In this document: in pieces, positions 1-64,000 of the stretch | Numbering within the stretch: the stretch's first letter is position 1 | Layout of the letters: each line of letters opens with the position of its first letter | Source of the DNA: Octopus vulgaris | Taxonomy: Eukaryota | Assembly (NCBI GenBank): GCA_951406725.2 | Contig: OX597822.1 | Coordinates: 107,074,001-107,138,000, forward strand | Direction: 5' to 3' | DNA length: 64,000 nt | Program-made: the position numbers and the translations under genes | The notes under the pieces: generated by a model | What the model was told of the DNA's origin: nothing | Database searches by the model: none | The model's input: only the letters and a program-made list of their open reading frames with translations

Positions 1-15695: not shown

Positions 15696-16751
15696 CTTAC
15701 GACTGTTCATTTGAATTTTTGTCCCTCTACACCACTATATTAGTATACCTGTTGGCAATAGATGGCGCTGTAGTTAGTATGCTCTCTTTAAATTGTTTAC
15801 ACTTCCAGTATTTAATGAATATATCTTGCTTTACTGAAATTCTATCCTAGCAATAGATTCTATATCAAGTGTGTCAGTAGCGGTGTAAAGTATAAATACC
15901 ATTGAAAATTGTAACAAAATATGTCCGAAATGTGAATAATAACGAAACACCTTCCCAGACGGTGATTATTCTGTGTGGAAGCAATATGGCAGATATGATA
16001 TTGGTAAGTAAGACAATACATTCTATGAAGACAATTGTTTCAAGAAGGAAATGAAACATTTAAAATCCTATGAATAAGAGTATTAAACATGGTTGCGCGT
16101 TAATGGAGTGTTGTAGACAGTACCGGGGTGTTGGTGTGGAGTTATTGGAAACCATGCAAATGAGAGGAGGTAAATTATTACAGAACGTACACTATCGGTG
16201 TGATTCTCACAAAATTAGCTTGGAATTTTAAGGAAGGTCTGAGAATTTCTACCTAAGAAGTATATAAAGAAAAGACAAGAAGGAGCAGATGTAGAGAGAT
16301 CTGTTTAAAATGTTACAGAAGAGAATCGGTGTTCTGGGTTCCGATATATTGGAAGTGAAACTATATCACAAACGATGTACTTATAGAATGACATTACTTA
16401 AAGAAGAACAGGAAGACGTTAAAAATATAACAATATACTTGCCGTCAAGTGCAGAAGGTACACGTTGATATAATCTACTTGTAATAACAAAACAAGTAAA
16501 TACCTTAGGAGTTTGAAATTCATTAAAAGTTTCCTAGTAATATACATGCAATTAAAAATAGATTCCTATATATGAGTTTGAAAGTATATATTGCGAAAAG
16601 GCAGATGACACTCCAGGTCTGTAATCCTAAGGAAAGCTTCGGTAACTTTTAATTGTAGACAACTGTTTAAGTTACACCGCAGCGTTGAAAACTCGTGTAA
16701 AGGCAATGATATATCAATATGCATATTGGTATATCCACATCGTTCTACCAA

Positions 16752-16903
16752 ATTCCGTAACTTAGCGGTTCAGCAAAAGAGACCGATAGAATAAGCACTA
16801 GGCTTCCAAAGAATAAGTCCTGGGGGAGATTTGCTCGACTAAAATCGGTGCTCCAGCATTGCCGCACAGTCAATGACTGAAGCAAGTAAAACAGAAAAAG
16901 AGA
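16752..16903 (+). mobile_element. SINE-A 3' fragment
   Basis: ccgtaacttagcggttcagcaaaagagaccgatagaataag... Confidence 0.85.
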
Positions 16904-17013
16904 TTAACCAAAATTCGGCCTAAGTTTATGTCGGCCACCATCTGACAATGATTTTACAGAATTTCAAGTATCAAAGGGAAGGAAGCTGTTATTAGGTTGC
17001 TTGCATATGCTGA

Positions 17014-17377
17014 TGATGTTGAGCGAAGCGTTCTTCTGTAGTGAGAGAAATCCGAAACGTGGTCCTTTGCTATTCGTAAGACCCGCAGAAGAGAAAGCAG
17101 GTCAACCCTCGACACCGAGAGCATCGACGAATGGATGAATGCGCACCAGGCTCAGCGGTTGCGTAGGTAATCGGGGACAAGAAACAGGAAGAAAGAGTGA
17201 GAGAAAGTTGGAGCGAAAGAGTACAACAGGGGTCGCCACCCACCCCCTTCCGCAGCCTCGTGGAGCCTTAGGTGTTTTCACTCAATAAACACACACACCA
17301 CCCGGTCTGAGAATGGAAACTGCGATCCTCCGACCGCGAGTCCGCTGCCCTAAACATTGGGCCATTGCGCCTCCACC
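17014..17377 (-). mobile_element. SINE family C, tail type 3, with TSD
   Basis: Head gtggaggcgcaatggccc; TSD tgcatatgctga at 17002-17013 and 17378-17389. Confidence 0.9.
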
Positions 17378-17550
17378 TGCATATGCTGAATGTGTTAAAA
17401 GATCCAATGACAAAGAGGTACCGAGTAGGTTTAATAAGGAAAAATCTGGTTAAGTAACTGAATGAGAATAAAGCAACGTATACTGCGTATAATTGAATTG
17501 ATTCTGAAATTATATACGTGGCTGTAAATTTTGATAAATAACGGTGACAG

Positions 17551-17875
17551 TAATGATAAAGATAATGGATGAAGATGAAGTAGATATAGCTGAACGGCTT
17601 GGTATTGATTGACAAGTTAATTATGACGGGTGAAAAACCAAAAGGCGTTTTCTATACGAGTGAACAAAAAGATTATGAATTTTTATTTGATGGATAAACA
17701 CTGCACAGGGAATGATCTAAGATTAATGATAAAGATAATGGATGAAGATGAAGTAGATATAGCTGAACGGCTTGGTATTGATTGACAAGTTAATTATGAC
17801 GGGTGAAAAACCAAAAGGCGTTTTCTATTACGAGTGAACAAAAAGATTATGAATTTTTATTTGATGGATAAACAC
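17551..17875. repeat. ~150-bp local tandem duplication
   Basis: taatgataaagataatgg...gatggataaacac at 17551-17701 and 17724-17875, nearly identical. Confidence 0.93.
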
Positions 17876-18477
17876 AGAGAGGACAAACAAGGACAGACAA
17901 ACGGATTAAGTTGATTATATCGACCCCAGTGCGTAACTGGTACTTATTTAATCGACTCCGAAAGAATAAAAGGCAAAGTCGCCCTCGGCGGAATTTGAAC
18001 TGTGAACGTAGCGGCAAACGAAATAGCTATTTCTTTACTACCCACAAACAAGGACAGACAAACGGATTAGGTCGATTATATCGACCCCAGTGCGTAACTG
18101 GTACTTATTTAATCGACTCCGAAAGAATAAAAGGCAAAGTCGCCCTCGGCGGAATTTGAACTGTGAACGTAGCGGCAAACGAAATAGCTATTTCTTTACA
18201 ACCCACAAGGGGCTAAACACAGAGAGGACAAACAAGGACAGACAAACAGATTAAGTCGATTATATCGACCCCAGTGCGTAACTGGTACTTATTTAATCGA
18301 CTCCGAAAGAATGAAAGGCAAAGTCGACCTCGGCGGAATTTGAACTGTGAACGTAGCGGCAAACGAAATAGCTATTTCTTTACTACCCACAAGGGGCTAA
18401 ACACAGAGAGGACAAACAAGGACAGACAAACGGATTAAGTCGATTATATCAACCCCAGTGCGTAACTGGTACTTAAT
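17869..18477 (-). mobile_element. SINE-B 4-unit array
   Basis: Junctions gaaatag|ctatttc at 18026/27, 18187/88 and 18371/72. Confidence 0.93.
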
Positions 18478-19550
18478 TCGTAACTCTTTTTATAAACATA
18501 GTATATTTTCATTTATCTTCATAATATATAAACTATTGGATTTTATTTAACTTATATACCTCAACATATCATGAAACTCAGCTGAAATAAGTCGTAGAAA
18601 GTCGGTTTTTAGTCTCTTCCACTTCATTCGTACCCAAGACTAAATGCTTTCATAAATAGACACATTGCTTCACAATTTGTGTGATGCATTAACCTAAAGG
18701 ATTTTATTCACTAGTTATCAAATTTGCATTTTCCAGCAAATTTGAATCAACACTTGTCTATTTGAAGTAGAATAAATACTCTAAGAGAAAGTGTGTTGCT
18801 TGTTACACGGAACATGATGAATCGAAGCTAAAAAGCTTTTTGCGATTGCAATAACTTCGTTGTAAGCAACTTATTTCCTGACGACTCGAGGTTCCTAACC
18901 CCGATTAAATTCTAAATACTTTTAAACATATATACGTTCATATACTGAACTCATTAATTATTGAGCGGCGCTTTTTATATTTGACGTGACTTTAATTCCA
19001 AAGGAAACCGTAAAGAGGAAAATAATGTATCTCCGCATCAAATCTATTCAAATCAAGTACAAGACAGCCCTACACGACTCTTAGATATATCTTCCTACAT
19101 TATATTTTTCTATGTAGCCAAAGCAAGAAATAATCAAAGTATGATCAAAAGATCTTCGTATAATGCACGTTAATGGTTTTCAGTTGCTGGTTTAGATACA
19201 AGGTCACCCTTAAATAGAAAAGTCAACTAAGAAGATTTAATCTATAAAATATCAGTAAAAGCACTTGTCGTTAATCTCTAAAATGTTGCTTCGTTTCTTC
19301 ATGTATTCTTAGCCATGTCTTTCTCACAACGATACATAATGGTACGCTTTATAAGCTTTTTTTTTACCAAACTTTATCATTACTCACGCAAACACATACA
19401 TGCACACACAAAGTCGAGTAGGCGCATACTCACATAAGCATGCGCTAGCACACACACACACACACACATATTAAGCACATATATATACCTAAATACATTT
19501 ATATATATATACATATATATATATATATACATACATGTATATATACCTAA

Positions 19551-19610
<60 letters not shown>

Positions 19611-19765
19611 GTATGTATGTATATATGTATGTATGTATTTTTGCACTCAGAATATGTATATATTTGAATTATATGTGTGTGTATGTGTGTTTGTGCTCAG
19701 AATATTTTATATATATGTATAAATAGGTATGCACTCACAGACACATACTACTACTACTATTACTG

Positions 19766-19822
<57 letters not shown>

Positions 19823-19985
19823 TTACTAGTAGTAGTAGTATACGCGAGCATAATCAATACTCGTATATATATATATTTGACAAAACTAACGTAAAGGTAG
19901 CAACGATCTATTCAGTATGTAATTTACATTATGTAACAGATAAAATTCTTTGTTAAACTGCACCGTAGTTTAACATGATGTATGC

Positions 19986-20057
<72 letters not shown>

Positions 20058-20059
<2 letters not shown>

Positions 20060-20281
20060 CTGGCAGAAACTTTAGCGCGCCGGGCGAAATGCTTCGCGGT
20101 ATTTCGTCTGTCGTTACGTTCTGAGTTCAAATTCCGCCAAGGTCGACGTTGCCTTTCATCCTTTCGGGGTCGATAAATAAAGTACCAGTTATGCACTGGG
20201 GTCGATGTAATCGACTTAATCCCTTTTTCTGTCCTTGTTTGTCCCCTCTATGTTTAGCCCCTTGTGGGTAGTAAAGAAATA
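20058..20281 (+). mobile_element. SINE-B monomer inside (TA)n
   Basis: gctggcagaaac...gtgggtagtaaagaaata. Confidence 0.92.
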
Positions 20282-20544
20282 TATATATATTCATAAATGC
20301 ATATATATTCATACATACACACGTACATACACATATACAAGCATGCTTATATACATATATGTATGTATCTATGTATCTATGCATTATGTATATATATATA
20401 TATACGCGCATATATATGCGGGTGTGTCTGGAAGTCGACTAATAGCCCCTGAATCAGGAAAAATGCTCTCGTATATCTGTCAACATAGTGGGTATATTAA
20501 TCGAAGTGTCGAAGTGCGCAAAATATTATATACATTACGGCAGT

Positions 20545-20630
20545 ACTTAACAGTCGGTTTCGCACGATAGATACAAGGGAATTTTAGTTAACAGTGTGAT
20601 TATGTAACCCTACCCTCATCAGAGATAGAT
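20545..20630 (-). ncRNA. Degenerate hammerhead with long stem II (Penelope type)
   Basis: Minus: CTGATGAG ggtag...ctatcgtgc GAAA ccga; stems imperfect. Confidence 0.4.
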
Positions 20631-20892
20631 AGATATAAATATACATATATATATACATATATAATGCATATTTATGTATATATTTATATGCATATGTTTA
20701 TATATAGTCATACCTGCGTACGTTTATATCTATGATTTTAATAGAACTTTTGTTAAATTTCTTGGAACCGAACGTTTCATGCTGACGGAATTCATTTCCT
20801 TTCAGCTGCAATTCATTTCCCAGCGCAGAGACTAAAAATAACGACGCCAAGGCTGCCTGTTGGACGCTGTAGGGATTGACACAGTTCACTTG

Positions 20893-20951
<59 letters not shown>

Positions 20952-20959
20952 CATCTCAT

Positions 20960-21260
20960 GTAGTATTATTGACCGAGGTTGCCGTGGTCTTTTCTGTAGG
21001 CTTTTCTTTTCATGGATAAACCTTATCTGCTTCCTCCTTTACACTTACATCATGACATTTCTGTGATACACGATCCCTATTGATCGTTTGTTTCTTCTTT
21101 TCTTTTTTTTCTGTTTTTTTTTCTTCTTTCCCTTTTACGATCCCTTTTGATCGAAAACCTACCCCACTTTATTTTTTTTCTCTCTCCCCCGAAAAGAAAC
21201 GCTCTACTTTGTAATCTCTCCCGTCTGTGTACAGCCCTGTGTGGCTAATAAAGAAACATA
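20960..21260 (+). mobile_element. Probable 3' UTR end of another Tx1/L1-like element, inserted in (ATCT)n
   Basis: T-rich segment ending cccgtctgtgtacagccctgtgtggctaataaagaaa, similar to the SINE-B and Tx1 termini; ATCT repeats flank it. Confidence 0.5.
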
Positions 21261-21262
21261 TC

Positions 21263-21493
21263 TATTTCTTTACTACCCACAAGGGGCTAAACACAGAGAA
21301 GACAAACAAGCACAGACAAACGGATTAAGTCGATTAGATCGACCCCAGTGCGTAACTGGTATTTAATTTATCGACCCCGAAAGGATGAAAGGCAAAGTCA
21401 ACCTCGGCGGAATTTGAACTCAGAACCTAATGGCAGACGAAATACGGCTACGCATTTCGCCCGACGTGCTAACGATTCTGCCAGCTCGCCGCC
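21263..21493 (-). mobile_element. SINE-B monomer with ~20-bp TSD
   Basis: TSD taataaagaaacatatctat at 21246-21265 and 21494-21513. Confidence 0.93.
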
Positions 21494-21604
21494 TAATAAA
21501 GAAACATATCTATCTATCTATCCATCCATCAATATACCCACCCACCCGAAATGCCGCTAAACACTATGCCTGGCTTGTCAAATATTCAGTCGGCTCGCGA
21601 ACGT

Positions 21605-21639
<35 letters not shown>

Positions 21640-21641
<2 letters not shown>

Positions 21642-22075
21642 CAGGAATCGGGATAATATTTTGGTGAATAAATAAAAGAAAAAAGAAAGAACTCTCATGT
21701 TAATCGAAACAGCATGTCCCAGAGACGAAATAGTCAAAGAGAAAGAAGAAACACTGAACAAGTAGGACGATTTGAAGTGGGAAATACGAATGTTGTGGTC
21801 AATGAGGAGAGTAAACGTGATACCAATAGTAAGTGGCGCACTTGAAAGTATCAGCCCTCAGCTACCAGCATGGATCAAAAAGTTGGGACATATGTAAAGA
21901 CAGAACGCCTACAAAAATTAGAATTGCTTGGAACAGCAAGAAATCTTCGCAGGGTTCTTGAAGCATGAACGGTAAACAATCGTCACCTCACTCTGCTGGC
22001 TGTGTACAGCTGACACTTTCCATCATACCCAGTAAAATAAGCTGAGAGTATTCATCAAATAATTATAATAATAAT
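21640..22075 (+). mobile_element. 3' end of an R4/Dong-clade (RLE) non-LTR retrotransposon
   Basis: Reads LIETACPRDEIVKEKEE..DDLKWEIRMLWSMRRVNVIPIVSGAL..LQKLELLGTARNLRRVL (RLE C-terminus), then a short UTR and a (TAA)n tail. Confidence 0.85.
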
Positions 22076-22116
22076 GATAATAATATTAATACTACTACTA
22101 CTAATAATAATAATAA

Positions 22117-22674
22117 CTGCCCTGATGCAGTATCAGGCAGTTGCTCTCGTGGTTTCCGATCTTAACTGATTGGAAGTGTTGTCATGTACATTGTTTTGTC
22201 TTGGTATAAAAGATGGGCTACAGCAAATATTCTGCTCAATACCACAGATTTGCTTGTCAGTTGTTTGACCTTAACCAGTTGAGCATGTCCCTTAGTGGCT
22301 GAAGATATGTGCATCTCTGATCACGAGCAGAAGTAGTGGGGGAGCATCATAGCCATGTGTTGAGAGGGATTCTTTGGGGTTTGAATAATTCACCTCTGGA
22401 AACATGGGTGGTTCGTTCAACATCCTTAAACAATCCTTATTCAGGGACCTTTTGATCGGGATGGGCTACTCGACCAGAAGGCAATTCTAACTGGGCCCCA
22501 CCTGCATGGTCGTATGCTGTTTGTCTTGATCTGATCTCACCATGTGGCGCACATATGGTTGTGATGCATGTGCCTAGTGTACCCTTTTCAGACGGGTAGT
22601 CATGATGGGTATACTGGGCTTCGTATATTTTACCCCAGTGTCAGTTTGATGGCATGCACTGCTCTCTTTCTCCC

Positions 22675-22700
<26 letters not shown>
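22117..22700 (+). mobile_element. Unclassified ~560-bp element between (TAA)n tracts
   Basis: Higher-complexity block with 5' hairpin ctgccctgat-gcagt-atcaggcag and (TAA)n on both sides. Confidence 0.5.
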
Positions 22701-22735
<35 letters not shown>

Positions 22736-23239
22736 GTGATGATGTAAAAATATATATGGGATAAGAGTTGCGCTAATAATCGTATATGTACAGGATAGTT
22801 TAATATAGAAGTTTCTGTATGGATTATTTTTATGGTTAAAACAACATATAAATAACAGCGTTACGAAATTTGATTGTTTGAGAAATAGTTGTGTGAAGAA
22901 TGGATAATATTCAGTAGAATTAAGAACTCTTATTACAAATTTAATGTGCAGCTATTTACGGAAAAATTTCAATAGATAATTTATATTTTTACAATCAAAT
23001 AATTTGAGTTGAACAATTGAACATATAATTACACTATACACCCAGCACACACACGCGCATGCGCGAGCGGCTGATAGTTTCTAGTTTATTAAATTGGCTT
23101 AACATTATACTAAAGGGTTAGCGAGTATATTTTTACAGTACATGTTTATTAAAACTTTACAAAGAACAGGTTGAGACTATCCTCAAAGGCAACACAGCTG
23201 CAACTTCGAAGTCACAGTCAATTTTTTTTGTGAAAGTTT

Positions 23240-23392
23240 AGTAGGCGCAGGAGTGCCTATGTGGTAAGAAGTTTGCTTCGCGAACACGTAGTTTCGAAGT
23301 TCGTATCACAGCGAGGCACGTGGTGCGAGTGTTTTCTGCTATAAAACCCGGGCTGACCAAAGCCTTCTGAGTGGATTTGGTACACGAACACG

Positions 23393-23457
<65 letters not shown>

Positions 23458-23690
23458 TCATCAACACATATACACACACACACATGCACACACATACATG
23501 TATATGCGCAAGAGTGGCTATGTTGTAAGAAGCTTCCTTCCCAAGATCATCGTTCCGGTTTCAGAACCGTTGGGAAAGTATCTTAAAGCATGCTAGGTAT
23601 TCTATCGGTCTTTTCGTGGAACGGCTAGGTTACGGGGACGTAAACACACCAACACCGGTTGTCAAGTGGTAGTCGGGAGAAACACACAGC

Positions 23691-23725
<35 letters not shown>

Positions 23726-23845
23726 CCGTCAAGCAAAACCACAAGCAAGTCTTTGGTCCCCCCGAGGCTATTGTAGGAACTTGCCCAAGGTATCGCGCAG
23801 CGGGGCTGAGCCCGGAACTATGCTTCTTACAACACAGCCAAAGAA
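23240..23845. mobile_element. Cluster of diverged SINE-A fragments on both strands
   Basis: Heads at ~23242 and ~23505 (plus); inverted copy at ~23590-23845. Confidence 0.7.
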
Positions 23846-24334
23846 ACATCCTTTCTATTATAAAAGCTCTTTCACGTTTAACTGCTTTTTCTTTGGATAT
23901 TACACAGTCTCTCTTCAACTTTATACAATTTCCACAAATATATACCCTCACCTTTTCTCCTAATCTTGGACCTCGTCCCTTTTTCGCGTATACTTCATTG
24001 TTTTCTCAACATGTATGATGTTTCCTCACTTGTTTCACATATTTTTCCTTCTCACCACCCACCCTCCGTCCGATCCCTATATGTATTTTTCCAAATACAC
24101 TTTCCGTCCCACACCCCTAAGCACAGTCTAACAATTTTCCACACCAAAAGTAACAGCCAACACCTTACACACCAGCCTATTTACCCATCGCCCTTCATAG
24201 CGACCTTCTTATCCACGGACACACTACTCCCGCTAACTCATTCCGCCCTTACTCCTCCCCACATACAAGCATATCCACCTGGCCTCTGAATATGTTTCCT
24301 TTCTCACTTCTATTAAAATTTTTCTTACATTTCA

Positions 24335-24375
24335 CATTTTTGATGAAGGACTAGCCTCCGAAACGTTAAAGACCA
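24335..24375 (+). ncRNA. Decayed minimal hammerhead (Penelope type)
   Basis: ttt-TTGATGA-a-gga ctagcc tcc-GAAA-cgtta-aaga, with C3 changed to T. Confidence 0.5.
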
Positions 24376-24396
24376 TTTCCCTTTCCTTTCAAAGGT

Positions 24397-24458
<62 letters not shown>

Positions 24459-24519
24459 TATATACATATATATATATATACATATATATACATATATATA
24501 CATATACATATATATATAC

Positions 24520-25022
<503 letters not shown>

Positions 25023-25025
25023 CAC

Positions 25026-25275
<250 letters not shown>

Positions 25276-25333
25276 ATATATATGTATAACTTAGAAAGGT
25301 TTTTGGCCAGTATTGGCCCAGGCCATGTCTAAC

Positions 25334-28300
25334 TTAATAGCACCACCTGGCGAAGTCTTTCAGTTCAGGATTTGGGCACCAAGGCCCATTCGAGCAGAGA
25401 GTTATTGTTTGCGGAGACATATCCGGGTGTGGATGGTTTGTCCGGTACTGTTTGAAGGAATTTGTCCAAAGACTTCTTGAATTTTGTGTGGTCAGTTTCT
25501 TTTTTTTGACGTGTCCTGGTGTAATGTTGAAGAGAGCGGGTCCAATTGAGGTGAAATAGTTGTGCCGTATTGTCGTTATGTGATGCGATTTAGATTTTTG
25601 TTGTGGACGGATGGCACGTGGTCCAAGTCTTGGATGCATTTTGAAGGTGATGCCAACATCATTCGGACAGTGCTGATGGAATATTTTCCACATCATACAG
25701 ATAATGTAGCGTTCACGGCGTCGTTGGAGTGAATACAATTTCAGCTTCTCTAGTCTACCCCAGTAGTCAAGGTCTGACATGCCATCTATCTTTTTTGTGA
25801 TTGACCTTTGGGGAGCTTCAATTCTCATAATATTTTGTTTTGTGTAGGGAGACCACAGTGGACAGCAGTATTCAAGGTGGGGTCGGGCAAAAGTGGAGAA
25901 GAGAAGGATAATAGCGTGGGAATCTCTCGACTGGAAGGTTCTGAGAATCCAGGAACACATTCTGCGGGCCATGTCAACTTTGCTGCTTATATGTGTAGCC
26001 CAGCTTATGTTGTTGTCCACTGTTACTCCCAGGTCTCTGATGTTGTTGGATGCCATGAGAATTTCTCCAGAAGGAAGAGAGTATGGGAGTTTCAGAGCGT
26101 CCTCCCTTCCAAAGTGGATCAGTTCGAATTTGTCTTCATTTAGCAACATGTTATTCTTTTCCGCCCATTGGACAACAGCTAGTAGGTCTGACTGAAGGTT
26201 TATTCGGTCATCCACGCCATTGATGACCTTCTGGAGCTTGGAATCATCAGCGAAGGTTCTGATGTTGCTGTGTTTGATGGTGTCAGTAATATCATTTATG
26301 TAGATGATGAAGAGAAGTGGGCCCAACACAGTGCCTTGTGGGACACCACTGCTGACTTTGGCTGGGCTGGATTTGACTCCTTCGACTACAACATGTTGGG
26401 TTCTGTTAGAGAGGAAGCACTTGATCCATTGCAGCAGCTTTCCAGTGACACCAATATTGGACAGCTTTCTCAGAAGGATCTTATGATCAACCCTGTCAAA
26501 GGCCTTGCTGAAATCAAGGTAGATGACATCAGTGTTGGAACCCTCTCCCAAGGCTCTCAAAATGTCATCAAAATGATGCAGTAGCTGCGTCAGGCAATCT
26601 CTCCCATTACGGAATCCATGCTGGTTGGGGTTCAGCATATTATGACTCTCAAGGAAGTGAGTCATACGCGATCTCAGCACCCTCTCAAATACCTTGATGA
26701 TATGAGAGGTGAGTGAGATTGGACGGTAATTCACGGCAAGCGATTTGTTTCCTTTTTTGAAAACTGGGATAACAGACTGGGATAGAAGGTCTTCTGGTAT
26801 ATATCCAGCATCCAATGAGTTCCGCCACAGATTGGCTAGAGGGAGTGCAAGTTGGTTTTGACACATCTTCAAGACACAAGCAGGGAACCTATCGGGACCT
26901 ACTGCTGAATTATGCTTCATTTCCTTTATTGCTGCTAAGACATCAGGAGCGCCAAATGTTATGTCCGATAAAGTGTATTGGGGAGTAACATCACTGATAC
27001 AGCCCAGATCAGTCATATCAGGATTGTTGAAAACAGAGCAATATTGTTTCTGCAATATTTCTCCCATGGTTTTGGCATTGTCTTGAAGAATACCATTTTC
27101 ATCAATCAGAGGGCCAACAGTAGAACCAGTGACTCTGTGTTTTTTTGCAAATGAAAAGAACACTTTGGGATTGAGTTTGATCTTCTCAATGGCCCAGGCC
27201 TCTTCAGCTCTTCGCTGACTATTGATGATAGACATCATGTTGTTTTGGAGTTTATGTTTTTTAATCTCTAGCGACGAGATGGGAGTCAGGTTGGTGTGTT
27301 GCTGTTGACAGTATTTCAGCATGTTGATCTTTTTGTTGATTCTTTTAATTTTCCTTATGAGAGATTTTCTATTTCTAGGGATTCGACACTTAGATTTGTT
27401 TGCAGATCTTAATGGGGTGTGTCTTGCACATATGTTCGTGATGGTGTCTACAAGTGACTGCCAGGACTTTTTGATGTTAGTGGGTGTGTATGTGTGCGTG
27501 AAGGACCAATCGACTTGTGCAAGATCATTATTGATCGCTTCCCAGTTTGCATTGTGGAAATCCATAGTGTCAAATGGATGAACAGGAGGGATGACATTTG
27601 TTTTGCATTTTGGCCAGTGAAATCTCAGATCACAGAGAACCATGTCATGGTCGGAGAGTAGGGTTTTCTCCACTGCAATATTGTGGATAGTATCAGTGTG
27701 ATTGCTGAAAATTAAGTCTAAGACGTTTTTGTGACATCTCGTTGGTTCGAGTACCAGTTGGGACAAGAAGAAGTCATCCATGAAGTCAAGAAGCGATTCC
27801 ACTGCCTCCCTGTCAGGGGTTGAGAGAGAAGAACCTGGCGGCAGACTGTTTGTAGACCAGTCAACCCCGGGAAGGTTGAAATCTCCCATCATTAAAATGT
27901 TGTCAGGTTGACACTGCTGAATGAAACACTTTATGCTGTTGAGGCATTCCTTGAAGCATGGTAGGGGCGTTTGGGGTGGTCTGTAGAGCCCAACTACTGT
28001 TAAGTTGTTGGTTTGACTGAATACAGCGACTGCTTCGCAGTATCCATTCGAAAATATGTTCATGGCTTCTGTTGAGAATGAATCATGGACATAAATGGCA
28101 GTCCCACCCTTTCTTCTGCCAACACGATCAGCACGAATGGTTTTGAAATTTTTAACTTTCACCTCGGCTTCCAAGTGGAGGTCACTAAGATGGGTTTCAG
28201 TGAGGACGAAGAAAGGGATGTGGTTTGGATGGGCCTCGACCCAGTCCTCCAGGAATCTTATCTTCCATTTTTGTGTATTGGTGGAAGGGCTGATGCCTTG

Positions 28301-28384
28301 GGCATTAAGCAGAAATGTTGAGGCGAGAGTGGATGGTTTTAATTGTTTTGGTGATTTGTTTATTTGATTGCTTTTTAATGGCAT
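25334..28384 (-). CDS. LINE ORF2p: APE endonuclease plus reverse transcriptase
   Basis: LTETHL, YRPP, MGDFN and SDH (APE); NYRPISLTS, YLDFSKAFDRVDH, SGVPQGTVLGPLLF and FADD (RT). Confidence 0.97.
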   Translation of the reverse strand: MPLKSNQINKSPKQLKPSTLASTFLLNAQGISPSTNTQKWKIRFLEDWVEAHPNHIPFFVLTETHLSDLHLEAEVKVKNFKTIRADRVGRRKGGTAIYVHDSFSTEAMNIFSNGYCEAVAVFSQTNNLTVVGLYRPPQTPLPCFKECLNSIKCFIQQCQPDNILMMGDFNLPGVDWSTNSLPPGSSLSTPDREAVESLLDFMDDFFLSQLVLEPTRCHKNVLDLIFSNHTDTIHNIAVEKTLLSDHDMVLCDLRFHWPKCKTNVIPPVHPFDTMDFHNANWEAINNDLAQVDWSFTHTYTPTNIKKSWQSLVDTITNICARHTPLRSANKSKCRIPRNRKSLIRKIKRINKKINMLKYCQQQHTNLTPISSLEIKKHKLQNNMMSIINSQRRAEEAWAIEKIKLNPKVFFSFAKKHRVTGSTVGPLIDENGILQDNAKTMGEILQKQYCSVFNNPDMTDLGCISDVTPQYTLSDITFGAPDVLAAIKEMKHNSAVGPDRFPACVLKMCQNQLALPLANLWRNSLDAGYIPEDLLSQSVIPVFKKGNKSLAVNYRPISLTSHIIKVFERVLRSRMTHFLESHNMLNPNQHGFRNGRDCLTQLLHHFDDILRALGEGSNTDVIYLDFSKAFDRVDHKILLRKLSNIGVTGKLLQWIKCFLSNRTQHVVVEGVKSSPAKVSSGVPQGTVLGPLLFIIYINDITDTIKHSNIRTFADDSKLQKVINGVDDRINLQSDLLAVVQWAEKNNMLLNEDKFELIHFGREDALKLPYSLPSGEILMASNNIRDLGVTVDNNISWATHISSKVDMARRMCSWILRTFQSRDSHAIILLFSTFARPHLEYCCPLWSPYTKQNIMRIEAPQRSITKKIDGMSDLDYWGRLEKLKLYSLQRRRERYIICMMWKIFHQHCPNDVGITFKMHPRLGPRAIRPQQKSKSHHITTIRHNYFTSIGPALFNITPGHVKKKKLTTQNSRSLWTNSFKQYRTNHPHPDMSPQTITLCSNGPWCPNPELKDFARWCY

Positions 28385-29315
28385 GTGTAGTGGGGTAATA
28401 GTGGTGGATGGCGGTGGGTGATAGCTCGGATGTTTTTTTCCAGTTCTTTTGCTAGATTCATTATAGCTAAAAAAGAGGAAGAAGAGGTGGTTTCCTGTCT
28501 AGGGAACCGCAGGTGACTGTGGCCGCGGCTATTTTTATGTGAGTGGTTATCTTTAAATGTCCGACGAGTCCCCGGGAGATGGGTAAAGGGGCAATCCCTG
28601 TGCAAACACAATCTGTCTCGCTGGGAATAGCGGCAGATTTGGGGATTCCTTGTTTGAGATATTGGTGGTTGTGGTGATGTTGTATTATGGTGGTTGCTGT
28701 TGTAGTTTGTGGGGATAGAGCGTTTTGTTCCAGGTAAATGGGTGAATTTGCAGTCTCTATCAGTGCACAGTCTATGGCGAAGAGAATATCGGCAAATGAT
28801 GGGGTTTCGAGTGGGTGTGTAGGTGCGTGTATGTGTGTGAGCTGTGAAAGGTGTAGATGATAGTTTGAAGTTTTGGCGACCTTTGTGACCTGTAGGAGGT
28901 AAATTCCTTGAGATAGCATTAGTAGTAGTAGCTGTAGTAGTAGTAGTAGTAGTAGGTAGAAGAGATGTTGACGGTGGTAATGATTGAGGAGGTCGATTCC
29001 AAGACAAAGATGTTTGTCGATATATAGTGGGAGTAGTACTAGTAGTAGTAAGCAGAGGAGATGGTGTTGACAATGATGATGATTGAGCTGCTGGGGCAGT
29101 GAAAGGAAGGGGTGGTGCTTCCTGCTGTGTGACCCTGATAACTGGGGGGTCAATCGTTTCATTTAGCAAATCAGCCATTGTAGATGAATCAAGGAGTGGT
29201 TCATCCTGTTGTTGTTGTTGAGGTTGTTGTTGTTGCCTCTGAGGTTGTTGCTGCTGAAGTTGTTGTTGTTGCTGTAACTGTTGTTGTTGTTGTTGTTGCC
29301 GCTGAGTTTGTTGTT
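28375..29315 (-). CDS. LINE ORF1p with poly-Q and two CCCH zinc fingers (N-terminus truncated)
   Basis: [19 protein letters not shown] and [19 protein letters not shown]; frame stays open upstream of Met 29178 as Q-rich sequence; overlaps ORF2 by 10 bp. Confidence 0.85.
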
Positions 29316-29342
29316 GTTATATATATATATATATTGTTGTTG

Positions 29343-29379
<37 letters not shown>

Positions 29380-29470
29380 GTGTGTATGTATATATATATG
29401 TATATATATATATATATGTGTGTATGTATATATATATGTATATATATATATATATATATATGTGTGTATG

Positions 29471-29515
<45 letters not shown>

Positions 29516-29524
29516 ATGTATATA

Positions 29525-29565
<41 letters not shown>

Positions 29566-29573
<8 letters not shown>

Positions 29574-29904
29574 ATTAGGGCTTAGTAAAATAAATTACTT
29601 TGCCACATACTGAACTTAGTAGAAATAGCAGCCAAAAAAAATTTTTCTTAGCATTTCTACTACTTATAGAAAATTTCTCTCAGATAATGTTTACTCTAGA
29701 CAGGTCACGAAGGTCTGGGGGTAAATACAGAAAAATATCACAAGTACATAGATCGTTTGAGTACGTCAACGTTTCAAGATTAGCCAAATTATTTTACTAA
29801 GCCCTAATTATATAATGTAATATTTTGAATTCGCCTTAAATGGTCCTTTTACATACTGAACACTTGGTGAAATTGATTAATTAATTAATTTTACCCTCAA
29901 TTGT

Positions 29905-29905
<1 letters not shown>
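29566..29905. repeat. Fold-back element: 28-bp inverted arms plus a conserved flank
   Basis: Arms at 29566-29593 and 29789-29816; flank homologous to 60265-60345. Confidence 0.75.
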
Positions 29906-29949
<44 letters not shown>

Positions 29950-29951
<2 letters not shown>

Positions 29952-30967
29952 GAAGGGCTTCTTTCAGTTTCTATCTACCAGATCCAATCACAAGGCTTTA
30001 GTCGGGGCCCGAGGCTATACTTGTAGACGACCATTTTCGCAAAGTGCCACACGGTGAGACTTAACCCGGCACTTAGTGGTTGAGAAGCAAACTTCTTACC
30101 ACATAGCCACGCCTGCGCTCTTGTGAAATCAAAAATATACAGAAGCGAATACAATAAATAATTTCTAATATTTTAATGGCGTGCAATGAAAAAAATATAT
30201 TTAAAAGCAAATTAGTTAACAACTATCAGCAGGAAGAACTATCTATATTATAAAATTGGAGAAGAGAAATAAAACAGTCTATGGTTAAATATTAATTTGC
30301 TGGCGGAGGATTGTGAGAAAATTTAATGAAATTATAGTTACAGGATGCTAGAATCTGCGTTATAGTAATTAAGAGGCAGACACTGTTAAGATCAAAGCTT
30401 TAGGATTCTATGTGAGTTTTTCATTAAATAAAATTATTTCATGCCAAACCACGCGTTCTGTATTCCTATATATTTTTGTAATATAAATCAGTTTTTAGCG
30501 CATTTTTCATTAAATATTTTTAATTACCTCATACATGCTTTTCAAAATATTTACCGTCCTTTGTGTTACTATAATTTAATTATATTTATTTGTTACCCAA
30601 GCATAGGGTTTCGGATTCAGTCCCATTGCGTGGCACCTTAGAAAAATGTCTTCTACTATAGACTCAGGCCGACCAAAGTTTGTCTTGTGAGTGGAACTAG
30701 TCGTCGGAAACTGAAAGGAGCTCATGTGTATATCTTTTTGTTTGAGTTTGTCTTTTCCTTCACCGCTTGATAGCCAGTGATGGTGTCTTTCCCTCTCCGT
30801 AACCAAACGGTTCGGCAAAAGATTCCGATAGAATAATTATCAAGGTTTACAAAAAAAGTACTGGAGACGACTCGTTTGAGTAAAATTCTTCAAGGCAGTG
30901 CCCCAGCGGGGGCGCAGTCTAATAACTGAAACAAACGATATAAAATATTAGATAAAATTTCAACTCT

Positions 30968-31029
<62 letters not shown>

Positions 31030-31205
31030 ACACAAACACATACACACGACGGCCTTCTTACATTTTCCGTACAAGAAATCCATACGCAAGGCTTTGGTCG
31101 GTCTGAAGCTATAGCAGAATTAACTTTCCTAAGGTGCCGCACAGTGAGACTGAACCCGAATCATGTGATTGGCAAGCAAATTGCTTACCTACCATACAGC
31201 TACAC
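29950..31205. mobile_element. Three diverged SINE-A copies (29950-30118 minus, 30590-30945 plus, 31045-31205 minus)
   Basis: Match to the SINE-A head and body. Confidence 0.75.
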
Positions 31206-31878
31206 CTTTTCCAAAAGTTCATTTACATCAATTTTGTATATCATTTTTTTCCCTTTCCGCCAACATATTTTAGGTTTTAACTAACCGAGCCGTTTCGCAA
31301 CACTTAACTTTAGAGATATTGATTTTCATTTGATGTTTCATCTCTTAAAATATTCCATACAAAAATTTACATATTAATCTCCATTGCAAATATACTCGGT
31401 GACCGAATGCCTATACCATATATGCTAAAATCTCATTACTATTCCTCCTTTTTGCCATATTTTGAGTATGCTACTTGAAAAAGCGTTTCTATGTATTCTT
31501 TTTATACCTTCGCTATACCTTTTTCTACCTTTTACAAAAAAAAAAAAAAAAAAAATACAGCAAAATCAGAAATTGAAGAAATAAAACGCAGCATATTCAA
31601 TACTGCTCCGCTTCATAAGCGGCCAATCAGCAGTATCGACCTACAGATTAAAATGGAAAGGTCTATTTAAATTTTAAAGTCACTGTCACTTTTAAAAAAC
31701 AAACAAAAACAAAAAAAAAATCGTGTACATAATCAAGCACGTGATTAAGAACTCTAAATATACACATATATACACACATAATCGCACGCGCGAATATATA
31801 TATGTGTGTCTGTGAGCGTGCGTGTAAATATATATGCATGCATGCATTTCCCACCTCAACACATGTATGTAAATGTAT

Positions 31879-32470
31879 GGCGGCGAGCTGGCAGAATCGT
31901 TTACACGCCGGGTGAAATGCGTAGCCGTCTTTCGTCTGTCGTTACGTTCTGAGTTCAAATTCCGCCGAGGTCGACTTTGCCTTTTATATCCTTTCGGGGT
32001 CGATTAAATAAGTACCAGTTACGCACTGGGGTCGATATAATCGACTTAATCCTTTGTCTGTCCCTGTTTGTCCTCTCTGTGTTTAGCCCCTTGTGGGTAG
32101 TAAAGAAATAGAAATAGGTATTTCGTCTGCCGTTACGTTCCGAGGTCGACTTTACTTTTCATCCTTTTGGGGCCGATAAATTAAGTACCAGTTACGCACT
32201 GGGGTCGATATAATCGACTTAATCCGTTTGTCTGTCCTTGTTTGTCTCCTTTGTGTTTAGCCCCTTGTGGGTAGTAAAGAAATAGGTATTTCGTCTGTCG
32301 CTATGTTCTGAGTTCAAATTCCGCCGAGGTCGACTTTGCCTTTTATATCCTTTCGGGGTCGATTAAATAAGTACCAGTTACGCACTGGGGTCGATATAAT
32401 TGACTTAACCCGTTTGTCTGTCCTTGTTTGCCTCCTTTGTGTTTAGCCCCTTGTGGGTAGTAAAGAAATA
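31879..32470 (+). mobile_element. SINE-B 3-unit array with one TSD
   Basis: Junctions gaaatag|gtatttcgtctg at 32117/18 and 32285/86; TSD tatgtaaatgta flanks the whole array. Confidence 0.93.
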
Positions 32471-32499
32471 TATATGTAAATGTACACATCCTGCGAGCA

Positions 32500-32794
32500 C
32501 GTGAAATATTGTTTAGGCTGTTGTATACACGATAGCAAGATCGAAGTTTCGACTCCCAGACTAGGCCTCAGGTTGTGTTCTTCAGTGAAACACTTCGCTT
32601 CACGTTGCTCCGGCAGGGGGTGGTGGCGATCCCTGCTGTACTCTTTCGCCACAACTTTCTCTCACTCTTTCTTCTGTAGGCCTGCTCGCTTAGCTAGCGG
32701 GATGGCGTCCTTTGAAGGCTGAAACAATGCATAGCGCATTGTGACCGGTGATGTGTAGCAACATCTGATAGCCTGGTCGGTCATGGTGATCCCA

Positions 32795-32797
<3 letters not shown>
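32500..32797 (+). mobile_element. SINE with C-type body and tail 2 (diverged head)
   Basis: ctccggcagggggtggtggcgatccc...gcctggtcggtcatggtga. Confidence 0.8.
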
Positions 32798-32843
<46 letters not shown>

Positions 32844-32887
32844 CATATTCCACGTATATTTGCATGTGTGTGTGAAGGCATGTGTGT

Positions 32888-33242
32888 GAAGGCACATGGT
32901 TAGAGCGTCGAGTTTACGATCGTGAGGTTGTGAATTCGATTCCCGGACCGGGCTGTGTGTTATGTTCTTGAGCAAGACACTTAATTTATGTTGTTCCAGT
33001 TCACTCAGCTGAAGAAATGAGTTGCGACGTCACAGATGCCAAGCTGTATCGGCCTTTGCCTTTCCCTTGGACAACATCGGTGACGTGGAGAGGGGAGGGT
33101 GGCATGCATGTGCGACTGCTGGTCTTCCATGAAAAGGACCCTAGGTTGAGAACTCACTGGTGCGGCGACTTTCCACCTAGACTTCTACCCCGGAGAGGAA
33201 TCTCCTAGTTGCACCCATGGTCATCCGTGACCAACGGAGTCG
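32888..33242 (+). mobile_element. SINE family D
   Basis: tRNA-like head tggttagagcg...attcgattccc; body gttcttgagcaagacactt; homologous to 38220-38495. Confidence 0.8.
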
Positions 33243-33256
33243 AGTTTATACATATA

Positions 33257-33322
<66 letters not shown>

Positions 33323-33889
33323 CATACATAGACTATCAGATGTTGTTAAACATCTCTGGTCACAATGCGCTTCGTCCCATTCTTAGAATTTTCAAATGAG
33401 GGAGTGTGGGTTGCTTGACTAACATTCCCTCTGAACGGAACATCTGTCCATTGCAGGGTGGACTGGCGCAACGTGAAACGAAATGTTTTTTTCTAAAGAA
33501 AACAGCGTATCATCCGGTCTGGGAATCAAACCCCACATTCCTACGGTGAACACCACGGCACGCACTTAGACACACAAACACACACACAATGGATGGACAA
33601 TTATATATGACAGAGATTGATTTATATAGGATGATCCATTGCTACATCGTTACGTATACAGACCGTATTACATTTTCAAATTACAACATCAAGATAATCG
33701 ATAAAAATCTTGTATTTCGAATCGCTTCTTGTGATATCCAATATGTCACACTCCCAAATGACTTACTGCTTCCCCTGATTGTCTAACCAAGTTTTCTCTA
33801 TTCGAGAAATGCATTTCATATAGGAAACATTTATTCCGTTTCATTTTTTTATGTCATTTCCACGCTTATTGTAACATCTCCTCAACAAT

Positions 33890-34147
<258 letters not shown>

Positions 34148-34417
34148 TTGCTTTGCGATATTCTTGATGTGTAAACGTTTGTTCAAACGGATGTTGTGAA
34201 ACTTGGGGATGGTGAGACAGGACGGAGTAAGCATGACAAGAGGAGACACATAGAACAGAAAGTCACTGATGAGGTCACAAAATATCTGACAAAAGAACTT
34301 TGACAGACATATAACATAAAGGTAATACGAATAAGAATAAAATGAAGACCAGATTTATAGTGTGTGCTTAAATGACAAAACAATTACTTTCACCAATAAT
34401 AACAATATACATACATA

Positions 34418-34477
<60 letters not shown>

Positions 34478-34495
34478 TCTGGTCGGTCACGTGAT

Positions 34496-34554
<59 letters not shown>

Positions 34555-34564
34555 GTCACGTGAA

Positions 34565-34597
<33 letters not shown>

Positions 34598-34655
34598 AAT
34601 TCATTTACTCTGCTATGTATTGAGTACCTTATTTACTGTGGTTAACCCCGACTCA

Positions 34656-34956
34656 ACGTGATCACGCGACCGACCAGACCATCAGATGCTGCTACACATC
34701 GCTGGTCACAATGCGTTCGCATTGTTTTAGCCTTCGAATGACGCCACCCCGCTGGCTAAGCGAGCAGGCCAACAGAAGAAAGATTGAGAGAAAGAGTGGT
34801 GAAGGAGTACAGCAGGGATCACCACCCCCTGCCGGAGCCTTGTGGATCTTTTAGGTGTTTTCGCTCAACAAACACACACAACGCCCGGTCTGGGAATCGA
34901 AATCGCGAACCTACGACCGCGAGTCCGCTGCTCTTACCACTGGGCCATTGCGCCTC

Positions 34957-34958
<2 letters not shown>
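34656..34958 (-). mobile_element. SINE-C, tail type 2
   Basis: Full head plus tail 2. Confidence 0.9.
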
Positions 34959-35006
<48 letters not shown>

Positions 35007-35007
<1 letters not shown>

Positions 35008-36278
35008 CACGAAGGAATACACAAAATTAACCGGAAGCGTTCTTTGTGGGACAAGCCCGTTGGAGTTCAGGCTTCTGCCGTTAGAAACATCGTGATGCGA
35101 CCCTCGGGCATTAGTATGCCGACCGGGGCCGTCGCGTGGAGTTGTATTGCCATGTAGTGCATCCTTGTTTTTGCAGTTGTTCTCCTCTGTTCATCAATTT
35201 TTACGATGTCTGGAACGAAGGGACAAAGTGCTTCCGTGAAATTTTGTTTCCTGCTGAGGAAAGCAGCGGCGGAACAATTGTCATGCTTCAAAACAACTCG
35301 CAAGGATGCTACCATGAGCAAAACGCAAGTTTACGAGTGGTTTTCACATTTTTAGGAATGGCTACTTTTTCCTCGAAGACCAACGTCGTTCAGGGCGACC
35401 TTTGACATCCCGAATGAATGAAACCGTCATGAGGATTGTCGCCGAAGAATTGAGGAACTTATAAATATGACTGATGTGTACTGGAGCGCCTCTCAAAGAA
35501 TTTTGAGCGAGGAATTGCGAATGAAAAGAATTGCAGCAAAATTTGTGCCTCACTTACACACAGAGAATCGAAAGCAGTCACGACTGAATGCGTGTCATGA
35601 CTGAAAAAAGAGATGGAAGTTGATCCGGACCTTTTCTTTCGAAGGTCATCACTGGTGACAAAAGCGGGTGCTATTTATGACAGGAATGACGTTGATTGAA
35701 GCATTCAATATTACCACGCCCACAAAATTACGTCAAGTGAAGTCTGTTGTCAAGACGATGCTAATTTATTTCAGCGATGCGAAAGGAATTGTCCACATAG
35801 TATTTGTTTCATTCTGGAACAAATATCTGTTAACCAAACATTTTACTTGGCAGTTCTGAAGCGTTTACAAGATGCCGTGAGACGAAAACGCCCTGACCAG
35901 TGGCAAAGTGGAGAGTGCTGGTTTCCTCAGAACAATACACCATCGCACACCGCCTTGAATATAAGTCAGTTTTTGATCGAAAATGGCATCACCCTGTTTC
36001 CCCCCCTATTCACCCGATCTTGCTCCCATCAACTTTTTTTGTCCCCACCGAAAACGTTTTGCAGATGTGGAAGAGGTGAAGAAAGAACGACGGAGGCGTT
36101 AAAAGGCATCACTTTACAAGAGTTCTAGGACTGCTTCGAACAGTGGCAAAGATGTCCGGGCCGAGGTATTGCTTCAAATGGAGAATACTTTGGAAGGCAA
36201 TAAAAGCGTAAACATCTAAAGCTAAATGAATGAAATAATATTGCAAAATTGCGGTTACTTTTGGGTACCCCCTCGTGC
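35007..36278 (+). mobile_element. Full-length decayed mariner with TIRs
   Basis: Ends cacgaaggaatacacaaaattaaccg and the reverse complement cacgagggggtacccaaaagtaaccg; transposase remnants FVPHL, VITGD, QNNTPSH and PYSPDLAP. Confidence 0.88.
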
Positions 36279-36314
36279 ATATACAGTCAATAAATTTACA
36301 CAATGAATTTTATA

Positions 36315-36720
36315 GGTGTAGGAGTGGCTGTGTGGCAATTAGGTTGCTTACGAACCACGTGGTTCCGGGCTCAGTCCCACTGCATGGCACCTTCGGCAAG
36401 TGTCGTCTATTATAGCCTCGAGCCGACCAAATCCTTGTGAGTGGATTTGGTAGACGGAAACTGAAAGAGGCCCGTCGTATATATGTATATTTATATATGT
36501 GTGTGTGTGTGTAGATGTTTGTGTGTCTGTTTGTCCCCCCAACATCGCTCGACAACCGATGCTGGTGTGTTTACGTCCCCGTAACTTAGCGCTTCGGCAA
36601 ATTAGACCGATAGAATAAGTACTAGGCTTACAGGGAATAAGTCCTGGGGTCAATTTGCTCGACTAAAGGTAGTGCTCCAGCATGGCCACAGTCAAATGAC
36701 TGAAACGATTAGAAGAGAGA
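36315..36720 (+). mobile_element. SINE-A full-length copy
   Basis: Matches 8577-8990. Confidence 0.92.
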
Positions 36721-38219
36721 AAGCATATAGGTTTGTTTACTAATCTTACATTAAACTATGCCGTGTAAGAAAACATCAAAACAAAGACAGACAACTCTAT
36801 CTGTATTTACAGAGCATGATGGAGAGGAGAGATGAGGTGTGTAAATTTCAACGACTCTTAAAATATTATGAAATACATTCGCCGCTGTTTTGCTCATTTG
36901 CATACCCGGCCATTCCATTCCTTCGAACTGCAGATTGATAAATTATTGCGTTTAAAGTGCGTGTTTATGAATTTATTTAGAAATAGATTCGTGTGCAGAC
37001 TTTGAATAAACATTTCTATGTTTAAACTACAGAGATTTCTCAACGAAACTCATTGAAGAACAGAACAAATACTTCGCCCCATTATCAGCTTAGCAAGGGT
37101 TTTATATCATCCATTGGAGAGAGCGAGAGAGAGAGAGAGGGGGAGGGAGGGAGAGAGAGGGAAGGAGGGAGAGAAAGACAGATAAAGAGGGAAGGAGCTT
37201 ACAGCATCTTTTTAAATATGTTATACAATGACTGCATTGGTTTTGTTAATTTGCATATCAGTATATTCGATGGCGTGCGGATTAATTAACTAAAATATTG
37301 ATAAAACGCGGCAGCATATTTATCGATAAATTTGATGTGTGCGTTTAATAAACATAGATTTAGAACCGCTGTGCAAATAAGACCATTGGTTAAAATGAGA
37401 GATGATTAATATTCAAAGGGCAGCTAAAGATTTCTTTGATATTGATGTGTATGAGGAAAGATCAAAGCTGATACTAAACGCAAACGATAAAACAAAATTG
37501 TTTCTGGAGGATTAGGGTGGATACTACGGCTTCTAGTTTTTGTGGCGGCTGCAGAGATAACAGAAGGGAAAATGTGCCTGCTATAGTGTCTAATGAAGAA
37601 AAAAAAAACCACCCGAAAACTGATGAATCCCTGTTCGTATCAATGTTATTCCGTGCCATTCAGAGGCGCGATACTGTTGGAAAATGCCGAAATCAACACA
37701 TTCAGTAGGACTTATATGTATTATTTGAAAAGGTTTGATTCGGTTTATGCGACTTAAGTTTCGCGGTCCTCTAACAGAAGCCCATGTCTTTCAGGTTTTA
37801 GATTACTGATTCGTTAAAACCCATAAACACAGACACAGGCACAAACACACACACACACACACATACACGTACAAATGAAGTGTTTTGCTCAAGAACACAG
37901 TGCGTTGCCCAATCAGGAAATCAAGCCTACGATGTGGCCATCGTGAGTGCAACAGCCTCACCACTAGCCCAGGCACCTTCACACACACACGCACACATAT
38001 ATGTATGTATGTATGTATGTATGTATATATGTGTATGTGTATGTACGCGATAGAAACCGGGAAAACGGGCCCATGAGCCTGGCTAAGCTTTAAAAGGGCG
38101 CACTAATTTATTTTTGTATATATATATACACACACGTGTATAATCGATGTAAATTTTTCGAAGGTCTGTATGTTTCATTCTAATTTATTTGCAATTTTTC
38201 TAAGTGTAAATTAAATATA

Positions 38220-38495
38220 CTGTAATACTTATGATGGGTATTTTCATATGTATAAAATGATAGACACGCCCTTAGTTCATGAATGACCACGTGATTATAC
38301 CTAGAAAGTTTCTCCCCCAGGAAAAAACACGAGCAAGGTTGTTTTATGGAAGACCAGCAGTTGCCCATGCATACCAGCCTCCCCTCTCCATGCCACCGAT
38401 GTTATCCAGGAGAAAAGCAAATGCCGATGCAGCTCCGCAACTCAATTCTACATCTGAGTGAACCGGAGCAACGTGAAATAAAGTGTCTTCCTCAT
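38220..38495 (-). mobile_element. SINE-D body
   Basis: Homologous to 32970-33135. Confidence 0.7.
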
Positions 38496-38504
38496 GAACA
38501 CAAC

Positions 38505-38539
<35 letters not shown>

Positions 38540-38542
38540 CAG

Positions 38543-38594
<52 letters not shown>

Positions 38595-39270
38595 GTATAT
38601 ATATATGTATATATATATATATATGTATATACATATATATATATATGTACATACACACACATATATACATATGTATATATGTACGTGTTGATATATATAT
38701 ATATGCATATATGTGTTTATGTGCGTATAAGTGGATGTATGTATCTATATATACATATATACTTGCATATATAAATATACATACATATACATATATACAA
38801 GCATATATATATATATATATGCATGTATATATGTATATACATGCACACAGGAGTGGCTGTGTGGTAAGTAGCTTGCTAACCTCACTGACAGAAGAGTGAC
38901 TTTGCCTACCGTACTACGGTTTGGACGGGTTTTCTTCCCGGTAAGAGTTTTGCTGTGTTGTTAATTGTTGAATTCCTACTACTGAAAATTTGCCTTTAAA
39001 CGTTGCTGAACTGTCTTGTTCTCCGGTTTTACCGGGAAATAATTGAATAATTTCTTACCGTTGAACTGTTAGCCACTGTGGCTTTTTATTTACGTGACTA
39101 TATATAGTCCTGCCAGACTATTTTCGTGCCCCTCCCCCGAATGGGGGTGGGAATTGGAATTTTTGAACTGCTTTTTTGAACTACTTTGGAAGAAAAACTT
39201 TCTATAGGTTTCCCAGTTTTGTGGGAAACCAATACTCGTAATTTTTGTGTTGTCTAATTTCAACAGAATA

Positions 39271-40675
39271 ATGTCTTTTGAAATTATTCACGAAAGTAGT
39301 GCTCTTGAGGAGAGCAATGTTAAAAAATTTTCTGAGGTAGCCGCAGTGGCTACCGAGAGCATTGACATCGATGTCAACCAGCTCGTCGAGCTATTTAAAA
39401 GAATGCAAGAGGAGGGTGGTGATGTTAAAATATCACTCTCCGCCAGTATCGTGGAGACCGAGAAGCGGACCGTAGTGTTTAAAACTTTCTGTCCATAAAG
39501 CAGAAGGTTCAAACACTTTGAAAAAAGCTCTATCGAGAAATGCCTGTCCCCGATTTGGAAGGACATCGTGTACGTCGCCAGGGGACGGGCATATGGCACT
39601 GTGGATGTCCGCTTCTCGGGGAAGAAATGGCCCGCGGGCATTCTGTGAACCCCCTAAAAACCAAGGAGGTGGTACTTTTTCCAAGCTATAGGGGACGCAG
39701 GACGTCCCGGGTCAGGATTGTAGAAGCCCCGCCGGAAGTAGATCCGGTAGAGGTAGTGGCCGCCCTATTATATAAAAGGGCGGACAAAATAAAAATGCTA
39801 GAAGTAACATGCTCTACCCCTCGATTTTGGCTCGGGTGTAACATTAATATATTAATTCAAGGAACAGCGGAAGACCTGCAGCACCTTCCTGAGAGGGTGC
39901 TCGTGGGCGAGAACGTAGCCCTCAGGGTACAGGTCGAAGGCCGAAAACTCACCTGTTACGCCTGCGGCAAAAGGGCCACATTCGTGTAGACTGTCCAGAC
40001 AAGCAAAAGAAACCGCAGACACCAGGCCCCTCAGATAATAAAAAAGTCCCTACCCTTGCAAACACACCTACCCCTACAAAAGCAAAAAAAATCCCACTCC
40101 TGCTGTTACGGTGCCAACCCCAAAACAGACTGAAGAAAAAACCCAGCCCTCGCACTCACAAACCCCTACACTATTAAAACCTCTCACCCCCCTAAAAACT
40201 GCGGCGCCTATCGAACAAACTATTGCTACCCCAGACGATACCATGGAGGTATCAGAGGGGGGATTTACACCAGTTCGTAAAAGAATTCGTGCAGCATCCC
40301 CGTCCACATCCCCTACAAAAAATAATAAAAACAAAGACACACCACAGACACGAAAAAAAAAATCCCGCTCAACTGGCCCAGAAAAAGAAGACAAAAAAAA
40401 AAAATAAACTCATATTAATTGAATTCGACACACAAGAAAAATACATAAACGATATTGTGGTTCAGCATCAGTCAGCAAGACTGTACAACAAATACAAAGA
40501 TCGAAATAGACACGCGTGGATTGCGGAAACAACGTTCAAACAATTAAAAGACAGACACCCAAACGCCATCCGGCATATCGCGAACTTGCCGGACTATCTG
40601 AAGAAAGAGGAGAAAGAAGGGGCCCACAAACGTGTGGTGAGGTCGGCCCCCACCTCTCCAACGAAATGTAAGTAG
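39271..40675 (+). pseudogene. Tx1 ORF1 (gag-like, CCHC knuckle), frameshifted
   Basis: Consecutive ORF fragments; CYACGK/GHIRVDC knuckle spans a frameshift near 39970; K/P/T-rich C-terminus. Confidence 0.8.
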
Positions 40676-40692
40676 AACTTTTACTTTTTGTA

Positions 40693-43600
40693 ATGGCTTC
40701 GCTTAACCTTGGTTGTTTAAATGTGCGTGGTCTGAGTTCGAAGTGGAAGCAGGCTTGTTTCCTCGACGACCTCAGATCACATGATATACATGTGATGGTT
40801 GCTACAGAGACCAAGCTGGACAGCCTACAAACCTTCTCGCCTCTCCTGAATGGCTACGAGAAAATCATGTCTCCTGGCCAGACCGGATGGCGAGGGGGCG
40901 TAGTGGTACTGATCCGTAAAGACTTGGCTCTACAGACAAGTACAGTCTATGTAGACCCAGAAGGTGGGCTGGTCGTCCTTGATGTGACATACAGCAGTAA
41001 GGCCTTCAGGTTGATCGGACTCTATGCACCTTGTGCTAGAGGTTTCCAAACTGATTTTTATCGGCGCCTAGAGGGCTTTCTCGTAACGTCGAAGACTTTA
41101 GTGATATTAGGGGACTTTAATGCTATCGTTGACGTACACATCGATAGCGTTGGCTCGATCTATAGGAAAGTGAACTCACGTCTCGTGGATCTGCTTAAGC
41201 GGTTTCAGCTGGCAGATCGTTACAGACTTGACCATCCGAACGTCCCAGAGTGGACCTGGATGAGTGGCGACGGAAGGTTCAAGTCTTATCTAGACAGGAT
41301 AGTGATAAGAACTAGAGATAAGTCTAGTTTTAGTTGTCCACAGCTCGTCCAGGTGCCCTATACTGACCATAGAATGGTCACGTGTAGACTGGACATAGAT
41401 AGCACACTTAAGATAGGAACCGGCTACTGGAAGCTGAACAAGTCTATTTTGACACGCGAGGCATACCGTAGCCGGATTAAGGTGTTAGTGCAGAGGGCGT
41501 TAACCGGAGCCGTGGTTAATAACCGGTGGTGGTTCACCCTCAAAAGAGCCATTCGATTCGAGTCCATTAGATTTAGTAAACAACTAAGACTAGATAGGGC
41601 TAGAATAGAAGGGCAACTAGTTAAGAACTTAGAGGAGACGTTGAGGTTGGGCTCTGCATCTCACATTTTAGCGGCGAGAACGGCATTAGACCGTCACCTC
41701 AAAACCAAACATGAGGGATGTAGAGTCCGGGCTAAAGTACGAGCATTGGGCCGTGAGGGAATTAATGTTGCCGGATGGGCCCGTACGATAGAAACACAGC
41801 GTGGAAACGATGCCACAATTGGGTCTCTTGTTGATGAAAACGTATGCACGATCAAGAAGCGGGACGAGATGTGAGGCACTTCACAAGCACTTCGCCGAGT
41901 TGTTCGGGAGGTGCGGGACGCTGGATCATGGTGAGGCCCTTAGGGACTTCCTGTCTGGTGGCCCGCGCCTCTCGACACGAGAGGCTGAGTGCTGTGAGGG
42001 GCCAATCACAGCCGAGGAAGTAATCGAGGTGTTGGGCAAGTGCCAGACTTGTTCGGGCACCTGCTGGCTAGCGTCTACGCCAACTGGCGGCAGAATGGGA
42101 GAATTCCCAAGTCTGCGAACCGGGGGGCGGTGACGTTGATCAGGAAGGACCCGAACAAGGGGGACGAGATAGGGAACTTCAGGCCCATAACTCTGTTAAA
42201 CACAGAGTTAAAGATTCTGGCCAAGGTGCTAGCAAAAAGGTTGGCGCGGGTCGTGGACAAACTTGTCGGGGAAGCGCAAACGTGCGCTATCCCCGGCAGA
42301 ACGATCCACGACAATCTCCACCTTATACGCTACTCCTTAGAGAGGGTGGGGAAGCTTTCTGGCGCAGGGGGAGCACTGGTACATTTAGACCAGTCCAAAG
42401 CATTTGATAGGGTCGACCATCGGTACCTGGCGGCGGTCCTCGGAGAGGCTGGCCTAGGCCCGACCTTTCGAGGTTGGATCGCTGCTTTGTATAGCGACAT
42501 CGAGTCTGTAGTCAAGGTGAACGGTTCCTTTTCGAAGCCGTTCAGGATCGAGCGTTCAGTTCGTCAAGGGTGTCCCCTGTCCTCGCTCCTATACGTATTG
42601 GCTCTTGAGCCTTTGCTGCGGAAGTTGGAGGCACTAGGGGGCGCGCCGCATGATCTATGGTGTGGAAGAGGAGCTACGGCGTATGCGGATGACACCTCCA
42701 TCATCGTGGCAGACGAAGGCTAGCTTCCAGTGGTGGAAGAGGCCATCAAAAGCTACGAGGCGGTGGCAGGAGCAAAGGTTGACAAGGACAAGTCGGTCGG
42801 TTTGCAACTCGGCACCTGGAGAGGCAAGCCGATGCCGTCCAATAACGTCGTAGGGCGTTGGACGGAAGGTCCTGTTAAGCTGCTCGGAGCCTGGTTCGGG
42901 TCAGACCTCCAGATTGAGAAAAATTGGAGTGAGGTGGCCAACAAGGTGACCGCTCTAACCCAGACCTGGTCTGGGCGGGCGTTATCCCTGCTAGGGAAGG
43001 CGGAGGTGGTGCAGATGTTTATAGCATCAGTAATCACCTACCGTCTGACCGTGGTGCCTTGCCTCGGTTTGTGGCTGAACAAGTTGGAGAGAATCCTTTT
43101 CCGATTTTTGTGGAAAGGAGGAAAGCCACTTGTAAAGCGCTCTGTCTGCTGCCAGAAACCGCTAAAGGGTGGGCTAGGGATGCCTTGGCTGAGGATGCGA
43201 AAACTCGCGTTAAGGTTGAGGCACCTCTGGCTTTACCTGGATGGAGAGCAGGTGTGGTCGCCGCACGTCCGGTTCTACCTTCCCCAGTTAACATCCCTAA
43301 CGGACATCGGTGCATGGATCAAGCGGAGACCTAAACTGAGTGAATGGCATTTGGAGTGCCGTCAGGCGCTCCAGCTACTATCTCGGGTGGGCAACGCCGG
43401 CAACAGGAGTTCCACCACGGAATTCTATAGCGGGTTAGTGGAGATTAAGTCCGAAGACGCCTTGGGGGAGACCCTGGGCTACGATGAAAATCAGTTGGTC
43501 AACCTGTTCCGGAGGACGTTCGGGCCGGGGTATCTGGATAATTACCAGAAATCCCTGGCCTGGCAGTGTTTCCGTGCGGCTTTACCTGTTCGCGACAAGC

Positions 43601-44034
43601 TGTCAAGGCACGGTAGTGCCGTCTCGCCGACATGCCCGCGATGTGAGCAGGATAGGGAGACCGTCTTGCACGCATTCGTGGAGTGTCCGGAGTTATCGGG
43701 ACTCATAGCTTTTGTTGAACAACTGTTGTCAGTGATGGGAAGAGTACAGCTATCAGCTGAGTCTATCATCGAGATTGTGCCGCCCCCTTTCCTTATCAGG
43801 GAAAGAAAGGCTTGTTTTTTCTGTGTAGTAGCCATACTGAAAGAAACAGTATGGAAGACGCGTACGAAAGGTATAGTGACAGGCACCTTTGTCTCCGACC
43901 AGGGGTTGATTAACTATTTTAGTTACCACCTCAGTAGCAAAATCAGGCTGGAGAAGAGGTGTCTGTCACGAGATATGTTTGTCAAAAGATTGAAGCCTGT
44001 GGCATACAAGATGGGTATGTTTGGCACCAGGTAA
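40693..44034 (+). pseudogene. Tx1 ORF2 (APE, RT and C-terminal zinc knuckle), disrupted
   Basis: LNVRGL, GDFN, YTDH, GYWKLN; FRPITLLN, DQSKAFDRV, RQGCPLS, YADD; CPRC..ETVLHAFVEC; breaks at ~41870, ~42040 and a stop at 42721. Confidence 0.95.
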
Positions 44035-44262
44035 GTGTGACCGGATCAGAAAGTAAAGGTTCTACCCGGATGGCAGGGTGTCCGTCTTTCGACATGATCA
44101 TTAATATTTTTAAACATTGCCTTCGTAAAATTCATTGTTTATAATCTTATCCGTAATTTCATTCGAAAATTGTAACTGTGTTAAGCTACTTCACCCTTTA
44201 TATTTGTCTGTCCGTGTTTGTCCCGTCTTTGTAAATGCCTAAATGGCAAATTATATGAAATA

Positions 44263-44645
44263 AAGTAGCTTGCTAACCAACCACATGGTTCCGGGTTCAG
44301 TCCCACTGCGTGGCATCTTGGGCAAGTGTCTTCTGCTATAGCCCCGGGCCGACCAATGCCTTGTGAGTGGATTTGGTAGACGGAAACTGAAAGAAGCCTG
44401 TCGTATATATGTATATATAGGTGTGTGTGTGTATGTTTGTGTGTCTGTGTTTGTCCCCCTAGCATTGCTTGACAACCGATGCTGGTGTGTTTAGTCCCTG
44501 TCACTTAGCGGTTCGGCAAAAGAGACCGATAGAATAAGTACTGGGCTTACAAAGAATAAGTCCTGGGGTCGATTTGCTCGACTAAAGGTGGTGCTCCAGC
44601 ATGGCCGCAGTCAAATGACTGAAACAAGTAAAAGAGTAAAAGAGA
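44263..44645 (+). mobile_element. Remainder of the SINE-A interrupted by Tx1 (its head is at 38849-38881)
   Basis: Joining the two parts reconstitutes a full SINE-A. Confidence 0.93.
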
Positions 44646-44742
44646 GAGTATATATGCATGTATATATATATGCATGTATATATATATATATATATAATAT
44701 AGATAATATATCCATACATACATACACATATATCTATTTATT

Positions 44743-44830
<88 letters not shown>

Positions 44831-45327
44831 TGTGCGTATGTATATTGCGTATACGCGCCTCGCATACGCATACATATATTCACATTAGGTAATTTGAAGC
44901 ATTGCACATGTGATAATAAGAATGAGATGGAAAGCAAAAAAGAAGAACAAGATGGTTGCACGCATCAATGCAGGTGTTAAGCAGTAACAGAAACCTTTGT
45001 ACAACTGAATGTTGTCTCGTTGATATGACGTCATTGTCATCGTCTTTTAAGAAATATAAATGGTGTTATAGGAAATTCACTTGTATTGACATGATTACGA
45101 ATTCCAGAATCTGCAAAACTGCAAGTCTGTAAATACTTTCGCAACATCAGAATGCTGAGCAGAAGACATGCCAAGGATAATGTTAATACACATTCGGTCA
45201 TTATTATTTTTTAAACTTCAACGTTATTTGCTATAAGATCGTAAGAAATATATTCCTTGGTGCGAATCATAAAATATATTTTCATGGTGAGTTTATACAG
45301 ACATTTACACACACACACACATTCGTG

Positions 45328-45385
<58 letters not shown>

Positions 45386-45408
45386 GTCTGTCTGTCTGTC
45401 TATCTATG

Positions 45409-45483
<75 letters not shown>

Positions 45484-45691
45484 GTATCTATCTATGTATC
45501 TATCTATCTATGCGCTTATGCTTGCTCACACACACATGCACACAAACATATGCACACGTATATATATATATATATATAAATATATATATGTATGTATGTA
45601 TACATGCAGACTCCTAAACATACATATAAGATAGTACATATATGGGAGGAAATTCTAACTTAAGGCAGTGATAGGATATCTACTTCGCAGG

Positions 45692-45747
<56 letters not shown>

Positions 45748-46197
45748 GATCGATCGATCGATCCATCGATCCATCGATCCATCCATCTATCCATCTATCT
45801 ATCTATCTATCTATATGTCTGTCTGTCTATCTGGACAGTTAGGTGATACAAAAATGGGACAACAAAACATCCGGATGGACGATACAAAGAAAAGAAAGAT
45901 GGTTCATTTGAAGTTTTCTTTCCTCAGTCAAGTACCAGATTATCTTCGCAATTTCGGTAAGTATATATATATACACATACATATATATAATGTACAACAG
46001 GGCCGTGTTGCTTAGGTAGGTAAAGTAGGCAGTCCCTACCTTCAATAAAATAGATCGATAGCAGCATTTTCCATTTATGGTGAAATACGCAATTATTCAA
46101 TAAGGTTATGAACGTTACCCTGATTACTATGCATAAAATGCAAAATACTTTACTGCATTATATGGGGAAAAGTAAAATGATTTACCACAAATTACTA

Positions 46198-46359
46198 ATA
46201 CAAGATAAGAAAATGGAGAAATACATCTAAATCAAATATCAATTACCAGATAATACTCAATCACATACTTTATGTGGTGGTTTAATAAAGTATGTGATTG
46301 AGTATAGTATTATCTGGTAATTGATATTTGATTTAGATGTATTTCTCCATTTTTTATCT

Positions 46360-46364
<5 letters not shown>
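46198..46364. repeat. ~75-bp-arm hairpin next to (TA)n
   Basis: 46198-46273 is the reverse complement of 46285-46364, with small indels. Confidence 0.9.
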
Positions 46365-46401
<37 letters not shown>

Positions 46402-46454
46402 TACACATGCATACACACATATTGCACAAAACTGAAAAGCGCGCACAGACACAC

Positions 46455-46925
46455 ACAGGGTGCGATGGGTAAATTTTCACCATTTTATGTTTTCAATTTC
46501 GCGCATGCGCATTGCTTGCTTTTGATTTTGTCGACTACACAGTTATAGTAGGGTAAGTTGAGCAGCGTCTGTGAGAAAAACAGCACCATGCCGTGAAATT
46601 TGGAAGTACCATGTTGTACTGCTTGGTATTTGCGCCGGCGGAAGTTCCATTACGAAAAGATGATGGACACACAGAACAACCGTTGTTTTTTCCCCTGTTC
46701 CCAAAAGATGCACCGAGTGTGATAAAAGTCAAACTTCCAGTCAACATTAAGGTGTTTGGAGTGATCGCTTGTGAATGACGATGTCATGCCTCTCTTCATC
46801 TTCCCACACGGCCTCACACTCAACATGGAAGCTTACATCAAGTGCCTGGACGAGGTTGTGCGGCCCTGAGTCAAGAGGGTGGCTGCTGGAAGATCCTATA
46901 TCTGGCAACGGGACTCTGTACCATA
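46455..46925 (+). mobile_element. maT-like Tc1/mariner 5' part, internally deleted
   Basis: TIR-like cagggtgcgatgggtaaat; KLPVNIKVFGVI..DVMPLFIFPHGL..IWQRDSVP; same family as 10938-11520. Confidence 0.75.
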
Positions 46926-47859
46926 TAACTTGTACAATACCATAAATCATAAGAGAGTCAAAACTATTGAAAAGGTTGCAAGACGCAATGAAAATTTTAA
47001 GACAATAAAAATAAGAAATAAGTGGAAATTTTACCGGTGAGTGTGTTAAATAATAAGGCACAAAAAGAAAATGACTCTCCCCAGACACAACAGAACATAA
47101 AATCACTAATATAAATATACAAGACGAAACATATACAATTTTCTATTAGTTAAATGCGAAGGGAAAATGTCCAAAGACACTATTCCAAACAATGCTAGTT
47201 TTCATTTTAAGGTGAAACTAATTTCGTTCACTTACGATGTTCTGTCGCTAATCACATATTCTCATCTCTAGCTAACATATAAACTTGCATCCGTCAACTT
47301 AAATAATGACCGAGAGACTAGAGTATCGTACTACAAGGAGCAAAAATGTTAGGTGTTACGTAAATATATCAATGACATTACCTTGTCTTTGCTCATAAAC
47401 TAATCAGTTAACCAAACTGTAAATATGCAAATCAGATTTTTAAAAAAACTTTGCTATTTTAAGTAGCAGTACCAGTGGTTGTGTGTTCGATTCTCCCTCA
47501 CTGCTGACTTGAAATTAGTTATCCAAGTCAACATATACTACCGGATGACGGTTCCAATGGATCGAGTAATTCGCCAGGTACCTAAATCGGCAATCAGTTT
47601 CCTTTTATCAAAGTTATAGTTAAAGAACTTTTCGTATTATTGAACTTAATGCCGGTTGGAATTATTTCATATGTGAATTATTACTAGCCTAAAGCGTAAG
47701 TTTAAAAGTCTAAAATCACGAAATATTGCGTGTTTACAATAATTAGAAATGAACATTTATCAAATTTCTGGGTACTTATGCTTTCATGAAAAAAGGCATT
47801 TAGTACCTTGAAATAAGATTAAATAACATTTGTATAACACTTACGCTTAGTATTTTGTC

Positions 47860-48175
47860 GCCTCCTCCTCCTCCTCCTCCTCCTCCACCACCACCACCAC
47901 CACCACCACCACTTCCTTTCCTTCTCCCGACCTTTCTTCCTCCTGCACCCCTCCTTTCCTCCTCCTGCTCCACCTGCTCCCCCTCCTGCGCCTTTTCCAC
48001 CCCCTCCACCTCCTCCTGCTCATCTTCGTCTTCCTCCTCCCACTCCTCCTGCTCCTCCCCTCCTCCAATTCCTGCTCCTCCACTTCCCCCCTTCCTCCTC
48101 CTCCTCACCCACCTCCCTTCCTTCTCCTCCACCTCATTTCCTCCTTCTGCTCCTGCACCTACTCCCCCACCCCGG
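47860..48175. repeat. (CCT)/(CCA)-rich polypyrimidine low-complexity tract
   Basis: Direct reading. Confidence 0.9.
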
Positions 48176-48596
48176 ATCTGGATGATTCCTTTCCCCTTAC
48201 TCTGTGCGTGCCTGTAGCATCGTTTTTTACTCATTGCCTGCTACGAAGCTTAGTATGTGCACTCATCCGGTATCTCTTGAGTTATCTCTCTCTGTATCTC
48301 TGATTATACTGTGCCCCACCCTCATCTTCATATGATGTAACGTATGGCATAGAAAATCAGTCAACCAGCCAGACGGCTAATGGAGTAACATTTATATCGC
48401 CTATAATTGAATAGAGATAATTAGTTGATAATTGTTAAGTTATACAAGAACAAAAAGAAATCATTACAAGCCACTGTGAGCAGTAAAAGTTATTTATTTA
48501 TAGAAGTAATTTATGAAGTTACTCGTCGCTGTTGTTTGGCTGTTAGATCTACTCCGGCCATAATGAACAAATCTTTTGATAAAATAGATTCCAGTG

Positions 48597-48985
48597 GTGT
48601 AGGAGTGGCTGTGTGGTAAGTAGCTTCCTTACGAACCACATGGTTCCGGGTTCAAGTCTCACTGCGTGGCACGTTGGGCAAGTTTCTTCTACTATAGCCT
48701 CGGGCCGACCAAAGCCTTGTGAGTGAATTTGGTAGACGGAAACTGAAAGAAGCCCGTTGTATATATGTATATATATATGTATGTGTGTATATGTTTGTAT
48801 ATCTGTGTTTGTCCCCCCAACATTGCTTGATAACCGATGGTGGTGTGCTTACGACCCCGTAACTTAGCGGTTCGGTCGAAGAGACCGATAGAATAAGTAC
48901 TAGGCTTACAAAGAATAAGACCTGGGGTCGATTTGCTCGACTAAACGCGGTGCTCCAGCATGACCACATTCAAATGTCTGAATAA
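48597..48985 (+). mobile_element. SINE-A full-length copy
   Basis: Matches 8577-8990. Confidence 0.92.
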
Positions 48986-49195
48986 ATTCATACTTTATCC
49001 CACTCAAAACATATCTTGAGGGCCACATTTTCTAATGTATCATTTTTTAAGACAGTAGTATGTAATGTGCAGAAGATTTGGCTGCTGTTTCTAACTAGTC
49101 ATGTTACGATAAAGACGCTCTGTCTTCAACTATCTCTATCTCGTTGGTTCTCGGTGACATCTAAAGGCAAACAAGAGTTATCAGTGCTATATATA

Positions 49196-49778
49196 TTTCT
49201 TTACTACCTACAAGGGGCTAAACAAGGAAAGACAAAGGTATTAAGTCGATTACATCGACCCCAATGCGTAACTGGTACTTAATTTATCAACCCCGAAAGG
49301 ATGAAAGGCAAAGTCGACCTCGGCGGAATTTGAACTCAGAACGTAACGACAGATGAAATAGCTGTTTCTTTACTACCCACAAGGGGCTAAACACTGAGAG
49401 GACAAACAAGGACAGACAAACGGATTAAGTCGATTATATCAACCCAAGTGCGTAACTGGTACTTATCTAATCGACCCCGAAAGGATGAAAGGCAAAGTCG
49501 ACCTTGGCGAAATTTGAACTCAGAACGTGGCTGCAGACGAAATACCTATTTCTTTATTACCCACAAGGGGCTAAACACAGAGGGGACAAACAAGGACAGA
49601 CATAGGTATTAAGTCGATTATATCGAACCCCAGTGCGTAACTGGTACTTAATTTAATCGACCCCGAAAGGATGACAGGCAAAGTCGACCTTGGCGGAATT
49701 TGAACTCACAATGTAACGCAGACGAAATACCGTAAAGCATTTCGCCCGGCGCGCTAACGTTTCTGCCAGCTCGCCGCC
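49196..49778 (-). mobile_element. SINE-B 3-unit array with TSD
   Basis: Junctions at 49361/62 and 49545/46; TSD tatcagtgctRtata at 49179-49193 and 49781-49795. Confidence 0.93.
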
Positions 49779-51331
49779 TATATCAGTGCTGTATACTCTG
49801 TGCATTCTTCAGTGAAACATTCATCTTTTACCAAGAAAAAATTTTAATAGGAAGTAAAGTATGGTGAAGGAAATTTATTTTTGTAGAAAATGCGACTTCA
49901 CTAATAAAGTAATTGACTTCGTTGTATTTTCGTTTTTAATTGCGAGAGTTGAGTTTCTAATTCCAACAGAAGGGAACGCTGACATCGTTTTAATAGGCCA
50001 ATACGAATATGTCAGTTGCTTTTTTAAGTATGGTACGGTGGTACGATTTACTTCTCTTTCTAATATCTCTAATGGTTTGTGATTATTTTAATGATTCCTG
50101 CCATCCAAGCTGTTCAGATACCATTCATTTTTCTTTCGGTCTGCATCTGGCAATATAACCCGTAGAAATTTATCGATTTGCTATCGATTATTTTTTCTAG
50201 ATTATTTTGTTATTCAATTTTCTGAAACCGCAAATCCTAGAGGGAACTGCAGGCTGTTTTCTAGTTTCGTTTCTATTTCTTTCTTTCTGTTTTTATTGTT
50301 GTTGTTTTTCTTTTTTTGCTTGAAGTTCGTCTTCGTATTACACTAATCAAAACTATGTTTACAGATAGTGTTATTTTGAATGTGTTGTATCAGTTTACAA
50401 ATATCAGGGCTTTGTCTGTATGCTACGAGTATTTACAGAATATCAATGTTTTCATATCTATTTTATCTATATTCCATATAATTGTTATTTTAACCGCGAT
50501 TTATCCGTTTAAGAAACCGGTACATACGAACCGTTTTCACTCAGTATGGTTTGCAGTTTGTATCTTTTGTCTTTGACAAGCTGTATGTAGATAGCTTCTT
50601 TATAACAGACTGCATATTCATCGAGATTCTGCATTGATATCGTATCAATATTTACACACCAGTTACTTCTTTTGATTAGGAACACGGATCTGTTTTCTAA
50701 ATAATTTGTAGTTGATTGTATCGAGCTCAGTATATTAGCATTACGAGCCAACGTAGGATTCTTTATGTGATCGATCAGCGTCAAGAAAACGCAGTTGAAA
50801 CTCCCTCAAATCACACACACCAGATTTAAAAAATTGAAAACACTGGAATTATGATCCTAGATGCTCTACAGAACTGCACTGGATAGTCATGGCTGAAATG
50901 TCTTTTGATTAAAAGTCTGTTTGGTCAGAACCCACCTGGGGAGGGGCTAAGCAACAACTGTTTTTAGTTTTATTGGTGAGAGAAAGATATTAAGCATGAT
51001 ATATTAAACAGCGAATTCGATACCACACGAGAGTTAATTCAATAATCTACGGTGGAGTGAAATACGAACGAAAACAAATTTCGTTCTATGCTATCGATGT
51101 GCAAAATAGAAAAAAATGTTAGACTCTTCTGACAGACGGTTCTATGGCTTGTTGACTTTTCCTCAAAGTAGACGTAAATGGCTTCTTACATAATTAATAG
51201 CTAAGGCTACTTAATTATAAAGCAGTCATAAATGAAACTAAACTGTGGTGGATAGCCTAATTTGTAATATATAAATATATATATATAAATATATGTAATG
51301 CCCCGTGTGTGTATCTGTATGTTTGTACAAA

Positions 51332-51369
<38 letters not shown>

Positions 51370-51399
51370 AATGGGAGAGTAGTCACATGACTTCTCAAA

Positions 51400-51690
51400 A
51401 GACAGAAGCCAGGCTGTGGCAGCCAATGTAGCCCTGTCAAAGGAAGCAATAACCCCGAGTGGAGTTCCTCAGGGTCATGTCTTGGGGCCACTGCTGTTTG
51501 TGGTAGCCCTTTCGGACATGCCATCAGTTACAAAGACAGCTACACTTACTAACTACGTCGACGGTATAACGGCAGTGTAAGCAGTGAAGAACCTATCGAT
51601 GCTACCTTTTTACGAAAAGAACTAGACGTCTTTAATAAATAGTTTGAAGAAAATAACACACAGTTTTATGCAGGTTAATTCCAAGACTTA
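51400..51690 (+). pseudogene. Old CR1-group RT fragment
   Basis: SGVPQGHVLGPLLFVVALSDMP...NYVD, homologous to SGVPQGTVLGPLLF...FADD. Confidence 0.8.
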
Positions 51691-51741
51691 AAAGATTATT
51701 TACGTATATTTATTAATTAATTATTTTATTATTGTAGTTAT

Positions 51742-51853
51742 TTAAAACCCGATGAGTGGCTATATTTATATCGAAGTGATTTTACTACTACTACTACTAA
51801 TATTTTTACTATAATCATTTCTTAAATATAGCCACGAAACACGTGTTGTTATC
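51742..51853 (+). ncRNA. Hammerhead motif with extended stem II
   Basis: aaaac-CCGATGA-gtggctatattta...taaatatagccac-GAAA-cacgtgtt-gtt; 13-bp perfect stem II and palindromic stem III. Confidence 0.62.
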
Positions 51854-52096
51854 CTACCAAATATATACGTTTTATTTATTATTTTGCACATTATTTAATC
51901 ATCGGTTTAGTATTTTTATCTTATATTTAATATTTCTAGTATATGTAATTTTCTAGATGGTGTAATTTAATTTTTCATTATTGAATTGATAAAGGTGGTG
52001 TTTGTCTATTTTATATGTATATATTATATTGTGTGAAATTTGATTTAATATTTCTAAATTGAATTTTTCCTTGTAAGTTAGGAATAATATTCCCTC

Positions 52097-52185
<89 letters not shown>

Positions 52186-52549
52186 GTGCATATATAATAA
52201 ATACACACATACTTCGGCTTCAGTTTCAATGCAAGTATGTTAAGAGACATACACCGGAATCTCAATTCGACTAGAGTGTATAATTTTGTAAGGTGAATTC
52301 GAGCGGAATCTATTGTAGAGATTGTCTTTTGCTTATGGGTCGTAGTCATAATTTGTGAACATCACAACTTGGCTATGATAAGTAACAAAGACCAACTTGT
52401 GTCTCTGCTTCAGAAAAGACAACATCTGAGTTCAAAGCATTCAGGATAGGTAACTAGTCGGAAAATAACATCTTAGCTTCTTCCTCCCATTCTAGAGGAT
52501 CTTAGAAATGTTTCGAACGTAGTCGTTGCTCCATTAACTCATTGATTAA

Positions 52550-53000
52550 AAGATTACAAAAATTAAAGGCCGGGATATCATCGAGTGTAACGTGTGAGCA
52601 ACACATTCCAGCTAAAGCTGGACTCGTAGGAGACACCATATTTTGCACATCCAGCGTCACCAACCTGGAAACACGAACAAGGTCATTTGGTGGTAAGTAG
52701 GAGGATGAAATAACACGGGCATGGGTTCGGCTTGGATACCCCCATGCCCCTCTTTTGCCAGAGTAGTGGTTTCCACAAAGTTTCTGGAAAATAGGACATC
52801 CGAAGGAGAAATGATTGGCAGTAGTGAATGATCACGTGAGTGATGACAGCTGGAATGAGGCTCAGGAACCGTCACTTGATGGAGACGACTGACAGGCTCA
52901 AGTAGCACCGACGTTCTCCCAAAGGACGGCCTAACCAACCGACCGACCGACCATTAAGCCAACCGACCGACCGACCGACCAACCGACCAACCGACCATGT
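52550..53000 (+). mobile_element. Probable retroposon 3' end with (ACCG/ACCA)n tail
   Basis: GC-richer block ending in a tetranucleotide tail; no protein motif recognised. Confidence 0.35.
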
Positions 53001-53029
53001 ATTTCAACGAACGGTCCAACCAGCTAACT

Positions 53030-53422
53030 GTGGAGGCACAATGGCCCAGTGGTTGGGGCAGCGGACTCGCGGTCATAGGATTGCAGTTTCTATTCCCAGA
53101 CCGGGCGTTGTGAGTGTTTATTGAGCGAAAACACCTAAAGCTCCACGAGGCTCCGGCAGGGGATGGTGGTGATCCCTGCTGTACTTTTTCACCACAACTT
53201 TCTCCCACTCTTACTTCCTGTTTCTGTTGTACCTGTATTTCAAAGGGCCGGCCTTGTCACTCTCTGTGTCACGCTGAATATCCCCGAGAACTACGTTAAG
53301 GGTGCACGTGTCTGTGGAGTGCTCAGCCACTTACACGTTAATTTCACGAGCAGGCTGTTCCGTTGATTCGGATCAACAGGAACCCTCATCGTCGTAACCG
53401 ACGGAGTGCTTCCGTTCCGTCC
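53030..53422 (+). mobile_element. SINE-C, tail type 1, with TSD
   Basis: Head tggcccagtggttggggcagcg; TSD gtccaaccaRctaact; near identical to 62832-63220. Confidence 0.92.
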
Positions 53423-53951
53423 GTCCAACCAACTAACTACAATATTAATTCATTTTCTTAAAAGATAATTTATCGAATAAACAAAACAAAAATGAATAAC
53501 AAATATAAAAAGGAATTAAAACTGAAAATCTCCCAAAAGATGGACAAAACAATAAAATAAAATATTCCAAGCCCTTTGTTTTAATTGATATAATTCTGCT
53601 ACTTTTAATTAATACAAAGCTGTTATCAGCCGGGAGTCAATATTTTAGTTTCATATACTGATAACATTCAGACGATAATCAATATGTAAAAGTAATTTTA
53701 ACAAGATAACGTAATTAACATTATTAATGAGAAAATAGTGAACAATATAACTTATTCATATGAAGTTTCATAAACAAAATCTGTTATTTTTTAAAACCTC
53801 TGCATACGATATGGTGTATCATATTTAATAAATATCTATTAACTGTGTCTGTGCTGAGTTCATAGTCAATTTGTGCCAAGCGTGCTTTAGCTTAGTTACT
53901 ATGGCAATAGTCCGGATATTTATTGATCAAACCACGTTTGTGTTTATATAA

Positions 53952-54300
53952 GGCGGCGAGTTGGCAGAAACGTTAGCACGCCGGGCGAAATGCTTAGCAG
54001 TATTTCGCCTGCCGCTACTTTCTGAGTTCAAATTCCGCCAATATAATCGACTTAATTTGTTTGTCTGTCCTTGTTTGTCCTCTCTGTGTTTAGCCCCTTG
54101 TGGGTAGTAAAGAAATTTATTTTATTGTTATTCTTTTACCTGTTTCAGTCATTTGATTGCGGCCATGCTAGAGCACTCACTTTAGTCGAGCAAATTGGCC
54201 CAGGATTTATTCTTTGTAAGCTTACTACTTATTCTAACGGTCTTTTTGCCGAACCGCTAAGTTACGGGGAGGTAAACACACCACCATCGGTTGGCAAACA
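53952..54300. mobile_element. Internally deleted SINE-B (plus) followed by a SINE-A 3' half (minus)
   Basis: Sequence match to both families. Confidence 0.8.
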
Positions 54301-54593
54301 GACGCACAAACATATACATACACATACATATATATTCATATATCCGACGCGTGTGTATGCATGTGTGGATGTAAGGCATGGGTGCGCGTCTATATGAATG
54401 TGTGTGTGTGTAATCGTGTGTGTGCATGTGTGGATATAAATAGGTGTGAGTGCGTGTTTACATAGCTGTGTATGTGTAATCGTGTGTGTGCATGTGTTAT
54501 GTGCTTTCGATTGTTTAAAAAATTTTTAATAATAGATACCAGAGTTACTAGAGCGTAGGTAAATACTCTATAACATTAGAATGTATAGCGTGG

Positions 54594-54724
54594 AGACGGC
54601 TAGCTGGCAGAAACTTTAGCACGCCGGGCGAAATGCGTAGCAGTATTTTGTCTGCCGTTACGTTCTGAGTGCAAATTCCGCCGAGGTCGACTTTGCTTTT
54701 ATCGATAAATTAAGTACCAGTTAC
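54594..54724 (+). mobile_element. SINE-B 5' portion
   Basis: gctggcagaaactttagcacgccgggcg...taagtaccagtta. Confidence 0.85.
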
Positions 54725-55840
54725 ACACGCAAACACATCTCATACACGCACACCACACACTAGTGGTACAGTTTAACGCATTTCACAAAAGGATATTTCT
54801 AAAATCCCTTTATACTCTTCTACATGTTCAAATGAATGATTAAGCCACTCTTACTTTTACAAATGCTTTAAGCATGAAACTAAGTTTTAGAATCACTAAT
54901 TTAAATTAACGACTGTAATTAACAAAGTATACAGTATATACAATTGGATTGAAGATGCCACAAAAAGTGGCACTCCGGTTTAAACTGAGTCCAAAATCTA
55001 AAAGCATTAACTGAATGACAGAATAAGTATTAAATAAGCATATATTATGTCTATCAAATATCAATATGCCTGATAAATTATTAAGCTGTTCATTTTATTG
55101 TCTGTTGTTGACCTTCTAATGTGGTCAAACAGTGAGTGTTAACGAGATCGTTAAAGGAATTACCTGAACGTAATTATCAGATAATCTTTCATAATACTGC
55201 TAATTATACACAGCTTAACAGAAACTGAATGATAAAATATCTGATTATCCATTCCGGCAATATCAAAATGACGTTTTGAACACTATTTATCATTATCATT
55301 ATCGTTACGAAACTGTCGATCTAAATGATATTCAGAACTGAATTCATATGCCATACATCTTTGATAGTATTTAATGATATTTCATGTGCTAGGGTTAGCG
55401 TACAGATGTTATCAAACGGCTGATAACACTTAGGTGGCTTCCAAACGAGGAAGAATATTTGACGTTGTTCAAAACCACGCAAGATTAATAATTATATTCA
55501 TGTATGTGGATAATTAGAAATTTATTGATCCACTGTCTTTGCCAACAATGAATCGTCCAATTGTTCGATCTACGAGGCGATCTACGCATGGAATTATCGA
55601 TTACATAACTGATTATTCGAAAGACACTGGAAAAATTAAGGTAAACCTCAGGCAGAATCTGAACGATGCTGTCTGGGTTGGTTAATTTGAAGGATATTTG
55701 GATGGTTTCTGCATTATTGTAAGGGATGGTAATTCTGAACGAATTATCGTTTCGAATAGTTCTTTCAGACACCACAAATATAACTCCAGTACAGAGAAGG
55801 AAACCAGTAAAAGACGAACATTAGGAATACTTAAGTAATA

Positions 55841-56132
55841 TCACTGTGACCGACCAAGCTATCAGATGTTGCTACACATCGCTGGTCACAATGCGCTTCG
55901 CATTGTTTTAGCCTTCAAATGACGCCACCCCGCTGGCTAAGCGAGCAGGCCAACAGAAGAAAGAGTGAGAGAAAGTTGTGGCGAAAGTGTACGGCAGGGA
56001 TCGCCAACCCCCACCCCCTGCCGGAGCCGCGTGAATCTTAGGTGTTTTTGCTCAATAAACACTCACAACGCCCGGTCTGGGAATCCAAACTGCGAGTCCG
56101 CTGCCCTAACCACTGGGCCATTGCGCCTCCAC
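55841..56132 (-). mobile_element. SINE-C, tail type 2, with TSD
   Basis: TSD ttaagtaatat on both sides. Confidence 0.92.
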
Positions 56133-56493
56133 TAATTAAGTAATATATCATATAAAAATAAAATACCGTTTCAGGCAAATCGAACTTAAGAAGAAACAAA
56201 AAAGTGACATTCTATCGACAATTATTTCAGAGACGTAATGTTTTCAAACCTCGAAAATAAGTTGACCGTAAACGGACGTTCATATTGCTCTTTTCATGTG
56301 GATATTTCTGTCGTTGTAGGTGGTGTTAACGTGAATTTCTTCTTAGTATTGTTGGTGACGCACACACACACACAAAATAAAAAAAAAACAAAATGTACAT
56401 GATTTAAAAATATAACATTTTTACCACCGGCCTCTATAGAGACAATATAGTTTCAACACACACAAACACACACACACGCACACACACACGCAT

Positions 56494-56538
<45 letters not shown>

Positions 56539-56540
<2 letters not shown>

Positions 56541-57805
56541 GGGTTTGGACCAAATAATGGAAACTCCTTGCATCATAATTCTGAATTATCTACCAAACTG
56601 TCAAAAGCTTTTTTATTTTTATGTTTTTTGATTTATTAGTGTTGCTTAATATGTTTTGCTAAAATTACTGTTCCTTTTCAGATATCATCAGAAAAACGTA
56701 ATTAAAATTCATTAAAATGTCAGACCTATTGGACTTTCAAAGAGGTCAAATTGTTGGTGCTCGTATGGCAGGCGCTAGCGTAACGAAAACAACCGAAATG
56801 TTTGGTGTATAAAGAAGTACTATCTCGAAAGTAATGACAGCCTTTGAGAAAGAGAGAAAAACCTCCTCGTCGAAACAAAAATCCGGAAGAAAGCCAAAAC
56901 TTTCAGATAGGGACCTTTGGACTCTTACGCGAATTGTTAGAAAGGATAATAAAAGTACAACTCCCAAAAATTTCTTAGAGCTTAATGACCACCTTGAGAA
57001 CCCAGTTTCCGCAAAAACTGTTCGCCGCGAGCTGCACAAAGCCGGATTTTACGGGAGGGCTGCATTCAGAAAACCACTATTTTCAAAAACAAACGCTGCA
57101 AAGCGTTTAGAGTGTAGTAGAAGCCTACAGAATTGATCCCTAGAGCAGAGGAAGATTATTATTTTCTCGGACGAATCATCCTTTACCTTATTTCCGACCA
57201 CCTACCGAGTATATGTCAGGAGGCAGCCAAAAGAAGCATGTGATTCAGACTGCCTTCTTCCAACTGCTAAATATGTAGGAGGATCTCTGTTGATCTAGGG
57301 GAGGGGGGCTATATCTTGGAAATCTGCCGGCTCAATGGCTTCCCTTCATGGTAGAATTGATAGTCAAGTCTATTTAAGCATTTTATCTGATCAAATTCAT
57401 CCTATGGTTGCGGAAATGTTTCCAGAAGGAAACGCAATCTTTCTGCATGATAATGCACCAATTTACAAAGCTAAAGTTGTTACTGAATGGCACGAGGAAC
57501 ATTCTAGTGAAGTGGAACATCTCATATGGCCACCACAGTCTCAAGATCTCAATATTATAGAAAATTTATGGTGCATTTTAGAAAAATATGTAAGGAGTCG
57601 ATATCCTCCACCATCATCACTACAAGAACTGGAGACTGTTTTAGCTGAAGAATGGACAAAACTTACTTTGGAAACAATTCAGACTGTGTACGAGTCCATA
57701 CCTCGTAGAATCCAAGCTGTAATTACTGCCAAATGCGGTCCTACCCCATATTAAAATAAATTTATTTGAAACGTTAAGGTGTTTCAATTTTTTGTCGAAC
57801 CCCTC
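56539..57805 (+). mobile_element. Full-length Tc1-like (DD34E) transposon, inactivated
   Basis: TA TSD; TIRs gagggtttggaccaaataatggaaac and the reverse complement gaggggttcgacaaaaaattgaaac; transposase 56717-57754 with IFSDES, HDNAP and WPPQSQDLNIIENLW, several stops. Confidence 0.93.
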
Positions 57806-58005
57806 TACATGTGTTATTTGCCCTGAGAGATCCTCTCACTTAGGCGCTTGGTGCATAAAAGCATGGACATAGATCGTAGCTGACGAGTATCATCTGTTAT
57901 GGGCGCCGGAATTCCCATGTCACGTGATTTAATTCTATGGGAAATCATCAATGGGAAACGTCCGGTCACCACATGCCAGTCAAATTTCGCAGCTACAATA
58001 TATAG

Positions 58006-58386
58006 TAGTAGCAGTATCGCCCGGCGTTGCTCGGGTTTGTAAGGGAAATAACTATATAAGCATTTTTAGAGATTTATAGCAAAAAAATAGCAAAAAATGC
58101 ATTAAAAACTTTTTAAAATGATGGTAAATTTTAAAAAAAATCGTTGACTCATCGTAGACATTTTTAGAGAGATACTTCCCTTATATAATAACGAAAAAAT
58201 GCATTAAAATGGAAAAAAATGATGGTAATTTTTTTTTTTAAATCGTAGACTCATCGTAGACACGCGCTAATGAATCACGACTATAAGATACCCGCTTTTG
58301 GTTAAACTGCACCGCAAAATGTGGGAGTAGTTAGGAATCTAAATCGTAGGAGACAGACACACAAATTCACTTTTAAATATAAAGAT
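58006..58386 (-). mobile_element. Non-autonomous Helitron
   Basis: Minus strand starts TC(tttatat) and ends with the GC hairpin cccgagcaacgccggg about 10 nt before CTAC (cf. CTRR); internal ~115-bp duplication. Confidence 0.7.
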
Positions 58387-58746
58387 ATCAGTATCTTTTC
58401 AGACGCTAATGGTCAATAATAACCAGTAAGCTTATTAAAAATAGAATTATTAGCGAGAGGGAAGCAGCGTTACAACCAAATGGTAACTCATGTATCGAAC
58501 TTAATATGGATGTCTTGCAAGAACAGCGAATATTGTATTAATAGCCTTGGGAGGACCTCTCACATAGGCACTTGGTGCACTAAAGTGCAGACATATATTG
58601 CAGCACATGTGTGTTATTTTATGCACCATGCGCGTATATATGAAAATCTTTCAAGGCTATTTACGCTGCATTCAGCATTCTGACAAGACATCCATGTTAA
58701 GCTAGATATAAAGACTACTTTTAGGTGTTAGTACTACCTCCGTCGC

Positions 58747-58971
<225 letters not shown>

Positions 58972-59061
58972 ATAAAATATATATAAATGTATGTATTTGT
59001 GAGTGTTTTGTAGGTTTTGCAGGTAAATGTCTACTTACATTCTGATATGTAGAGATTCTAT

Positions 59062-59092
<31 letters not shown>

Positions 59093-59164
59093 ATGCTAAA
59101 AGGAAATCAATGAAAGTAAATATATTTTAGCATGTTCGTGAGTGCACGTTATTATATAAGACAC

Positions 59165-59247
<83 letters not shown>

Positions 59248-60173
59248 AGCTCATATGCATACACATACATATATATGGATATACACATATGTATGTATGT
59301 TTGAATATATATATATAAATATATATCTTTTGTCATACTTAAAGATATGCACTCGCTCACAAAGAGATAGAATATGTTCACATTTGCTTTTGTTATTCGT
59401 TCGAACGCTTATGTGATTTTTCCTTTATTGTCTCGTTGCTTCTGTTTTGCATTAAATACATAAGAAAACTAAGAACCAACAGCAATGAAAAATACAACCA
59501 GTAGTAATGAAAAATAAAACAAAACTCCACAGAAATAGATCAGAAACGCATGAGCTCTTTTCTAAATGTTATTGTAGAGCCCCAATGCGGCTGGTACATT
59601 AAGTTACCATGCCAACAATTTCATATACGCATTAGGTCAAATATTTAGCTTCCTGTTGCCCATAAATAAACAACTATCATGGGATTTTACGTCAGCATAT
59701 ATAGGAAAGGAAAGATACAAACGAAGAAAGTGATGCAGGGAACGAGAAAAAAAAAAATCTTAGAGTATGTAAAGGAAAAACAGAGTAGTGTGGGAAAATA
59801 AGCATACTGCACTCGATGTATTATAGAAGAAGTTTAGCTATAAAAGATACGTAAACAGCTGCGTCGATTTGTGCAAATTTATACAAAGTAGATAGCTGCA
59901 ATGGCGGCCAACGCTTTCTGAAAATATACGTTACAATACTGGTCGGATTGCTGGATTGATTGTAGCGTAGCTGCTCCCTGTTTCCAAACTATCTAATGCA
60001 ATATAAGCGGTATTTATACACACACACACACACACATATTTATATATACCTGAAAATATGCTTATATACACGCATGTATACGCAAGTATATATAACATAC
60101 ATATATACATATATAATAAAACATATAAATATATATATATATATAAATATATATACACATATGTCTGTCTATG

Positions 60174-60264
<91 letters not shown>

Positions 60265-60265
<1 letters not shown>

Positions 60266-60447
60266 TAATGGGTGGAATATAATTAATTTAATAAAATCAA
60301 CAAATTTCACCAAGTAGTATTTCGGTATGGAAAAGGACCATATTCGGTAAAAGTTTATATAATTATAACAATGAGGGTCTTTGCAACAAGTTGCTAGACT
60401 ACATACTAGGAACTTGTTGCAAAGACCCTCATTGTTATAATTATATA
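60265..60447. repeat. Fold-back element: 37-bp inverted arms plus a flank homologous to 29830-29900
   Basis: Arms at 60356-60392 and 60411-60447. Confidence 0.85.
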
Positions 60448-60469
60448 TATATATTGATTAATATATATA

Positions 60470-60551
60470 TATTGATTAATCTTTAAATTTAAAGTTAACT
60501 AGTTTATATAACTTAACATAAAAGCAACCTGTAATATTATTTAAGTTTATG

Positions 60552-60595
<44 letters not shown>

Positions 60596-60677
60596 CATAA
60601 ACTTAAATAATATTACAGGTTGCTTTTATGTTAAGTTATATAAACTATTTAACTTTAAATTTAAAGATTAATCAATA
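60470..60677. repeat. ~87-bp-arm palindrome centred on (TA)n
   Basis: 60470-60556 versus 60590-60677, one mismatch seen. Confidence 0.93.
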
Positions 60678-61068
60678 CCTTTTAGTTTGTTACTAGTATG
60701 TTACACTTTAAGTTTGAACAAGGAAAATGTTGATAGTGACTACGAAATTTCATCTGGATTGCCTTTGTCGTATGTATATGCGAGGTGCATTCCTGAAGAC
60801 ATGAGTGTTTGTTTTTCAGGGAAGGTGGTTAGAATAGTGTGTGTGTATGTGTGTGTGTGTGTGTGTGTCTGTGTATACATATGTACATCTATATACATAC
60901 ATGTGCATATGCATGTATGTATGTATGTATGTATGTATTTATATATTCCTGTTGGGGTTTTATGTATTTCATAATAATTTATTTTTACATATTTCTTTTA
61001 CTTTTAGTTTGGAATAAAGTTTTGCCCACATGCACCAATGTTTCAAGCTGTTCTCAGTTTCACTACCT

Positions 61069-61469
61069 TATTTCTTTATTGCCCACAGGGGGCAACACGC
61101 AGAGGAGACAAACGGACTAGGTCGATTATATTGACCTCAGTGCGTAACTGGTACTTATCGACTCCGAAATGATGAAAGGCAAAGTCGACCTCGGTGGAAT
61201 TTGAACTCAGAACGTAGCGGCAGACGAAATACCTATTTCTTTACTACCCACAAGGGGCTAAACACAGAGAAGACAAACAAGGACAGACAAACGGATTAAG
61301 TCGATTATATCGACCCCAGTGCGTAACTGGTACTTATTTAATCGACCCCGAAAGGATGAAAGGCAAAGTCGACCTCGGCGGAATTTGAACTCAGATTTGA
61401 ACGTAACGGCAGACGAAATACCACTAAGCATTTCGCCCGGCCTGCTAACGTTTCTTCCAGCTCGCCTCC
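61069..61469 (-). mobile_element. SINE-B 2-unit array
   Basis: Junction gaaatac|ctatttc at 61232/33. Confidence 0.92.
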
Positions 61470-61940
61470 ACTATTTGCTAACGTGTTATACAGAGCCACC
61501 TCAAGAATAAATAGATACCTCTTATTCTACCATTTTACCTCTACGGTCTCTACGTTGTGCTTTCTATTCGATAGTCCATTATTATATGTATTTCAGGTAC
61601 CATGTTGAGAGAGATACCCCAGAATATACTCCAACTTACTTGGAGTTACTGTACAAAAACGGGGATTATTTTCAACCATTCGGCCGGCAGCACAGAAGCA
61701 ACTCTCAGAGGATCCAGGTCAACCTCAGTGGGATGTTATCGATTCCTTTCTTTTGCTGCGGAATTGTATAATCACTGTTGATATTGGCAAGATGAATCCC
61801 GAGTATTCGTGCATCATACGTGAGATAAATCCATCAGATAAACCCACAATACACTCTCTTTTAAAATCAAACAACGCTTGTACTCCTGTGTTCACAGCCT
61901 GGGTAGATGCTATAAGTAATTAATATACTGCAATCCGATA

Positions 61941-62133
61941 TGGCACAAGGACAGCAATTTTGTTGAAGGATGTCAGCCGATTACATCGAACCCTGTGTTC
62001 AACTGATACGTAATTTATCGATCCCGAAAGGATGAAAGGCAAAATAGACATAGGCGGAATTTGAACTCAGAACGTAAAGACGGACAGAACGCTGCTAAGT
62101 ATTTTGCCTGGCGTGCTAACGATTCAGCCAGCA
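61941..62133 (-). mobile_element. Older SINE-B with alternative tail
   Basis: SINE-B core with a ...ccttgtgcc tail. Confidence 0.75.
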
Positions 62134-62492
62134 ATATATTTACAAGTTTGGAACCCCAGGTAGTGTCCGCGCAGATAAAACGGTTTCTAAATGCTGTGTA
62201 TAGCGGACAAAGCGGAACATCCTATCAACAATGATTCACGGAAATCGCACATACTTTCTACAATAAAAGTGCGTCTATGATACACTGTTCGTTATATAAC
62301 GGGGGCAACATACTTCGTCTACTTACGTGACAATAGGGTACACGCCATGGGAAAGCCCACAAAAGGACGTAAAGCGTATGTCGACTAATATATCGCTTCG
62401 CTTCTATATATATCTATTTTGACAAAAATCAAGCTGTCCTCCCGGTCACTGATGTAATACGATAAACATGTAACAATGATAGTGGCTGGTGG

Positions 62493-62523
<31 letters not shown>

Positions 62524-62783
62524 ATTACATTTCTAAATATCTCGGGGTGTTATAAGCAGTAGTGATATGATAGAGAAGTTGTATACTGTCAACTTAATGT
62601 GACAGTCCCATGGAGGGAATCAAGCCACTGCTATTTAACCCTAAGAAGCATCAAAGTTTCCTGTCGGTCTTGACACATTTCCTGTGTCGTTATGTTTACA
62701 AGGGGGGAGACAAGCACCCCACCCAGCTGAGCATGCATCCAACTACTCACTCTCTCTATCTTTCTCTTTCACTCACTCACTCA

Positions 62784-62831
<48 letters not shown>

Positions 62832-62834
<3 letters not shown>

Positions 62835-63220
62835 GAGGCGCAATGGCCCAGTGGTTAGGGCAGCGGACTCGCGGTCATAGGATCGCGGTTTCGATTCCCA
62901 GACCGGGCGTTGTGAGTGTTTATTCAGCGAAAACACCTAAAAGCTCCACGAGACTCCGGCAGGGGGTGGTGGTGATCCCTGCTGTACTCTTTCACCACAA
63001 CTTTCTCCCACTCTTACTTCCTGTTTCTGTTGTACCTGTATTTCAAAGGGCCGGCCTTGTCACTCTCTGTGTCACGCTGAATATCCCTGCCCGAGAACTA
63101 CGTTAAGGGTACACGTGTCCGTGGAGTGCTCAGCCACTAACACGTTAATTTCACGAGCAGGCTCTTCCGTTGATTCGGATCAACCGGAACCCTCGTCGTC
63201 GTAACCGACGGAGTGCTTCC
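62832..63220 (+). mobile_element. SINE-C, tail type 1, full length
   Basis: A box tggcccagtgg and B box gtttcgattccc; lies between TA tracts. Confidence 0.93.
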
Positions 63221-64000
63221 TTCATATATATATATATATATATATATGTATACACACACACATAGACGCATATATGGGTGTATAAAGATACACACACACA
63301 CAAATAATGCACCTGTACACATATATACATATATGCGTGTCTGTCTGTCTGTCTGTGTGTACCCGCAGTCACACACATCAAAGTTTATTTAATGTGTTTC
63401 TGATTCTTGTTTTCTGATCGCTTGTGTGATTATACTTTCTTGTCAGCTAGTTTCTGTTTCGCATTAAAGAGAGAGAGAGAGAGGGGGGAGAGGAGAGAGA
63501 GAGAGAGAGAGAGAAATAGTAGTGAGAAAGAGAAAGAAAGAAGGAGGGAGCGAGCTAGAAAGAGAGGGAGAGATAGAACACATTAGATGCGAGACGAAGG
63601 AACCAATTAATGTGTGTTTATTGCAACGCACCAACGGCTGAAACTATAAGTTTCGTTGCCAATACTTTCATATACTCATTAGGCCAAATATTTAGCTTTA
63701 TACTGTCCATAAACAGACTAGCAGGGGAATTTACGTCAGACATAGAGAAAGAATATAAGAAGAAAATAATGTAATAAAAAGAATGAACGATTTATACTAT
63801 GTAAAAAAAAAAAAAAAAAAAGAAGGGCGATATATGCGTGGGAAAAGAAGAATTTTCTGCTAGGAGAATTATGTAAAGGTATGAAGCTATAAAAAAGTAC
63901 ATAAACAGCTGTGTCGATTGTGTTGATATAGAGTAGATATATGCAAAGCTCGCTGACAATGATGACGGAATTATACCTACAATGATTGTTCCGACGAGGC

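Follow-up and report, generated by a model that had tools for sequence, protein, structure and literature searches.

Of all parts of a LINE, ORF1 is understood least, and the types of it that have been published are built on RRM, CCHC, PHD or esterase modules. Where, then, does an ORF1 with CCCH zinc fingers come from, and what may these fingers do? The question is raised by a 64-kb stretch of Octopus vulgaris DNA (contig OX597822.1, positions 107,074,001 to 107,138,000 of the forward strand; hereafter the window, in whose coordinates all positions are given). The original prediction, made from the letters of this DNA, saw in it a LINE ORF1 with two CCCH fingers, possibly captured from a host RNA-binding protein of the TTP/makorin type. 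The explanation that we favor as a whole, and with fair confidence, is a different one: the ORF1 of a young CR1-type LINE would have inherited its finger from the third finger of a widespread ORF1-like family, doubled it, and would act through RNA binding.

The LINE copy and its reading frames

The LINE copy occupies 25289..29317 on the minus strand (4029 nt) and is flanked by (TA)n arrays at both ends. Its ORF2 (25334..28384, minus strand, in a frame open from 28498) encodes an APE endonuclease followed by a reverse transcriptase (RT), with Pfam matches to Exo_endo_phos_2 (5e-14) and RVT_1 (2e-30) and with the catalytic motifs present. The first ATG of ORF2, at 28384, lies within the last codons of ORF1, the two frames overlapping by 10 nt. 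Neither RNase H nor a C-terminal zinc finger was matched in ORF2 by Pfam, which did find zf-RVT in the other LINE of the window; an ORF2 devoid of both domains is a feature of CR1-group LINEs. The short 3' UTR (25289..25333, minus strand) terminates in a single TTCTAAGTTA unit, which continues into (TA)n without a poly(A). Such an end in a short tandem repeat is shared with the CR1 group, an octamer microsatellite being found at the 3' end of amniote CR1 (PMC4316615). The order of APE and RT in ORF2 and this 3' end agree with the predicted ORF1 of a CR1-type LINE. The putative assignment is to the CR1 group at large (Jockey superfamily), without distinction between the CR1 clade proper and L2, Daphne, Crack or Zenon; it rests on the domains and the 3' end, and the RT tree described below covers unnamed homologs only. 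Membership in Zenon is unlikely, because Zenon is described as having poly(A) and no ORF1 (PMC13343379).

A second copy of the same family, of which only the 3' end is present (5205..5390, minus strand), carries two TTCTAAGTTA units, is also flanked by TA runs at both ends, and matches the main copy over 177 nt at 98.3% identity. The open ORF2 and this near-identical second copy point to a young LINE family. Each of the four points at which the two copies meet flanking DNA falls within a TA run or next to one, as compared with the 9.7% of the window that is located no more than 10 nt from such a run. The LINE may target TA arrays; two copies are too few to prove it, and the arrays can grow after insertion. 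Inside them a target-site duplication is unreadable. The array at the 5' junction (29318..29573) contains a 10-nt island of CAA repeats (29334-29343), 16 nt from the LINE 5' end, which may be the record of a template jump in reverse transcription.

Several other elements were noticed in the window. A MITE-like element of about 245 nt with 26-nt terminal inverted repeats (29569-29815) adjoins the 5' TA array and separates the LINE 5' junction from the sequence further upstream. Just past the 3' end of the LINE, a 64-nt tRNA-like SINE head (25145-25208, seen by eye) lies between two TA arrays. One SINE-like unit, presumably akin to octopus tRNA-derived SINEs, forms tandem arrays with a 157-184-nt period at 5402-5770, 7499-7807, 17883-18475 and 49220-49731, and, by eye, a further one at about 31870-32470; the second LINE copy abuts the TA-rich end of one of these arrays. 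An unrelated LINE on the plus strand (39522-44034), which we take to be L1/Tx1-like from its domain order, has APE, RT and zf-RVT in broken frames, and its upstream frame ends in the start of a C-x2-C knuckle. On the same strand, an RT fragment of yet another LINE family (51392-51562) is 39% identical to the window ORF2.

The ORF1 frame (28375..29316, minus strand) encodes 313 aa from stop to stop and 267 aa when counted from its first ATG, Met47 (29176..29178). The two predicted fingers were recovered letter for letter in this frame: repeat A (ORF1 170-200, 28717..28809) and repeat B (ORF1 223-253, 28558..28650) both have the spacing C-x8-C-x4-C-x3-H, followed by LPGTKR and LPGTRR, respectively, with their cores at 28794-28738 and 28635-28579 of the minus strand. 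The fingers are separated by 34 residues, are led in by R-N-P-x-I and recur with a period of 53 residues. Ahead of them lies a low-complexity linker (28810..29175, minus strand), in which neither a PHD nor fingers 1-2 of the family discussed below were detected; the T/P/S-rich setting described originally was evident, since residues 38-174 consist of 23% T, 15% P and 12% S. Behind them follows an amphipathic helix starting S-F-L (ORF1 279-300, 28417..28482, minus strand), common to the same family.

Low-complexity surroundings raise the suspicion that the motif is a chance product, or that a recent tandem duplication doubled it neutrally. We regard this as next to impossible. When ORF1 was shuffled 100,000 times, one motif appeared in 12 shuffles and two motifs in none, and the family has hundreds of members. 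As for a recent neutral duplication, repeats A and B agree at only 55 of 93 nucleotides, as against 23 of 31 residues, and 16 of the 23 identical residues use different codons (pS 1.02, pN 0.22; Fisher p 2e-11). Since synonymous sites are saturated while the protein identity is retained, the duplication is old and both repeats have been kept under purifying selection. Elsewhere in the six frames of the whole window the strict motif gave a single match, at 46453, which was rejected as an artefact of a (TG)n/(TA)n microsatellite.

Pfam detected Nab2-type CCCH similarity in the window ORF1 below the curated cut-offs (PF14608 and PF22683, 17.8 bits vs 27 and 10 vs 25.8, respectively), and PF00642 itself did not match. 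A DUF5714 match to the window, also below the cut-off, was dismissed. A word-indexed search with ORF1 168-313 produced 26 candidates, none of them significant. In the ESM Atlas, the window part gave leads only below 0.9, most of them with zf-CCCH, and P0128 gave only unnamed clusters.

Descent of the fingers

When ORF1 163-313 was compared by phmmer with 1.84 billion representatives, 28 matches were obtained. Most are partial sequences or complete proteins (420-510 aa) in which three CCCH fingers are linked, and it is the last finger that matches the window repeat. At E<=0.001, a cluster profile that combined 14 clusters with both window repeats and one close relative picked out 285 clusters from 2858 candidates, and the family was sampled as 138 proteins that include the best 120 of these 285 matches. 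Finger 3 is present in 135 of the 138 and fingers 2 and 3 in 124. The x8/x4/x3 spacing is kept in 134 of 135 third fingers, in which the four ligands and, within the tail, Gly and Thr are invariant (100%) and the final Arg is conserved to 97%. In 103 of 134 relatives a helix with the xFL start comes after finger 3, and the tail after the helix is rich in Pro (19%) and Gln (17%; 94 proteins). A PHD-like pattern was found in 87 of the 94 family proteins of at least 380 aa. For 92 full-length members, Pfam at E<=0.05 reported Nab2-type CCCH in 31, Tudor-knot in 16, zf-CCCH in 14 and PHD in 9. The architecture of the family reads: an optional Tudor-knot/PWWP domain, a helical domain, a PHD-like finger, a linker, three CCCH fingers, a second linker, the amphipathic helix and a P/Q tail. 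The extra N-terminal domain ahead of the PHD was seen as Tudor-knot in 16, MBT in 11 and PWWP in 1 of the 92 (e.g., P0125, P0143 and P0257), and these members combine two chromatin-reader-like domains within one ORF1-like protein.

The window finger is almost certainly a homolog of finger 3 of these proteins, judging from sequence comparison. A profile of 14 relatives scored 38 bits on repeat A and 30 bits on repeat B, values that are partly circular, as its 14 rows had been picked from matches to the window query; it covered the window ORF1 only with positions 57-85 of 86, twice, which corresponds to finger 3 twice. The stretch ORF1 142-152, likened by eye to a finger-2 loop, is not reached by the profile and was discarded. 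No PHD or finger 1/2 remnant was found across the 64-kb window (best other match E 0.24), nor was a displaced N-terminal half detected beyond the TA array in six frames. The His of the H-P-x-x-C link, with HP present in 130 of 135 relatives, is Asn in both window repeats, as the loss of finger 2 would lead one to expect. The window ORF1 and the PHD and three-CCCH family have in common finger 3 and the GT(K/R)R tail behind it, the S/H-F-L helix, a tail that is short and rich in H/P, and a related ORF2; the window ORF1 differs in the lack of the PHD and fingers 1-2, the doubled finger 3, Asn for His and the N-terminal poly-Q. Because fingers 1 and 2 are missing directly before finger 3, it appears to be a derived variant and not a typical family member.

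What is peculiar to the window ORF1 is that finger 3 is doubled while the PHD and fingers 1-2 are lacking. Two intact copies of finger 3 were found in none of the 138 family proteins, a sample (best 120 of 285 profile matches) that favors three-finger proteins and so does not show the doubled form to be rare. Traces of the same doubling seem to be present in two close relatives, and it is then not private to the window copy. There are two fingers in P0127, both decayed, with a linker like that of the window ORF1. P0124 has one intact finger, with 23 of 29 residues identical to repeat A, and the same helix, and the stretch upstream can encode the start of a finger in a shifted frame (9 of 9 positions; 1 of 300 shuffles reached 9).

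The family is tied to LINE ORF2 by two gene models, which constitute good but indirect evidence. P0009 (EukProt sb/3460780) has a PHD-like region, finger 1 and finger 2 followed by full APE-RT, and in P0146 fingers 2-3 and the helix run into APE sequence (E 6e-6). ORF2 sequence in the same model was found in 1 of the 138 family proteins, plus P0009, so that the statement that all family proteins are ORF1 would be an extrapolation. Many of the ORF1 and ORF2 search matches come from 4-5.5 kb contigs, the size of one element. An RT tree was built from 116 of 121 rows plus an outgroup, without named reference clades. In this tree, a protein of Argonauta hians, the nearest named relative, comes out as the sister of the window ORF2 (support 0.997; 60% identical), and a seven-member clade joins the window ORF2 with P0009 (support 0.957), a node inside the P0009 clade having a support of 0.16. 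The tree shows the window ORF2 to be kin to an ORF2 that sits behind PHD and CCCH modules.

The fingers of the host proteins Nab2/ZC3H14, CPSF30, MBNL and TTP/TIS11 resemble those of the window in the order of CCCH ligands and in the aromatic residue before His. Sequence matches between them are weak, all below the curated or significance thresholds, and the fit to CPSF30 was 1.2 A over 23 columns (E 7.7). The window fingers are unlike them in the x8/x4/x3 spacing, the conserved Ser three residues after Cys1, the GT(K/R)R tail and the 53-residue period. The tandem fingers of TTP/TIS11 are joined by an 18-residue linker and have a YKTEL-type lead-in; both are absent from the window ORF1, with its longer inter-finger stretch and its own lead-in. 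Equally absent is the TTP/TIS11 spacing C-x8-C-x5-C-x3-H (PF00642 description), both window repeats having x4 in place of x5.

It is at this point that the predicted capture of a TTP/makorin-type host finger gave way: the finger corresponds to the last of a three-finger cluster common to a large ORF1-like family, as does the helix behind it. A recent capture of such a tandem domain by the window LINE is very improbable and, on the comparisons made here, largely refuted. Apart from the wrong spacing and the missing PF00642 match, the best matches to the window repeat are three-finger proteins with 19 of 29 residues identical and the helix in common, and the relatives include ctenophore gene models. 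Among the listed profile matches, the only organism names were those of two Mnemiopsis leidyi gene models, ACHWQZ_G003269 and G016814, whose presence points to an old lineage. What speaks for capture is that module swapping in ORF1 has been described (PMC4120745) and that two proteins without the ORF1 architecture, P0140 and P0145, score weakly on the profile (20-25 bits), which makes an ancient host origin conceivable. In these two unnamed proteins x8/x4/x3 CCCH fingers alternate with CCHC knuckles, and they are possible host-side relatives of finger 3. Since the spacing, the GT(K/R)R tail and the downstream helix are common to the family, the finger looks inherited and common in its lineage, rather than freshly captured from a host.

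The poly-Q tract and the start of ORF1

The poly-Q upstream of Met47 was found as originally quoted, in frame with Met47 at 29178 and reaching the TA array. This (CAA/CAG)n tract (29206..29316, minus strand), with 30 Gln in 37 codons, is immediately preceded by an in-frame TAA, which arises where the element meets the array, and the element contains no ATG upstream of the tract. There are 23 CAA and 7 CAG codons; wherever a codon differs from CAA by a single base it reads CAG (seven cases), never CGA, the Arg codons of the tract are CGG and AGG, and the Leu codons TTA and CTT. In the Gln frame 8 different codons stand for 5 residues, compared with 10 codons for 8 residues and 10 for 7 in the remaining two frames, so the variation is synonymous in the Gln frame only, and there is no frameshift over 111 nt. 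This pattern favors a coding history of the tract. The tract appears to be built of a repeated P/L-Q-Q/R-Qn unit, given which the seven CAG codons perhaps represent two to four independent events. Poly-Q is not a family trait: a run of at least six Q was found in 1 of 138 relatives, near the C-terminus, and the Q/P-rich region of relatives is C-terminal. The originally suggested support of RNP condensation by the poly-Q would be speculative, and the tract may not be translated at all.

The original claim that the true N-terminus is missing is a matter of interpretation, as Met47 could be the start; what was observed is a frame that reaches the TA junction with no upstream ATG. We lean towards a window copy that is 5'-truncated inside a coding poly-Q linker, in which case the PHD could lie in the missing part. 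Less probable, albeit a serious contender, is a nearly full-length copy whose ORF1p starts at Met47. The CAA tract would then be a 5' UTR or a former poly-Q that is no longer translated, and the minimal ORF1p would comprise two finger-3 modules and the helix, without a chromatin reader and without poly-Q, and would in other respects act as in the favored explanation. Met47, with A at -3 and G at +4, stands in a context favorable by the start-codon consensus, and the missing upstream ATG, the lack of any PHD or finger 1/2 remnant in the window and the rarity of Q runs in relatives also fit this start. Moreover, the 174 aa ahead of the fingers exceed any PHD-to-finger-1 linker in relatives (34-137 aa, n=91), and highly repetitive 5' regions have been described in apparently complete elements (PMC4120745). 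Against it stand the synonymous variation confined to the Gln frame over a tract free of frameshifts, the lack of a non-repetitive 5' UTR, and the 5' truncation usual for CR1 copies (PMC4316615), seen in the second copy here as well.

Predicted function and place among ORF1 types

AlphaFold2 modelled the repeat B finger with its tail at a pLDDT of 90-95 (ORF1 225-254) and the region after finger 3 as a helix. A family model from 92 sequences was of high confidence for the helical domain at the N-terminus, the PHD-like region, the cluster of fingers and the helix 378-405, and of low confidence for the linkers. Foldseek gave no match at E<=0.001 with either model, a fold search with the window model returned generic helices only, and VIA-align with the family model gave only Z < 6.3. 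Residues 11-100 of the family model m219b82f2bcc8 bear a weak likeness to SAP/LEM/Rho-N helix-extension-helix domains (Z 3.6-4.7; a lead only), the values being 4.7 for the Rho N-terminus (rmsd 1.7 A, 45 aligned), 4.6 for CARP2, 4.0 for DEK and 3.7 for both Ku70 SAP and emerin LEM. The trimer prediction for the C-terminal helix (score 0.03, "no answer") speaks neither way.

Of the PDB sequences matched by the cluster profile at E<=10, all eight belong to CCCH proteins that bind RNA (Nab2 with E 0.032, MBNL1/2 and CPSF30), and each window repeat has 7-8 K/R residues versus 2 D/E. APE-type LINEs usually have their target choice set by the endonuclease. In SART1, the zinc knuckles package the element RNA (PMC4120745). 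An RNA-binding role of the fingers is likely, because Nab2, MBNL and CPSF30 are the nearest solved structures, with weak E-values, and because of the role of the SART1 knuckles. It is rather unlikely that the fingers instead bind AT-rich target DNA, or a protein partner such as ORF2p or some factor of the host, and help to guide insertion to (TA)n. Both LINE copies do sit in TA arrays, the GT(K/R)R tail is nearly invariant and basic, and in relatives the cluster lies beside chromatin-reader-like domains; the solved CCCH proteins nearest to it all bind RNA, however, and the usual part of the endonuclease in target choice speaks against it as well.

With RNA as the preferred target, the following course of events may be proposed. 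The window ORF1 would descend from a widespread ORF1 type through the loss of fingers 1-2 and a long past duplication of finger 3 including the GT(K/R)R tail. Both of the resulting basic zinc modules would bind the single-stranded RNA of the element, as CCHC knuckles or RRMs do in other ORF1 proteins, and the C-terminal helix would let ORF1p multimerise into an RNP. ORF2p would be made by re-initiation at the ATG overlapping the end of ORF1 and would prime reverse transcription in (TA)n arrays, possibly aided by the tail ending in TTA.

The CR1-lineage LINEs with ORF1 of type III (PHD) or V (Metcalfe and Casane 2014, PMC4120745) are alike in their two-ORF APE-RT organization and in a modular, shuffled ORF1. 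The PHD-like finger of type III recurs in the relatives of the window ORF1 and is absent from the window copy, whose 5' end is perhaps missing. Type I ORF1p (RRM and three CCHC knuckles; SART1, Jockey and CR1 subgroup 3) is the likely functional analogue, also with small basic zinc modules, and in SART1 the end of ORF1 overlaps the start of ORF2 as in the window LINE (PMC3894237). The window LINE is unlike SART1 and type I in having CCCH for CCHC, no RRM, and an overlap of 10 nt versus the UAAUG of SART1. In the window ORF1, Pfam found no RRM or CCHC at E<=10, no C-x2-C-x4-H-x4-C was present, and there was no match to PHD, to the esterase of type IV or to Transposase_22 (coiled coil, RRM and CTD) of type II; the latter was also absent among the 25 of 41 families shown for the 92 relatives.

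The originally noted oddity of CCCH fingers in a LINE ORF1 persisted in the literature. "CCCH" occurs 0 times in the main text of PMC4120745, PMC13343379 and PMC5203782 and in the passages of PMC10294476, PMC9115989 and PMC11203168, and Table 1 of PMC4120745, with 18 CR1 subgroups and 448 elements, lists no CCCH finger. A survey of titles and abstract starts, with Repbase and Dfam, the likeliest places for an earlier mention, outside its scope, retrieved no paper on CCCH fingers in LINE ORF1. The window ORF1 appears to lie outside the published ORF1 types examined and yet to come from a large LINE-linked family.

A bolder proposal, which we put forward tentatively and consider possible more than probable, is that the PHD and three-CCCH protein represents a sixth, hitherto undescribed type of LINE ORF1p, ranging from ctenophores to cephalopods, in which CCCH replaces RRM/CCHC. 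An octopod sub-lineage would have rebuilt it in minimal form by dropping the reader domains and fingers 1-2, doubling finger 3, moving the Q-rich region from the C- to the N-terminus and inserting into (TA)n. The picture of how LINEs move is unchanged by the window ORF1. If the proposal is true, a CCCH-based type with hundreds of clusters would be an independent solution to RNA packaging, built on the finger class that hosts deploy against retroelements, as exemplified by ZAP. Many "hypothetical" CCCH gene models of marine invertebrates would then be transposon genes that inflate host CCCH counts, and the two-finger form with its open ORF2 offers a compact natural construct for the function of finger 3.

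Follow-up and report, generated by a model that had tools for sequence, protein, structure and literature searches.

The window analysed here is a stretch of 64,000 nucleotides of Octopus vulgaris DNA (contig OX597822.1, positions 107,074,001 to 107,138,000 of the forward strand), and its focal feature is a head-to-tail array of three units of the short interspersed element SINE-B at 31879-32470, formed by a full-length unit, an extra GAAATA and two further units starting at nucleotide (nt) 48 (Table 1). This numbering is that of a 231-nt majority unit, built from 41 full-length copies, and it is at majority nt 48 that trailing units begin. The preliminary description had claimed six arrays in the window, and all six are present; the single target-site duplication (TSD) which it placed around the whole array at 7504, 31879 and 49196 was found in each case (at 7504 by eye), and the junction, said to recur 10 times, was recovered nine times by script and a tenth time in the 17869 array, where part of the tail ahead of it is deleted.

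Table 1. Coordinates of the focal trimer, its parts and the other SINE-B arrays of the window.
Feature	Position	Strand	Remarks
TSD, upstream copy (14 bp)	31864..31877	+	TA-type target, not GGTAT; encloses the whole trimer
Unit 1, full-length SINE-B, nt 1-231	31879..32110	+	G43/C48 head; private insertion of 2 bp around nt 107
A-box-like Pol III promoter element	31889..31899	+	by eye, against the consensus
Predicted long head hairpin	31909..31938	+	nt 31-43 paired with 48-60, loop 44-47
B-box-like Pol III promoter element	31951..31963	+	by eye
Extra GAAATA at junction 1	32111..32116	+	repeats the tail end
Unit 2, nt 48-231	32117..32284	+	lacks 16 bp; differs by 8-9% from units 1 and 3
Predicted 3' stem-loop, CUUGU loop	32259..32273	+	in every B unit, mirrored in family A
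Unit 3, nt 48-231, mosaic	32285..32470	+	5' part resembles unit 1, 3' part unit 2
TSD, downstream copy	32471..32484	+	13/14 letters match the upstream copy
Seamless dimer	5402..5817	-	units 9% apart
Dimer, both units with deletions	7504..7860	-	TSD opens with (G)GTATT
Four-unit array, lead unit 5'-truncated	17866..18478	-	internal units are local duplicates with perfect-palindrome junction
Seamless trimer with TSD	49194..49778	-	units 7-12% apart
Seamless dimer	61069..61469	-	units 10% apart; trailing unit more decayed

In the 7504 array, the bases following GGTATTT at the junction are deleted. A stretch of unique DNA, about 157 bp long, is locally duplicated at ~17550-17870 and adjoins the truncated end of the 17869 array. 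Elsewhere, the window holds, by our own reading, an open frame of 1,054 aa which appears to be CR1/L2-like (25334-28498, minus strand, with endonuclease-like and reverse-transcriptase-like motifs, and with an upstream frame at 28375-29316 on the same strand), an L1/Tx1-like element whose ORF2 is in three pieces (39522-44034, plus strand) and fragments of Tc1/mariner-like transposases (3470-3907, minus; 35700-36128 and 57299-57754, plus). Just downstream of the focal array, at 32550-32790, lies another high-copy repeat with very high read depth. Reads mapped to the focal array show that organisms B and C both have the SINE family in abundance, and they cover the unique flanks too thinly to reveal empty or shorter alleles; one contig of organism B has a SINE tail joined to the downstream flank of the array.

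With G43 and C48, the head of focal unit 1 is, judging by these bases, of the donor type and has no GGTAT target; since this head is found together with a TA-type target, the array most likely entered its site as a multimer. The private 2-bp insertion of unit 1 is present in 2 of 421 units (focal units 1 and 3), and a rare 3' haplotype is common to units 2 and 3. This mosaic would be explained by a dimer which underwent one duplication and one conversion or, alternatively, by an insertion that joined seamlessly within a junction. The trimer contains T4 runs, unlike the majority unit, which is without any run of four T. These runs, and a mosaic structure that calls for additional events at the DNA level, count against the read-through model given below. 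The G43/C48 variant occurs in 22 of 96 monomers (window positions 31921 and 31926), changing U-G to G-C at the predicted closing pair of the head hairpin and also abolishing the GGTAT target; the predicted hairpin is, alone, not significant against shuffled sequences (z -0.45), and nt 48 is the first base past its loop.

Concerning the identity of the element, its 231 nt and the 74,280 genome matches of its tail pattern lie within the SINEBase limits for a SINE (under 1 kb, at least 100 copies), and its copies are retroposed with variable TSDs, as SINEBase also specifies. The TSDs are mostly 11-19 bp long and were scored in 50 of 96 monomers and, among B-ended arrays, in 15 of 34; in full-length copies, nt 1 is often separated from the TSD by an additional AA. 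SINEBase describes SINEs as interspersed and not tandem; the loci here are dispersed, yet 15 of 26 unselected tails lead into another unit. It further asks for 60% identity or more to a tRNA, 5S or 7SL RNA along 60 nt; ARAGORN found 0 tRNA genes and Rfam gave no match up to E 10, the likeness to a tRNA being in A and B boxes recognised by eye. We take SINE-B to resemble an octopus tRNA-type SINE, possibly the same family as OK, OR1 and OR2, which were reportedly described by Ohshima and Okada in 1994, and its centre presumably resembles the Nin domain of Nin/Deu-domain SINEs. The SINEBase table and the repeat library of PMC13282606 may bear on the identity and prior description of the family. 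As regards the partner LINE, the 3' end of SINE-B was absent from the LINE of the window and from the 30 best PF00078 loci, which are CR1-like and RTE-like by our own reading, and, among the matches listed (100 of 568, and 30 of 30), a B tail behind non-SINE sequence belonged to deleted or truncated SINEs alone. The CUUGU stem-loop is probably a signal for the partner reverse transcriptase.

Based on exact searches of the 2.8-Gb genome, the joint between a tail and nt 48 is real, genome-wide and far beyond chance: a 26-letter pattern spanning it has 25,199 exact matches and its reversed control 0, compared with 16 joints from tail to nt 1. The statement that arrays always rejoin at the same nucleotide holds in so far as nt 48 dominates, and is too strong in its "always", given that a second joint, from tail to nt 15, has 138 exact genome matches in one of its variants. 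In an unselected sample of 400 kb (40 stretches of 10 kb at fixed coordinates), the 26 SINE-B tails are followed by nt 48 in 11 cases, by nt 15 in 4 and by flanking DNA in 11. At one locus (L052:4232-4748) the joint consists of GGTAT and then a gap in the unit as far as about nt 64, and it is twice repeated, a locally duplicated variant joint.

The preliminary description had also proposed that the junction is a near or perfect palindrome, which makes the RNA's 3' end complementary to the point of re-entry. The perfect form is confined to the 17869 array, in which the units are local duplicates of one changed junction, and the tail end of SINE-B is the reverse complement of nt 50-55. Target-primed copying requires a match of the RNA to the top strand, and the antisense nests which complementarity would yield were found once; moreover, the junction folds no better than shuffled sequences (z -0.33). 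The palindrome is incidental, and as a cause of the re-entry site it has to be given up.

The trailing units are not all SINE-B. An older sister SINE, family A (for instance at window 14843-15002, plus strand, and 61966-62132, minus strand), has nt 1-166 in common with SINE-B, a different tail and the same GGTAT word at nt 48 of its head, and in 40 of 102 seamless nt-48 arrays the last unit belongs to family A. A tree built from 129 A bodies, few of whose branches are well supported, contains a young A clade (support 85/96) made up of 56 trailing units and 10 free monomers in 66 rows; it holds 38 of the 51 A units behind the nt-48 joint and 18 of the 20 behind the nt-15 joint, and the other 13 of those 51 fall among old monomers. 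That A units lie outside the young clade, and that both joints occur inside it, implies that the fusion arose more than once. Trailing A units are more diverged (0.104 vs 0.044), a part of which is a fixed difference between the families, and trailing B units show no significant excess of age (0.040 vs 0.033, p 0.20, n 31). Compared with first B units, second B units have no fixed marks save nt 48, plus a shift at 219.

The fixed joint is the insertion site of SINE-B itself. GGTAT placed 12-19 bases ahead of an exact SINE head occurs at 1,319 + 1,290 = 2,609 sites genome-wide, against 210 for the shuffled control word GATGT in the same placement, which is the commoner word in the 400-kb sample (816 vs 612). 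Since the word also opens the upstream TSD copy, it belongs to the target. Behind the tails, GGTA is present in 35 of 73 flank cases (pooled loci, some of which are missed nt-48 units), with a background of 0.25%, and the TSDs led by GGTAT at 30 inspected loci surround B monomers or whole arrays where resolved, with no A tails. The specificity lies wholly on the primer side of the nick. The GGTAT word also stands at nt 48 of the SINE-B head, and insertions at this point leave a canonical nest (old head, TSD from nt 48 to about nt 60, AA, the complete new copy and, starting at nt 48, the rest of the old one). There are 52 exact genome matches to such nests, with a TSD visible in most of 30 inspected, and two of them are unselected (L035 and L051). 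By eye, 10 clear and about 6 more probable GGTATT insertions inside heads were counted among the first 100 listed, and of 220 GGTATT sites 11 lie in heads and 10 in junctions; the word alone thus nearly explains the rate of insertion into heads, any homing to heads beyond the word being two- to threefold at most. Stacked heads (nt 1 to about 60 two or three times, followed by a full unit) were also seen at L075, L076, L089, L090 and L100, with the same 5' joint on at least five contigs.

Based on these data, we consider that the arrays are explained by self-nesting at GGTAT, re-copying of read-through multimers and later unequal exchange of DNA, a reading to which we give a probability of about 0.65. 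Its starting point, a preference for GGTAT which includes nt 48 of the element's own head and of the sister head, so that copies nest, is seen directly in the target word and in the canonical nests. What likely follows is that Pol III, starting from the new head, would read through the terminator-less tail into the remainder of the old copy, and that the partner reverse transcriptase would start at either tail; from the last tail it would yield a full unit plus a unit from nt 48, without the old head. Such a multimer would land inside one new TSD, and repeated nesting and re-copying would add units at the 5' side. Composites with their own TSDs, namely L015 (a full unit plus nt 48-76) and, by eye, the similar L018 and L073 (a partial old head in front of one full unit, ending at the first tail), indicate that junction-bearing templates get copied; among arrays with a short trailing unit, a TSD was scored in 1 of 4. 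Covariation between unit 1 and unit 2 over 92 arrays is faint (r 0.03-0.06, p 0.03-0.04), which fits many sources without proving them, and the same analysis caught no daughters descended from a shared composite. Compared with seamless arrays, canonical nests are few (1-2 vs 61 in the C1 set, 2 vs 4 in the unselected sample), so that composites must stay fertile over many rounds.

The longer arrays would then grow by unequal exchange. In a set of 98 arrays, from which duplicates were dropped by their last junction (removing at least L249), 63 of the 65 dimers join unrelated units, as do 14 of the 23 trimers, and near-identical units are found in 9 of 10 arrays of four or more; the long arrays seen come from one end of C1. 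Their middle units are uniform, their end units are distinct and there are gradients; a uniform middle between differing ends is the expected outcome of unequal exchange. The pattern is thus plain to see in arrays of four or more, and local DNA duplication by this mechanism is its likely source. L250 (positions 900-2900, C1 near 4.676 Mb) has 10 B units within 1% and an A unit last, and together with L249 and L306 it is a long, near-uniform array resembling a young SINE-derived satellite.

The last step of the proposed mechanism, in which the choice of target itself is inherited, is the weakest. The read-through bases behind the tail would pair with the nicked DNA and set the target word, which would be passed on from the source locus; the word could be heritable because the downstream TSD of each copy starts with it. 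In visual counts, which cover the beginning of C1 (p under 1e-11), the first 100 TG tails listed are followed by GGTA in 72 cases and by AGA in 1, and the first 100 CA tails by GGTA in 11, AGA in 37 and TATA in 17; the AGA word corresponds to the second joint, the one at nt 15. Among copies in TA targets, nt 129 is changed in 10 of 28 cases, against 22 of 357 (pooled and partly selected loci). The primer-side specificity and the lineage words fit priming by read-through bases, as in SART1Bm and R1Bm, where RNA bases annealing to the target steer priming (PMC7265360). Nevertheless, CA copies are older than TG copies (0.070 vs 0.047), so that successive partner enzymes account for the difference in words equally well, and the TSD asymmetry for an RNA-templated GGTAT, about 5/21 vs 1/25 by eye in a smaller first set, is 5/19 vs 5/36 when scripted with 30 extra loci (p 0.29). 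We propose only tentatively, and with rather less than even expectation, that SINE-B may be a self-guided retroposon, whose read-through bases pick the next site and whose choice is inherited; one lineage would have gained GGUAU at nt 48 and thereby aim at its own and sister promoters, the resulting loop would remake the joint and seed satellites, and G43/C48 would be an escape mutant.

Other explanations have to be weighed against the read-through model. The nt-48 insertion could be resolved seamlessly in place, with the overhang of the target (nt 48-60) or the whole old head pairing with the head of the new cDNA, which would account for the scarcity of nests with a leftover head and under which the focal order X-Z-X' could stem from an insertion that joined seamlessly within a junction; for R1, 5' joints guided by homology have been described (PMC2718515). 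This finishing predicts leading heads which are old heads with G48. However, among the leading heads of seamless arrays 21 of 102 have C48, much as in monomers (25 of 96, p 0.40), and among second units 1 of 102 has it (p 4e-6), so that leading heads are often C48, which argues against homology-guided joining. Additionally, the divergence of seamless-array heads tracks that of unit 1 (rho 0.38, p 0.018) rather than that of the last unit (0.12), whereas the old heads of nests track the last unit (0.59, p 0.01), with no difference between the two in total head divergence (p 0.52, 40 vs 9). The markers at nt 19 and nt 36 of the head are weakened, since the young A subfamily may share them, and the class "seam48t", mostly B-ended arrays with variant tails, was used for the head test alone. 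In-place joining is thus unlikely as the general route, and may apply to a minority share or to cases with the whole old head overwritten; of the first model in the preliminary description, sequence-directed re-insertion into an existing head stands, and the homology-guided 5' joining falls away for most arrays, their leading heads being of donor type. A founding event is a distinctly improbable source of the whole: one or a few ancestral dimeric masters, amplified by unequal crossover, would pass on the joint, as could be read from the concentration of A units behind the nt-48 joint in one young clade with few free monomers, and from the long arrays being local expansions. This sits badly with trailing units that are B, young A and old A, with fresh nests at exactly 48 and with second B units which have no fixed mark save nt 48 and the shift at 219, in addition to the faint covariation. 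A single ancestral dimer followed by crossover, which the preliminary description had named as the case against its proposal, does not fully agree with trailing units from several families and two joints, though most of the amplification is likely due to re-copied multimers together with unequal exchange.

The remaining explanations place the joining in the RNA. A reverse transcriptase which stalls at the head hairpin, at the first base past the predicted loop, and jumps to a second SINE RNA held by complementarity between tail and head, would yield young heads, unrelated units and a single TSD, i.e. the same final form. Nevertheless, 5' truncations are not piled at 48 (by eye, 6 in nt 44-56, none of them at 48, against 11 in 21-43 and 11 in 57-100), jumps at the 5' end are rare, and GGTAT in unique DNA, the TSD nests at 48, the agreement of the nt-15 joint with the AGA lineage and the old A trailing units are all left unexplained; the absence of a truncation cluster and the genomic target word make this explanation very doubtful. 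Rolling-circle copying of a circular 184-nt RNA, similarly to retrozymes, or repeated copying of one template, can claim that some long arrays are almost uniform, as in the ten units of L250. It is barely conceivable as the source of arrays whose dimers and trimers mostly join unrelated units, since neither circles nor re-copied single templates fit these, and even the uniform arrays keep distinct ends. The hammerhead core CTGANGA is absent on both strands of the units, while a non-LTR retrozyme has a hammerhead in each unit, and the identical units joined at the 5' end that define a concatemer from a single template are likewise not what is seen. The second model of the preliminary description, based on circular or template-jumped RNA, finds no support in these dimers, in the searches for hammerheads and Rfam matches or in the few joints to nt 1.

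If the GGTAT reading is correct, there is a direct and datable path from an interspersed SINE to composite SINEs and satellite-like arrays, and at least 25,000 joints permit a statistical treatment of what is usually deduced from a single founding event. If, in addition, the choice of target is inherited, the insertion preference of a non-autonomous element can evolve with the enzyme unchanged. On the practical side, SINE-B array loci will be wrongly split and wrongly aged when the repeats of this genome are annotated and dated.

Our literature search, which covered few subscription papers, found no paper on a SINE with its insertion word in its own head, nor on these arrays; the available parts of PMC4758252, PMC4824008 and PMC9795677 have nothing on arrays. 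The nearest published description found is that of the blood clam Scapharca broughtonii (PMC11481361), and SINE-derived satellites, complex SINEs, R1 and Penelope each share one step with the octopus arrays. In the clam, tRNA-type SINEs form TSD-(SINE)n-TSD multimers, attributed to unequal recombination, with a full head in the first unit, later units cut at a fixed head position and one TSD, very much as here. However, the clam arrays account for 3% of SINEs with high scores and their internal units are also 3'-truncated, whereas in the octopus about half of the tails are involved, the tails are complete and the joint is the element's own insertion word. The squamate SINE-derived satellites (sSat, PMC10702118) have uniform units of sub-SINE length and distinct end monomers, a likeness that applies to the long arrays: four or more uniform middle monomers, which define an sSat, are found in L250 and L249, and neither in the focal trimer nor at most loci. 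A subtelomeric position is a further defining trait of sSat. The sSat description consulted names no fixed self-insertion site, and the octopus arrays also differ in being mostly dispersed dimers and trimers of unrelated units. A limpet satellite is reported to derive from a Nin-SINE (PMC11121367). Complex SINEs (Alu, B1-dID; PMC3531059) are similar in that two SINEs fuse and are retrotransposed together, but they are treated as single founded families, while the fusion described here was apparently remade many times and is open-ended. Sequence-directed re-insertion also leads to head-to-tail arrays in the tandem R1 elements of Drosophila (PMC2718515); R1 and SART1Bm (PMC7265360) are nevertheless autonomous LINEs with a host target and units separated by a TSD, in contrast to a target of about five letters inside a non-autonomous element. 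The partial tandems of Penelope-like elements (PMC11167929) involve multimeric RNA, an internal start of reverse transcription and insertion into own sequence, and non-LTR retrozymes (PMC7761336) have tandem units of 150-300 bp; both carry hammerheads, whereas none was found in SINE-B, which has Pol III boxes and TSDs of 11-19 bp. Thus, what is found in the octopus is a set of known steps, combined in an unusual, self-feeding way.

Follow-up and report, generated by a model that had tools for sequence, protein, structure and literature searches.

The LINE and its host SINE

We analyzed a 64-kb stretch of Octopus vulgaris DNA, referred to here as the window, in which a LINE of ~5.4 kb lies on the + strand at positions 38882-44262 (to 44264 under an alternative reading of its 3' end). 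The parts of the LINE and of the SINE that it splits are listed below, each with the evidence for it.

38849..38881, + strand: host SINE-A head, 5' part, with A-box-like motif, ending in the left duplication copy (similarity to intact copies)
38866..38881, + strand: target-site duplication, left copy, 16 nt or 14 nt (exact repeat)
38882..39270, + strand: LINE 5' UTR (family contigs of three runs start at ~38891)
39271..40675, + strand: ORF1, broken by one stop and several frameshifts (reading frames, family contigs)
40696..44034, + strand: ORF2 with APE endonuclease, RT and zf-RVT (Pfam, frames, relatives)
44035..44262, + strand: LINE 3' UTR (sequence, frames)
44183..44191, + strand: 9-nt reverse complement of the start of the duplication (exact match, with extra pairs)
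44203..44262, + strand: tail common to SINE-B and, more weakly, SINE-C, with a pyrimidine-rich core, a predicted short hairpin and a shared terminal motif (alignment)
44263..44278, + strand: target-site duplication, right copy (exact repeat)
44279..44644, + strand: host SINE-A remainder with B-box-like motif at 44294-44304 (similarity to intact copies)

Repeat comparison identified an exact 16-nt duplication, at 38866-38881 and 44263-44278, which is the only exact repeat of at least 8 nt that starts near the two ends of the LINE. The A residues at 44263-44264 are ambiguous: counted with the duplication they make it 16 nt long, and counted with the LINE tail they leave 14 nt. The flanking segments, 38849-38881 on the left and 44263-44644 on the right, are two parts of one SINE-A. 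The right flank shares 87-89% identity with the intact SINE-A copies found at 8577, 36315 and 48596, and the left flank matches the head of intact copies and is 94% identical over 32 nt to the copy at 48596. The host SINE-A is a young copy, and a microsatellite lies directly to its left.

The promoter-like motifs of SINE-A were located by eye, by match to the box consensus. The duplication begins 1 base past the A-box-like motif (38854-38864), and the B-box-like motif of the host (44294-44304) is now 5.4 kb away from it. The box-like motifs of SINE-A are at tRNA-like spacing. ARAGORN found no tRNA in the whole 64-kb window, Rfam at gathering score gave no match, and the region 48500-50000, which includes an intact SINE-A copy, gave no tRNA match up to E 10. 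The tRNA origin of SINE-A is therefore a putative one, with the box-like motifs as its basis.

ORF2 matched the Pfam models for APE endonuclease (PF03372, E 2e-12), RT (PF00078, E 3e-24) and zf-RVT (PF13966, E 3e-9). It carries a frameshift near 41870 and a stop at 42721-42723, and has lost ~20 codons near 42035 (42030-42045) that are present in full-length relatives. A CCHC-type knuckle in ORF1, near 39954-39995, is split over two adjacent frames (C-x2-C and H-x4-C); a Pfam scan of the three ORF1 pieces gave no match. The element has no LTRs, a very short A-rich end, a separate ORF1 upstream of ORF2, and a target-site duplication. It is a full-length, decayed, recently disabled, multi-copy LINE of the L1/Tx1 group. 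The initial annotation had described a Tx1-type LINE that splits a SINE-A at the A-box region with a duplication, and the 16-nt repeat, the SINE-A flanks and the APE and RT domains bear this out.

Assignment to the L1/Tx1 group follows from the APE, RT and C-terminal zinc domains, the two ORFs, the duplication and the A-rich end, all of which are present. A profile of 24 aligned relatives matched human L1 ORF2p with an E value of 1e-120, compared with 1e-38 for R2. A CCHC zinc knuckle in ORF1 is a Tx1 trait, and the narrower, putative Tx1 label rests on traits of this kind; no named Tx1 reference protein was among the matches listed. The named matches were cephalopod hypothetical proteins, and the closest of those listed were from Argonauta hians (67% identity in RT, 57% in the C-terminal part), Octopus sinensis (52%) and Acanthosepion pharaonis (52%). 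In gapless alignment to human L1, the endonuclease hairpin loop of the LINE has 9 residues. The sequence-specific endonucleases of Tx1L and TRAS1 have a loop of 11 residues (PMC1950540). The Tx1L-like loop is thus absent here, but it is a trait of Tx1L and TRAS1 and no requirement for specificity.

One relative of protein P0141, 54% identical to it, was deposited under the name of a bacterial metagenome-assembled genome and is probably host DNA contamination. Within SINE-A, positions 44430-44470 resemble the pyrimidine-rich core of the LINE/SINE-B tail with a weak score, and a second, unrelated module follows. SINE-A may be a composite SINE that has exchanged tails.

Copy number and age of the LINE family

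We looked for the family in public sequencing runs and found it, whole or in part, in 20 of the 24 runs listed, which come from 7 studies and carry two organism labels. No RNA run was among those listed as containing the family, which says nothing on whether it is expressed. Contigs of four runs were aligned to the LINE, and family contigs had 15-100 times the word depth of diverged relatives (110-128 versus 3-8 in X10, 1144 versus 11-25 in X14, and 402 versus 4-10 in X16). Word depth is a rough guide to copy number and not copy number itself, and these ratios suggest a family of roughly tens of copies. Relatives at 85-90%, from sister families, are plentiful. The copy in the window differed from four high-depth X10 contigs at 22 of 1611 letters (~1.4%), plus 5 gaps, suggesting that it is young. 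Depth at the 5' end was ~65-80% of that at the 3' end in X14 and X16, which suggests that most family copies are near full length, and in three runs the family contigs branch ~9 nt inside the 5' end. An extra base at 38872, with raised depth at that position, may stem from SINE-only contigs and was left out of the analysis.

The 64-kb window holds no second copy of the family, and protein-based scans for related loci found none in the metagenome, genome or viral contigs scanned. Among the contig rows listed for the four runs there were no terminal flanks of other family copies.

The window also contains other elements. A second LINE of another clade, at 25337-29316 on the - strand, has an unbroken 1053-codon frame with APE (PF14529/PF03372) and RT (PF00078) domains, preceded by a frame that contains two Cys/His repeats. 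TA-rich microsatellites flank this LINE, which may have inserted recently and still be intact. Copies of yet another family of tRNA-like SINEs are present at 24975, 34903, 53030, 56090 and 62830; these have A- and B-box-like motifs and in many cases lie within TA microsatellites.

The SINE-B tail and a complement to the landing site

SINE-B and the LINE share a tail of ~60 nt. The core is identical at 27 of 30 positions, a score reached by none of 5000 shuffles, and both tails end in a predicted short hairpin whose arms differ but pair. The link between LINE and SINE-B that the initial annotation had drawn from their 3' junctions is therefore real and stronger than claimed. We searched the window for the tail motif and obtained 20 hits, of which two (9109, not a SINE-B, and 21256, a SINE-C) were dropped to leave 18. 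Ten of these 18 tails adjoin one fixed position in the head of SINE-B itself, suggesting that machinery which reads the shared tail is able to favor a particular site within the head of a SINE. None of the 18 adjoins the SINE-A site. Counted from the A-box-like motif, the insertion point follows after 1 nt in SINE-A and after ~27 nt in SINE-B. As the two sites differ, the LINE that carries SINE-B probably belongs to a sister family within the clade, one with another target site.

To judge how the inner copies arose, we compared 13 SINE-B units. Identity was 88-95% within arrays and 84-97% between arrays; units of one array are thus no more alike than units of different arrays, which fits repeated insertion at one SINE-B site. 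The array at 17883-18475, whose units are 97% alike, looks like a local duplication. At their outer ends, SINE-B elements lie in varied, often TA-rich DNA; duplications of 10-20 nt accompany four of the eight outer ends, and another end is within a TA run. The initial annotation had also suggested that LINE and SINE-B share a preference for sites before RTA. By eye, 7 of 8 outer SINE-B ends fit this, against a background of 8.1%, but the preference is loose, the terminal TA of the SINE-B tail itself blurs the junctions, and the LINE agrees with it under the 14-nt reading alone, whereas the duplication originally quoted was that of the 16-nt reading.

SINE-B forms head-to-tail arrays at 5402-5817, 7499-7857, 17883-18475, 31880-32474, 49190-49778 and 61065-61469. 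All inner units begin at the same head position and there is no second full head, an arrangement that fits self-insertion with homologous 5' joining. The last six bases of the SINE-B tail are complementary to those that directly follow the inner junction. At 21205-21506 an inverted SINE-B with an 18-20 nt duplication lies inside the tail of a SINE-C, which has a related hairpin tail.

The 3' UTR of the LINE contains a complement to its own landing site. Positions 44183-44191, read as their reverse complement, are identical to 38866-38874, the nine bases with which the duplication begins, and the match stops precisely at the duplication's left edge. The segment is internal, ~70 nt before the 3' end of the LINE, and antisense to the top strand, and it occurs once on that strand in the window. 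The pairing can be extended by one G-U pair and by three more pairs past a one-base bulge.

We estimated how often such a match would arise by chance, using window sizes of our own choice. A match of at least 9 nt, anywhere in the 26-nt target, occurred in 32 of 20000 dinucleotide shuffles and for 225 of 9002 pseudo-targets in the window; restricted to within 2 nt of a pseudo-nick, it occurred in 907 of 117056 cases in the window. The chance is therefore 0.2-2.5%, depending on the null. The true target was matched by none of 22 other LINE stretches and by 7 of 512 window stretches, five of which we mapped to SINE-A heads read backwards. Energy tests were not significant, as 240 of 2000 and 411 of 2000 shuffled UTRs paired equally well. 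Among windows taken from two intact SINE-A copies, the site ranked 46 of 720 and 42 of 728 by duplex energy.

Of 9 other SINE-A heads, 2 have these nine target bases without change, and both belong to the three copies most like the host. A high-depth contig over 43965-44218 has 5 differences from the LINE copy, 4 of them listed outside the 9-nt segment; it follows that the family has the segment with at most one change. By this deduction the complement would be a trait of the family and not private to one copy.

Site choice and comparison with known systems

We think it probable, from this one insertion, that the LINE family prefers the exact site in the SINE-A head at which this copy lies. 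From established LINE biology we infer that the APE domain cut the bottom strand at the duplication's left edge, that reverse transcription started from the released 3' end with the RNA tail as template, and that a second nick 14-16 nt away produced the duplication. Under the 16-nt reading the first nick falls at a T-T/A step, and the two terminal T residues of the primer could pair with the final A residues of the LINE RNA. Such a step resembles the junction preferred by the L1 endonuclease (PMC1950540).

The UTR segment reads the same as the nine terminal bases of the priming strand and could thus pair with the displaced top strand. Alternatively, it could pair within the transcript, with SINE sequence reached by read-through; this fold-back helix had a predicted probability of ~0.9-1.0 in folds ending at 44300, but of 0.11 or 0 with longer context. 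A second, 8-pair helix at 44174-44181 reached a predicted probability of at most 0.35. It is conceivable, although we hold this only tentatively, that the segment is a short guide through which the RNA helps set target choice, and that a change of its nine bases could reprogram this choice. The read-through stem would then exchange partners with the nicked DNA duplex, so that the guide pairs with the top strand and the read-through bases pair with the primer.

Could the position of the LINE be due to chance? A loosely specific endonuclease may have cut a short T/A-type motif in an abundant SINE, with the 9-nt complement a coincidence. SINE-A makes up 4502 of the 58617 non-element bases of the window (7.7%), so that insertion within SINE-A, taken alone, is weak evidence, and this case was chosen because it lies in a SINE. 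Only one insertion of the family was seen, its endonuclease loop has the L1 length, the energies of the UTR pairing are unremarkable against shuffles, and the outer SINE-B ends lie in varied DNA. Chance nevertheless has to account for two coincidences, namely where in the head the LINE lies and that a perfect complement is anchored at the nick, the latter at the frequency estimated above, and we regard it as unlikely.

A broader specificity, in which promoter-bound factors or a common structure would direct the family to tRNA-like RNA polymerase III promoter heads in general, appears quite improbable. The SINE-A and SINE-B sites both lie between A-box-like and B-box-like motifs, with sense orientation, but relative to the A-box-like motif they are ~26 nt apart and they have only three letters in common. 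This difference in position makes general targeting of tRNA heads unlikely; moreover, the UTR complement fits SINE-A only, and no insertion of the LINE family was seen in another head. Of the original proposal that the family targets tRNA-like SINE heads, a preference for the SINE-A site thus stands as likely, from one insertion, while the extension to heads as a class is weak. Least probable is that one ancient SINE-A insertion multiplied as a composite, by segmental duplication or co-transposition, so that a shared flank would not mean targeting: a predominance of near-full-length copies is unusual for a LINE and would suit this, but the branching of family contigs just inside the 5' end points to varied 5' ends, and the left flank is plain microsatellite.

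If the preference for the SINE-A site holds, the usual dependence is reversed, in that a SINE serves the LINE as landing pad and has its promoter disabled by the parting of its boxes; repeat annotations of cephalopods would then miss nested, site-specific structure. Should the UTR segment help in site choice, it would be a naturally occurring example of an APE-type LINE whose targeting is assisted by RNA, with relevance to tools for site-directed gene insertion.

Many families of the Tx1 clade prefer a target, including other transposons: Tx1L inserts in Tx1D of Xenopus, Tx1-Mar in Mariner-N4_AMi, Tx1-8_Crp and Tx1-4_AMi in LTR elements, and Tx1-9_AMi in Harbinger (PMC4494074). In that study a family counts as target-specific when >20% of its flanks are in one sequence type, and SINEU is described as a passenger SINE of Tx1 families (PMC4494074). 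Like these transposon-targeting LINEs, the octopus LINE is of the APE type, has two ORFs and a ~16-nt duplication, and lies inside another mobile element; as with SINEU, there is a SINE partner that shares its tail or target. Unlike them, it is hosted by a SINE head and not by a DNA or LTR transposon, and its UTR has a target-complementary segment of a kind that the available text of PMC4494074 does not mention. Specificity in that study was demonstrated with hundreds of flanks, whereas the octopus LINE is known from one insertion.

We also compared the LINE with its nearest counterparts among SINE-LINE pairs. As in stringent pairs, SINE-B and the LINE share a tail with a predicted hairpin, and only 3 SINEs with L1-clade tails are reported among >800 L1-clade LINEs (PMC3747384). 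Unlike a pair with a common target, SINE-B uses other sites than the LINE copy. CoeSINEs were considered as cephalopod SINEs and rejected, as they are coelacanth SINEs (PMC5786205), and the available text of that paper mentions neither octopus nor Tx1. The O. vulgaris annotation paper reports 13 recent L1-Tx1 families, and its main text contains neither the word "target" nor the word "nested" (PMC13282606). The open-access literature searched yielded neither a LINE described as targeting a SINE nor a target-complementary internal UTR segment.

Dewa targets the spacers of tRNA arrays. The family Keno targets U2 (PMC4494074). Like both, the octopus LINE would use a multicopy sequence of small-RNA type as a safe landing site; unlike both, it would land in a mobile element derived from a small RNA gene, at a site inside the head. 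With R2 and human L1 it would share nick-primed cDNA synthesis (PMC6895275, PMC1950540). Pairing of RNA or cDNA with target DNA is discussed for these two elements at the very ends of the RNA, in the text of both papers as available, while the complementary segment of the octopus LINE is internal and antisense to the top strand. Tx1 families that target transposons are thus already known, and a SINE as the likely target and the complement in the UTR are likely what this locus adds to them.

Follow-up and report, generated by a model that had tools for sequence, protein, structure and literature searches.

The window, a 64-kb stretch of Octopus vulgaris DNA, is AT-rich, and microsatellites and SINEs abound in it. 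The sequence shown above is the 3' untranslated region (UTR) of a LINE that interrupts a SINE, here called SINE-A. The LINE and its junctions are made up as follows.

38866..38881, forward strand: 5' target site duplication (TSD) of the LINE, 16 bp, within the SINE-A head (exact repeat)
38882..44262, forward strand: LINE, Tx1-like, full-length, decayed (APE endonuclease, reverse transcriptase (RT), and zf-RVT domains; exact 16-bp TSD)
40693..44034, forward strand: ORF2, broken (stop codons at 41872-41874, near a frame change, and at 42721-42723)
44035..44262, forward strand: 3' UTR of the LINE, 228 nt (placed by the end of the reading frame and by contig continuity)
44203..44232, forward strand: 30-nt block common to the LINE and a second SINE, SINE-B (alignment; family letters at 44214 and 44225)
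44236..44248, forward strand: hairpin (stem of 4 bp, loop of 5 nt) in the same register as that of SINE-B (folding, alignment)
44257..44262, forward strand: terminal GAAATA of the LINE, reading AATAAA with the first bases of the TSD
44263..44278, forward strand: 3' TSD of the LINE, 16 bp (exact repeat)
44263..44650, forward strand: remaining part of the SINE-A that the LINE interrupts (empty copies at 8582, 36320, and 48601; inner motif at 44436-44465)

The first-pass annotation of this DNA had called the LINE a Tx1 element, and both its domains and its RT scores support a Tx1-like nature. ORF2 carries an endonuclease (PF03372), an RT (PF00078), and a C-terminal zinc knuckle (PF13966). Its endonuclease part is 84% identical to a protein of Octopus bimaculoides, and a close homolog shares 71% identity with a protein of Argonauta hians. 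A piece of the RT scores 211-223 bits against tandemly arrayed LINEs in animal-like DNA of one genome bin, 141-169 bits against LINEs whose 3' ends lie in genes for U2 (contig L056) or U1 (L052 and L062), 84 bits against human L1, 61-72 against R2, and 53 against a CR1-like LINE in the window. Since the RT scores higher against LINEs inserted in U2 and U1 genes than against L1, R2, or the CR1-like LINE, and insertion into U2 marks the Tx1 family Keno, a Tx1-like identity is favored, as judged by RT scores rather than by a tree with named Tx1 sequences; no homolog found by homolog searches, a cluster look-up, or an atlas was labelled Tx1.

The Tx1-like LINEs within U1 snRNA genes (L052:8294-8470 and L062:7238-7406) and U2 (L056:3497-3678) come from bins labelled as bacteria. 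Loci L003-L049 belong to one bacterial genome bin, in which many contigs consist of LINEs arranged head to tail with a period near 6.4-6.8 kb and 42-43% identical to the query protein. These arrays are likely host animal DNA misbinned as bacterial.

SINE-B is present as 10 elements in the window:

5402..5817, reverse strand: head and two units, best match to the block
7505..7857, reverse strand: two units, 14-bp TSD, the 3' end entering the start of a further unit
13029..13219, reverse strand: a piece of SINE-B continuing into a body and tail of sister type
17866..18478, reverse strand: array of four units, truncated at both ends
20058..20281, forward strand: monomer in a (TA)n tract
21263..21493, reverse strand: monomer, its 17-21-bp TSD sharing bases with the terminal ATA
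31879..32470, forward strand: three units, 12-bp TSD
49194..49778, reverse strand: three units, 15-bp TSD with one mismatch
53952..54117, forward strand: element with an inner deletion
61069..61469, reverse strand: two units, the second diverged (90%)

The layout is a 47-nt head followed by one to four units of about 185 nt, with a monomer of 231 nt, and units are 90-99% (mostly 94-96%) identical to their consensus, a divergence of about 5%. To judge by its sequence, SINE-B has the features of a tRNA-derived SINE (SINE2): a tRNA-like head, short length, dispersal, TSDs, and no ORF. Within the head are motifs that we take to be A- and B-like boxes, read by eye against the usual box consensus. 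ARAGORN found no tRNA gene for SINE-B, nor was any of the Rfam matches listed (150 of 230) a tRNA. Among the records listed as carrying the sequence, none was an RNA such as transcription by RNA polymerase III would give. Ohshima and Okada reportedly described, in 1994, the tRNA-derived octopus SINEs OK, OR1, and OR2; SINE-A or SINE-B may be among them, the likeness being one of description only.

A tail pattern gave 22 matches, of which four were unrelated and dropped and 18 are SINE-B tails. Ten of these run into a next unit and eight end the element; in 17 the end is GAAATA to within one letter, and the remaining tail repeats that hexamer. The multimers are head-to-tail and always end at GAAATA, and the unit junction (GAAATA, GG, TATTTC) is a short inverted repeat. 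Such junctions lie at 5586, 7662, 18028, 18189, 18373, 32110, 32284, 49363, 49547, and 61234. The repeat unit begins inside SINE-B's own tRNA-like region, and the end of the tail resembles a GAAATG in the head. The multimers could have arisen by self-insertion or from multimeric master genes. A hammerhead retrozyme was considered as their source and rejected: the hammerhead core, CUGANGA upstream of a stem and GAAA, is absent from the unit consensus (by eye), and no hammerhead appeared among the Rfam matches listed.

The tail of SINE-B had been claimed to match the 3' end of the LINE at 27 of 30 nt. This figure is exact for the best copies (5459-5430 and 5643-5614, both on the reverse strand) and not typical; it is a best case, since 15 aligned tails span 24-27/30 and the SINE-B consensus matches the LINE block at 26/30. 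Generic low-complexity sequence, named beforehand as an explanation that would defeat the claim, does not account for a match of this size. The local alignment between the last 60 nt of the LINE and SINE-B scores 40, which none of 10,000 dinucleotide shuffles reached (maximum 33), and none of 20,000 shuffled 30-mers reached 26/30 (maximum 25). Over 119,672 window positions outside SINE-B and 1,050,436 positions of unrelated, redundant loci, the highest background identity to the block was 22/30. The shuffles do overstate the margin for the copy in the window, because the block is a degenerate inner 10-nt repeat and because, against the score of 40 for the block, gapped scores of 29 and 31 arise from the inner motif of SINE-A and from the UTR of an unrelated LINE.

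The block is the best match of the whole SINE-B consensus within the 5,381-nt LINE, and from there the alignment stays collinear as far as the end, apart from a single 2-nt gap (26-29/30 over the block itself); the distance from block to element end is 60 nt in the LINE vs 58 nt in SINE-B. Upstream of the block, the LINE shows no SINE-B body sequence when compared with the SINE-B consensus. A common ancestry of the block in the LINE and in the SINE-B copies is supported by these alignments. Identity is uneven along the tail, however: 27/30 in the block vs 15/28 in the terminal part (Fisher p 0.003), the latter matched by about 3-5% of shuffles of the last 28-30 nt. Such unevenness fits a mosaic.

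A pattern scan of viral contigs gave no match to the block motif, and these contigs held no loci related to the LINE. A 21-nt block pattern matched metagenome contigs twice, both times in unrelated sequence and by chance. In the 19 of 62 related genome-contig loci (27-43% identity) where the tail was sought, no convincing match was found. The inner motif of SINE-A (44436-44465, also at 48794 and 3152) matches the block at 21-22/30 and adjoins the SINE-A microsatellite; it is due either to chance or to a buried older tail.

Contigs of four public runs (X4, X8, X13, and X16) were aligned to 43400-44300. In each, the 3' UTR is a single collapsed contig continuous with ORF2, extending to 44232 in X13, X8, and X4 but only as far as 44218 in X16. 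Its depth is 1298 in X13 (where other contigs listed have 21-32), 155 in X8, and 10.3 in X4, which suggests near-identical LINE copies in the tens per genome, with the proviso that depth is not equal to copy number. In X8 and X4 the contigs have a T at 44214 and a C at 44225 (396/400 and 332/400; 20.2/20.2). With these family letters the block reaches, by hand count, 29/30 with the best SINE-B variant and 28/30 with the consensus. Divergence within the LINE family comes to six differences in 270 nt, about 2%. The continuity of the block with ORF2 in the collapsed contig, together with the family letters, marks the block as a feature of the family rather than a chimera peculiar to the copy in the window.

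At 44236 other sequences join, common with the LINE only in the hairpin and end (three of four runs, among the contig loose ends listed), a hint that hairpin and end are kept between LINE families. A second family carries only the terminal hairpin and end (44236-44262) and has the loop TTTAT, which agrees with the SINE-B loop at 3/5; it is apparently more abundant than the LINE family. After 44237, SINE-A swamps contig depth. A change of A to T at 44241-44242 was considered as a letter of the LINE family and rejected: in X4, X8, and X13 the contigs with A at 44241 account for the whole depth at 44235, which leaves the T letters to contigs that start near 44236. The same contigs bear on where the LINE inserts. 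In the one copy at hand, the insertion point is just past the A box of the SINE-A head, and in X8 (one of four runs), four contigs among those listed pass into different sequence directly behind the 16 bp of the TSD, which hints at a use of this SINE-A site by related elements too. The LINE lineage may therefore target the SINE head, a proposal that draws on one copy and the contig ends.

Both elements had been said to form a short stem-loop near the end. The hairpins exist and occupy the same register (positions 34-46 from the start of the block in both tails), yet they are not unusually stable and their loops differ: TAAAT in the LINE vs CTTGT in SINE-B, with one of five positions kept. Folding gave a z of -2.0 for the last 33 nt of the LINE and of -0.95 to +0.5 for LINE and SINE-B tails of 58-95 nt. 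If two outer pairs are included, all six pairs are kept in 15 distinct rows (90/90 cells), three of them by double changes; these compensatory changes are suggestive only, since the structure was chosen after the sequences had been viewed and all three come from the LINE row.

At the very end, as claimed, the LINE and SINE-B both finish in GAAATA with no poly(A), and no simple repeat follows in SINE-B apart from 0-2 TA. The TSD lengths, claimed to be similar, overlap: they are an exact 16 bp for the LINE and 12, 14, 15, and 17-21 bp for SINE-B, clear in four of the eight elements that have a 3' end. The target junctions of SINE-B show 0-2 extra TA or an overlap of 2-5 bases, and one uses the first bases of a further unit. 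A purine-TA step is found at all five junctions with clear TSDs, that of the LINE included, though in this genome the step carries little information. None of the eight SINE-B ends lies in the SINE-A site used by the LINE. RTE retroposons, according to the available part of PMC6007223, have a T stretch some ten bases upstream; by eye, none of the four SINE-B TSDs shows one. At 5212-5396 (reverse strand), the end of a SINE-B and a short (TA)n are followed by a 3' fragment, 98% identical, of the CR1-like LINE, which may have arisen by nested insertion or as a chimera made by template switching.

The origin of the tail may be approached through a sister SINE, of which two copies were compared:

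12900..13032, reverse strand: body and tail of the sister SINE, without the 30-nt block, with a CTTGT-loop hairpin and a simple-repeat end
61900..62140, reverse strand: older copy with the same head and body and a tail of sister type

SINE-B and its sister have a common head or body and diverge about 8 nt before the block. The boundary between modules of the SINE is thus where similarity to the LINE starts, as expected for a tail swap. Beyond the block, the picture is less simple. The last 28 nt of SINE-B have 18 matches to the sister tail (equalled in 19/5,000 shuffles) vs 15 to the LINE (175/5,000), although the older sister copy gave a value that is not significant (700/5,000). The CTTGT loop is common to SINE-B and the sister SINE but not the LINE, while the sister ends in a TTG/TTA-like repeat and lacks the terminal GAAATA. 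On these alignments, the donor was either a Tx1 family outside the present sample with a CTTGT-like loop, or else the tail is a mosaic.

The explanation that we prefer, with a probability of roughly 0.55, is that SINE-B acquired a tail of Tx1 type and is moved in trans by the LINE's Tx1 lineage, more likely by a sister family than by this exact one. The SINE body would have gained its Tx1-type 3' end through a template switch. ORF2 would then bind the block and hairpin and nick the target beside a TA step; the terminal AUA, or else a few bases of read-through, would serve for priming, and the outcome would be TSDs of 12-21 bp, a fixed GAAATA end, and 0-2 extra TA. With priming set by the tail signal and not by the end of the transcript, head-to-tail multimers of one to four units would be copied as such. 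The first-pass annotation had named as driver the LINE's own Tx1 family or a close relative. The ancestry of the block, its 3' position, and the Tx1-like character of the LINE speak for this, but the part of the exact family is doubtful, because the SINE-B loop matches that of the sister SINE and none of the eight ends lies in the SINE-A site. A better match by a non-Tx1 LINE, the second outcome named beforehand as defeating the claim, was sought in the one other LINE of the window with a 3' end, the CR1-like LINE, which ends in a different repeat and shows no match to the SINE-B tail. Age counts against the preferred explanation: by proxies from one window, SINE-B units, about 5% from their consensus, look older than the LINE family at about 2%. 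Tentatively, and with the odds rather against it, one might go further and suppose that the Tx1 lineage recognises its RNA by a 3' block and hairpin and drives a SINE that ranks among the most abundant in the octopus genome, with read-through priming directing the LINE to the heads of SINE-A and SINE-B to its own head, thereby building multimers.

Perhaps, instead, the block is only a passenger. SINE-B would be a mosaic that keeps the hairpin, end, and partner LINE of its sister (possibly an RTE or other non-Tx1 element) and that picked up some 30-40 nt of Tx1 3' UTR by template switching. This would make sense of the uneven divergence along the tail, the closer match of the last 28 nt and loop to the sister, and the lack of a common target site between LINE and SINE-B; the TTG/TTA-like repeat that ends the sister also fits, and RTE-BovB is greatly expanded in cephalopods according to the available part of PMC10294476. 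It demands two switches, however, plus a chance agreement of register and of the GAAATA that the sister lacks, and it must do without either a simple-repeat tail on SINE-B beyond 0-2 TA or the T stretch of RTE type upstream of any of the four TSDs examined by eye. With the sister evidence coming from two copies only, we regard the passenger block as unlikely, though worth keeping in view. Less probable again is transfer in the reverse direction, in which the LINE family captured the block from RNA or DNA of SINE-B, by far the commoner element; the similarity would then be silent on what drives SINE-B. Numbers make this thinkable, as the window's 64 kb hold 10 SINE-B elements as against (roughly) tens of LINE copies per genome, and so do the youth of the LINE family, the habit of its lineage of inserting into SINEs, and the hairpin-sharing contigs that differ before 44236, so that the block may be new in the LINE family. 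Differing 3' UTRs are expected among sister LINE families in any case, the LINE has no SINE-B body upstream of the block, and the sister tail gives way to the block precisely at the module boundary of the SINE, the usual pattern of LINE-to-SINE transfer.

Convergence, that is, TG/TC-rich sequence recurring by chance in a genome rich in microsatellites, can draw on the 21-22/30 match of the SINE-A inner motif, the degenerate 10-nt repeat within the block, the score of 31 for an unrelated LINE UTR, and the two chance metagenome matches to the 21-nt pattern. It is nevertheless largely refuted, and very improbable, given 29/30 at the family level vs a background of 22/30 in about 1.17 million positions, and given the near-equal distance from block to end in the LINE and SINE-B.

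Mobilisation of SINE-B by a Tx1 lineage would be unusual. The tables of PMC3747384 list 58 SINEs with LINE tails, only three of them of the L1 clade (in maize/sorghum and Chlamydomonas), none of those three in an animal and none of Tx1 type. The rarity of tail-sharing that had been claimed for the L1/Tx1 clade agrees with the three pairs found there for more than 800 L1-clade LINEs. The animal partners tabulated are of L2, CR1, RTE, I, Vingi, Crack, and Rex1 type, unlike that proposed for SINE-B, and the bivalve SINE partners named in the available part of PMC4824008 are CR1 and L2. In architecture, SINE-B nonetheless resembles such SINEs. UnaSINE (partner UnaL2) and BivaV-SINE2 (partner CR1-14_CGi) likewise have a tRNA-like head and an exchangeable tail shared with a LINE (PMC3747384 and PMC4824008, as far as available), and pairs of the UnaSINE/UnaL2 type have a fixed 3' end, as here, and a small 3' stem-loop with compensatory changes, as the tails here suggest. 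SINE-B and its LINE differ from stringent pairs in that their identity, high ahead of the hairpin, is low inside it, and in having no terminal simple repeat in common. Closest in clade are ZmSINE2 and ZmSINE3 with LINE1-1_ZM and SINEX-3_CR with L1-1_CR, which also join a tRNA SINE to an L1-clade LINE by a structured 3' end; as tabulated in PMC3747384, they belong to plants and a green alga, whereas SINE-B and the LINE are from an animal and the Tx1 branch.

A more direct parallel is SINEU of crocodilians, which the available part of PMC4494074 proposes to be mobilised by Tx1-Mar. There, too, SINE copies occur in tandem, Tx1 inserts into another mobile element as the LINE does here, and some SINE families are weaker in targeting (13-23%), which we count as a likeness to SINE-B. 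SINEU is tied to Tx1 by target, has a poly(A) tail, and has, in that source, no LINE with the 3' end of SINEU-1; SINE-B is tied by its tail, and its target differs. Other elements in the same source, Tx1L in Tx1D, Keno in U2, and Kibi and Koshi in microsatellites, resemble the LINE in having an ORF2 of endonuclease, RT, and zinc knuckle, a TSD near 16 bp, and a multicopy target (PMC4494074). Unlike theirs, the LINE's target, as indicated by one copy and hints from contig ends, is a tRNA-like SINE head.

For the octopus itself, the available part of PMC13282606 gives 80 L1-Tx1 families in O. vulgaris and attributes 11.6% of the genome in the genus to SINEs, mostly unclassified; no SINE/Tx1 pairing is reported in that part of its main text or in the supplement. 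No report of a SINE with a Tx1 tail, in octopus or elsewhere, was found in literature that included the available parts of PMC4758252, PMC5786205, PMC3531059, PMC3899998, and PMC5804259; subscription papers, Repbase, and Dfam may hold one. Whether enzymes of the L1 superfamily were ancestrally strict or relaxed in their choice of RNA is an open question that, in the available part of PMC3747384, rests on three plant and algal pairs. If the preferred explanation is true, SINE-B and the LINE would be an animal pair of the L1 superfamily with a common tail, strict recognition would extend to the branch next to vertebrate L1, the 60-nt signal would be open to mutational testing, and a driver could be named for the SINE that fills much of the window.

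The CR1-like LINE lies at about 25280-29320 on the reverse strand, between (TA)n tracts. It has an open ORF2 of 1,054 aa and an upstream frame of 313 aa, and it may be young. A short, decayed RT fragment resembling it is found at 51392-51562 on the forward strand.
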